Shown piece after piece: positions 1-64,000 of a stretch of 64,000 bases of DNA. The translations under genes and the position numbers were made by a program. Position 1 is the stretch's first letter. Every line of letters begins with the position of its first letter. The stretch covers positions 17,796,001-17,860,000 of the forward strand of contig CM075988.1 of the NCBI GenBank assembly GCA_038087875.1, written 5' to 3'. A model generated the notes under the pieces. The model was not told the origin of the DNA, made no database searches, and saw only the letters and a program-made list of their open reading frames with translations. The DNA comes from Malacoraja senta (Eukaryota).

Positions 1-129
1 TTTCCATTTCTTTATGTTGTGATGTGAACCTTAATTTGTAATTCCTGTTCCAAAATTGCCTTAACGGTAAGGCAGATAGCAGATCAGTCTTTCTAAAATA
101 ACAGAAAGAGCAGAAACAAGAAATATGTT

Positions 130-1110
130 GGCTTACAAAAAAAAAAGACTGGAGTAACTCAGCCGGCCCTGCAGCCTCTCAGCAGAACATGGTAGGTGAC
201 GTTTCGAGTTGGGACCCTTCTTATGGTGGGGGAAAGAAAGATGAAAGAGTGGAGGGACAGGACAAAGCCTGGCAATGAATTGATGGATACGCGTGAAGGA
301 AGGGGAGGAGGCGGATTGTTCAGCAGATGGTTGGACATTGACCAGAGATGAAAAGACAGCAGGTGTGAGGCAAAAGGATTGAAGGATTGCGAATTCTGAA
401 GCTAGAGGAAGAAAAGTAAGGGGGGGAGGGGCAGTCCAGATGGAGCACAGGGGAGGGGGTGGGGAAGAAAGGAAGGAGGGGGGGGGGGGAATAAATGGGG
501 CGTGGTTGGTTTTGTAGTAGTTACCTAAAAGTGGGAAAATTCAACTTTCATATCATTGGGTTGAAAATACCCAAGTGAAATATGAGGCGCTGTTTCTCCT
601 TAAGCCCAAGCTTAGACGCGGCAACTGTTCCACCAAACACTTGTGTACGGTCCGCCAATGCGTACTGGATCACTCGGTTGCTAACCATTTTAATTCCTCT
701 TCCCGTTCCCATACTGACTATTCGCTCCTGGGCCAAATCTTAGGCAACTTCTAAAACCATCCCCATTCCCAGCCCTCTCCTCTGTGTCCCACTTGGACTT
801 GCACCTATTTCTCCCTTCCACTGATGTTCCATCCTCTAGCTTCACAACTTGCAATTCTTCAATCCTTCTGTTTCACACCACCTTTCTTTTCACCTCTGGC
901 TTTGCCAATCAAACCACCATCATTTGTGCTCACCTACTAGTTGCCAGGCTTTGACCTACCCCTCCTCCTCTCTTCCAGTTTTCTTTTCTTCACGCCTCCC
1001 CCATCCTCCACCAACACCACAATCATTCTGAAGGGTGCCAACTCAAAATGTTACTTATCCATGTTCTCCAGAGATGCTGCCTAACACTGAATCACTCCAG
1101 CATTTTATCT
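130..1110. mobile_element. Two degenerate Penelope-type terminal repeat fragments in opposite orientation (about 130-610 minus, 760-1110 plus)
   Basis: Both share the window's recurrent motif ...gaaggg...aaacgtcacc...ctccagagatgctgcc...ttactccagc, flanked by purine- or pyrimidine-rich tracts that are reverse complements of each other. Confidence 0.55.
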
Positions 1111-1679
1111 TTTTTGATTAATGGAACGAGCCTGCCAGACCAGAATGCAATTATGATTTTTAATTCTGACATTATGTATCTCGTTCCATACTACTACATT
1201 TATACTAATGATGAAAGAGGGGCAGTGCTAAACCATTACCAGCTTTGTAACTGGAATAAAGAGGAATATAATTATGGGGTGCATTAAAGAGTGCATTAGA
1301 GATCTTTGTACATTGCAGGAAGTCCTAGCCCAGTTCCTCCTGCTGGTGACTGTAGGAATAGCAGATAAGACGGGTGAATGTGTGAATCACTGCAACAGCT
1401 TCTGACCTGTCTGTACAAGCTGCATGGGTTACAACTGAACCAAAATGATGGATGGTATGGTTTACTTATGTATGGCATCATTTGCCTGAATAACGCGCAA
1501 ACAAAAGTTTTTCACTGTATCTTGGTACGTGACAATAAAGCAGTGCCAATCTGCGCAGGAATGTTTGCTGGTACTGTGGGACTTGGTAGAAATAGGCAAA
1601 GAATAGATGTGCAGTTGAGGGGGAGGTGCAGTCAAATAAACACCCACCACCATTTGTGTGTAAAAAAAAAGTCTTATTA

Positions 1680-2270
1680 AATCCTTCCCCCCCCCCCCCT
1701 CACAAACTTTTGCCTCTGGTTCTTGATTCCCTTACTCTGGGCAAAATACTGCATTTATCAGATCTATTCCTCTTGTGATTTTGTACGCCTCTATAAAGAT
1801 CACCCCTCATCCTCCTGCGCTCCAAGGAATAAAGTCCCTAGCTTGCTCAACCTATCCCTATAGCTCAGGCCCTTGTGTCCTGGCATCATCATCATAAATC
1901 TTTCTGCAATCTTTCCAACTTAAACATGGTGACCAAAATTAAACACAATACTCTAAATGTGGCCTCACCAATGTCTTATATAGCTGACCTCCCAACTTCT
2001 ATACTCAATACTCTGAAAGTATTTTTAACTCCCCTATCTAACCTGTGATGGCACTTTCAAGGAACTATGTATCTGCACTCCTAAATCCCTCTGCTCAACA
2101 ATACCTCCCCAAAGCCCTGCCATTCACTGTGTAGGTCCTTGTTAGCCTTACCAAATGCAACACCTCACATTTCTCTGTATTAAATTCCATCAAACATTCC
2201 TCAGCCCATCTGGCCAAACGATCAAGATTCTGCTGCAATTTTTGACAACCATCTTCACTGTCTACAATAC
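1680..2270 (-). mobile_element. CR1/HER1-like LINE, 3' ORF2 fragment
   Basis: The reverse complement encodes degenerate CR1 C-terminal motifs of the RPHLEYCVQFWSP and LERRRMRGDL type. The same sequence recurs throughout the window. Confidence 0.8.
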
Positions 2271-5200
2271 CACTTATTTGCTAATCGTTCAATCAATTAA
2301 ATTCCTTTATTGTCATCTTGCAAGCAACAGTTGTGCAGTGCAAAACGAAAAGACGTTTCCCAGGAATACCGGAGCATCGCACATGACGTTCAAACATTTC
2401 ACACATAATAATAACAACACTAAAACAATCCTGTCCCTTGTTAATGCCTTGTTAATCATGAGTAGTGTAGTTGATACTGTCCTCATGGACTTTGGTAAGT
2501 CCTTTGACAAAGCCCCCATGGGAGACTCATCATAAAAGTTAGAGATTGTGAGATCCCTAGCAACTTGGCAAATTGGATTCAAAATTGGTTTTGCGATTAG
2601 GATGTTGGTGGAGTATTGTTTTTGTAATTGGACCGATACTAGTGCATACCATAGAATCTGTGCTAGAATTCTTATATTAACTATTTGGATACGAACAAAT
2701 GGAGTAAGCTTGCAGATGACACAATCAATTTGTTTATTTTTCTTGTTCATTGTGAGGGTTAGTTTTGGGTTGCAGGTCAATATTGAGCAGTTGGTAAAAT
2801 GGACAGAACCATGGAAGATGGATTTTAATCTATTTAAATGCAAGATGATGCATTGAATGTTGAACAGTTTAGCACAAGAACTGGCCCTTTGGCCTACAAT
2901 GTCTGTGCTTAACATGATGCCAAGACTATAACATGTGCCGGAAGAATACCCATATCCCTCCTTTCCCTGCATATCCATATGCCTATCCAAAAGTCTTTTA
3001 AATGCCACTAACGTATCTGCTTCAAGCCCCACTCCCAGCAGCACGTTCCAGGCATTCTTGCCATCCGTGTAAAAGAAAGGGCTTGGCCAGCACATCTCCT
3101 TCAAACTTTGCCCCTCTCACCTTAGAACTCTGCCTTCTAGTATTTGATTTTTCCATCCAGGAAAAAAGATTCCGATCTATGGCTCTCATAATTTTATATA
3201 CTGACCAGTGACTAGAAATGCACGCAATACTCCAAATATGGCCTAACCAAATTCCTATAAACCAAAGTCCTATTTTCTGTTTTCATTTGAATGCTTCTGA
3301 TTTATGTATGGTCTGCCTAACAGAGTGAGTAATTTCTAACCATTCACCTCTACAATATTAATGTCTGTCAAGCTGCGCCTTGAGTCTTGAATGCATCTCT
3401 TCATCAGCCTCTTCTGCTCACTATTAATTGGTAGTTGGAATTGCATACACGGGAAGAATGTTTTAGTAGTTGGCTAACTGTGAAGATTTAGTTAGGATAC
3501 TTTACAGTAAACATGCAAACTTTTGTGGGATGTGTTACAGTTACTGCCAGTAATCTATGCTGGCTGACTGGAATTCAAGCAAATCAGAAGTCGGACAAAT
3601 CAGTAATTTGCAGAACAGTAAACAAGTACAAGGAGACGTGCAGATCAACAGCTTTCAATGTCACTGTTTATAAATATTTTTTTAAAGCTTTGTTTCCAAC
3701 AGTAAACACATTTTTTCCATCTTTTTTCTCCACCCTTTCAATTTACTAATTGTAAAATTAGAAATTCATACTGAAGCAGTTGAATTAATGCAACTCCTTG
3801 TAAGATAATATAGAATCTCAAAGGAGAGCATTGTGAGAAAACTAAGTTATTTCTCCAGGAGTGATAAGAGAAACACTTCTGAGAAAAGAATAACTTCATT
3901 TCTCCCACTGCTTTTGTTTGATTGGTTAAATGTGCCCTCGGAATGGGTCCCCTCTTCATTGGCATGTGATAAATGACCCGAAACGGCATAAATATGGATG
4001 TGCATTATAACTTATGAGTAAATTTATCAAATAAAACCACAGCCATCTGCAAGAGCTGTTCAACATGCAAGATACGGCTGAGTAATAAAATTGTGTTGCA
4101 TTTTTGTGTTGATTTGTCAGAATGGATTGTGGTATTTGAGGTCATTGAGGTACTGGAAGCAATGGGCACAGAATAGAATTACATTTACAACGAAGCACAC
4201 TTTAGTATCAATTGTTTTTGATTCTATGTAACTTGGATCATGAGTTGATGGGTAGTTGTGTGCTGCAACCTTAGGTAGATGAAAAGAATGAGCTGAAGTT
4301 ATTTGTATTACTTCTGTTTTAACATTGTGCAATGACTAGCATTTATTATTTGACATTGCATTGTTAAATGAGGCAATTTTTGTCAAAAATATTGTGCGAA
4401 ATAGAAGGTTGTGTCTCTACCATCAATTGGCTTTGTACAATAGGAACATCTATTATAGTATTTCCTTACTGATGAACATTGCAATTAAATCGGGAAAAAG
4501 TCAAATATTTGTATATTTGATCACAAAAATTGTCAAATTGCAAATTCACGAGTTTGTAATTATCATACCAGTGAATTATAGTCTCTACGAAGCTTGAAGA
4601 GTGCCTCGGTCAGGGCAGGGAAAGCTCAACTACAGGAGCTATCCTTGCCTCTGAAAGAGTCAATAGTAAGATATTGCAGCCTCCTATCACCTCAGTGAAC
4701 AGAAAATGCAGCTTTAATCTGGCTGAAGAAGCAAGTTCATGTGATTTGTCACCAGGTGCCAATAGACAATTGGAATGTATGGTTGTTTCCTAGTCAACTA
4801 CAGAAAAAGTATATTGGCATCTTGTGAAAGATTATGATAAAACATTCTGAATACTGCAGCTGCTCAATATATCTCTCCTTTCAGTTAAATGATAATAAAA
4901 CATTTAACATGAGATCCACGCTGTAAATATGTTTTATTATAACTTGTCTTCAATGATTATCAACTCCCCTCCCTGAGCTTTTGTCTAAATGACCATGTGC
5001 TATCCAATACCTTTTGTATGATCTAAGATATGTCTTTAAATAATTGAAGAAAATAAGAATAAGGAGACCATTCATGTTCTATTGTTCAAGATCTATATGG
5101 CCAACTCCAAATAAAATGCACTTTTAGAGCAAAAATGCTTCAATCTGACTAAAATGAAAAATTGAACATTTTATTGTGCTCATTTAATGTCATTATTATC

Positions 5201-6730
5201 TCTGCAGTTAACATTTAAATATGACATTAGAGCAGTTCACTTCCGCAATCAGTTATTTAGAAATGTTGTGACAGAATTGGAGCACTCCTTACAGAGTGAT
5301 GAGTTTAGAACCTTTTTTGAGGTGTTAGTTTTTGATAGACCCACTACGATGACCTCAAATATCAACTGTCTTTCTCTTTCCACTGATGTCGGCTGACTTA
5401 GCATTTTGAACAAGTTTTGCTTTTATCATAACTTACCTACTCTTTCTCTGTCTTCAGAAATCACCTATATCATTAGCAGTGCATTCATTGTATTCTTGTG
5501 TTGTGGCCAAAACTCTGCACAATACTGCCTTTAGCCTGTATTTCTCGTGGGTTTTTTAAATGATGCAATAACAACATTTAAAGGAAATGTGGACAAATAC
5601 ACCCACCCATAGGAAAGTTTTAGAGAGATGTGGGCAAATGGGACGAGCTTAGATGATGCACAATGGTTGGCAAAGATGAGTTTGGCTGAATTGTTTCTGT
5701 GCTCTATGACTATGATGCCCGTGTGTTTTCTCAGAATTGCCACTTGCTAGGTGTAAGTACGTCAGTAAACATGAATTTATCTCTGGTATACAGTTACCTC
5801 TGTCAACATGATAGTTGAATGAATAGAACTGTGCATTCAAATACGGTGGTAGCTGGCATATAAGGTCTAGTCAATTAAATTACATGGGTGACAACTGCAT
5901 AAATCATAGTAGTTAATTGATGCTGCAAGTTTTTTCTAAGACAACTCATGTATTTAACCTTGTTTAACAGACATTTTAATATTTCTCAACCACTTGGCCA
6001 TTTAAATGTGATGGGGGCCCTCAAGTTGAATTTCTGCTATCAGTCAAGACATCTTTTATAGTTGCTATTGTTTATGATCTGTATTTGGGTTTCTTTTCCT
6101 TTTGATAAATGAAATATATATATATTTTTTCCCCTGGCACAGTACATACAACGCAGAAAAGTCCAGCACAGGAAGGCCCATTAGACTGCAATGTCTGTGC
6201 CAATCATGTCGTCAAGATAAACTAATCTAATTGGCCTATTTTATGATGAAGGACTGATTTAATTTTAAAGTATATTACATTTGATTTGACTGTATTTGGC
6301 CTTTGATGTGAGTTTATTTTATCTTGCAATTAGAATTGTAACTGAGAATGTTTCAATAATGATCACTTGTATCAGGTACACCCCCTTGAATTAACTTTAT
6401 GCATTTATTTTAATTGGCTATTTTGTTATTTCATTCATTTGCGATTGGTTAAACCAATGATAAACTGTTTTGTATGCATGTTTCAAATATTTAATTGCAA
6501 GATAAAATATTTAATGAAATATTAAAATGGTTTTCATAATTTTGCACTTTACTTTCCATGTGCACGACGACCTCCTGTGTGTAACTTGGTATTAAACAGG
6601 GTGATATTTGAGAAACATTCAGGAAACTTGAATTTTATTTAACTAAGGTGGAATTCCACTACTAGTTTGAAAATCCAGTAATAAGAATTATCATTTCAGA
6701 TCTTTTCTTTACTCCGAATGTGTCTTCCAG

Positions 6731-6886
6731 TTTATGCCATTCGAGAGGCTGCTACCAACAACTTGACAAAACTGGTGGAGAAGTTTGGCAAAGATTGGGC
6801 CGAATCTACAATTGTGCCTAAAGTTCTCGCCATGGCCAGTGATCCCAACTATCTTCATAGAATGACCACCCCTTTTCTGCATTAAT
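6731..6886 (+). CDS. PPP2R1B: PP2A scaffold subunit A (beta-like), internal coding exon with an apparent +1 frameshift near its 3' end
   Basis: Acceptor ttccAG ends at 6730 and donor GTGAGT starts at 6887. Translates (V)[46 protein letters not shown], then LFCIN after skipping one C of the CCCC at 6869-6872. This is the HEAT-repeat sequence of PP2A A subunits. Confidence 0.95.
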
Positions 6887-7403
6887 GTGAGTATAATTCT
6901 GTTTTAAACTTTGAAAGTTCATATTTATTATTAATAAAGCATATAGTTAGACCGCAGTCCTAAGAGCAGAATTTAACAAAGGTATCATGGATTTGTTCAA
7001 AAAGTTCTTTTTTTCATTAATTGTCTGCTCATTGTGAATATTTACATTCTGCAAAAATTAAATATCGATTTAACATTCCATCCAAGGATATCCCTTCATG
7101 CAATGCCAGTGTAGAGTTGTGTCAAAATGATAAAGTATAGACTGTTAGTCTACAATCTTGGAGCATGACTAAATTAAGGAATCAAAGTTTTAATCTGTTT
7201 CCAACAAGTGCCTTACTTGGTCTTTCTTTCAGTGGAGCTTGATTTCTAGTTGCATTATCTTCATTAAAACATGCTGGTCATAAGAACCATTCCACCCGGC
7301 CCTGTTTTTCTGTGCCAGTATTTGTGTAAAGAAAATAATTGGTTTATAGGGATCTAAATATAAAACTGAGACCAATTTTATTATTTTAAAATTGCATAAA
7401 TTA

Positions 7404-7616
7404 CAGTGCATTCAAAGGGTCTGAATACTTATGTAAATGTGATATTTCAGTTATTTCTTTTTAATTACTTTGCAAAAATTTCTAAACACCTGTTTTCACT
7501 TTTTTATTATGGGGTATTGTGTGTAGATTGATGAATTTAATCAATTTTAGAATAAGGCTATAATGTAACAAAATGTGGAAAAAGTGATGTAGTCTGAATA
7601 TTTTCTGAATGCACTA
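7404..7616. mobile_element. Tc1/mariner DNA transposon remnant: one IR/DR arm plus a short opposite tip
   Basis: TA|CAGTGCATTCA ... TGAATGCACTA|TA, with an internal direct repeat GTCTGAATA near both ends of the arm. Confidence 0.85.
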
Positions 7617-8671
7617 TACATAACTTCGTAGTTAGATATTATATGAACCATTGACATTAAAACTCATGTTTCCAGATTCTAGGAAAGCATTGACATTTCC
7701 TTATTTGTTGATATATAGATCTGTTATCCTAGATAGATTTCATCTTTGAGAAGCATGCGCAAAATTTTATTTCCAAATCGTGTTTGTGAATGAATTAGTG
7801 TGTTGATGCCAATCCATGCAGAAAGTAGCAAAAGTATGGAATGGGCAGCCAAGGCAAATTATGAGAAGGGAAAGTACTAGAGTTTTTCAACATGAAACTG
7901 GCCCTTCGGCCCATCTTATCCACACCAACTGTGATACCTTTCAATACAACCACTCCATGCAAATGAACTAGCCACGTGGATCTCGTATCTTAAACCTATG
8001 TTTTCCAGCATCAGATTCCCCCACCCTAGGAGAAAGACTCTGCCATTCCAGTGGGAATAAACCCAGCCAGTCCAATCTCTCCTTTCAAGTAAAGCCCTCC
8101 ATTCAGGCAATATCCTGGTGAATCTCTTTCACGTTATTTTTCATGCTGCCACATCCTTACTGTACGTAACAGTACATCACAGTCCCTTCAGTCCACAATG
8201 TCTATGTCGAGCATGATGCCAACTCATATGTGACTGCACATAATGTATATCCCTCCATTCCTTGTATATCCATATGCTTATCCAAAAGTCTCTTAAATGT
8301 TACTAGCGTATCTGTCTCAACCACTCCTGGCAGCGTCATTCCCACCACCAGCTGTGTAAAAACAAACTTTCCCCGGCATCTCCTTGAAATGTGCCCTTTC
8401 ACCTTAAAGTTATGCTTTCTAGTCTTTGACATTTCCACCCTGGGACAAAAATATTCTGACTTACTCCCCTAACTATCCCCTCGTAATTTTATATACCTAC
8501 CGGATTTCCACTCTGCCTCAGACGCTCCAGAGTTTGTTCCACAATCCAAGTATGAAGAAGGGTCTCTACCTGAAACATCACCTTTCAATGTTCTCCACAG
8601 ATGCTGCCTGACCTACTGAGTTACTCCACCACTTTGTGTTCAAGTTTGCCCAACCTCGCACGGGCCCAAAT

Positions 8672-8875
8672 GGTGGCACAGTGGCGCAGCGGTAGAGTTG
8701 CTGCCTTACCGTGCTTAGAGTGCCAGAGACCCGGGTTTGATCCCGGGGATGCTGTCTGTAAGGAGTTTGTACGTTCTCCCCATGACCGCTTGGGTTTTCG
8801 CCGATATCTTCGGTTTCCTCCCACACTCCAAGGTTTGTAGGTTAATTGGCTTGATATAAAATGTAAATTGTCCCA
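8672..8875 (+). mobile_element. tRNA-derived V-SINE (HE1-like), 3' truncated
   Basis: A box GTGGCGCAGCGG, B-box-like GGTTTGATCCC and V-domain GGAGTTTGTACGTTCTCCCC...GGTTTCCTCCCACACTCCAA. Confidence 0.85.
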
Positions 8876-8884
8876 ACCCACGAT

Positions 8885-9100
8885 TTTTGGACTCCTATAC
8901 CTTTCTGAGGCAGCGCCTCATATAGATCCCTTTGATGGCAGTAGGTCAGTACCCATGATGGACCAGGCAGCATCCACCACTTTGTGTAATTTTCATTTAT
9001 GGGTGTTTGAGTTGCCGAACCATGTTGTGATGCAACCTGTCAATATACACTCTACTGTACACCTATAGAGGTATGAGAGTATTCTTCAACACACCAAATT
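8885..9100 (-). mobile_element. Rex1/Babar-type LINE ORF2 C-terminal fragment
   Basis: The minus strand reads ILSYLYRCTVECILTGCITTWFGNSNTHK*KLHKVVDAAWSIMGTDL, the FYRCTIESILTGCITAWYG-type (DUF1891-like) region of fish LINEs. Confidence 0.75.
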
Positions 9101-9104
9101 ATCA

Positions 9105-9790
9105 TATAAGTGTTCTCCACACTGATCTTACCGTTCTCCATTTCCTTCTCCTTGGTGAGTACAGATGCAAAGTACTTGTTTAGTACCTCGCCTACATCTT
9201 CTGCCTCGGAGCACAAATTTCATGGCGCCTGTTCGCCCTTCAAATTGCCTGTTTTGAGTTCTCTGCCATATCTTGCCTTCCTTCCTTCCTGGCCCTGTCT
9301 GATTTCATTATCTTACACCTTGCATGCACTTCCTTTTTCTTTTTGACCATGTTTACAACATCCTTTGATCATCCAGGGTTTCCCTACTTTGCCATTCTTA
9401 TCCCCCCTCCTACTGGAACATGCCGGTCGTCGATCAACTGGCCTTTAAACGACTCCCACGTGTCAGATGCTGACTTAATCAAAACAATTGCTTCCAATTT
9501 ACTCCCCCGTTCCTGCCAAAATACCATTTGAATCTGCCTTACTCCAATTTTGTACGTTCCCCCAGACTTGTCCCTATTCAAAGTATTCTTAAAATGTATG
9601 GTGTTGTGATCGTTATTCCCAAAATTCTAGTCCCTTTGATCAGGCTCATTTCACAACACAGGGTCAACAGTATAGTCTCTCCTTGAGTTGGACTATCCAC
9701 ATTCTGTTTTAGGAAACCCTCTTGGATATGCCTAATAAATTATGCTCCGTCTACGTCTTTAGCACTAAGTAGGTTCCAGTTAATATTTGG
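9105..9790 (-). mobile_element. CR1-like LINE internal ORF2 fragment (end of endonuclease and linker)
   Basis: Degenerate reading frames including WESFKGQL and DRHVPV. Reverse-complement similarity to the plus-strand fragment at about 47020-47480. Confidence 0.7.
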
Positions 9791-9994
9791 TGTGTAGGGT
9801 GCAAAAGTGGGATAACAGAGAATTAGTGTATGGTGATCGATAGTCGCCATGGACACGGTTGTCTGATTGGCCTGTTTCCACGTTACATCTTGATATGGGA
9901 AATGCTACTGGCCTAGCTGGGCGTCTTGGTCAGCATGTACAAACTGCTGGTGCCATTTTCCATGCTGTATCACTCTATGATCTTATTTTATTTC

Positions 9995-10283
9995 ATTTTA
10001 GTTTAGTGTGGTTACGGTGTGGTAACAGAACCTTCGGCCCACAGATTCCACACCGACCAGTGATCACCCGTACGCTAGTTTTATGTCCTACGCACAAGAG
10101 GCAATATACTGAAGCCAATTAACCTCCAAACCTGCACCTCTTTGGAATACGGGAGAAATGCATCCAGAGAAAACCCACATGGCCACAGGGAGAATGCACA
10201 AACTCCAACACCCATAGTCAGGATCGAACTGGGTCTTGGCGTAGTGAGACAACAGCTCTACTGCTGCGCCACTGTGCCACCCT
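9995..10283 (-). mobile_element. HE1-like V-SINE
   Basis: Reverse complement of the SINE head, V-domain and (CTAAA)n tail. Confidence 0.8.
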
Positions 10284-10391
10284 GTGTTAGTCCCAACATG
10301 GACTAAAGCCTCTGTGAGCATTGTACTGATCAGGTAGATGGTCTTTTTCAGTCCTTGTAAATTAAAAATGTGCCTGATTATACATTTTCAG

Positions 10392-10534
10392 GTGTTGTCC
10401 GAAGCCTGTGGCCAAGATATCACAGCAAAACAGATGTTGCCAACAGTTCTACAGATGGCAGGTGATCAAGTGGCAAATGTACGCTTCAATGTGGCTAAAT
10501 CATTGCAGAAAATAGGACCGGTTTTAGATGCTAA
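10392..10534 (+). CDS. PPP2R1B: PP2A scaffold subunit A (beta-like), coding exon, 143 nt
   Basis: Acceptor tttcAG ends at 10391 and donor GTAAGT starts at 10535. Translates [47 protein letters not shown](N). EACG, KQML and GDQVAN are beta-type residues. Confidence 0.97.
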
Positions 10535-12015
10535 GTAAGTATTGTGCATAATTATTATCTTAAATTAGTTGGGAATAGGAAAGAGAAATAGAGCATCCTA
10601 CTCAAAGTAAACAGGATAACTGATCTGTGGTCTCTAATTGCTTTTCTATGAACTAGAATGAATCCGTTAGCTAGACTGATTGGGACACCAGTCTATTCTT
10701 TATGGTGGTCCTTCTACAATGAGATTGTATTTTAGTTTCCACCCATATTAACAATTTATTCAACTTCCTACCTTTTTATATAGCTGTATTTTATCCCGAC
10801 AATCTCATAAATACCAAACCTCTCAATTTGTCCATATGAACATAGAAGAATGAACTACTGAGAGAAGTAATGCATTGATTTAAATTGTCCTATGTTCAAG
10901 GTAGCCTCCATAAATTCGGAAAGTGGCAAATCTAACTCCTTTAATTAAAAAATGAGGAACAGAAAGCAGGAAACTACTGGTCTGTTTACTTAATATCTAT
11001 GATCATGAGTATGTTAGCAACTGTAGCATAACATTCCAACTTATACACTCAATACCCTGACTGATGAAGGCCAATGTGCTAAAAGCCTTCTTGACCACCC
11101 TATGACCCCATTTTCAAGACATTGCACCTGCACTCCTGGATCCCTCTGCTGTGCAACACCTTCCAGAGCCCTGCCATTCACCGAGTAGGTCTTGCCCTGG
11201 TTACACTTCCCAAAATGCAATGCACTTATCTGCATTAAACTCCATTAACCGTTCCTCAGCCCACGTGCAGGCGTAGAATTGAAACAGGTCTTTCAGCTCA
11301 CCCCATCTGAGCCAAGATAGACACAGAATGCTGGAGCAACTCGGCCGGGACAGGCAGCATCTCTGGATAGAAGGAATGGTTTAAACCAGCATCTGCAGTT
11401 CCTTCCTACATCATTCTTTCTATATTAATCCCACTTACCTGCATTAATACTATTTCCCTCTATTTCCTGCTCATTCAAGTACCTGCCCAGGTGCTGCTTA
11501 AATGATGCTACAGTGCCTGCCTCCAGCACATTCCACATAATAATTCCAACACTGTATGAACAAATTACCCCACAGTTCCCCTTTAACCCTCTGGTCTTAA
11601 GTCAATGAAGTACAAATTGTACTTCAGTAGTGAGAGCCACAGGAGGTGATTTTAACTAATACCTTTCATAAAACTGCTTTTGTGATTAAATTTGAAATTA
11701 TGCATCGACCAGTTTCTATTTACCACACAAAGGAGGTGTATCCACTTCTGCCCATTCCCTTCAATCTGGTTTAAATTAACTATGCAAGTGTCTTTCTATT
11801 TCCACCCATGAGCCCAAATGAGCTACGTTGTAGTTTGCCTCTGTACTGCCTGGTTAGTTGTTCTAGCCCTTATCAGGCTAGTGAAAATGGGAGGTTAACT
11901 GAGAGGGAGAAAGGCAGATTCTAAGCTCAATGATATCCAGTGTAATTTGGGGTTTAGGAGTGCTACTGTTAGGTTTTCCAATGTTCACAGGATTTAAAAT
12001 TGCTTTAAATTACAG

Positions 12016-12107
12016 CACTTTACAGACTGAAGTCAAACCAATATTGGAAAAACTGAGTCAGGACCAAGATATGGATGTGAAGTATTTTGCCCAGGAAGCT
12101 ATAACTG
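12016..12107 (+). CDS. PPP2R1B: PP2A scaffold subunit A (beta-like), penultimate coding exon, 92 nt
   Basis: Acceptor tacAG ends at 12015 and donor GTAAGT starts at 12108. Translates [30 protein letters not shown]. Splice phases fit both neighbouring exons. Confidence 0.97.
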
Positions 12108-13803
12108 GTAAGTTGCTGCTTTGTATCTACTTTAGTATGAGAATAAATATTCTTCCTTCAAACAGTTAATCCAAAATCCACCTGGATTTTTGTCCCACAT
12201 TTATTTGCTGGATCTCTGAAACCAAGCGCAAACTGGCTGGTCGCTGCATTCGTATGACATTTGTGAACAATTAAAATTAATGCTTATCGAAAGTTGTGTG
12301 CATCACAATCTGCACATTTAACATCCCTGAAGGGTATGGAAAAATTGTGCAGTGCTCAGTATGCCCAATAAAATGGGATGAGCAAGTTCTGTGATTCAAC
12401 ATTCTGAAACTAACCCGTAGTTGGAAAAAACTCTGAAAACCCGTGAGAAGATTGTGAATGGGACTAAAACCATTGCCGTGACATTTGGAATAGTCTCTGG
12501 TAGATGAAATTATAATTGTTCAGGAGTAGAAATCTTGTGACAAATTTGACGTGCTGAAATTGTCCATTTTGTCTCTTATCTCACCCACTGTTTCAGCAGA
12601 TTGAACATTTAAAAACCTACTGATTTGAGAAAAGCCTCAGTTAATATTCACGTTGGGGATGGTGAATTTTGTACTGTAGTTTATACTGTCTTCTAGAATG
12701 GGTTGTGCCTCTAAGGAGGATTGCAAGGAAAACAGTAGGTTTTCAGTTAAGATACAAGTGCATTCTTAATAGTACATTTGAACGTGTAAGATCGTGACTC
12801 ACAAATCTGTGTTTTTACAAGGAGGTAATTGTGGTCAATGTATATTCCTCCAACTTCACTCGACAAAGTCCAAAGTTAACGAATATATTAAGTGACGTCT
12901 CATTGACATTGACTTCTCTAACTTCAAGTAACCCTTGCTTTCCATCTCTCTCCATCCCTCCCCAGTTCGCCGACCAGTCTTATTGTCTCAAAATACATGT
13001 TATCTCTGTTTGCTTTGTCGTTACCTTCTCCCAGCTAACAATGATCTATTCTACTTTTTCCTTGATCTCCATTCCCTTAGCCCTGTTTTCACACCTTAAT
13101 ACTTGCTTATTTATGTATCTCCCCCACCCCCCAACAGTCTGAAGAAGGGTCTCGATCCAAAACATCACCAATTACTTCTCTCCAGAGATGCTGCCTGTCC
13201 CGCTGAGTTACTCCAGCATTTTGTATCTATCTTCGTTTTAAACCAGCATCTGCACTTCCTTCAAACACATTATTCTATGGGTCCTCTTCTACCCATATTT
13301 TGTTATGTTGCAGTAATTCATGGGTTGTGTTTGTTGTAGAGTAACACCATGACATTGCAACTGTTGGTGTTGAAATGTGTGTGGAAATGGCTGGTTAGAC
13401 TATGGAAAGTTCCTTCCACGCAGATGACGGGTGTAGAGATGTAACATACTAAACTAGGATGCGTACCATTTTAAAACAATCTGATATTGCAAGAAGAACA
13501 AATTAGATTTTTTATTTTTTGTCTTGAATAATTTTGTGGTGTTCTATCTCAAGTAATGTAGCAGGTTCTGGGCAGGTGCCAATGTGTAGGGGCTGAATAA
13601 TGGGCTCCATTAACCATTAGCTGAAAATTTAAAATTTGGGGCAAAAATTACAAGGATGTAGAAAGAGAATGGTGATGATCCAGAACTCCCTGCTTGTGGG
13701 TGATGGACTCAGGATCAATCAAGGCTTTCAAAAGTGAGAGGAAAAGCTAGTTCAGTAAGAATATTTTGAAAGGTTATGGGAAAAGAGCAAGACTAATAGA
13801 GTT

Positions 13804-14000
13804 AGACACAAAAAGCTGGAGTAACTCAGCGGGTTAGGCAGATTCTCTGGAGAAAAGGAATACGTGACATTTCAGTCTGAAGAAGGGTCGCAACCCGAAA
13901 TGTCACCTATTCCTTTTCTCCAGAGATGCTGCCTGGCCTGCTCAGTTACTCCAGCTTTCCTTCTATCCTTCATGTAAACCAGCATCTGCAGTTCCTTCCT
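13804..14000. repeat. Inverted pair of the Penelope-type repeat in the last PPP2R1B intron
   Basis: aaagctggagtaactcagc...ggagaaaaggaatacgtgacatttc is followed by gaaatgtcacctattccttttctcc...gttactccagcttt, its reverse complement. Confidence 0.85.
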
Positions 14001-14403
14001 ACGCTAATACTGGGGAAACAGTGTAAACTCCACGGCCTGCTCCTGTGTTGTAATAATTCTGTGTTTCTGCATCAGATATCAGAGGCTGTTATAAAGTTTC
14101 CAACGTTTTCCATTTTCAATATTTCACTTCAAAGGGGCAGATAAAATATTTTGTGCTTTCAAAGTAAATAGTTTGCAGAAACTACTAGGTTTTAATGAAA
14201 GAGTATATAATGGTTGATGATTAAATAGTGAATTTGCCTGTAATGTACAAGAAATGTCCACACAAAAGCAATAACACCCCATTGCTAGAATTCCACCACA
14301 TAGTTTCCTTTGAAAAGTCTGATAGACTGTACATTTTGATGACTATCTTTACCCTGAACATTAACATTTTGTTGTGTTTTAATATCTAATCTTTTTTTCC
14401 TAG

Positions 14404-14420
14404 TGCTTGCTTTGTCATAG
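14404..14420 (+). CDS. PPP2R1B: PP2A scaffold subunit A (beta-like), terminal coding exon (V)LALS-stop
   Basis: Acceptor ctaatctttttttcctAG ends at 14403. G|TG CTT GCT TTG TCA TAG gives VLALS*, matching the VLALA/VLSLA C-terminus of vertebrate A subunits. Confidence 0.92.
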
Positions 14421-15079
14421 AAAGGGGAGATGAAGAAATATATCTCCATACTTACCGTGAGATCCACCGCTGGTGCTGACGTCATTGAAAACCTTACTTC
14501 ACTACTTCCTACCCTGGAAAATGTAAATGCATCGTTGGTAGTGTCACTGGATTGTAGCTGCATTGGGGATTCAGGCTTCTGCAATCTTGCTGCTGTCTAC
14601 ATTTGGCATGAGTGTGATTTACATTTATTTATTTTCATTGATTGTAGTGTACCCAGTGGCATCATGTATCTAAAGTGTTTAGGTGTTAACTGTGTCAGAA
14701 AATGGGTGTGTGGTTGTTCATCTGGGTAACCCGACCATGTTACGTATGTAACCACTGCTTTCTCAGTAGTCACTTGTATCCGTGTTTGCCAGCATGTTTT
14801 CTCCTCTCCCAAAAACTCTTGGATGCATCCCAGTGTTCAATTGCAAATATTAGTAGTGAAAGAGAATATTCTAGAAATGAATGTTGGTTATGTTGTGTTT
14901 AGATTGGAACAAAAATGAAGGGGTTCACTCGAGATGTTAATTGCTGAATGACATGCTGCACACGTTGACTGTTCTTGATTTTCCTTTACCATTAATCATT
15001 TCTAACCGTATAAATGAACATTTGCAGTTTCCTTGTTAAATTAGACAACTTTGGAATAGCCCTTGCTTCAACTGTTTTA

Positions 15080-15085
15080 AATAAA
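15080..15085 (+). terminator. proximal candidate polyadenylation signal AATAAA
   Basis: Exact hexamer within the 3' UTR; the downstream element is weak. Confidence 0.4.
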
Positions 15086-15502
15086 TGTAAATGAAAGTCT
15101 CATCTTGACCATACTCATTTCAATGACTTAACAGCAGTGCCAACGAATGTTGTGGCTACCTGTAGAATGTAGAACAATACAGTTCTTTAGTTGTAACCTA
15201 TAGTTCTGTAGTGTTCCCCACTCTTGGGCTGCTTTGCTTTATCAGGTTTGTCAGTTTTGCTCTGAAGCTGCTTGATCCCCACCCTGAACAGGTCCACGTT
15301 TGGATATTGCCATTCCAGTAAGAGTTGGTCAGGGTTGGAATCCTGCTTCAACTTTGCAAATCATGTAATTTAATGTTTAAATTGCTTTCAACATGGACCT
15401 TTTCAAACAAATTTAGATCGTGTTAGATTGATTTACCTGTTTATCAGTGGATGTTTTGCCTCTAATTTGTATATTTTACATTATTGTTTTGACTGATTCC
15501 CA

Positions 15503-15508
15503 AATAAA
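15503..15508 (+). terminator. distal polyadenylation signal AATAAA
   Basis: Exact hexamer with U-rich/TGTA sequence upstream and ctttgtgtgtggg about 16 nt downstream. Confidence 0.65.
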
Positions 15509-17787
15509 GTGGATAAAGACAAACTTTGTGTGTGGGAAATGTAGAGATCTGCAAAATTAGCTTCAGAGAGAAGGGTACAGATGGTAAGTGGGGAAATCAA
15601 AGGGATGCAAATTGTGGAATCTGTCAAGGAAAGTGAAACAGGAGGATATGATGTTTCTACCCCAGCCTGTTCTCATCTATTCGCCATCCCCCCGCCTCCA
15701 TGTTTCACTCCCAACCTTTTTTCCCATCAGATTCCGCCATTTTCACCCCTTTGTCTTTGCTTATTGCCTCCAGCCTCTATCACTATCTCCACCCTTTCTC
15801 CCCACCTGACGCATCTGTCAAGCAATCCTTCTTCCTGGAAGGGTTTCGGCCGGAAACGTTGCCTATTTCCTTCGCTCCATAGATGCTGCTGCACCCGCTG
15901 AGTTTCTCCAGCATTTTTGTGTACCTTCGATTTTCCAGCATCTGCAGTTCCTTCTTAACTCTTACCACCTATTACTTGCCAGCTCTTGCCCCACCCTCAC
16001 CTCTCTATAAGCATTTTCCCTCCACTCCATCAATCTGAGGAAGGGGTCCTGACCTGAAACATCATCTGATCATTCCCTCCACAGGTGCTGACTGACCTGC
16101 TGAGTTCCTACAACCTTTTTTTTTTTTTCCTTAGTTGATATCCTTGTCTCCTTCTTTCCTTCCTTCCCTAAATGCTCACAACTTGTGCTTTAAATGGGTG
16201 GTCTTAAATTTATGTAATCTTGTTAAATTATACCTTGAATAGAAATCTCAAACTTGATCCCAGTGGTAGCTAGCAGCATAAACAAAATACTAAGAAATTC
16301 TAGACTACAATGGATATCATAGATTTCATGCAGACTGCATTCCAGGTTACTTTGCAATTTAATATCCCTTGAGCAGCAGCATGTGAAGGATTAGATGGAG
16401 TGATATTGAAGTGTGGTAGAAAAATAATGGTGTTTCATCATTGCCTTCGCCTGCTATCCATTCTCATTCACCAGAAGTGGTCATTATTGTGCAATAAGAG
16501 CAACTTGGTCAAGAATAAATTTCAGCTGATACTTGAGATGGACAATGAAAAATGGCAAAATTATAGGTTGCAGGGAGACGTAATAGAGAAGTATATAAAA
16601 TTATGAGGCATAGATATGTTAGACAGTCAATCTATTTCCCAGTATGGAAATATCAAATAGTAGAGAGTATGGTTTTAAGGTGAGAGGGATAAAGATAAAG
16701 GAGATGTGAGGAACACTTATTTTTTACAGAGGGTGGTGACTGCTTGGAACGTGTTACAAGAGGTGCTGGTGGAAACGGATATGATAGTGGCATTTAAGAT
16801 AATTTTTTGATAGGCACATGAATATGCAGGTAATTAAGTGGTGTGGATTATGTACAGGTAGATGAGGGTTGGTCTTGGCGTCATGTTTAGCACAGATCTT
16901 GTGGGCCGAAGGGTCTGTTTGTTCATGTGTGTCAATGAGCCCCACATTATGTGATGAAATAAATACAAAATATTTTCCCTTGTTGGAAATATTAAAGAAT
17001 AAAGGGCATAGCTTTTAAGGTGAAAAGGAAATGTTTGAAGGGCATGTGCGAGACAAACCTTTTTACATACAGGGTGGTGGGTGCCTGGACTGCTGTTTTG
17101 TGATGACTTGGGCATAAACGTAGATGGATTTGTAAGTTTGCAGGTGACACCAAGATTGCTGGGGTTGCAGACGTAAAGAAGGGTGTCGAGGCAACAGCGG
17201 GCTGTAGATCAGCTACAAAAATGGATGTTTACTTGTCCTATTTGGCGCATAACCTAAATCTTTGTATTCATGTACTGTCTAAATGTCCGACATTCATGTT
17301 TCTAATGTTTCCCTCTGGGCAGCTCATTCATGTACCCACCACCCTGTGGGAAATAGTGCCCTTCAGGCCTCTGGTATTTGTTTCATCCCAAGAACCTACA
17401 CCGTTTTCTATACCTTCTCTACCCTATATACTTTTTCTTGATCAGATCCTCAGTAATCTTCATCAAACAGGAATCTCTGATCTTGCCAGTCTGGCCTTCA
17501 CTCTTAACAGGAATATGCTGGTCCTGGACACACACTCAGAGAGTCGATAGAATCTCTTTCTCCCTCCCTCCCTCCCTTTCCACTCCAGAACTCATTGTCA
17601 ATTTTTGATTTTACTTTAATGTTGTGGTTTCATACGAAATAAAGTTGAATTGGAAAATCAGCAGCTAAAGGTGCATATCCTGTTTACTGCCAGAGGCTTA
17701 TCTAAATCATCCAGTCAAACAAAGAAACCAAAATATAAATCAGAATCCGGTTGCAATGATATGGAACGGCCAGGTTAAAGTGTGCTC

Positions 17788-17807
17788 GAGAGAGAGAGAG
17801 AGAGAGA
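17788..17807. repeat. (GA)n microsatellite
   Basis: Direct reading. Confidence 0.9.
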
Positions 17808-18109
17808 AGAACACAGTCCACTCCTCAACCCTCCCCAAAATCATTGAACTAAAACAATCACCATGCACAACTGCTGGGTTCACTAATACCACTTTTAAGG
17901 TGTACGAACCATGATTCTGGCAACTTTTACTCTACAAGTGAAGCATGATACCATTCAAACCTAGTCAGTGAATTATTGACTCAGCTACATCTGTTACCAA
18001 CTGTAATCGCAACTTCATAAGGTTTAAGGTAGTTTGAATAAGAATAAGTCAGACCTTGGGGGTGGGGAAGTACTAAATTGGGGTATGGCAGATTACATGA
18101 TTAGGCAAT

Positions 18110-18865
18110 GGTTCAATGGTCCTTTATTGTCATGTGTACCGAGGTACAGTGAAATTTGATTTACCATACAGTCATACCAAAAATGCAACAAGATACAAAA
18201 CGACATAAAGATTAAACATAAACAGTCCCCACAGCTGTGTGTGAGAATCCCTAGGGCACACAGCATAAGCAGAGACCCACAGCCATCAGTTCAATGTCCG
18301 GACCACACACACGCCCCTTCACCATGATGTGACCAGAGTTGTACTGACTGCTGTCACTCTCTGTTATCCCTGTCCCGCCCAAACAGTCAGAAAGCCGTCC
18401 ACACTCGCACCGGACTCCAGGATGTTCTCATGGCGCGAATGTCCCTACAAACACCGAGATCACTGTACTCACGGCAATCCCTCCGAGTCCCCGCCAGCGG
18501 AGGCAGCACGTCCATCTTGTTTTTTGGCGACTTCACATTCCCACTGTGATGGAAGGCAAATAACTTTTTACCTTCTTCCTCCTTCTCCCACGGGTTGGCG
18601 ATCGAGGCGGTCGAAACTCCTGCGGTTGGAGCCCCTGAATTCGGTCCTTAACAAAGGGACTTGCCAGCTCCACGATGTTAGGCAGAAGTGTGGACACAGA
18701 TACGATATGGAAAAAGTCGCATCTCCGTCGAGGGAAGAGGTAAAAAAAAGTTGCCTCCAACCCTCCACATAATACACTAAAGATTCACTGAAACATACAA
18801 ATAAAACAGACTAAAAACAACCAAAGAAGAAAGGGATGAGACAGGCTGCTGGCGAGGCTGCCACT
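18110..18865 (-). mobile_element. Non-autonomous retroelement with a LINE-type 3' end, apparently interrupted at about 18236-18531
   Basis: Starts with tttattgtcatgtgtaccgaggtacagtgaaa, the reverse complement of the ...ttcactgtacctcggtacacgtgacaataaa tail seen at about 34170, 35080 and 54150. Confidence 0.55.
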
Positions 18866-19305
18866 TACGGTGGAAGGAGCTAGGGATAGAAAATTGGAGC
18901 ATTTGTTATTGGGAAAGTATTGGACATGTAGGAGTTAACGAGGCTAGCAGATCAGAGTTCAGACCGGCATGTTCCAGTAAGGAAGATGGACAAGCATGAC
19001 AAGGTATGGGAACTTTGGATGACCTGAGAGAAATTTAGCCAAAAAGAAAAATGAAGCAAATGTAAGGTGAGATGAAAATCAGAGACAGGGCTTAGGAGAA
19101 TATAATGCAAGCAGGAAGAATGCAGGCGGGTGATTGTAAGGGTCAAAAGGGACCCTGAAATGTAATTGACAAGTCAGAGTAAAGAAAATTCTAAGGCTTT
19201 TATATGTACATTGAACGACGATTAATTGGGGAGAAGGTAGTGATGCCACAAAAAATAAGGAGGGAAGTTGGGATTCAGAGAATGTAAGATGTGGAGCTAT
19301 GAAGT

Positions 19306-19505
19306 NNNNNNNNNNNNNNNNNNNNNNNNNNNNNNNNNNNNNNNNNNNNNNNNNNNNNNNNNNNNNNNNNNNNNNNNNNNNNNNNNNNNNNNNNNNNNNN
19401 NNNNNNNNNNNNNNNNNNNNNNNNNNNNNNNNNNNNNNNNNNNNNNNNNNNNNNNNNNNNNNNNNNNNNNNNNNNNNNNNNNNNNNNNNNNNNNNNNNNN
19501 NNNNN
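19306..19505. other. Assembly gap of 200 N
   Basis: Run of N. A round length suggests a placeholder of unknown true size. Confidence 0.99.
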
Positions 19506-19964
19506 CCTCCAACCACAGTACATTAGCCCTATCCACCACACTAGTGACAATTTACACTTTTTAACCAAACCCAATTAACCAACAATCCTGAGGAAGTAGA
19601 GGAGTGGTGTGCTTTCTTGGCCATTGTTTCAAACTGGACAAATTGCTGGTGATATTTACTCTTAAGAAATTGAAGGTTTTAACAATGACCAAATTAAAGT
19701 GGGTAGTTGAGTGAACTCTGAACATGAAAGATTGCTCTGGCTGTCTTTAGTGGCCCCAAGTAGTGCCAGGCAGTAGCGTGACATATCTCGATCCCTCCCA
19801 CAGAATCCATCGATAGCTAAACAGATGGTCCCGCTTCTATTACACTCATTTACAAGCAGCTCTTGGGTGTGATCTTCCCTCGATGTTCTGAGGTCTGCGT
19901 CAACCACGATTAGTCATAACAGGGAAGATATTAGCAACTGATCCTGCCTTTCCTGCCTGTGTTA

Positions 19965-20310
19965 AAGGCCTAGATAGAGTGGATGTGGAGAGGATGTGTC
20001 CACTAGTGGGAGTGTCCAGGACCAGAGGTCATAACCTCAGAATTAAAGGACATTCCTTTAGGAAGATGAGGAGGAATTTATTGAGTCAGAGGGTGGAGAA
20101 TCTGTGGAATTCATTGCCACAGAAGGCTGTGGAGGCCATCAATGGATATTTTTGAGGCAGAGATAGATAGATTCTTGATTAGAACAAGGGTTATGGGGAG
20201 AAGGCAAGAGAAATGGGTTAAGAGGGAGAGATAGATCAGCCATAATTTAATGGCGGAATAGACATGATGGGCCGAATGGTCTCATTCTGACCTATCACAT
20301 AAACTTATGA
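19965..20310 (+). mobile_element. CR1/HER1-like LINE 3' end
   Basis: Encodes the degenerate RVENLWNSLPQKAVEA motif, followed by a 3' UTR with gggccgaatgg. Confidence 0.8.
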
Positions 20311-21849
20311 ACATGATATTCTACTGCTCAGCGACCAACACAGACAACTACACAGACATGTGCTGTTCATACATTTCACATATCATCATTCTGCTGTGCT
20401 TTGCGGAAGGTTCTGGAACGTGAACAGCACAGACACAATCTCATTCCCACTGCTACTTGTCAGTTAATCTTGCACCATTAAGACCTATCGAGGCAAGATA
20501 TCAGGACCATAAAATTCCTGTTGATAGTTTGAATAGAAAATTTGTCTTCTAATTACAATATAAAGTGTGTTGCAAATTCCCAGTCTTACAATATTAAACA
20601 TTACAAGATATGAACCTCTCTAAGTAAAGCATAAACTTTTAATACATTTTAACTACATTTCATAATTGAACACTGTTAAAAAAAATTGATCCTGTTGGAT
20701 GTAAAACGTGATTACTGGAGCAGATCAATGTTATGAGCCAAAGAAACAGGTTGGGAGAGTCGAGAGTGTTTAATTATCTCCCGGAACAATGGAACAATGA
20801 CATTTATTACTTGCTGCAGCTTTACAGGTCCGTTAACGCAACGATGTGACAGATAAATACACAATATTCAATAATACAATAAATGATCTGTTATACTGGG
20901 TAGCCCGACTGTAATAGTGCAAACTGAAGTGTGCTGTGAGTGAAGCCTGTCACAAAGGCCGTAGTAGTTTGGTGTTGAGGTAGTTAATGTTGTGCAGCGT
21001 GGTTCAGGAGCCTGATGGTTGGTGGAAGAAATAAGTATGGATCGGACAGGTTGGGGGGATATGGGCCAAATGCCGGGAGGTGGGACTAATGTAGTTTAGT
21101 GTAGTGTAGTGCAGCTGGGACATGTTGGCTGATGTGGGCAAGTTGGGCCAGAAGGTCTGATTCCACGCGGTTTGACTCGATGACGCTAAGCTGTTCTTGA
21201 ACCTGGAGGTCACAGTTCTCAGGCTCTGGTGATCTGTTCACTGTGTTTGTTGAGATCAGGGTTGCCTGACTGTGGATCTATGTCCCTGCCACTGACTCAC
21301 AGGCTCTGTGCCTCCTTCACTCTCCGCCCTATTCATCTGAAGATCACACTTTAGGTTGGACTGCACCAAATGGGGAAGTTTAATTCCAGAGATCAAATTA
21401 AACTGAATGAATGAATTAATGAATACATTTTATTAGCCAAGTATGTATACATACAAAGAATTTGCCTTGGTGCTTTTCTCGCAAGTAACAACACGATATA
21501 CAGTAGAGAATTACAAATAAAACATTATATTTTAAACTTGTGAAGAATGAAATAAAATACCGGAGCACAGGAGGCTACAGACTTTTGGCTGTTGAGTAGA
21601 GCTACTGCTCGTGGTATACAGCTGTTTTCATGTCTGGCTGTGGCGGCTTTGACAGGATTGTTGCTGGTGATGCTGGAAAACAATCCAGTATCACCAGTGA
21701 CAACCATGAAAGTCTTTAAACTTTAGAGATACAGGGTGGAAATAGGCCCTTCAGCCCACCGAGTCCATGCCGACCGACAATCACCCTTCAAGCAACAGTG
21801 ATCCATATCCCTCTATTCCCAGCACATCCAAGTGCCTATCTACTTGCCA

Positions 21850-22560
21850 CCTGGCAGTGGATTCCAGGCACCCACCACCCTCTCTGTAAAAAAAACTTCA
21901 CCCGCACTTCTCTGAAACTTTGCCCCTCTCACCTTAAAGTTATGCTCTCTAGTATTTGACTTTTCAATTCTGGGAAAACGGTTTTGACTATCTACTATAT
22001 CTATGACTCTCATCATTTTATATCCTTCTATCAGGTCTCCCTTCAACCTCTGACACTCACGGTGGCGCAGCGGTAGAGTTGCTGCCTTGCAGCAAAATGA
22101 AGCGCCAGAGACCCGGGTTCGATCCCGACTACAGGTGCTGTCTGTATGGAGTTTGCATGTTCTCCCCGTGACCGCGTGGGTTTTCTCCGAGATCTTCGGT
22201 TTCCTCCCACACTCCAAAGACGTACATGTTTGTAGGTTAATTGGCTTGGTTAAAAATGTAAAATTGTCCAAGTTGGCGATATGCAGAGTACTGCCCTGCC
22301 GACTACAAAATTCAGAAGGTTCAGAAATAATCCAAGTCTGTCCAACCTCCCCCTGTAGCTAATACATCCTAATCCAGGCATAATTCTGGTAAACCTCCTC
22401 TTCACCCTCTCCAAAGCCACCACATCCTTTCTGTAATGGGGCGACCAGAACTGCATGCAATACTCCAAATGCAACCTAAGCGAAGCCCTGTAAAGCTGCA
22501 TCTTGACTCTTGTACTCGAATGTCCCAACTGATGAAGGCCAGCATATCATATGCCTTCTT
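21850..22560 (-). mobile_element. CR1/HER1-like LINE 3' fragment, interrupted by a SINE
   Basis: ORF 22250-22528 (LRLHLEYCMQFWSPHYRKDVVALERVKRRFTRIMPGL) continues after the SINE as RLKGDLIEGYKMMR...ERVVGAWNPLP. Confidence 0.9.
22054..22270 (+). mobile_element. HE1-like V-SINE nested in the CR1 LINE
   Basis: A box, perfect B box GGTTCGATCCC and V-domain. Confidence 0.9.
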
Positions 22561-22706
22561 TACCCATCCAGAGCCCCACAGCTGTTAGTGGGAGCTTTAA
22601 GCACATTCTCTACCATGTTTCCTACATTCCAATAATGAAGCCAGTGAGATACTTTTGATGTATGTCACAGACTGTAAAACATGATGCACAATGTTAGGAT
22701 GTTAAT

Positions 22707-23014
22707 GGTGTGGCATGGTGAAGCAGTGGTGGAGTTGCTGCCTGACAGCGCCAGAGACCCGGGTTCAATCCTGACTACGGGTGCTGACTGAACGGAGTTT
22801 GTACGTTCTCCCCGTGGCTACGTGGCTTTTCTCCGGGTGCTCCAGTTTTCTCCCACACTCCAAAGATGTACAGGTTTGTAGATTAATTGGCTTTGGTAAA
22901 GATTGTAAATTGCCCCTAGTATGTAGGATGGTGCTAGTGTACGGGGATCGCTGGTTGGCGCAGACCCGGTGGGCTGAAGGGCCTGTTTCGCGCTGTATCT
23001 CTGAACTAAACTAA
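22707..23014 (+). mobile_element. HE1-like V-SINE, full length
   Basis: tRNA head, V-domain, CR1-like tail gggctgaagggcctgtttc and (CTAAA)n. Confidence 0.9.
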
Positions 23015-23275
23015 ACGAATGGATTTGCACTAAGATTCAGATACTGGCGACTTCACAGATCAGAAGGCTAGTGAGTGACCATTGGATAGTGAAAAGTGAC
23101 TCCCTGAGTGTGTAGCAGTGGGAACAGATTAGAGCAAGACTCTATCAGGATTTATTCGGCAATGTTGTCGTTTTTCTGATGTTTGTAGTTTAATAATGTT
23201 GACTGAAGCATAAACATTGGCCAGACACCATGAGAAATTCCTCTCATTCAGGATTGGAGAAGGGTCCCGACCCAC

Positions 23276-23587
23276 GGGCACAGTGGCGCAGCAATACAGT
23301 TGCTGCCTCACAGCACCAGAGACCCAGGTTCGATCCTGACTACGGGTGCTGTCTGTACGGAGTTTGTACATTCTCCCCATGTTCTGCGTGGGTTTTCTCC
23401 GGGTGCTCCGGTTTCCTCCCACACTCCAAAGATGTACAGGTTTGTAGATATAATGACTTCTGTAAATTGTAAATTGTCCCTAGTGTGTGTCGGATAGTGT
23501 TCCTGTACGGGGATCGCTGGTCAGTGCAGACTCGGTGCACCGACGGGCCTGTTTCCACACTGAATCGCTAAACTAAACTCAACTAAA
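23276..23587 (+). mobile_element. HE1-like V-SINE, full length, inserted into a Penelope-type repeat
   Basis: Flanked on the left by gaagggtcccgaccc and on the right by aaacgtcacc, the two halves of the host motif. Confidence 0.9.
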
Positions 23588-24859
23588 ACGTCACCTACAG
23601 ATGCTGCCTGACCCGTTGAGTAGTCCAGCACTTTGTGCTTTGTTCTAGTGTGGGATTTCTTTTATCCAATTAACCCAGCAGAGAGAGACAAAAAGGATGG
23701 AGTAACTCAAGCGGGTCAGGCAGCATCTCTGGAGAAAAGGAATAGGCGATGATTCGGATTGAAATCTTCTGCAGACTGAGATTCAGGGGAGAGGGAAACT
23801 AGAGGTATGAAATGGTTCAGAACAAATCAGAGCTGGTTTGGCCATGAGACTGTGGAGGAGGTGTCCAACAATGATGTGACTTCACGGCATGAACTTCTTG
23901 GCCGGAGATGTGTAATTCCAGGGATCATCCAAGAGTAGTTAATAGTTTCTCAAGTCTGACCCTTGTAAACTTTCAGCAAGAATGCATCTGGTTAAAGATT
24001 AATCTGTCTTGTTGCACAGAACAAGGCATTGTGCTTCTGTTAATGATGTCTTGTGTAAAACTGTCCCAACACTCATTACAATAGAAGGCACCATAGTGTA
24101 TGTTTTATAAGGATGTTGCCAGGACTCGAGGGCCTGTGCTAAACAGGGGGGTGGGACAGGTTACGACTTTACTCCTTGGAGTGCAGGAGGCTGAGGATTA
24201 ATCTTATTGAGGTGTATAGGATCATGAGGGGAATAGAGAGGGTAAATGCACAATATGTTACCCCGGGTGTGGGAATGAAGGGGACATAGGTTTAAGGTGA
24301 GAGAGGAAAGATTTAATAGGAACCTGAGGGGCAACATTCACTTGAAGGGTGGGGGTATATGGAAGGAGCTGCCAGAGGAGGTGTTTGAGGCAGATACTAT
24401 AACAGCTTTTAAAAGACACATAGTTACATGGATAGGAAAAGTGTAGAGAGATTTGGGCCAAATGCTTGCATCTGTTATTTTTAAGCTCCACCCATACTGC
24501 GTCAGTGGACGAACCCTCCGTAGTGCTCTCCGAGTGCCGCCATGACAGTCTCCATGATCAGCAGCGCTTCTCCTGCACCTCGTTGCCCCCCCCCCCCCCC
24601 CCGATCACGTAAAAACCCTGGAACATTGAGCTGCGAGTCGCGTGGCCACAACATCATAGTCCCAAGCCTTGATCCAGGCTCGAAGTTCATCTGCTTTCCC
24701 CACAGTAGCCCTTCCATTGAACTAAACACACTTCAGCCCACATTCCTTCTCCTCTCCCTACCTGTCCTTCCTTTGAGTCTTACCGATCCTAACCTCTACC
24801 TTCCCATCACTCCTTCCAAGTTCTGACCTTCTACTCTGGTTCCCATCCCATTGCCTCTC

Positions 24860-25130
24860 TAGTTTAGTCAAGTCGTCAAGTGAAGTCACTTTTATTTCTG
24901 TAGCACATTTAAAAAACAACTCTCGTTGACCAAAGTGCTTTACATTGGTAGAGGTACTAATGTTATACAACATTGGTTCATAGATTAAGTACATACATTG
25001 ATACATACATATAGCCCTCCCTCAGAGGACGTCAAGAAAGGCTTGAGAGTAAAGATGAATTTTAAGTCTCGACTTAAAAGAGTCGATGGAGGGGGCAGTT
25101 CTGATGGGAAGAGCAATACTGTTCCACAGT
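24860..25130 (-). mobile_element. LINE (L2-like) 3' end
   Basis: (AAGTC)n-type tail followed by tttatttctgtagcacatttaaaa...aaagtgctttaca, a reversed L2-type terminus. Confidence 0.55.
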
Positions 25131-25774
25131 CCACAGTCCACAGTTTAAATGCCCCTGAGTAACATTTCGAAAAACAACTCCCACTTGCAGAGTTTTGAAC
25201 AGAAGAAAAACATTGGATAATTCACAGCAGTGTGGCACAAATTACAACCACACTCTCTGTTGCTCTAATACTATATTCTGCACTCTGCTTAATTTATATA
25301 TGAGCAATTCTCTTCATTTTTAAAGCATACAAATTAAAGAAATGTTTAAAATGTTGTCAAGCTGGAAAGGGAAGAGAAGATTTACAAGGATGATGCCAGG
25401 ACTAGAGGGTCTGAGCTATACGGAGAGTAGGCTGGGACTCTATTCCTTGGAGCCCAGGAAGATACGATACAATACGATACGATACGATAGAACTTTATTC
25501 ATCCCCAGAGGGCCTGAGGGGAGATCTTATAGAAATATATAAGATTACTAGACTAAGTGGGACCCGTTGGGTCCCATGTTCACACGGGAGGGCTGGTCCC
25601 CCAATGCAATATTCCACCTTTCCACCAATTCCAATATTGGTGGCCAGTGGGGGGGCTTTCTGGAGCGCTGGTATGGGTTCTTGGGGTGGCAGCTCAGTCC
25701 CTCAAGCCTGATGTGCTGGCAGCTCACTCACGACTGGTGGGCTGGCAGTTGACTCATGGCTATTTCTTGAAATT

Positions 25775-26130
25775 CCATTTCAAGCAGGGGGCAAGGCCAC
25801 CAAATTCAAATCCATTTTCCTACCATTTCAAGCAGGGTGCAAGGCCACCAAATTCAAGTGCAGTTTCTTACCACTTCGAGATGTGTGCAAGGCCACCAAA
25901 TTCATGCACTTTCCTACCACTTCAAGCAGGGTGCAAGGCCACCGAATTCAAGTGCAGTTTCATACCACTTCAAGCAGGGTGCAAGGCCACCAAAATCAAG
26001 TGCAGTTTCATACCATTTCAAGCAGTGTGCAAGGCCACCAAATTCAAATGCAGCATCATACCATTTCATGCAGGGTGCAACGCCACCACATTCAAATGCA
26101 GTTTCATACCATTTCAAGCAGGGTGAAACC
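25775..26130. repeat. 48-bp tandem repeat, about 7.5 copies, inside the Helitron
   Basis: Unit TTCAAGCAGGGTGCAAGGCCACCAAATTCAAGTGCAGTTTCATACCAY, e.g. starting at 25921 and 25969. Confidence 0.95.
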
Positions 26131-26155
26131 ACCATAAAACCACACAAAACACCAA

Positions 26156-26280
26156 ACTCACAGTTCAGTAGACATTCAGTGTGTTCAGTTGATTCACAGC
26201 TCAGACAGTCGTGACCTCTCCCTCCCCATCATGCAGAGACTGAGCCACACCCACACTTTCAGGTTTTATAACCCCTCCCC
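26156..26280 (-). promoter_or_regulatory. Putative Pol II core promoter, first exon and donor inside the Helitron (downstream copy)
   Basis: Minus strand: TATAAAA starting at 26270, initiator TCAGTCT with A at 26241 (29 nt from the TATA) and donor GTGAGT at 26161-26156. Confidence 0.45.
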
Positions 26281-26496
26281 CACCCACCGGAAATGATGTG
26301 GACTTCATGGCGTGATTGACAGGAGAGAGATTCTCAACACTTTTTAAACACCAATAACACTTTTAGTTTTCATTGATGGGAAGAATCCTCTGCACCTGCT
26401 GAGCAGAGGGAGACGGAGTAAGATGGCCTAAAATCTCAGTCATAAGTGGTAGCTTTTTTATCTAAAATCAATATACAGTGCAAACAGGAAGTTACC

Positions 26497-26640
26497 CAAA
26501 GCACCCAAACCACCATTTGCAGTAGTGCCTTTTAACTTCAAGCCAAAGCACCCAAACCACCATTTGCAGTAGTGCCTTTTAACTTCAACCCAAACCCCCC
26601 AAACAACCATTTGCAGACAGTGCCTTTTCACTTCAAACCA
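26497..26640. repeat. ~47-bp tandem repeat, 3 copies, inside the Helitron
   Basis: Unit CAAAGCACCCAAACCACCATTTGCAGTAGTGCCTTTTAACTTCAAGC. Confidence 0.9.
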
Positions 26641-26673
26641 ACCATATTTTCATTTTCAAACCACATTAAGGAC

Positions 26674-26790
26674 ACTCACAGTTGAGTAGACATGTGTTCA
26701 GTGTTATTCAGAGCTCAGAGAGACGTGACCTCTTCCTCCATCTTGCAGAGACTGAGTGAGGCACACCACTTCCTGGTTTTATAGCCCCTC
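26674..26790 (-). promoter_or_regulatory. Putative Pol II core promoter, first exon and donor inside the Helitron (upstream copy)
   Basis: Minus strand: TATAAAA starting at 26783, CAGGAAGTG, initiator TCAGTCT with A at 26753 (30 nt from the TATA), AAGATGG and donor GTGAGT at 26679-26674. Confidence 0.5.
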
Positions 26791-27775
26791 CCCCTCCCTC
26801 CAGCAGGGGCAGCAGAGAGAATGGCAAATTATTTAAAAACATTAATATCTCTCTTTCATCGATGGGAAAAATCCTCTGGTCCAGGAAGGCGGAGAGGGGC
26901 TCTGAGCGAGGTGGCCAAAAATGACGGCCTTAGGTGGTGGCGTTCTCTCGGAAATCACACCACAGCGAGCCAAAAGCGGTCAAGATCAGACTTTTAGTAA
27001 TATAGATGAGAGGAATAGATCGGGTAGATGCACAGTCTCTTGTCCAGAGTAGGTGTATCGAGGACCAGAGTACATAGGTTTAAGGTGAAGGGGAAAAGAT
27101 TTAATAGGAATCTGAGGGATAACTTTTTCACACAAAGGATGGTGGGTGTATGGAACAATCTGCCAGAGGAGGTAGTTGAGGCAGCGACGATCCCAACATT
27201 TAAGAAGCAGTCAGACAGGTACATGGATAGGACACGCTCAGAGTGATATAGACAAAATGCTGGCAGATGGGACTAGTGTCGCTGGGACATGTTGGCCATT
27301 GTGGGAAAGTTGGGCCGAAGGGCCTGTTTCCATGCTGTATCACTCTATAACTCTATGACTCTAGTGAAAGGGCGATCAGTGTTGTAGTCTGATGTTGCCG
27401 TGTTGGGCCTGCTCTGGCCTGGGTCTGTCCTGCCTTGTTAATCCACCTGATGCATGTGTGAGTTCACTGATGAAAGTGCTGGTGTATGCACCATTATGTT
27501 TACGGATCCCACCAGGGAGAGGATTCCTTTGGAAGATTGCTGTGAGATCTTGGTGGCAGCGCGGATGATGTGATTGGTTCAGTGGCAGGAGTGGTGGCCA
27601 GGTTCCTGTTGATGTGGTGCTCTGGGGTTTTAGAGTCACAAGGAACTGCAGATGCTGGTTTACCAAAAAAAAGACATAAAGTGCTGGAGTAACTCAGCGG
27701 GTCAGGCAGCATCTCTGGAGAACATGGGTAGATGATGTTTTGGGTCGGGACCCTTAAGACTGAAGTGATTGAATA

Positions 27776-28089
27776 GGGCCGCTCAGTGGCGTAGCGGTAG
27801 AGCTACTCTCTTACAGCACCAGAGACCCGGGTTCGATCCCGACAACGGGTGCTGTCTGTACAGAGTTTCTACGTTCTCCCTGTAACCGCATGGGTTTTCT
27901 CCGAGATTTTCGGTTTCCTCCCACACTCCAAAGATGTACAGGTTTGTAGGTTAATTGGCTAAAGTATAGAAATAATGTAAAAATTGTCCCTTGTGTGTAG
28001 GATAAGTGTTAATGTGCGGGGATCGCTGGTCAGTGCGGACTCGGTGGGCCGAAAGGGCCTGTTTCCGCGCTGTATCTCTAAAACTAAAA
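27776..28089 (+). mobile_element. HE1-like V-SINE, full length
   Basis: A and B boxes, V-domain and CR1-like tail. Confidence 0.9.
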
Positions 28090-31000
28090 GCTTAAAAAAA
28101 ATAACACGTCACCTACCCATGTTCTCCAGAGATAATGAAATAATGCAGTAATATGTGCTGAGTGTGAAGCCCGGTGAACCTAGTGAAATGCAGCAGTATT
28201 GTAGTGTGGAAATGGCTGCCCTTCCCACAAACCTGGACAAGCCCATCACTCCTCAACACTCAACATCCACTTTGACCATTGACCCAATTCATCCATGCCG
28301 CCAAGTTGCCTAACCGAGCTAGTCCCACTGGCCTGTCCCTGCTCTGTGTCCCTCCAAACCTTTCCAATCCAGTACCTCTCAAAATGTGGTGTTTGTACCT
28401 CTCTCTGCCACCTCCTCCGGCAGCTCATTCCGTGTACCCACACAGCCTCTGTGTGGAAAAAGTTGCCACTCAGGTCAGGTCTCCTTTAAATCTTTCTTCT
28501 CACCTTAAAGCCATGCCCCCCCCCCCCCCCCCAGTTTTAGAATCCCTAACCGTGGCTATTCAGTTTATCAAAGCCACTTATGATTTGACATCTCTATGAT
28601 GTCGCTCCTCAACCACATTTCTGACAAAGCAGCATTCCCCCAGTTAGCACTGCACCACGTACAACCATTTTACAGGGAGGTCTGGGGCAACTAACTGGGG
28701 AGCAGTGGTCACAAACATGTTCAGAGCACAGCTTGTTGGAGAGGAATGTGAAGCCGTCAGTTAGAGATCTCTGAGTCTTGCAGGTTGTATGTGTCAACAC
28801 TTCAGGAAAAGAGGGTGAAAAGTTGCAAAATAAAATATTTCCAGTCAATGCCAAGCAAAGGCAATCCCTTTGTCTGCTAAATGCCGTGACTGACATGGGA
28901 ACGAATAGGACTGGATTGATTACGTAATTTTAATCCTAAAAATGTGATTTTTTTTTTTCAGACAAGACAAGAATCTATCATGTGTTTCATGAACCTCATG
29001 ATAGGCTGGAGTGGAAGAGAATTGAATTGTGTGGCTCTGATGGGAAGTCTGTCTGTTAATGGGATACAATGGGTTTCCCGGAGAGTTTGCTGCCCTGGCT
29101 GCTGTGGTGAATCAGTGTCAATTAAAAGATAGTGGAGGAACAGAATGAAGTGTGAGCAGGGGTCTGGTCCAGTGGGAACTTGCCTTTATTACACTGTGTG
29201 GCCATGACGCACATCAAATCTCTGAGTCTGCACAGTTATTGAGCCAGTAAAAGACTTAATGGGAAAATCAGCTTCCCTGCGTCCAAGCGATCCAAGGTCA
29301 AAACTGAAAGTGTTGCTTAGCCATACAGGACTATTGCGCACTCTTAATAGGTTGCTGGCTGCAGTCTATTTCTCTTCACCTAAAATTGTATCCGAATTTA
29401 GGGGCGAGATTTAATATAATGCTCCTTCCTCAGTCACTGGTGAATGAAGGAGAATTATAATATGTGTACACAGTATTGATTAGATCTGATTAGATTAGAT
29501 AAAATTTGAAGTCCGAAACGTCACCCATTCCTTCTCCCCAGAGATGCTGCCTGTCCCGCTGAGTTACTCCAGCATTTTGTGTCTATCCTCGATTTAAACC
29601 AGCATCTGCAGTTCTGTTTTATACTGATTAGATCACGTTCCTTCCCCCTAACGTACTGTAGCTCCCTGCTGCCCTGTCGGTATTGATATTATCCCTGCAA
29701 TGTCACGCACCAGATAAAGGGTTGTGTCCTTGTGTCACTTTGCCATGTCGGAGGATCTGTTTGAAGTAATCAGTCAACGAATCCAACATCAATCTTTGAT
29801 TAAAACACTGACACATTGTGCGAATCACATCTATAAATTATAATATTTTTATGCCATATTTCCTTTAGTTTAGAAGTGGGACAATTATTATATTTTTGAA
29901 CAACAGCTGACGTCATTGGATCATGAGTGTGAATGGAATTTTTAGGGATTCTACATCTGATTGGCAACCATTTCTCACCGCACTTCTCCAACAAGGCTGT
30001 TAACTCTTGGATTACTTAAAACATGCAGTTAAATATGTTTCACCAATAAAAACTGAACGTTGTACCAAACTATCATTCTATGACGTGGCTGGCCCATTGG
30101 CTCTGACCTACTGGGCTCATGGAGCCATGGAGAGAATGGGCTGCAAGGTGGGACCTCCATGCTCTGATCATGTTGAGGAGAAGAACTCGCTCTGTAAATT
30201 AACCCAAGGGACAGGCTCAGTCTGAAGCAGGGTCTCGGCCCAAAATGTTGCCTTCTCTCCAGAGATGCTGCCTGTCGTGCTGAGTCTATCTTTGGTGTAA
30301 ACCAGCATTTGCAGTTCCTTCCTTCAACAAGGGACAGGCTTGCCTGGGGAACATGCAGGCTGAAATGAAAAAACATAAAATTGCTCTAGTCATTCCATTC
30401 AGTTTTATTCATTCATCATGGTGGCATCTCCAGCAAGGCCAACATTGATTTCCCTTCCTGAAGTGTGCTTGAAGAGAAGGTTGCTATTGACTAGTGCAAC
30501 CCATCTGAGAAGCACACTCCTCCAGGGTGGTGTTGATGAGAATTTATGGATTTATATCCCATGAATACCAAGCGACATAGATATATTTGCAATTTGTGAT
30601 GGTGTGTGACAAAACTGTCTCAGGTAGACAAAAATGCTGGAGAAACTCAGCAGGTGAGGCAGCATCTATGGAGAGAAGGAATAGGCGATGTTTCGGGTCT
30701 CGACCGGACAGGAATGGTGGATACAGATCTTGCAGGCAGAGGAGATTGGTTTAGATTAGCATCACCGTCAACAAAGACGTGGAAGGCCAATGGACCCGTT
30801 CATTTTATGTAAATGGATACAACATTTTTTTAAACTTTCACCTTGGCCAAACCAGTGATTGCAATTTAGCTGATTATCCGAAAGGTTGGACGGGCTTGGA
30901 TTTGGAGCATCAGAGGTTGGGAGACACGATGGAAGTGTACACAAGAGGCACAGATAAGGTAGACAATCACACCTTTTTCCCACGGTGGAAACATCCAACA

Positions 31001-31833
31001 CTAGAGGGCAAGGATATATGGTGAGAAGGGGGAAGTTTAATGGAGATGTGTGGGGCGAGTGATGGGGGTAGATACCATAATAGTGTTTGAGGGACCTTTA
31101 GATGGGCACGTGGATATGCAGAGAATGGACACATATGGATCATGTGCAGGCAGACGAGAATAGTTTATTTTGCAATTATGTTCGGCCCAGATACGGCGTG
31201 CCGAAGGGCCTGTTTCTGTGCTGTATTGTTCTATGTTCTTTGATATTTGCCCCCACGGAGGAAACCTTCCTATAGAGAATTAAAAAAAACACAAATTGTG
31301 TAGGAAGGAACTGCAGGTGCTGGTTTAAACCGAAGATAGACACAAAAAGCTGGAGTAACTCAGCGGCACAATTGTTTTGATGTCAATGAATAGAGTCCTT
31401 AGATGCTGGAATCAGTGTTCTTTGAGCTTGTGAAATGAACCTTAAAGATAGGCAGAGTCATCAGCTTGGGGACTGGGAGGGATGTGAAAGGGTCAGTTGT
31501 TGGTGCCAGTGTGTTGGCTGACGTTCTTTGGCCTGCCCGGGGCCGTTTGGTGGACGTCACCAAGCCAACTGTGCCGTCCCATCTCCGTGCAGCCCAGCTG
31601 TGTGTACGCGCCTCTCCTTGTGCCCCTTATCTTTGTTCCCAATCGGTCACAGAGAGCGAACATCGACAACACCTCCCGGCTTTTCAATAATATTCCACCT
31701 TCTACCTTTTCATTTCCCTAAAAAGCCTTTGTGCGTCAGAGTTGTGTGGATTGGCAGAAACGACTGCTGCCTTCTGTGGACCGAGCCATCCCCAGGAGGA
31801 GGGCAGCAGCAGCAGCAGCAAATCGCTGCCAGC

Positions 31834-31890
31834 GTTGAATTTAAACATACAGTCAGTCTGTGTTGAATTTAAACATACAGTCAGTCTGTG
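31834..31890. repeat. Perfect 28-bp tandem duplication
   Basis: GTTGAATTTAAACATACAGTCAGTCTGT twice. Confidence 0.95.
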
Positions 31891-32866
31891 ACACTGCCTC
31901 CAGCCAGCGAGGTAGTCAGCACCAGCAGGAAAAGGCAGTGTTTGTTTAAAAAAAAACCAACCTCTCCTTCTTTCTGAATGAGTCTGAAGAAGGGTCCCGA
32001 CCCGAAACATCACCTGTCCATATTTTCCAGAGATGCTGCCCGACCAGCTGAGTTACTCCAACACTTTGTCTCCATCAACAAGCATCTTCGGTTCTGTGAT
32101 TCAACAAGGTTTCTTTACCAACTATCTGCGTGTGTGGATTCATCTGTTCATATCAGGAACTTCAAGAAATGCCCACATTGGAAATGACACGGGCCCAATG
32201 TCAGGTTGTCGCACACAAGAGGTTGTTCCCCTTCATTCCTCTCCCAACTACTGAACACCTTGTGCAGGAAGGAACTGCAGATGCTGCTTTACATCGGAGA
32301 TAAACACAAAATGCTGGAGTAACGAGTCATGCAGCAACTCTGGAGAAAAGGAATAGGTGACGTTTTGTGTCATGAAGAAGGGTCTTGAGTCGATACATCA
32401 CCTATTCCTTTTCTTCAGAGATGCCGGCATGCTTTGTAGTGCTGTAGGTGGCTGCTATTTATATATATTGTGTATGCAAGCAAAGAATCTCACTGCTTAA
32501 TCACATGTGTCAATAAAATATTCCTATTCCTATGTGCAGATATATGTGATGGTCTTGGCATCATGTTAGGCACAGACGTTGTGGGCTGGGGGCTGTTCTT
32601 GTACCGTACTGTGCTATGTTCTCAGGGAGGGTCTTTTGACAATCCCTGTATAACTTGCACACTGAAACCTATGAGTTGGGGGCCACCATTCCGCCAACTT
32701 TGGTGTCATCTCGCAACTGCATTCTCAACGAAATCGTGACTGTAGTCAACAAACAATATTGGCACCTGGTCACAGGACCCCAAACTTAACAATAAGCCTT
32801 TGATGTTCCAGTCAGCATTCTCTAACATCTCCATTCCACATGAGAACATTTGTTCCTCTCACAGAC

Positions 32867-33057
32867 GGCCTGAGCTTCGGGCCTGAGCTTCGGGCCTGAG
32901 CTTTGGGCCTGTGCTTTGGGCTGAGCTTTAGGCCTGTGCTTTGGGCCTGAGCTTTGGGCCTGAGCTTTGAGCCTGAGCTTTGGGCCTGTGCTTTGGGCCT
33001 GAGCTTCGGGCCTGAACTTCGAGCCTGAGCTTTGGGCCTGAGCTTTGGGCCTGAGCT
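32867..33057. repeat. 13-bp minisatellite, about 15 copies
   Basis: Unit GGCCTGAGCTTYG, with GTGCT and GAACT variants. Confidence 0.95.
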
Positions 33058-33689
33058 CAGTGGAAGTTCAGTGACTGAATATGTTCAGACTTGAAAGAGT
33101 GAAATAATTTATTTATTTTGAACTGAGTGAGAAGGATCTGAAGAAGGGTCTCGACCCGAAACATCACCTATTCCTTTTTTTCCCAGAGATGCTGCCTGAT
33201 CTGCTGAGTTACTCCAGCATTTTATGTCTATCTTTTGAGAATTGAGGGGCGTGAGGATGGAGTTGGGATGCAGGGCTCGAGGGGCTGAGTGGACTGAGCT
33301 CACGCTGACATCTACACAATTACTGCTGTAGATCCTTCTCGCTCTGGAAACCATGGCGGCTCTGAGCATTTCCATTGCCCACACGATGATCCCCGGGGGA
33401 AGGTGACTGGAGTGTTTGCTTTGAATTCAAGGTACACTTTGTGGTCAACCTCCAGCCCTTAGGGAAAGCTTCAGAAATAGTGAACCAATTTAATCTGAGA
33501 CGTTTAATCAGCACTGGGACACATTTCATCGCTGTCTGGGCTGGGTTCCAACAGCGCTAACAGACTGGTGGGGAGAAGCCGCAGCACAATAATGCAATGA
33601 TTAGCATCGTACAATGTTCCCTCAAACCTTCCCCACAGAATTTCTGCAAATGGCTTCTGTGTTCTGCACTGGTTGGCCACGCTCCACTC

Positions 33690-34220
33690 AACTGTTATTA
33701 TCAGGCACCTGAACCATCCTACCACAACCAGAGAGCCGTCCTGAACTACCACCTACCTCATTGGTGACCCTCAGACTCTCCTTGCTCGGACATTACTGGC
33801 TTTACCTTGCACTAAACATTACCACCCAGGGACGCATAAGGTTCATCTGTCTGTGGAATTCTCTGCATCAGAGGGCGGTGGAGGCAGGTTCTCTGGATGC
33901 TTTCAAGAGAGAGCTAGATAGGGCTCTTAAAAATAGCGGAGTCAGGGGATATAGGGAAAAGACAGGAACGGGGTACTGATTGGGGATGATCAGCCATGAT
34001 CACATTGAATGGCGGCGCTGGCTCGAAGGGCCGAATGGCCTACTCCTGCACCTATTGTCTATTGTCTATAAACGTTATTCCCTTTATCATGTATCTATAC
34101 ACGGCAGATGGATCGATTGTAATCATGTGTTGTCTTTCCGCTGACTGGCCAGTACGCAACAAATGCTTTTCACTGTACCTCGATACACGTGACAATAAAC
34201 TAAACTCAAACTAACTAAAA
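33690..34220 (+). mobile_element. Rex1/Babar-type LINE 3' UTR with a nested CR1 3' end (about 33821-34067)
   Basis: The host matches the uninterrupted copy at about 34840-35115. The insert ends in (tattgtc)n and is bounded by TAAACATT and TAAACGTT, a likely target site duplication. Confidence 0.75.
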
Positions 34221-34839
34221 CTGTTGATGAACTCACCAGTTCATTACACAGTAGCCGCCGCCTGGCTGCAGTGATGATCAGCACCAGCTCCCAGCTCCCT
34301 GGGCAGTGTCACAAGGGACCATCACAACCCACCTCGAGACACCTACCTCTCTGCCGTTTTAGCCCCATCCCTTGGTCACAATATCAATGAATACAAAGTC
34401 CTGGCTCATCCCCAACTCACACAGAGCAAGAGGATACAATGTTTTCATCTGCTCTGCCTAAAGAAAGGCAGATTGTTTTCATACAAGAGTCTGTCAATTC
34501 CCAGATGCACAAACCTCGAAGTCAGATTGACTCTCTCTCCCATCTGCTGTCTCTCGCTCTGTCTGTGTGAATTATATTCAGCCGCTTTGTGCACGAGGCA
34601 AAGGTTCTCCTCTATAGTTTGCCTCCAAAGCCCACTGTATTGGACACATTTATTATTCATTGTAAGTCCACAGTCTCCTGGCTGGAGGTAACTGGCAAAA
34701 GGTGTAGAAGTGTGAAAACGCACAACTCCAGATTCAGAAGGTAGACAAAAAAATGCTGGAGAAACTCAGCGGGTGAGGCAGCATCTATGGAGCGAAGGAA
34801 TAGGTGACGTTTCGGGTCAAGACCCTTCTTCAGACTGAT

Positions 34840-35115
34840 TCAGGGCCAGTTTCTTCCCAGCTGTTATCAGGCAACTGAATCATCCTACCATAACCAGAGT
34901 GCAGTGCTGAACTACTATCTACCTCATTGGTGACCCTCGGACTTTCCTTGATCGGACTTTACTGGCTTTACCTTGCACTAAGCATTATTGCTTTATCATG
35001 TATCTATACACTGTAAATGGCTCGACTGTAATCATGTGTTGTCTTTCCGCTGACTGGATAGCACGCAACAAAAGCCTTTCACTGTACCTCAGTACACGTG
35101 ACAATAAACTAAACT
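34840..35115 (+). mobile_element. LINE 3' end (Rex1/Babar-like); further copies at about 54100, 55190 and 56845
   Basis: Shared ctgttatcaggcaactgaa...ctacctcattgg...cactgtacctc...gtgacaataaactaaact. Confidence 0.7.
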
Positions 35116-35675
35116 GTACTGTAGACCTGCTCACTCAGTAATCTCCCACCTTCTCATTCATATTAGTGAGGGAGGGCAGGGAGAGGGACGGCCGATGCAG
35201 CAAGCAGACCCAGATAGATGGACGGACGAGGTCAGACACGGATGAACTTCTATCTCCTGCTCTTTGTCAATATTCAGTGTGAGATTGGAGCAGGGCACGG
35301 GGCCAGTTCTGGCATTGAGGTGACTGATGGTGGCCGTGACTGACTCCTCGTAGAAAGTCTCTCCCCTTCAGTCGTTGTGTGTAACTGTACACAAAGTGGC
35401 ACCCATGTTTCCTTCAGTTCACCCATAACTCGGATGCGGTGGACTCAGATGAATTGAAGTCAAGACGTCATGGAGAATGTACAGCATTGAACAGGCCATT
35501 CAGCCCCAGTCCAGTGGGAACCCTTTCCACCAACACTTGGCCCATGCTCTCTGTGTCTGCATGGTTCACGTGCCCTGAACACTTCTCAAGCTCTGTGGGA
35601 AACTGCTTTCACCGTGTGTTGCATCCCGCCCCCACTCCGTCTAGTCCTCCGGCTGGGCCATGTGCTCCAGGTACT

Positions 35676-35958
35676 TTAGACTTTTAGAGATACAGCACAG
35701 GAAACAGGCCGTTCAGCCCATTGAATCCGTGGTGACCATCGATCACACCGTACGCTAGAACTATCCTACAATAGGGACAATTTATAGAAGCCAACTAACC
35801 TACTAACCTCGGTGTGTGTGAGGAAACCAGAGCATCCGGAGACTACTCACACGGTCACAGGGAGAAAGTACAAACTCCGTACAGACAGCACCCATAGTCG
35901 GGATCGAACCTGGGTCTCTTGCGCTGTAGGGTATCAACTCTACCACTGCACCACCGTG
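35676..35958 (-). mobile_element. HE1-like V-SINE
   Basis: Reverse complement of the SINE consensus. Confidence 0.85.
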
Positions 35959-38900
35959 TTATGGGAAGTGTTATTTGGAAGATCTTTTTATGGAGAAGAA
36001 ATACACAAATTTTGATCGGTTGGACCTTTTCATACCTGTTTCCATGGTTTTATTCAGCATGCTCTGAGATTAACGACATTTAATGAAGAACAGAGACATT
36101 CTGGTCCCCAGAGATCTCGTTTCGCTCAAATTCATTAACTGCAGATCCCGATCAGAAAGCAAATAAAGCCAACAGCGGCTGCAGCCCCCCCTTGTCTGGC
36201 ATGGTGATGTGCAGAATCTCAATGATGCAAAACATTCAGAGTTCCCTCTCTTTAAAAAAAAACACCCCAAATTTTAGTGAAGGCCCTGTTTCTGTGATGT
36301 ACGGCTCTGCGGTTTAAATAAACAACTAGCAGTAGGATGTAAAAGCAGTATGGATACAGCAGAGGATTTTAACTTTCCCACTCTTGACTGGGTTTGCCTT
36401 TGGGATTGACCGCAGAAAGGTCCCGACTTGAAAAGTAATCTTTCCTTTCACTCCAGAGATGATGCCTGACCCGTTGAGTTCCTACGGCACTTTGTTTTTT
36501 GTAACTGTGGACGTGTTTGTGAGATGTGAATGTGAATGTCTTGCATGGTATCTTCATAAAATATGCAACCCTTTACATCAGGACCCGTAAACAGATCTTC
36601 TTTAATGCAGGGTAAGTTTCAGACTGAAACGGGACACAGGATGCTAAGTCCATCCATAATTCATCCTTCCACCTTATCCACAATGGTTGTATTCCGATCT
36701 TCATCCGCATGTCCCCCGAGCTTGGGTTTCATGTTGAGATCCTACGTGTTCAAGAGATTATTAAATGTTGACAACAGCAAAGCCAGAACTTCAACTACGA
36801 ATGCACACGGTTGGCATCTCAGTAGCATTTCATTACTTCTATTTATCTCTTTTTGGCAAATGTGAGGATGATGATTTTGTTCCTTAAATAATGAAATGGA
36901 TCTGAGGAACGGGTCAGAGCCCCTCCTCTGAGTGAGGTGCTTGGGTAGTGTTTCAGCGCGTTGCTGATGCGACGGTTTGTGTGAGATGTTAAGGTGAAGT
37001 TGCCATCTACTGGCCTGGCCTCGTTTCTCCTGAACCTTCAGCATGGGAAGGTGACGATGAACGCTGCTTTCCTAAAGGCTTTGGCGAGATGCCCAACATA
37101 ACAGCTCTTGTGCGGGGGGGGGCAGCTAACAGGGAAAAGAGTGGAGACTATGGGTCTTGTTTTTGTTGGCAAGATATTGTGCAATAGAGAACTACGATGT
37201 ACCTCAAGTTCTTGGGTGAAGGTATGGTTGTTAATTTAGTGGACAGGAAAAAAGCAGGCAGGCAGGCAGGCAGGCAATTAACGTGAACTTAGGCAGAAGA
37301 GTTTCACGGCAATGTAGGTCAGGTGGAGATAATGTGGAAAACCATGATGTTGTCCATTTTGCCAGCAGAAATAAATTGTAGGGCCCAGTGCAGGATGTTG
37401 CAAAAGCCTGCATGTAGCTGCTGTAAGTAAATAGGAAAAGCAACAATGCTGGAGTTTATTACTCTGGAAATCAAATACAAGTAACAAATTGCATGGCAGA
37501 GTAGACGATGGGCCGAATGGCCCAATTCTGCAGCATTCACGTGAATTTATGAACCACATCTGTGCAATGTGCACAGTATTGCTGCCTTAGTTAATGATGT
37601 TGGGAGATTTGTTTTGGCTGCTACTTGGAATGGACAGATGGTCTTCCAAGGAAAGGTTGGACAGTCTTGGCTGGTACCTGCTGGAGTGTGGAGCGCAATG
37701 GAGGTTGATCCAACCACGCGCGGTTCTGAGAGGTTTTGATGGGTGGATGGTGAGATTTTCGGATGAGGCGACACTTGTTGAAGATCGAGGTCTTCGCAAC
37801 TCTCCCCAAAGGGAAGGTGGAAGAAGTCCTCAAATATTTTGAAGTCAATGGTGGGTGTATAGTTGAAGGCCAATTGGCACGCCAACCCATCCTTTGGGGG
37901 TGTAGAAGGAACCAGAACACTGGGAACCCATGCGGTCATGGAGACCATGCAAAGCCCACTCCAATGGTCCACCAATGGTGGAGATAAAGGATACAGCAGT
38001 GCTACCTGCTGCACTCCAACATGGGGGCTGGGGGGGGGGGGGGAGACGCTTGCCCTGCCAGCAAGTGGCGGCCACCATGTGGTTTCATCTCCTCATACCT
38101 GCCACTGGTGACATCCAAACTAATGAAGATCTATGATGAAATAGCAGGGTGCAAAATAATCTTATTTACATTCGATTTTATTTTCAATGGTTGGGCTGTA
38201 AAAGAAATGTGGTCACACGGTTAAAGAAAAACCTTGTGCAGGTAAGAGCATCTTGCAGGCGTTGACGTGAGCAATGTGTGGTGGGATTCAGGGAGGGCTG
38301 CCGCTGCTGCAGAGGGAGACGTCACCAGCACAACAACAGACACACAGACACAAACCAGAGGAAAGCTAGAATGAAAACGGAAAATGCTGGAAATAGCCAG
38401 GTCAGGCAGCATCTGTGGGTATAGAAGAGTTTCAGGTGGAGACCCCTCATTAGTCTGGGAAGGGGAGGGAAGAATGTAATAACAAGGAACAGCAGATGCT
38501 GGTTATACCAAAGAAGGACTAAAGTCCGGAGTACTCAGCGGGTCAAGCTGCATCTCTGCAGAACATAGATAGATTGCATTTCAGGTCGGGACCCCTCTTC
38601 AGACACAAAATGCTGGAGTAACTCGGGGGGTCAGGCAGTCTCTCAGCAGAACAGGGATAGGTGAAGTTTCCGTTCAGGACCCTTGCTCGGATTGATTGCA
38701 GGGGGGAAAGAAAGCTGGAAAAGAGGTGGGGCAGGACATTGGTGGAGCATGGGGGGGGGGGGGGGGGGGGATTGATGGGCAGATTGTTGGACAAATGCCA
38801 AAGATGAAAAGACAGGTGAGAGAGGAAGGTGTTTAAGCTGCAGTGAGGGGGAGTGGACAGACACATTTTAATTTTGGTTTGTGGAACGTACTTTCAATAT

Positions 38901-39322
38901 TGGTGAGGTGTGGCGGTCGGGCAGGTCAGAGATTCACCCCACAGCCAACAACCCTCAGATGGAAAAGGTCAGTGGACACAGTAATACAGGAGCAGCAGGA
39001 AATGTAAACATCAATGAGTTGACTGGGATGATACAGAGGACAGACAAGTCAAAAGGACACCGATGTCTTTGTCTCTGGTCGAATGTCCTCCCTTCCTCTT
39101 GCTTCCAGCCGTATTGTCCTAACGCCCCATCTTCCTCCGCACTGCCTTCGGCCGCTTGGTTTCAGAATGGTGTAGTTTGCGTACGTCGTGTGCCGCTCGG
39201 ATAGGAAGGGGACGTAGAAAGCACGGAGTACCTTTGACGATCTGAAACATAGATGTGGAATCAGCGGAGCCTGTGCAGGACATTGACTCCCGGTAATTGA
39301 CCGCGATCGCAAGCACGGGTTA

Positions 39323-39566
39323 AGGGCCTGTCCCACTGTACGAGGTAATTCACGAATTCTCCCGAGTTTTCCCCTGATTCGAACTCGCAGAATGACCGTA
39401 ACGAGTCCGGAGGAGGCCGTAGGAGTTCGTGGATGTTTCGTAGCGGCTCGTTATGCTAACCGTGGGTACTCGGGCCATCAGGTAAGTCGGGACGTTTTTT
39501 CATCCCGATGAAAATGTCCACGAGTAAAAAAATAGTCGGGATGTCTCGTACAGTGGGACAGGCCCA
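39323..39566. mobile_element. PIF/Harbinger-like MITE
   Basis: TTA|AGGGCCTGTCCCACTGTACGAG ... CTCGTACAGTGGGACAGGCCCA|TTA: about 22-bp terminal inverted repeats and a 3-bp TTA duplication. Confidence 0.85.
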
Positions 39567-42500
39567 TTACAGTTTAACCACCTTAATTCTCTGTCCTCTG
39601 GTTCTTCATTCCACTACTCTGGATAAAAGACTCTGTGCATTCACCGTATCTAGACCCCTTCATGATTTTATGCACCACTACAAGATCACCCCGCATCCTC
39701 CTGCGCTCCAAGGAATAAAGTCCTGGCCTGCACAACCTCTCCCCGCAGCTCAGGCCTTTGAGTCCTGGCAACATCCTCGTAAATGGTCTCAGTGTGCTTT
39801 CCAGCTTAACAACAACTTGCCTATAACATAATGATTAAACTGAGCACAATGCTCTAAAGTGGTTTCACCAATTTATTTCTTTACAATACTTGAAGAGTTG
39901 ACCATCTCGACCTTGCATGTGTGTCTGCATTAGAATCACACTCCATGAACACCAGCAGGAAGAGGAAAGAGAGGGTGAGTCAGAGACACCAAGCTGCCCC
40001 CTCTTTAATGGATTACAATGAAGACGTGGCTGGCTCCGCGGGGAAATCTAATCCCATTCTCCACAGACGCCAATGAACTCATGACCCAGAGTAGGGGAGC
40101 CAGGTGCACATTTATTCACTTGCGAACTTATATGGTATTTTAAGATGTTGAGTCTGCAGTTTAAAAATTTTGGAAAGGCAAGTAACTAAGTTTTCAATTC
40201 TCTTCCCTCATTGCAGTGTTTATACGATGATGTTCACTCAGACCCACCGTGCAAAGCAGTTTCAAAGGGCAGGGAGGGACCGGTGTAGGGAGGGGTGACA
40301 TCCGCAAATGTGTGGGCATGTGTGGAGGTCCTGCAACGTCCTGCACTGTCATCATGTCACTCTGAAGAAGGGTCTCAACCTGAAATGTCACCCGTTCCTT
40401 CTCTCCAGAGGTGCTGCCTGTCCCGCTGAGTTACTCCAGCGTTTTGTGTCTATCCCAGCATCCCCCATAGCTGGTTGTCCACCGGCAGAGAGAGCAGACG
40501 ACAGGATGACAGTGAGAGCGACTGATTCAGGGAGAACCAACCCCCTCTCCTACTGTTGCAACTCCCCGTGTGTCAGTGCAGGTGGAGTGTGGGTGGCTGA
40601 GGGAGAACCATACCTCCCCCCTCCCCCACCTCCCACTGCTCCAACCCCACGTCTCAGTGCAGGGGGAGAGCAGGCAAATTATTTACCTCATTTAATTCAA
40701 ATGCATTTTATTGCTATTGTCTTGGTTTTGTTCAAAACTTTTTTAAACTTTTAAAATCATAAAAGTTAACTACTTTTAATACTTAAATTAAGAACTTTTA
40801 GAATGTCACCGACATTAAAAGTTAAACTCGTTGACGACTTTGCATGCTGGCTCAAGATATTCTCTGCAATTAATTCAATTACTTCATGGCTTTTTACCAA
40901 ATAAATTATGTCTGGACACCATTGGCTGGATCTGTGAGGCTGTGCAAGTTGAAGGGCCCTTTGGCCCAACTCTCTCATACCTCAGAATAAAAGGACGTTC
41001 CTTTACAATGGAGATGACGAGGAATTTCTTTAGTCTGAGGGTGGTGAATCTGTGGAATTCATTGCCACAGATGGCTGTGGAGGCCAACTCATTGGATATT
41101 TTTAAAATGGAGACTGATCGGTTCTTGGTTTGTAAGGGTGTCAAAGGTTACAGGAAGGATAATGGGTTTGAGAGGGGAAAAATAGATCAGCCATGGGTGA
41201 TCTCTCCGGGTGCTCCAGTGTTCTCCCATACTCCAAAGACGTGCAGGTTTGTAGGTTAATTGGTTTCGTTATATTGTAAAAGTTGTCCACAGTGTGTAGG
41301 ATAGTGCTCGTGAACAGGGCGATCGTTGCTGGTGTGGACTCAGTGGGTTGAAGGGCCTGTTTCCGCACTGTATCTCTAAAGGCTAAAGAATGGTGCAACA
41401 GAGTCGATGGGCTGAATGGCCTAATTCTGCTCCTATGTCTTACGGACTTATGAGACCAAACTCACAGGCAACAGGTCGGAAGATTCCATCCACTGAGCCA
41501 CGTGGACAGAGACGGTGAAGATAATGTCACGGATGGAAAGCTGAATTAATTTAATTGTATTAAGATTGATGATTATCAGAGGGAAAATAATCTGTGCATA
41601 AGAGGATTGCTTTGATATTGTTGGAAAACAAACATCTTTGTTTCATTATTTTGCAGACGGATCCAAACGAGATATTTCCCCTGATGCAGCCAAACTGCAG
41701 AGATTACTGTGACAAGGATTTAATCGGAACCCGAGGGGCAACTTTTTTTTTTGCACAAATGGTGGTGGGTGTATGGAACGAGCTGCCGGAGGAGGTAGTT
41801 GAGGCAGGTATTATTGCAAGGCTTAAGAAACAAGTAGACAGGTATATGCATAGGTTAGGTTTAGAGAGATATGGGCCAAATGCAGGCAGGTGGGACAAGT
41901 GTAGATGGGGCATGTTGGTGGGTGTGGGCAAGTTGGGCTGATTGGTCTGTTTCTATGCTGTATGACTCTACGACTGTAGAAATGGAGATGGCAGAGTCCT
42001 AACTTCAGCTGGAGAGGCAAGTCACATGTGTGTACGGAGTGCCCCACAGCCCTATCGGGGGAGAGCAACACCAGGGGAGAAGTCTAATCTGCCCCACACT
42101 CGGTAATCCACAAATAATGCCCCAGAATAAAATTACGTGCCTTTAGAAAGGAGATGAGGAGGAATGTCTTTAGTCAGAGGCTGGTGAATCTGTGGAATCC
42201 ATTGTCATAGACGGCTGTGGAGGTCGTCAATGGATATTTTTAAGGCGGAGATTGACAGATTCTTGATTAGTGTGGGTGTCAGGGGTTATGGGAAGAAGGC
42301 AGGAGGATGGGGTTGAGAGGGAAAGATAGATCAGCTATGATTGAATGGCGGAGTAGACTTGATGTGCCAAATGGCCTAATTCTGCTCTTAAACTTATGAA
42401 CATGAATTTCCCTCATTTGTCCCACTTTCAGACCTGGTGGGAATCCGTAGCTGTCTGGGGATAGCTCACTGGGAATGCTCCTGGATGTGAATGGTGGGAG

Positions 42501-42836
42501 GGAAGGAGATTGGGAGTGGGTAGCGTGGGTGGTGGTGGGGAGTCAGGGACTTCTCCCCTGTAAACTCTTCCCCAGACATTGTGTGGCCTCTCACGGCGTA
42601 TGCCCAAAGATGGTTTGATCTTGGCACAGACTGGGAGGACGAGGAAAAGCAATTTAACTCGGCTTGGATTAGTTTCAAGTTTAAATCCTGTCCTCTTGTC
42701 TTTTAACATGCTGTGGCCCGTGACTTTTTGCTCAAAGTTTTGTATTTTCCACCTCTCAAACTTGGGCTGTATGCAATGAAAGTTACTCTGCAAATGGAGT
42801 TTGTCAATCCTCAAAGCTCTAATCACATTCGAGCAT

Positions 42837-43110
42837 CACAGGTGGCGCAGTGGAAGAGTTCTGCCTCACAGCGCCAGAGACCCAGGTTCAATCCTGACTA
42901 CGGGCGCTGTCTGTACAGAGTTTGTATGTTCTCCCTGTTTCTCCGGGTGCCCCAGTTTCCTCCCGCACTCCAAAGACATGCACAAATTGTAGTCTAATTG
43001 GCTTCGGTAAAATTGTAAATTGTCCTTAGCGTGTAGGAGGATAGTGCTAGTGTACGGGGGATCGCTGGATGGTGCGGTGGGCTGAAGGGCCTGTTTCCGT
43101 GCTGTATGAC
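42837..43110 (+). mobile_element. HE1-like V-SINE
   Basis: A and B boxes, V-domain and tail. Confidence 0.85.
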
Positions 43111-43639
43111 TAACAGCTAAAGAACAGGCCCTTTGGCCCATCGTATCCATGCGACATTCAAGGAGCCATCAATACAAAACGCAGCATTTGGTCTGCACCC
43201 TGGTTTACACTGGGGTGACCCAAATATTTATCAAATATATCTTTCAATATTCCAATCTGATCCAGGACATTTGGGCTTTTAAAACAGAACTCAGTGCAAA
43301 GCCACAGAGGTGGTGAACAGAGAGGGCGGGATGGTGCACACCACTTTCACCTCAGGACCCTCTGGGTTCCCACTGGCACTCCCCTTTCCTCCCGCATCCT
43401 AGGTACGTTAAATGGCTGCTGTAAATTCTCAAAAACATGAAAAGGGGAATTGATTTGCCTGTGAGAGGTTAGGTTTGAGGGCTGCAGGGAGGTGAGTGGT
43501 GAATGGGACTGCTAGGAGTTAGACATTGGCACAGTGGGTCAAACAGCAGCCATTTTGTATGAAGGGGCCGTTAACAAACATCTTAAGGAAGCAGAGAGGA
43601 AGGGGCAGATCATTCTGAGAGGTTTAAAACTCCATTACT

Positions 43640-44580
43640 CTGGTAAACATTCTCTGTACTTTTTCTAATGTGTCCTATAATGGGGCACACGGAACTGCAT
43701 GCAATACTGCAATGCGGTCTAACCAAAGTCCTATCAAGCTGCATCATGGCTTCCTGACTCTTCTCCCCAATGCCACGACCCATGAAAGCAAGCATACTAT
43801 ATGCCTTCTTTCCCACTCTATCTACTTGTGTCGCCTCTTTCAGGAAGTTATGGAATTGGATCCCATGATTCCTCTGTACATCAATGCCGTTGAGGGTCAT
43901 GCCATTAATTGTATATTTCCTCCTTACATTTGACCTCCCAAAGTGCAACGCCTCGCACTTGCTCGGATTAAACTCCATCTGCCATTTCTCCGCCCATTTC
44001 AGTGGTCGGTCTGCATCCTGTTGGATACTTTGACAGCCTTCCTCACAGTCCGTAACACCTCCAATCTTGGTGTCATCTGCAAACTTAAAACCAACCCGTC
44101 TACATGTATGTCTATCACCAACAGCAGCAGTCCCAGCTCAGATCCCTGCCTATCTAAAAGCCTCTTAAACACCTCCCCCAACGCACCTGGCAAAGCATTC
44201 TACGTCCCACCACCCTCTGAGTAAAAAAATACATCTCCATGAAACTTTCCACTCTCACCTTTATAGCTATGCCCTCTAGAGCTGGACATTTCCACCCTGG
44301 GAGAAAGGTTCTGACTGCCTACCCCAGCTATGCCTCTCATAATTTCATATATCGTCTCCCCTCATCCTCCGACGTTCCAGAGAAAACAATCCAAGTCGAT
44401 CCAACCTTTCCCTGTAGCTGAAACCCTCTAATCCAGGCAGCATTCTGGTAAACCTTCTCTGCACCCTCTCCAAAGCCCCCACATCTTTCCAGTGATGGGG
44501 CGACCAGAACTGCAATGTAATACTCCAATGCAATGCAGCCGAACATTTCAGTCCAACAGAGCTGCATCATGACTTCCTGA
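43640..44580 (-). mobile_element. Two CR1/HER1-like LINE ORF2 fragments
   Basis: ORFs MEFNPSKCEALHFGRSN... and QFWSPHHWKDVGALERVQRRFTRMLPGLEGFSYRERLDRLGLFSLERRRMRGD. Confidence 0.9.
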
Positions 44581-45246
44581 TCAGTTATGCTGAAATGTCA
44601 CTAGCATTAAGTGCTGGAAGTTGAAAGTACAGGAGATTCATTAAATGCCTGAAGATAAATTGTGTTTGAGGTTTTTGAAATAACACATGGACAGAAAGTC
44701 TACAGTTTGGCACGAGACCTCTCCGCAGTTAAAGTCAGTTGCTGGAAGATGATTAGACCTTTGATGTTAAACGTTGAAAGAATGGATTCTGCTTCCTGCT
44801 GAGCTGACAACTGCTTCAGGCAAATACTGACTCTAACTCCGGTCAGTTTCACCTCTCGAATGTCGCTATCAAAGCCCTGGTTAAGCTTCCACTTAATATC
44901 AAATCGCTGGCACAAATCCAGGCACGTCATAAACCGAAATCTGCCCTAGGATTGTTTTATTATTAATAACAGTTAATTCTGATCCCCTTCAAGAGTAATA
45001 GGGCGATCAGTTGAGCAGTGGGATGAAACAATCTGTTTTTACCCATGTGTAGGAAGGAACTGCAGATGCTGGTTTACACTGAAGATAGACACAAAATGCT
45101 GGAGTGACTCAGCAGGTCAGGCAGCATCTCTGGAGAAAAGGAATAGGTGACGTTTTGGATCGAGACCCTTCTTCACACTGAGAGTCAGGTGGAGAGGGAA
45201 ACTGGAGGTATGAGGCGGTACAGAGAACAAAAGAAAGGTACGATAA

Positions 45247-45465
45247 AGGGCCTGTCCCACTTTCACGACCTAATTCACGACCTCGTGGACATTTTTTATC
45301 ATGCTAGAAAAAACGCCCTGACCTACTTGATGCCACGAGTACCTAAGACTAGCATCACAGCCTACTACGACCTCCTACGACCTCGTGACGACCATGCTGC
45401 GAGTATGAGTCAAGGGCAAACTCGGCAGAGGTCGTGAAATAGGTCGCGAAAGTGGGACAGGCCCT
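45247..45465. mobile_element. PIF/Harbinger-like MITE
   Basis: TAA|AGGGCCTGTCCCACTTTCACGACCTAATTCACGACCTC ... GAGGTCGTGAAATAGGTCGCGAAAGTGGGACAGGCCCT|TAA. Confidence 0.88.
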
Positions 45466-46679
45466 TAAGAACAAATCAAGGGTAGCAAGGATGATAAAAC
45501 ACACCTGGCTGTGGTAGCGAGCCTGGGTTAAACCATTAACTGGTCTGAAGAAGGGTTTCGGCCCAAAACGTTGCCTATTTCCTTCGCTCCATAGATGCTG
45601 CTGCACCCGCTGAGTTTCTCCAGCATTTCTTTGTGTACCAACTGGTTTTCTCTCTTTCCCAGCTCTGACGAAAGGTGTTAACCGGAAGTGACTCTGCTAA
45701 TCCCTCCACAGATACTGCCTGACCTGCCAATTGTTTCCAGCTTGTTTTGTTTCCATTACAGATATTTCCTCCAACAATTTTTTTTGATGTGCAGTCCAGC
45801 TTCTCATTAAGAGGCCCGCAGTAACTTGGACTATTATGGACACTGAACAAAGCCTGTCTTGGCGATCAGATCACGTCAGCTTTTAGGATCACATTAATGA
45901 CTTGAGTTTGAATCTGTATCAGACATCTTTATTACACTCCTGAAGACAGTTATTAAAGTGATATTCATGCTAACAAGCTCCATCTGCAGCAGTAACGGTG
46001 GACTGGCCCCCAAACCAAGAACGACTAATTGCTCTTTACGTAAAAGTCTGCACTTTATCCTTTGACTAAAGTCACCTGAGGTGGTGGAAGCTGGCTCCGA
46101 ATGAGAACTGGTCTGGATATTTGTTTTTCTGATGAGCACAGATGAGGTGAAAGGAGATGAGCTCGGAGGAGCCTTGAGCTGATAAAAAAAATATTCAGAG
46201 AGAACGCTCGTCGCAGCTTGTATCGTGACTGCATTATGCAGCCGTTTAAAGAGGATCTCGCAGAGATAATGAGAACACCCTGACAAGTGAAATGCAATCA
46301 ATTCCGAATGTATTACTGGAGGATATGTGTTAATTGTATCAAAGGAACACCGACATTTCTGCAGTGCCTTTCACTATTAAAGTTAACAAACTACTGTGCC
46401 CACAGAAAATAGCAATGTCAGAATCACCAAATATTCAGCTTTCGTAATACTTTCCGAAGGATGAAACACTGGGCAGGAATCCTGGGAATAACTCCCTCTC
46501 TTGCCTGGACCTGTGTGTCTGGAAGCACCGGACTTGTGCAGTCATGTCTCTGAGTTTAAACCCACATTCAACTGACTTGCAGATGAAGAATACTATCAAC
46601 CAAACCACAGGAGCTAAAGCAGCTGCAATGTAAACCATGGATCTAATCGCAATGGTGTGCCTATTCTCACAATACATCT

Positions 46680-47480
46680 CTAGAGGACTCTGATTAGGCC
46701 ATATTTGGAGTATTGCGTGCAGTTCTGGGTACCCCATCACGGGAAGGATACGGAGGCTTTGGAGAGAATACAGAGGAAGATTATCAGAAAGCTGCCTGGG
46801 TTAGAGGGGATCAGCCACAGGGTGATGTTGGGCAGACTGGACTGTTTTCTCTGGAACGTCGGAGGTTGAGGGGAATAGAAACATATACAATTATGAGAGG
46901 CGTAGATAGGGCAGATTCATAACCTTATTTACCCAGGGTGGAAATGTCCAACACTAGGGGTTATAGCCTGTTCCTGTGCTGTAGTGTTCTATGTTCTATT
47001 TTTTAACTGCTAGGATTGTACTACAGGCGTCCCAATAACCAGCATGAGATAGGAACAGATAGATATGTAGACTGATTATAGAAAGATGTAATAGCAACAA
47101 GATTATTGGAGTGGGTGACTTTAACATCACCAGTATTGGCTGAGACATCCCCAGTGTGCAAGGCTTAGATAAGGCAGAATTTGTTAGGAGTATCCAAGGG
47201 GGTTTCCTAAATCAGTATGTTGGTGATCCCACTTGAGGAGTGACCACACTGGACCTTGTGTTAGGAAACGAGCCTGGCCAGGAGACTAGTGTTTCAGTGC
47301 GAGAGCATTTCTGGGAGCAATGACCACAACTCCTCAAGTTTTGAGATAGTTATGAATAAGGATAAGTCTGGACCCAGGCAGAAGGAACTATATTGGAGTA
47401 AGGCAGATCACAGTATTATTAGGCCGGGGCTAAGGAGATAAATTGGGAGCAGTTGTTACTGGGTAAGTCCACACCTGACT
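46680..47480 (+). mobile_element. CR1-like LINE fragments (3' ORF2, then an endonuclease-region piece)
   Basis: RPYLEYCVQFWVPHHGKD-type region, then gtgggtgactttaac (VGDFN) and ctggaccttgtgttaggaaacgagcctggccag (LDLVLGNEPGQ). Confidence 0.8.
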
Positions 47481-50400
47481 CTTTTCTCGGTCATGGACAC
47501 ATGCAACACAGAAACAGACCCTTCAGCCCATCTACCCACCTATAGTCTATACCCTCCTATGCCTTGTCTACTGAAGTACCTGTCTAAATGTACTTTAGAA
47601 GTGGCGACTATCTGATTTCACCACCTCCTCCGGCATCGAGATCCAGATATCAACTGCTGTGCAAAAAAAATCCTTAAATCTCCTTTAAAACTCTTTCCTC
47701 TCCACCTAAACCTATGTCCTCTCATTTTTGATGCCTCTACCATTGGAAGAAGATTATGACTAACTGTCCTATTTATGCCGCTCATAATTGTCTGAATCTC
47801 TACAGGTCAGATGGGCACGTTCAGCCTCCTTTGCTGCAAGGAACGTAAGTCCAACCTATCCAACCTCTCCCCATAACTACAGTCCTCCAATCCGGGCAAC
47901 ATCCTGGTCAATCTCTGCTGTGTTCCCCAGCACAATCACATCCTTGTTATGGTGTAGTGCCCAAAAACCGCACACAATACTCAAAGGCGGCCTAACTAGA
48001 ATTGGGTAAAGTTGCATCAAAATATCAAAACAACAAACTGGATTGCTCTGATAAACTTCCCATTCCTTTTACTGGCTGCTGTGTCTTTTCCTCAGCCAAT
48101 CGCAAGTGATAGGAGCAGAATTAGGTCATTCGGCCCATCAAGTCTATTCCGCCATTCATACATGGCTGATCTATCTCTCCCTTCTAGCCCCATTCTCCTG
48201 CCTCCCCCCAATAACCCCTGACACCAGTACTAATCAAGAATATGTCTATCACTGTCATAAAAATGCCCATTGACTTGGCCTCCACAGCCTTCTGCGGCAA
48301 AGAATTCCACAGGTTCACCACCCAAATGCCAATCAGACGTCTGCTTTTTAAATGTCCCGCCTTCTCTTGATAAAAACCTTTGCAATCAAAAACCGTCTCT
48401 CTCTCTCTCTTTCAACTCTCCCGCGATGTTTCAAAAAATCTTTTCTCACCTCTCAAAACGACTGCTTACCAACTCTCTCCTCAACATTTGAACATCTCCG
48501 ACAGTAAAACTCACTCAAGAATAAGCAAGAAACAAGAATGGTTACAGTAGGCATGGGTGTTATGCCCAGCTCCCACTGTCTTTGCAACAAAGTTCAGGGT
48601 TTGCAACACCTTGCCCTCAGCATCACTTTCTTCCTATTTAGCCACAGGGTAACATAGCACGGAAACAGGCCCTTCGGCCCAGCTCGTCCATGTTGACCAA
48701 GATGCCCATCTGATCTAATCCCGTTTGGCCCATATCTCTCTACAGCTTTCCTAACCATGCACCTGTCCAAATGCCTGTTAAACACTGTAAATATCAGACC
48801 ATGGACCGTGAGAGCCAACTGAAAAATTAGCATCAGATAGAAAATCTGGGTTTAGTCCGAAGGGTTCCGACCTAAAACGTCACCTATTCCTTTTCTCCAG
48901 AGATGCTGCCTGACCCGCTGAGTTACTCCAGCACTTTGTGCCTACGTTGTAACCCAGCATCTGCAGTTCGTTCCTACATAATCAGCGGCAGAGCCAAGTG
49001 CGGGGATTGTCAGCGTGTCCCACAGGCCACGCAGGGCCGACTAATCAAATCAGGACGGCATATTGATTCAAGAGTCTGCTGCCCTGGAGTGGAAAATTAT
49101 TCAACACCTCATGAATCTTCAATGATGCTCAAGTGAAACTAGTTCCCAAGCTTGAAGGAGCGCACAGCTGAGCTGGAAAGGTTAGTCCATGATGAACACA
49201 TCCTGGGAGATGATGTTGCCTCTCACCATCTGTTGTTTGCTTTAGCGAGAAATGTCTTCAACTTCAGATGACCTGCCTGCAGTCACTGGCAGCTGAAGGG
49301 CTCGAGTTTAACCATGCACTTTTTCCGCTTTAATCTTAAATTCCAGACACCTGCTGTTTCAAGAATATTTCTAAACGGGGTTCTTCAATGACAGTTGAGA
49401 GAATTCTTCTTTAACTGCCTTGTCCATCTGCATAGTTTCATGGCTCCATTAGAATGTAGCAAAGTGCAATTCCTTGCAATTTGCAGAGGTTTAGGGTGAG
49501 GGGAGAAAGATTTAATAGGAATCTGAGGGGTAACTTTTTCACACAAAGGGTGGTAGGTGTGTGGGACGAGCTGCCAGAGCAGGCAGTTGAGGCTGGGACT
49601 ATTGCAATATTTAAGAAACATTTAGACAGGTACATGGATAGGACAGGTTTAGAGGGATATGGGCCAAATGCAGGCAGATAGGACGAGTATAGATGGGACA
49701 TGTTAGCTGACGTGGGCAAGTTGGGTCGAAGGCTGTTTCCATGCTGTAAGACTCTATGACAGGCTAGCAAAACTGCAATGAATATGATTCACCCACATTG
49801 CTTTGATATTTTAACTCATTTATTATTCCCTTTTGATTTCCTTGGGTGGCTACCTGATTCCTGAGACTGGAATCAGGAATAGAGAAGATTTATGAGGATA
49901 TTGCCAGGGCTTGAGGGCCTGAGAAGTTGGGCAGGCTAGGTCTTTATGTCTTTATTCCTTGAAGCACAGGAGGCTGAGGGGTGATCTTATACAGGGGTAC
50001 ATGATTATGAGGGGAATAGATAGGGTGAATGCACAGTCTTTGTCCCAGGGTTGGGCAATGAAGAACGAGAGAGCGTAGGTTAAAGGTGAGAGGAAAAGAT
50101 CTATTAAGGAGCGGAGGGGCAACTTTTTCAAACAGAGCATGGTGGGTTGGATGGGTCGCCAGCTGCATGGAGGACAGATGTGTGGTGCGTCCGTCACCGT
50201 GCCCGTCGGAAACCAGCACCACTGTGTCGCTAATGTTTACTAATAAATAAATAAATTAATAATAAATAATAATGGTGGGTTCATACAATGAAGTGGTAAT
50301 TGAGGCACGTTCAATAATTGCACTTGAAAGACAGAGTTTTAATCCTTTCCCACCCTTTCAAGTTACAATTTTATTGTTGTTCACGTTATTGCCTTTGCCG

Positions 50401-51004
50401 CGCTACGGGGGGCGATTTCACAGCACTCGGCACGCCTGAGATCGGCGGAGAGGCAGAGGCATGTTGAACATGGTGGGTAAAGGATTTACACTCTCAGTTT
50501 GTAACAGGAAGACATCGACTTCTGCAGATAAGCAGCGTGGCATTTACATATTGAGAGAGGCAGGGATGACGTCTGCTGACTGCAAGGGAATCAGTGCGAG
50601 CGGTGACATCAGCCTCGGGTGATTAATGTCTTAGGGACTTGGATAATTGACGTAGAGAGAGGAATTATAGCTACTGTGTGGAGCGGATGATGAAGCCTCT
50701 TCTACAAGGCAGGGAGCACCTGCGTCAGCACTTCCACCTTGATGCAACAGCTCGGAGTAAACCACAATCTTACATAAATAGAATCCCTCCTTCAAGGCAT
50801 TGGGTGAAAGATAACTCAGGAGATCTTATCTCTGGCCACTATCTTTGAAGGACAACAATTATGGTGTTTAATGGAGGTGTTTTTAGTGAGAAATGTACAG
50901 TGCTGATATTCCAAAACTCTTTTCCAGGATGATAGTGGGAAAGTCATTTTGTGCTCACTAACTGGTGCTGGAGTGTGGAGTTGAGGAGAGACCCTTCTTA
51001 AACC

Positions 51005-51628
51005 TATGAAAAAGGCTTCTATTTGGGCAATACGCTCGAAAGCAGTATCTAGCCCTGTACCAGGAGCTGTTTGAGCTGTTTCCAGCAGCTTGGCTTTCAG
51101 AACACTCCTCACTGAGTGAACGTTGCTCCAACAGCCTGTGTAAAAGGCTTTCTATTTGGGCAATACGCTCTAAAGCAGTATCTAGCCCTGGAGCTTCTTC
51201 ATTGCCTGGGACTCCCTCCGTTGGGATTTAAACTTTGTCTTTTGCCCGACAGGCACTGACTGTGTTTTCACCAGCCCCAGGTCCACAGTCGCTATGCTCA
51301 CCGCTGGCGACTGTACCGGGGTTTAGAGGCGGTTGGTCTCTAACCGCGGACTCCCGACTTTCCCGACTTCTGTCGGCTATGTCGCTCGCCTCTTCCCCCT
51401 GTCCGTTTTTTCCCATGGCGTCTGTGGAAAAAATCGCCATAGACCCACAGTAAACGGACCTGGAAACCCTGTAAAAAAGTTTTTACTTACCTTGTAGTTG
51501 AAAAACTACAAACCACTCGAGGAGCACTGCTCCTCACGTCCGTTTGCGTCAAGGCGTCTGACGTAATGACGCGCAGGCGCACTGACGGGCTTCTTCACGT
51601 AGTCACTCACGTGACTCCGAAGTAAAAT
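51005..51628 (-). mobile_element. Probable DIRS-type retrotransposon end with a degenerate 5' (gag-like) ORF
   Basis: CpG-rich block ending ...cttcacgtagtcactcacgtgactccgaagtaaaat. Minus ORF MAIFSTDAMGKNGQGEE... then a coiled-coil-like LERIAQIESLLHRLLEQ. The DIRS assignment rests on remembered resemblance of the terminus, not a search. Confidence 0.45.
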
Positions 51629-52359
51629 GCAGAATACAGTGCTATTCCCAATAGAAGATGTGGGGGGAAAGTATATTATATGGAGGGTGGGTGGGTGCCT
51701 GGAACATGCTGCCAGGGCTAGTGATGGATACAGATACAAAAGTGGTATTGAAGCTTTTAGATAGGCAGATGGATATGCAGGGAATGGTGTAATATCTGAA
51801 GTTTGGAGCAATATATATACATTTTCTGTTCCTATAATTTTGTCCCACACACCCTACCATCAGTATCCCTGTTATACACAAACTACAGGAGTAACTCAGC
51901 GAGACAGGTAGCATCTCTGGAGAGAAGGAATGGATGACGTTTCTGGTCGAGGCCCTTCAGAACGTCATCCATTCCTGCTCTCAAGAGATGCTGTCTGTCT
52001 TGCTGAGTTACTCCAGCATTTTGTTTCTGTCATCGATTTAAACTTGCTTCTGCAGTGCCTTCCTGCACAATATTCCTCAGTTATCTGCGACTGAAGCCCT
52101 TAACTAGTGCTTTATATTGGAGCATATCCATGTCCTCTAGTGATGCTGTCTGACCCGCTGAGTTATTCCAGCACTTTGTGTTCTGCACAAGACTCCAGCA
52201 AATGCAGTTCGTGTCTCCTCTTTATAAACTTGAGATTGACGCGTCATCTCTTACTGATCCCTTTCATCTCGACCTGTAACTTCAGGCGCAGAAGTGCAAA
52301 CAAGGTCCCCTCTAGATTGTAGCCGTCGAGGAGAGATGCTGCATGTGGGACTCTCTCAC

Positions 52360-52710
52360 GAGGGATAGATCGGGTAGATGCACAGAGTCTCTTGCCCAGA
52401 GTGGGGGAACCGAGGACCGGAGGACATCAGTTTAAGGTGAAGGGGAAACGATTTAATAGGAATCTGAGGGGTAACTTTTTCCACACAAAGGGTGATGGGT
52501 GTATGGAACGAGCTGCCAGAGGAGGTAGTTGAGGCAGGTACTATGGCAACATTTAGGAGAAATTTGGACAGGTACATGGATGGATAGGACAAGTTTGGAG
52601 GGATATGTGCCAAACGCAGGCAGGTGGGACTAGTGTAGCTGGGACATGTTGGCCAGTATGGGCAAGTTGGGCCGAAGGGCCTGTTTCCACACTGCATCAC
52701 TCTATGACTC
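52360..52710 (+). mobile_element. CR1/HER1-like LINE 3' end; similar copies at about 24110, 41715, 49485, 49880 and 53310
   Basis: FKVKGKRFNRNLRGNFF...VWNELPEEVVEAGT motif plus 3' UTR. Confidence 0.88.
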
Positions 52711-52854
52711 CACGACACCAGACAACTCCCACTGGCACATGTCCCAAGATGTGCTCACCTGACGTCAGGCACCAGATTGCTGGGCTGTGCGTTCCTGTAT
52801 GTCCGCCTGGAGCTGCTAATCATTCCCAGCAATTACTCACAGAGTGCTAGGAAA

Positions 52855-53250
52855 CAACGAACTGCAGATACTGGTTTGCCAAGGAAAGAAACAAAGTGCT
52901 GGAGTAACTCAGCAGGTCAGGCAGCATCTCTGGAGAACACGGAGAGGTGGTGTTTTGGGTCGGGACCCTTCTTCAGACAAGTTTCAGGTGATGGTTTTTC
53001 AGTCTGAAGAAGGGCCCTGACCGGAAACGTCACTTATCCATGTTCTCCAAGGATACTGCCTGACCCGCTGAGTTACTCCAGCACTTTGTGTAGAAAGGAA
53101 CTGCAGATGCCAGTTCATACCAAAGATAGACACAAAGTGCTGGAGTAACTCAGGGGTCAGGCAGCATCTCCGGAGAAAAAAGAATGGGTGACGTTTCGGG
53201 CCAGAGATGCTGCCTGACCCGCTGAGTTACTCCAGCACTTTGAGTCTACT
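52855..53250. repeat. Four alternating-orientation copies of the Penelope-type repeat
   Basis: Minus about 52855-52978, plus about 53001-53090, minus about 53091-53200, plus about 53203-53248. Confidence 0.85.
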
Positions 53251-54498
53251 CCCGCACTTTGTATTCTTTTTCTTCACAAAGAGATTTTATTCAATTACTC
53301 ACAGTTACAGGATGTAGGTTTAAGGTGAGAGGGGAAATAAATAAAGGATTTAATAGGAACCTGCGGAGCAACTTTTTCACACAGTGGGTGGAACGAGCTG
53401 CCAGAGCAGGTAGTTGAGGCAGGTACTATCACAACATTTAAAAGTACATGGATAGGAAAGGTTTTAGGGGGATCTGGGCCAAATATAGGCAACTGGGACG
53501 AGCATAGATGGGGCATCTTGGTCGGCATGGACAGGTTAGGCCGAAGGTTCTGTTTCTGTGCTGTATGGCTCTATGCAAACTTCTTAATGGTGCCACAACT
53601 TTGCACTTTGCTGAGATGTGATGAAGTGGCAGAGCCATCTGCATGGCGTAATTAGTACCGGGATCCGTCTGTTTTCTAATTCAATTATCGGGCTCATTTA
53701 TCAGCGCAATGATTGTTCCACATGCGAGAATTCACTTGCACTTGCTGACGTCAATGCGAGAGTCTCTATCCGTTCCCTGTAGCCACCGCTTCAGTAGCAG
53801 TGCAATCAGCGGCAGGGATGAGATACGAACTGAAGTTTAAAAAAAACACACACACACACACGACACATTTGCAAAGCCAAGGTTTGTTTGGTTTGCCAGC
53901 TTAGTATAACCTCACACAGTGGCTGTGATGTGCTCTATATCCACTCAATTAACCCTTTTACTTTCGAGCTCCGCCGCTACCTAGCAACCGTCAGTGGCAC
54001 CAGCTCGGGATATCAGCCATCATGATCAAAACTGCACAAACCCATTCAAGGTCCGGCTACAGGGAAGACATGCATTTATACAATATACGATGGCTGGATT
54101 ATAATTATGTATTGTCTTGCCGCTGACTGGTTAGCACGCAACAAACGCTTTTCACTGTACCTCGGTGCACGTGACAATAAACTAAACTCCAGCTGTATTG
54201 GGAAAAACACTTAAGTGCTGGAGGAACTCAGCAGGTCAGGCAGCATCTGTGGAGGGAATGGACAGAGGACGTTTCAGATCAGGACCCATCTTCAGACTGA
54301 GGTATTGGTATTGGCAGTGGCCTTTCTTTGTACACAAAAGGTGGCGGTTGACACAAAACATAAACATACGTGTTGCATGGCCAGAAAACAAAATAGTGAC
54401 ATTTAACTCTCAAGGTCCCAGTAGGCTGTCACAAAAAAACAGCACTGTGTGTCGGTATTTATTTATTATTGTCACGTGTACTGATACACTTGGTTATG

Positions 54499-54816
54499 TC
54501 GGCACGGTGGCACAGCAGTAGAGTTGCTGCCTTACAGCGAATGCAGCGCCGGAGACCCGGGTTCGATCCCGATAACGGATGCTGTCCGTACGGAGTTTGT
54601 ACGTTCTCCCCGTGACCGGGGTTGGGTTTCTCCGAGATCTTTGGTTTCCTCCCACATTCCAAAAACATACAGGTTTGTAGGTTAATTGGCTTGGTAAATG
54701 TAAAAATTATCCCTTGTGGGCATAAGATAGTGTTCATGTGCAGGGATCGCTGGTCGGCGCGGTCCCGGTGGGCCGAAGGGCCTGTTTCCGTGCTGTATCT
54801 CTAAACTAAACTAAAA
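54499..54816 (+). mobile_element. HE1-like V-SINE, full length
   Basis: A and B boxes, V-domain, tail and (CTAAA)n. Confidence 0.9.
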
Positions 54817-57800
54817 TCAGGACACCCTAGCTTCTGAGAAGAATATTCGGTTGTCTGATAACAGAGGGGAAAGAACTGATCCTGAATCTGGTGGTAGGTG
54901 TTTTTAACATTTTGAATCATATATCCATATAACCATATAACAATTACAGCACGGAAACAGGCCATCTCGGCCATTCTAGTCCGTGCCGAACAATTACTCT
55001 CACCTAGTCCCATCTACCTGCACTCAGACCATAATCCTCCATTCCTTTCCCGTCCATATACCTATCCAATTTATTTTAAAATGATAAAATCGAACCTGCC
55101 TCCACCACTTCCACTGGAAGCTCATTCCACACAGCATGGGATGGGAGAGGGGAGAAAAGGGAATTAGTTTCCCTCTGGAGGGGAAAGCAGTTTGTTCCCA
55201 GCTGTTAACAGGCAACTGAATGGTCCTCTCACCAACTAGAGTGCAGTCCTGACCTCCCATCTACCTCATTGGAGACCTTTGAACTTTCTTAATTCAGAAT
55301 TTATTTGACCAATGTTATATCTTAATATATCGTAACATAAGGTCATAAGGAATAGGAGTAGAATTAGGCCATTCGACCCATCAGGTCTACTCCCCCATTC
55401 AATCATGGCTTACCTCTTATTTAAGAATAAGGGGCAAGCCATTTAGAACGGAGTCGAGGAACTTTTTCACACAGCGAGTTGTGAGTCTGTGGAATTCTCT
55501 GCCTCAGTGGAGGCCGGTTCTCTGGATACTTTCAAGAGAGAGTGAGATAGGGCTCTTAAAGATAGCGGAGTCAGGGGATATGGGAAGAAGGCATGATCGG
55601 GGTACTGATTGGGGATGATCAGCCATGATCACATTGAATGGCGGTGCTGGCTCGAAGGGCCGAATGGTCTACTCCTGCACCTATTGTCTATTGTCTATCT
55701 CTCCCTCTGACATGAGTATTTTCCACTGACCCACAACCAATAATATGATCAGATGATCAAGAGAGAGTTAGATTTAGCTTTGAGGGCTAACGGAATCAAG
55801 GGATAAGGGGGAAAAGCAGGAACGGGATACTGATTCTGGATGTTTAAGAAAGAACGGCAGATGCTGGGAAAATCGAAGGTAGACAAAAAATGCTGGAGAA
55901 ACTCAGCGGGTGAGGCAGCATCTATGGAGCAAAGGAATTGGCGGCGTTTCGGGTTGAGACCCTTCTTCAGACTGATGTGGGGGGAGGGGGGGTGGAAAGA
56001 AAGGAAGTAGGCGGAGACAGTAGGAGAACTGGGAAGGGGGAGGGGAAGGAGGGAGCAACAGCCATGATCATATTGAATAGCAGTGCTGGCTCAAAGGGTC
56101 GAATAGCCTACTCCTGCACCTATTTTTTTATGTTTCTATGTTATTCCTAGATATCTAATGTCAACATGTGCCAGTTGTGCAGTGGCAGTGCAACTGTGCA
56201 GACAAATACTTCTCACAAAAACAAACTGAATGTGGGTTAATTAGAGTTTGTAATGCCACCAGCCTGGTTGTTAAAAGGAACGTCCAGGACCTCAGCATAT
56301 ATTTAACAAAAATTATGTTCCTCGTAATAAAGGGACTGCCAAGGGAGGTAAAATACCTCTTGTAAATGTTCACTCAAGTCAGCTTACATTTCCGAATTAA
56401 TATGATGAACATTACCCACTGGCAGGATGGAATAATAAAGTTACTCAGAAAGGGTTGAAAAGTTCAGCTTCCACAGTAGATTTCTTGAACAAAAAAAAGT
56501 CACAGATTCCCTTTAATGTTGGAACCGTCCCGGGTGTGCCCGGCTTCCTCCATCTATCGCAGCCACAAATGCAAAGAATAACCTGGCAGAGGATGGGGGA
56601 CATTCAGCCTTGTTCCCCACACCAACTCCTCAGCCACACATTCATCTGTCCTTTGCTACTGGTGTTACAGCAATTGTCGTGTAAGAAGGAACTGCAGATG
56701 CTGGTTTCAACCGAAGATAAGACACAAAAAGCTGGAGTAACTCAGAAAGAAGGGTCTCAACCCAAAACGTCACCCGTTCCTTCTCTCCAGAGACGCCGCC
56801 TGTCCCGCTGAGTTACTCCAGCTTTTTGTGTCTATTTACAGCAATTGTTATCAGGCAATTGAATTATCTTACCAACACCTACAGAGCTACTATCTACCAC
56901 ATTGGAGACCCTTGGACTATCTTTGAGTGGACTTTACTGGACTTTATCTTGCACTAAATGTTATTCACGTTATTCCCTTTATCATGTATTTGTACACTGC
57001 GGATGGCTCGAATGTAATCATGTATTGTCTTTCCACTGACTGGTTGGTACACAACAAAACCATTTCACCTCGGTACATGTCGCAATAAACTAAACTCAAA
57101 CTCAAATAAACTGAACCCAAACTCAACTCCTATTTCATGCTTCAGTAGCACGTGGCACTGCTAGTAATCCAGAGATTACCACCCATGAGTTGTTACATTT
57201 TAATCTTTTCCCCTAACTGCTTATAATCACTCCGTAGGACCTCATCCTTTTTCCTACTGATGTCATTTGTGCCAATGTGGATAATAACTTCTGCCTGCTC
57301 ACCCTCCACCTTGAGAATGTTCTGTAGTCGCTCCAAGACATCCTAGACCCTTACACCAGAGAGGCAACAGGAAGAGTCTCGACCTGAAACGTCACCCGTT
57401 CCCTCTCTCCAGAGATGCAGCCTGTCCCGCTGAGTTACTCCTGCTTTTTGTGTCTATCTTCAGTTTAAACCAGTATCTGCAATTCCTTCTAACGCAGACC
57501 ATCCTAGTGTCTCGTTTGTTGCCACGGCATCTCCTATCTGTCCCCCCTAACTATTGAAGGTAGACACAATATGCTGGAGCAACTCAGCGGGACAGGAAGC
57601 GTCTCTGGAGAGAAGGAATGGGTGACATTTCGGGTCGAGACCCTTCTTCAGACCTGTATACCTGTTTTGCAGTAGAATGGCCACAGGGGATTCCTGAGCT
57701 CTCGGCCTACTCACTTACCTGGTGGTCACCACTCTGTTCTTTGCCTGCACCTTAGATGTGACCTCTGACCTCAGTTACCTCCCCATAACTCCTACCTATG

Positions 57801-57990
57801 ACACCCTCAGTCGTGGATGAGTCTGAGGTCGTTCAGTTGTAGATCCAGCCCCCTAACGTGCTTTTTAAGTGCTGGAGTAACTCAGCAAGATAGGCAGCAT
57901 TTCTGGAGAGAAGGAATGGGTGACGCTCTGGGTCGAGACCTGCACCTGGGCGCGCCTCCTGCAGATGTAGTCCTCAAGGACTGCACCAGG

Positions 57991-58618
57991 CGGGGCACGG
58001 TGGCGCAGCGGTAGAGTCGCTGCCTTGCAACGCTTGCGGCGCCGGAGACCCGGGTTCGATCCCGACTACGGGTGCTGTCTGTATGGAGTTTGTATGTTCT
58101 TCCCGTGACCTGTGTGGGTTTTCTCCGAGATCTTCGGTTTCCTCCCACACTCCAAAGACGTACAGGTATGTAGGTCTTATAAATTGACACCTGGAATTTT
58201 TAATGCTCCCTCATGGTATTTGTTCCTGAATGTCTGTGTTGGTCGGAGTTTCAGGAAGTTACCACATTTACAATTATAAGACCCCTTATTTCTCCCCGGG
58301 GAACTTTTTTAGTTGTATCGTTAAGTTTATACAGCTCGGAAACAGGCCCTTCGGCCCACCAAGTTCACACCGACCAGCGATCCCCGTACACTAGCACTAT
58401 CCAACACACGAGGGACATTTTACAATTTTTACCTCAGTCAAATTAACCTACAAAACCTGTACGTCTTTGGAGTGTGGGAGGAAACCAGAGCTCCCGGGGA
58501 AAACCCTTGTGGTCACGGGGAGAACGTGCAAACTCCGTACAGATAGCACCTGTAGTCGGGATCGAACCCGGGTCTCTGGCGCTGTGTCAGCAAATCGACC
58601 GCTGTTCCACCGTGCCAC
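57991..58618. mobile_element. Two HE1-like SINEs in inverted orientation (57991-58175 plus, 58322-58618 minus)
   Basis: Both match the SINE consensus. Confidence 0.85.
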
Positions 58619-60794
58619 TATAAGTGTCCTGTTGGTGATCACACTGCCATGGGGTGGCATGTCCTGTCACAGTGCGCACAGGTCAAGTTCGATTGGAGAC
58701 GGGGAGACTGTAAATTTAATTTCAGCACAAACACGGTGTCCGTGCATTGTTGATGTTCTACTGGGTCCAGAGCTGCAGATGGGGGTTGCAGCACACAAAA
58801 CATCGGGATTACAATAGAGAAAATCCCTGGCAACACATTTCACAGTCTATCTGCTCTGAATGGCTTAGACAGATTTTGTCTAACTCATTGTTTAACCAGT
58901 GACATCATAAGACCTTGTCTATTGTTTCGCGCCAGACATCGTAAGTGAAGTACAAAACCTCATGTTACCAACTTACTTCCTTTCTCCCCGAGGTGCAGAT
59001 GGCTCCTCAAGGGAGGTCTTCAATCCACCACAGAACTCAGCTGACTTACACGGAACAGTCCAGCACAGGAACAGGCCCTCCGTCCCACAATGTCTGCACC
59101 AGACATCACGCTGTTACTCTCATCTCCGCCATCTGCATCCCTCCATTCCCTGCATATCCATCCCTGCCGCCACCACCTCTGCAAGGAGATCAGAGGCATG
59201 GGACAAAACTGAACGTGTCTTAAAGAGCCCACAGGGGCGTGGTGTGCTGAATGGCCTCCTGTGGTGTAAATGTCAGTCACATCGCATGGAAGGATTTCTT
59301 ACCTGAAAGGGCAGCACAGTAGCGCAGCAGAATAGTTGCTGTCTTACAGCGTCAGAGACCCGGGTTCGTTCCTGACTGCAGGGGCTGTCAGTAAGGAGTT
59401 TGTACGTTCTCCCTGTGACTGCATAGTTTTCTCTGGGTGCACCGCTTTGTCTTGCTCTCCTCAGAGGCAACCTTCTGCATTGAAGATGAGTCGGTACCAC
59501 AATGGTTTACAGAAAAAAAAACAAAGCGCTGGAGTAACTCAGCAGGTCAGGCAGCATTTCTAGAGAACATGGATAGGCGATATTTTGGGTCGTGACCCTT
59601 CTTCAGATTCTATGGTGGTTTTGTGGGATCTGAGGTGGAACTGAAGACTTCCTCTGAAACCCACAAGTACATTCACTGTGGAACACACACCAGACCCCTT
59701 AAATGTATAAGAAGGATGTATAAGCAGCTGCTGGTTTACACTGAAGACAGAGACAAAAAACTGGTGTAGCTCTGCGGGGAAAAAGAATAGGTGACATTTC
59801 GGGTCCAGGCCCTTCTTCATGAACAGAATTAGTTGGAATTTGGCCTGCGTGTTTGTTGGAGTGAAGGTTCATGTCTGCAAGAGAGTGTAACTTACCTCTC
59901 CATTACAACAAAGTTGATGCTGGAATGCAATTGAAAATGTCTGGTACAAAGTCACCTTGTCACATTCTCCTAGACTGTGTAATTATGTCGCCGAAAATCT
60001 CAATCTCAGCAACAGCGAGAGTTCTTCATTGTAAGAGTCGAGGCTCAGTGTCTCGGGAGGTTTGCGAAGCCTCGTTCTCAAGGAATGCTGCCCTTCTGTG
60101 GCACTCGAGGGAGATCGCGCAAAGGCAGATCGCAACCAATCCAATAATGCGTAACCAATCCCAGTGTTAAATGAGAAAAACCCTCCAAGCGGATGAGAAG
60201 ACAATCATTTCTCCCGTCACCGAATGTGCAAATTGTTACCGTCTTGCACCTTCTTCCAAAGGGCCATAGAAATTAAATGAAAATTTAAAATGGTGCCGAG
60301 GAAGGAACTGCAGGTGCTGGTTTAAACTGAAGATAGACACAAAAAGCTGGAGTAACTCAGCGGGACAGGCAGCATCTCTGGAGAAAAGGAACGGGTGACG
60401 TTTCGTGTCGAGACCCTTCTTCACCAGTCTGAAGTGTCTCGACTCGGAACGTCACCCATTCCTTCTCTCCAGAGATGCTGCCTGGCGCGTTGAGTCACTC
60501 CAGCTTAAAGTGGTGCCTTACCATTAGGTTTATTTTTATTAAGGTTATTTCTGTTAAAATGTTAAAATAAATCACAGTTCATGGAAATCTGAGATAAAAG
60601 CAAACTGAACGTGCAGCTGGACGAGAGAGAGAGATTAATTTGGTTTCACCATCTTGTGAAATTCCAAACTGCTGCGTATCTACTGAGGTTCCCTCTAGAC
60701 CTAACCCGCAGGCTTTACACAGCAAGACATGCTTTTGGTGGTGCTGGAGGGAGGGATTGTATACTCTCACCACAGTTCACTGCACAGTCTTTAA

Positions 60795-61035
60795 TTTACT
60801 TTCGAGACACAGCGCGGAAACAGGCCCTTCTGCCCACCGAGTCTGCGACGACCAGCGATCCCCGTTACACTAGAACGCACCATGCACGAGTAACAATTTA
60901 CAATTTTGAACTGAAGCCACTTAACCTACAAACCTGTACGTCATTGGAGTGTGGGTGGAAACCAGAGCACCCGGGGAAAACCCACGCCGTCACGGGGAGA
61001 ACGTACAAACTCTGTACAGACAGCACCCTTAGTCA
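60795..61035 (-). mobile_element. HE1-like V-SINE, 5' truncated
   Basis: Reverse complement of the V-domain and tail. Confidence 0.8.
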
Positions 61036-61656
61036 CTGGAAGTGTCTTGACTGGCAACACACCTTCAATTTCCCTCTTAAATGCTATCCTCAACAGTCTG
61101 TTTAACTGTGGAATGGGGCATTAATGCATAACCTTCCAGCTCAAACAGTTTGAGTAGAATCAACAGTTTGTTTATCTGGTCCTTTATCCTTTTCCAGTCT
61201 GAAGAATGGTCTCGACCCGAAACGTCACCCACTCCTTCTCTCCAGTGATGCTGCCTGTCCCGCTGAGTTACTCCAGCTTTATGTGTCTATCTCCTTTATC
61301 AGAGTGTTAACTCATGTTTAGGTAAAGTGTTTCCACCATTCACAGGGTAAAGACATTTTACATTCCCATTCACTCGGGTTCACCTGGACTGCTCCACCCG
61401 AGAACATAGGGCAGTGCACCACAGGAACAGGCCCTTCAGCCCACCATGTCTGTGCCAAACATGATGCCAAGACCATCATTTATCTACCTGCACATATCTC
61501 TGCATAGCCTATCCAAAAGTCTTTAAAATGCCACTGACGTATCTGCTTCAACCTTCACACCCGGCTGCACTTTCCAGGACTAAACACTCTCTGTGTAAAA
61601 AACGTACTCTGCACATCTCCTTTAAACTTTGCCCCCTCACCTAAAGCTCACATTAG

Positions 61657-61834
61657 GGGCGGCACGGTGACTCAGCGATACAGTTGCTGCCTTACAATGC
61701 CAGGGGAAAGGTTAATTTGGCTTTGTTAAAATTGTCCCTAGTCTGTAGGATAATGCTGGTGTACGAGGATCGCTGGTCAGCGTGGACTCGACGGGCTGAA
61801 GGGCCTGTTTCTGCGCTGCATCTCTAAACTAAAA
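61657..61834 (+). mobile_element. HE1-like SINE with internal deletion of the B box and V-domain
   Basis: Head ggcacggtgactcagcg joins almost directly to ggttaatttggc and the tail. Confidence 0.75.
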
Positions 61835-62703
61835 CATGCTATTATTTGAAAAATTTGATCCAACCCAGCACAAATACATTGATCTTTCAAAATTGCACAG
61901 CACTTCAATTAATTGTCAAATATACACGGACAGCATCAGGAGTCTAATAAACAATGCAATCAGTGGTGTGATGAGGATTGTCTGGAAATTGAGCCCCAGT
62001 AGAAAATGATGGAATGAATACTTTATTGTCACATGTTACAAGTCACAATGATATTCTTTGTTTTGCATACCTTGGGTATGCAAAGAGGCACCACCTAAAG
62101 GGTGCCGACGAAGTTACAAAGTATCCCACACCAGGTCCTCTTGCGTTCTCCCCCCCTCCCCTCCCGGCAGTCCCCCCACGCCGGCTCCTCCTTTGTAGCA
62201 GCTGTGCGTCCACTCCTCTGCTGGAGTGTTCCACCTCACCGTGCGCCCAGCTCCAAAACGAAGGCGGAGGATCGAGGCAATCACATCTCCTCTCTTGTCT
62301 CATGCCAAGCATTGGTGCGGACACCAGCAAGGAAATATATTCCTGGAGTATATTTCCCCACTGCTGGTTCATTATTTAAACAAGCTGATGAGTCTTCGTA
62401 AACAGGGATTTAAAAATAGAATTACAGCTTAAATCATCAACTGGTGATGATTTTAAAATCTTAAGTGGGCTGTAGAGAAACAACTAAGTCACAGATGACT
62501 CAATTCTCCAGCGATTGCAGTGGCCATGAGAGGCACAGTGTTCAGTTCTGGTCAGGGCCAGTGACAGGGGTACAATCTACACGAGGAAAGGTCACCAAAC
62601 AGAAACATATTTGTCAGCACTGTGTCTCCTCAGTGTTCAAACGATTTAATGATCATTTTATGATTCATACGAGGCAAAAATTCTAAAGAAACCAATAGCT
62701 GTT

Positions 62704-62706
<3 letters not shown>

Positions 62707-62736
<30 letters not shown>
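62707..62736. repeat. (CT)n microsatellite
   Basis: Direct reading. Confidence 0.9.
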
Positions 62737-62739
<3 letters not shown>

Positions 62740-64000
62740 CTCATCCATCTCAGATGATCATCCTGATAACCCAAATCTGCCACAGTTGACCGATCCTTTT
62801 CACAAACCACTAACGTCTACAGGTCTCGGGGTTTGGATTTCTCATCCAGGTTCTGAAGACTCGGCCACAGTCTGAGGCTCCACGACAAGAACATGCTCCC
62901 TCCTCACCTTCACTGAGACCTTTCAAAAGACCCTTTCCATTTTACTCTTTCCCCATTTCCTATTTAAACTCGAAGGTAGACACCAAATGCTGGAGTAACT
63001 CAGCGGGTGAGGCAGCATCTCTGGAGAGACAGAACGGGCAATGTTTTAGGTCGAGACCCTTCTTCAGACTGATCTTACTCCTATTTAAACTCACTTGCCC
63101 ATTATTTTCCGTACTCCGAAGCATCTCACCCAAAGGTGGAGGGGGCATACAGCACTTGGTGTCCTTTTTTGTAAACCAGCATGTATGATTCCTTGTTTCG
63201 AGGTGGTGTGGGGATTCTCAAACTGCCAGACGGTGGCCATTTGCTGTTTGCTACTTTACTGCCACATTGCAACAGGGACGGAGAGTGAAGATTAGTTCCT
63301 TCTCGCGGTGTCTGAGAGTGAGGTGTAAGCTATTGACACCTCTGTCCTTGCTCCACCAACCTGCCCGACCACAGAACCACTGTTCTACCACGGCCCATCT
63401 CCAGCCAAGAAAACACTAGTGAACAGAAGGTGCGTTTCAACGTGGAGGGGTGATCTCCACACTCTGCCGAAGCGAGTAAATTGACCGGGCAGATCTCACC
63501 GTGATCAGGCATCAACACTGAGGTTGCCACGGCACAAGTGTGGCGTGCAGATGAGGTCTGTCGCCATGGTAACACAGCGCACTCCCACTGCACAGCCTTT
63601 CGTTCGAGCTCAGAGCCTTGTTCCTTTCTCCTGCTCAGAGGCGGCAGCTTGCAGTGTGAGAGTCATGGAGTCATCGAGTGACACCATGGGGAAGAAGATA
63701 CAGGAGCCTGAGAGCCATGACCTCCAGGTTCAAGAACAGCTTCTTCTTCCCAGCAACCATCAGCCTCTTGAACACTACACAACACTAACCTCGAGTCACA
63801 GAGTCACACAGCGGGGAAAGAGGCTCACACCGCCCAACATGTCTCCGCTACACTAGTCCCACCTGTCCGGGTTTGGCCCATATCCCTCCAAACCCGTCAT
63901 ATCCATATACCTGTCTAACTGCTCCTTACATGTTGGGAGCTGACTGTGTGACCGATTGCCCAGCTGACTAAACTGCACCCCCCCCCCCTCCCTCCTGCAC

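Follow-up and report, generated by a model that had tools for sequence, protein, structure and literature searches.

The stretch of DNA analysed here, a 64-kb window, contains a single full copy of a Helitron, which is inserted on the minus strand into a LINE that we take, from the look of the repeats, to be of the CR1 type (Table 1). The element starts with the canonical Helitron 5′ dinucleotide TC (27006-27005, minus strand), a terminus supported by 209 RNA reads that diverge into unlike flanks behind 27007, and it closes with CTAG (25551-25548) behind a subterminal hairpin, the stem of which stops 10 nt before the Helitron end (z -2.0; 7 of 200 shuffles fold as well). Insertion occurred at A|T without target duplication, the flanks abutting in paralogous CR1-type copies at 24170 and 49975. 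None of the nine Helitron ORFs holds a Rep/helicase family, all matches being below the curated cut-offs, and the element is thus non-autonomous. Read from its 5′ end it consists of left end A, a TATA-exon-donor module (A), a 47-bp array, left end B, a second TATA-exon-donor module (B), a 48-bp array and the 3′ end; neither AATAAA nor ATTAAA occurs inside it, and Rfam gave 0 matches across 23000-30000. Each of six units of the 48-bp array (25841-26079, minus strand) carries TGCRCNC, which we take to be a metal-response core, and these make up 6 of the 21 minus-strand matches in the window.

Table 1. Coordinates in the window of the Helitron, its parts and its insertion site
Feature	Position	Strand	Remarks
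Host CR1-type LINE fragment, right of insertion	27007..27359	+	rejoins left fragment
Non-autonomous chimeric Helitron, 1,459 bp	25548..27006	-	TC/CTAG ends, duplication-free empty site, no RepHel family
5′ terminal 29 nt (TC start), absent from unit B	26978..27006	-	
Left end of unit A, ends in G-rich tract (26800-26784) adjoining TATA	26784..26977	-	67-74% identical to left end B
TATA box A (TATAAAA)	26777..26783	-	
ETS-type CAGGAAGTG after TATA box A	26775-26767	-	
Inr A TCAGTCT	26755-26749	-	A at 26753, 30 nt from first T of TATA
Predicted first exon A, 74 nt	26680..26753	-	66/73 aligned positions shared with exon B
Predicted splice donor A, ACT|GTGAGT	26674..26679	-	sequence motif
Tandem array of 47-bp units (3.1 units) within the predicted unit A intron; A-B junction at array end	26496..26641	-	
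Left end of unit B: sister-subfamily Helitron 5′ end without first ~29 nt	26271..26492	-	reads/contigs continue into Helitron terminus
TATA box B (TATAAAA)	26264..26270	-	
Inr B TCAGTCT	26243-26237	-	A at 26241, 29 nt from first T of TATA
Predicted first exon B, 80 nt	26162..26241	-	
Predicted splice donor B, ACT|GTGAGT	26156..26161	-	sequence motif
Tandem array of 48-bp units (7.4 units) within the predicted unit B intron	25775..26125	-	
3′ end: 8-bp stem hairpin (25576-25558), then CTAG	25548..25576	-	folding vs shuffles
Host CR1-type LINE fragment, left of insertion	25352..25547	+	contains GATAC repeat insert and minus-strand AATAAA at 25499

The upstream gene has HEAT-repeat exons and ends at 14420; we refer to it as PPP2R1B, the name used in an earlier note, which does not set the gene apart from its paralogue. 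A 200-base assembly gap (19306-19505) lies between this gene and the Helitron, and a 13-bp tandem array of 14.8 units is found at 32867-33057. A minus-strand host gene around the Helitron was considered, the usual neighbour presumably being SIK2, and nothing was recognised by eye among the minus-strand ORFs of at least 45 codons.

The earlier note had placed a TATA box, an initiator and a splice donor in each of two copies within the Helitron, and all of these motifs lie at the minus-strand sites that it gave. TATA box A is 224 nt away from the terminus and TATA box B about 252 nt. In its strict form the TATA-Inr-donor pattern occurs at two places in the window, both of them the Helitron modules. 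A relaxed form is expected at 0.23 matches per 64-kb window (60 first-order Markov simulations), from which the chance of one match within the 1.46-kb Helitron is, by scaling, about 0.005, the two module copies counting as one event in this estimate because they are homologous; the real window holds four matches at three places (26783, 26270 and 51817/51819). The module is more than chance, and both of its copies come from one origin. The relaxed match at 51817-51819 (minus strand) lies outside the Helitron and is within chance expectation. Elsewhere, a pattern scan for the module gave 0 matches in viral contigs and 0 in prokaryote genomes; five metagenome-contig loci that it returned match over just 19-24 bases and were taken as chance.

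Further motifs surround this core. The ETS-type and YY1-like motifs announced for one copy are present in so far as CAGGAAGTG is found at 26775 and AAGATGG at 26744, but the latter is followed by AG and not by the CG that we take to belong to the YY1 consensus. Two more ETS-type sites lie in left end B at 26287 and 26484 (plus strand), the ETS label being an assumption. Left end B also holds a TALE (Pbx-Prep) DECA motif (26313-26322, plus strand), the only one in the window under the definition of PMC6023610, and left end A is without it through an indel. Both exons close with an ATG and four codons (M-S-T-Q/E) before a phase-2 donor (26693-26680 and 26175-26162, minus strand), the ATG standing at 60/74 in exon A and at 66/80 in exon B, an arrangement that may reflect homology alone. 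A coding role of the first ATG was rejected, as its frame closes after 8 codons in A, the frames differ between the units and the indels measure 2, 1 and 5 nt; structured RNA was likewise discarded, since for the two exons 198 and 197 of the 200 shuffles fold better (exon A z +1.9).

The two units are unevenly conserved along their length. Between A and B the stretch from TATA to donor is identical at 95/105 positions against 136/185 in the left end (Fisher p 4e-4), and the next 100 intron bases match at 60/81, near that aligner's shuffle level of 69%. In a MAFFT alignment the corresponding counts are 94/108, 129/192 and 68/137, and permutation of this alignment (20,000 permutations) gives a p of 0.0025 for so good a window arising anywhere in it. 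The module is accordingly 87-90% identical between the units versus 67-74% for the left end; the conserved block begins at the G-tract/TATA and stops just after the donor, with the exon body (66/73) as conserved as the motifs. A comparison of motifs with their flanks, the positions for which came from 40 of 449 rows, placed 0 of 38 difference positions in the motifs (p 0.17) and 5 in the two cores (p 0.05), neither value being significant. That the module is conserved above the level of the left end suggests that it was a genuine promoter with its first exon and was under selection while the subfamilies diverged; recombination between subfamilies could give the same core identity.

The presence of two modules has a structural explanation. 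The earlier note described a block of roughly 270-300 bp that occurs twice, and the duplication and divergence of the copies are borne out, but the homology is longer and starts from the Helitron left end, unit A spanning about 26977-26655 and unit B about 26492-26140. The doubling is not an internal cassette duplication: two related Helitron left ends are joined head to tail. Sequence matching 26456-26492 continues into a 30-letter consensus that equals window positions 26978-27007 at 27/30 letters (by eye), the continuation behind 26492 into the Helitron terminus is seen in 63 RNA reads of run X23, 107 contigs of run X10 and 11 contigs of run X15, and a joint from 26478 to 26974 occurs in 4/4 runs. 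Because sequence of the unit B type runs into a Helitron 5′ terminus elsewhere, unit B is a left end from a sister subfamily that has its own terminus, and an internal left end that is found elsewhere with its own terminus is what distinguishes a compound Helitron. In the present copy unit B has lost ~29 terminal bases and adjoins the 47-bp array of unit A.

Other joins are found at the same array. One of them runs from 26493 to 26574 and keeps 13 more bases of the terminus. In a second doubled form, observed in run X10 (26824 to 26534; summed depth 1,334), the 47-bp array runs into an A-type unit at a point 41 nt above TATA, most of the left end being missing. Since several different joins exist at the 47-bp array, doubling has happened more than once. 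As to the mechanism, we infer that rolling-circle copying begun at terminus A would have run from the 47-bp array of A into a B-type element and would have ended at the hairpin and CTAG of B, be it by end bypass, by template switch or by a deletion between neighbours. The loss of the 29 terminal nucleotides of B would leave a single start, such that the chimera could move as a unit.

The family to which this copy belongs is plainly high-copy, with the proviso that summed depth is no copy number. Run X10 contains 16,449 contigs matching the Helitron among 17,122,991, mostly 90-99% alike, and the flanks behind the terminus agree poorly (0.41), as befits a dispersed multi-copy element. At least half of 93 sampled words of the family are found in 14 of 23 listed runs, which represent 10 organism codes and 10 study codes; none of the listed runs holding sampled family words is an RNA run, runs X18-X20 (a small share) were left out of the counts, and X15 and X17 consist of contigs of guessed kind that are uninformative on starts or strand. 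Depth at 26429-26442 is about 1% of the peak, which marks the exact B variant as a minority form in organism G. A lone remnant of the family's 5′ terminal 29 nt is located at 15082-15110 (plus strand), about 660 bp past the PPP2R1B stop codon. It matches the window terminus at 22/29 positions, its last 17 nt equal a family variant from the runs (by eye; expectation about 1e-4) and the sequence that follows is unlike the Helitron.

Transcription was assessed in X23, one raw polyA run from organism G of which about 6% was read, where 1,477 of 7,335,232 records match the Helitron. With sense defined as first-mate-plus and the strandedness of the library assumed, the ratio of sense to antisense depth is 1.27 over left end A, 0.56 over left end B, 2.26 over exon A and 2.83 over exon B, and the shift between strands starts upstream of each Inr. 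Across donor A the sense depth falls from 90 to 59, against an antisense change from 51 to 48 and flat X10 contigs; at donor B the drop coincides with an edge bin in which X10 declines as well. Both strands are covered, 83% of the matching reads run on into unlike sequence, and X23 has no listed position at which RNA molecules begin or end in numbers. Neither donor is among the six X23 loose ends listed (smallest 52 reads; 24 of 716 listed in all) or the 15 of 81 joints listed, a listing in which a junction carried by fewer than 52 reads would escape notice. Just upstream of Inr A the sense depth reaches 160 and so exceeds the 93 over exon A, partly owing to one diverged locus (55 reads, agreement 0.95), and this excess, together with the 209 reads that cross the 5′ terminus, points to read-through from host transcripts. 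The opposite strand dominates over left end B (26280-26489, ratio 0.3-0.95) and the balance flips at TATA B, as might happen with a divergent promoter or with a small number of host transcripts. An internal splice from donor A to an acceptor-like site at 26399/26396 was rejected, being absent among the 15 of 81 joints listed, and most copies differ at 26399.

With somewhat more confidence than doubt we read the Helitron as two related left ends joined head to tail, in which the module probably represents the promoter and first exon that the family's transposase gene had ancestrally; each copy would be a potential, mostly idle exon-trap promoter. Its identity as the Helitron's own promoter is likely from its position and conservation, and the G-tract and the ETS-type and TALE DECA sites lying upstream of TATA count in favour of a promoter; PMC12001565 describes a 5′ UTR and factor-binding peaks at the 5′ end of an autonomous Xenopus Helitron. 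The module would once have driven RepHel, with the array in the first intron, and selection on it is easiest to explain on that assumption. Either module's transcript, meeting no polyA signal inside the Helitron, would end in or splice into host DNA. The earlier suggestion of a mobile donor of promoter and first exon holds for the promoter-like anatomy, which is real and more conserved than its flanks, and for the high copy number of the family, but the doubling stems from joined left ends and the module may just as well be the Helitron's own promoter as a captured host one. Capture, by which the same chimeric Helitron would have taken up a host gene's promoter, first exon and donor and dispersed them as a mobile promoter, as with NUBPL in HelibatN3, strikes us as possible though rather doubtful. 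The module's textbook Pol II anatomy, with its TALE and ETS-type sites and its G-tract, would suit it, the terminal codons of both exons could be a host N-terminus, the highest copy numbers among bat Helitrons belong to those that captured promoters and first exons (PMC4224331), and HelibatN3 has a promoter, six codons and a donor (PMC4778049). A passenger should nevertheless have diverged at the pace of the left end, whereas the module is better conserved, and at 90% identity a shared ATG would be expected anyway.

We hold it improbable that the module is a dead relic, with all RNA being host read-through and the identity of the core owed to recombination or gene conversion between subfamilies instead of selection. 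Such a relic would account for the missing pile-up of starts, the lack of a donor junction among those listed, the coverage of both strands and the many reads that leave the element or cross its terminus, and the family does recombine often, as the different junctions at the 47-bp array attest; however, the conserved block is bounded by the G-tract/TATA and by a point just past the donor, sense reads are in excess over both exons, and the junctions were judged from the listed part (15 of 81 joints). In another reading, a Helitron family presumably of cartilaginous fishes, a label taken from the look of the repeats, would stack its promoter-exon-donor module repeatedly by joining left ends at the intronic minisatellite, as in the A-B form and the array-to-A form, because transcription from the module would aid movement, and thousands of copies would be live alternative promoters splicing into host genes in at least 10 species, a scenario that we regard as quite unlikely. 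Finally, the module was said to point antisense towards the 3′ end of PPP2R1B. The orientation is as described, but the link is weak: 11,128 bp separate the Helitron end from the stop codon, seven minus-strand AATAAA signals lie between (25499, 24896, 23156, 21434, 20808, 20082 and 18128), the first of them 49 nt past the Helitron, and just 26 of the 1,477 matching X23 reads are at least 99% alike to this copy. An antisense role for PPP2R1B is unlikely, and we give hardly any credence to the idea that this very copy makes an antisense transcript regulating the gene.

No description of this Helitron family was found in the literature listings, and it may be annotated in repeat libraries. How vertebrate Helitron transposases are expressed is little understood, and two diverged left ends that keep the same block mark a likely promoter. 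The chimera, moreover, is a clean example of new Helitron subfamilies arising by end joining. Similar mobile promoters are already known from bats, and by analogy the family could seed promoters as bat HelibatN3 does; if its copies fire and splice, the family would join the bat example as a second vertebrate case of exon-trap promoters spread by Helitrons.

The closest parallel is HelibatN3 of Myotis bats, which carries the promoter, first exon and splice donor of NUBPL, exon-traps in cells and gives rise to transcripts in bats (PMC4778049, PMC4224331); the promoters of 15 genes have been amplified to 4,690 copies (PMC4224331). Like HelibatN3, the present element is non-autonomous, high in copy number and equipped behind its left end with a promoter, a short first exon and a donor, and would in principle be able to splice into downstream host exons. 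In HelibatN3, however, host capture is proven and exon-trapping was demonstrated in cells, whereas here the module is a predicted one with a TATA-type promoter and is present twice, from two subfamilies. Compound Helitrons are also in print, namely HelibatN539 (PMC4224331) and the combined Helitrons of silkworm and maize (PMC3789558), and they share with our element one Helitron's 5′ end together with the 3′ end of another and a second left end inside; in contrast to them, the inner left end here lacks just the terminal ~29 nt, a minisatellite is the site of the join, and the two parts are not separated by host DNA. With Heli2Xen, Helitron-N2_XT and Helitron-N1_DR, the comparison being one of descriptions (PMC12001565), the element shares non-autonomous copies that are largely tandem arrays, and there the arrays also border the autonomous copy; their units measure 166 bp, whereas those of the present Helitron measure 47 and 48 bp and each array stands right after a donor.
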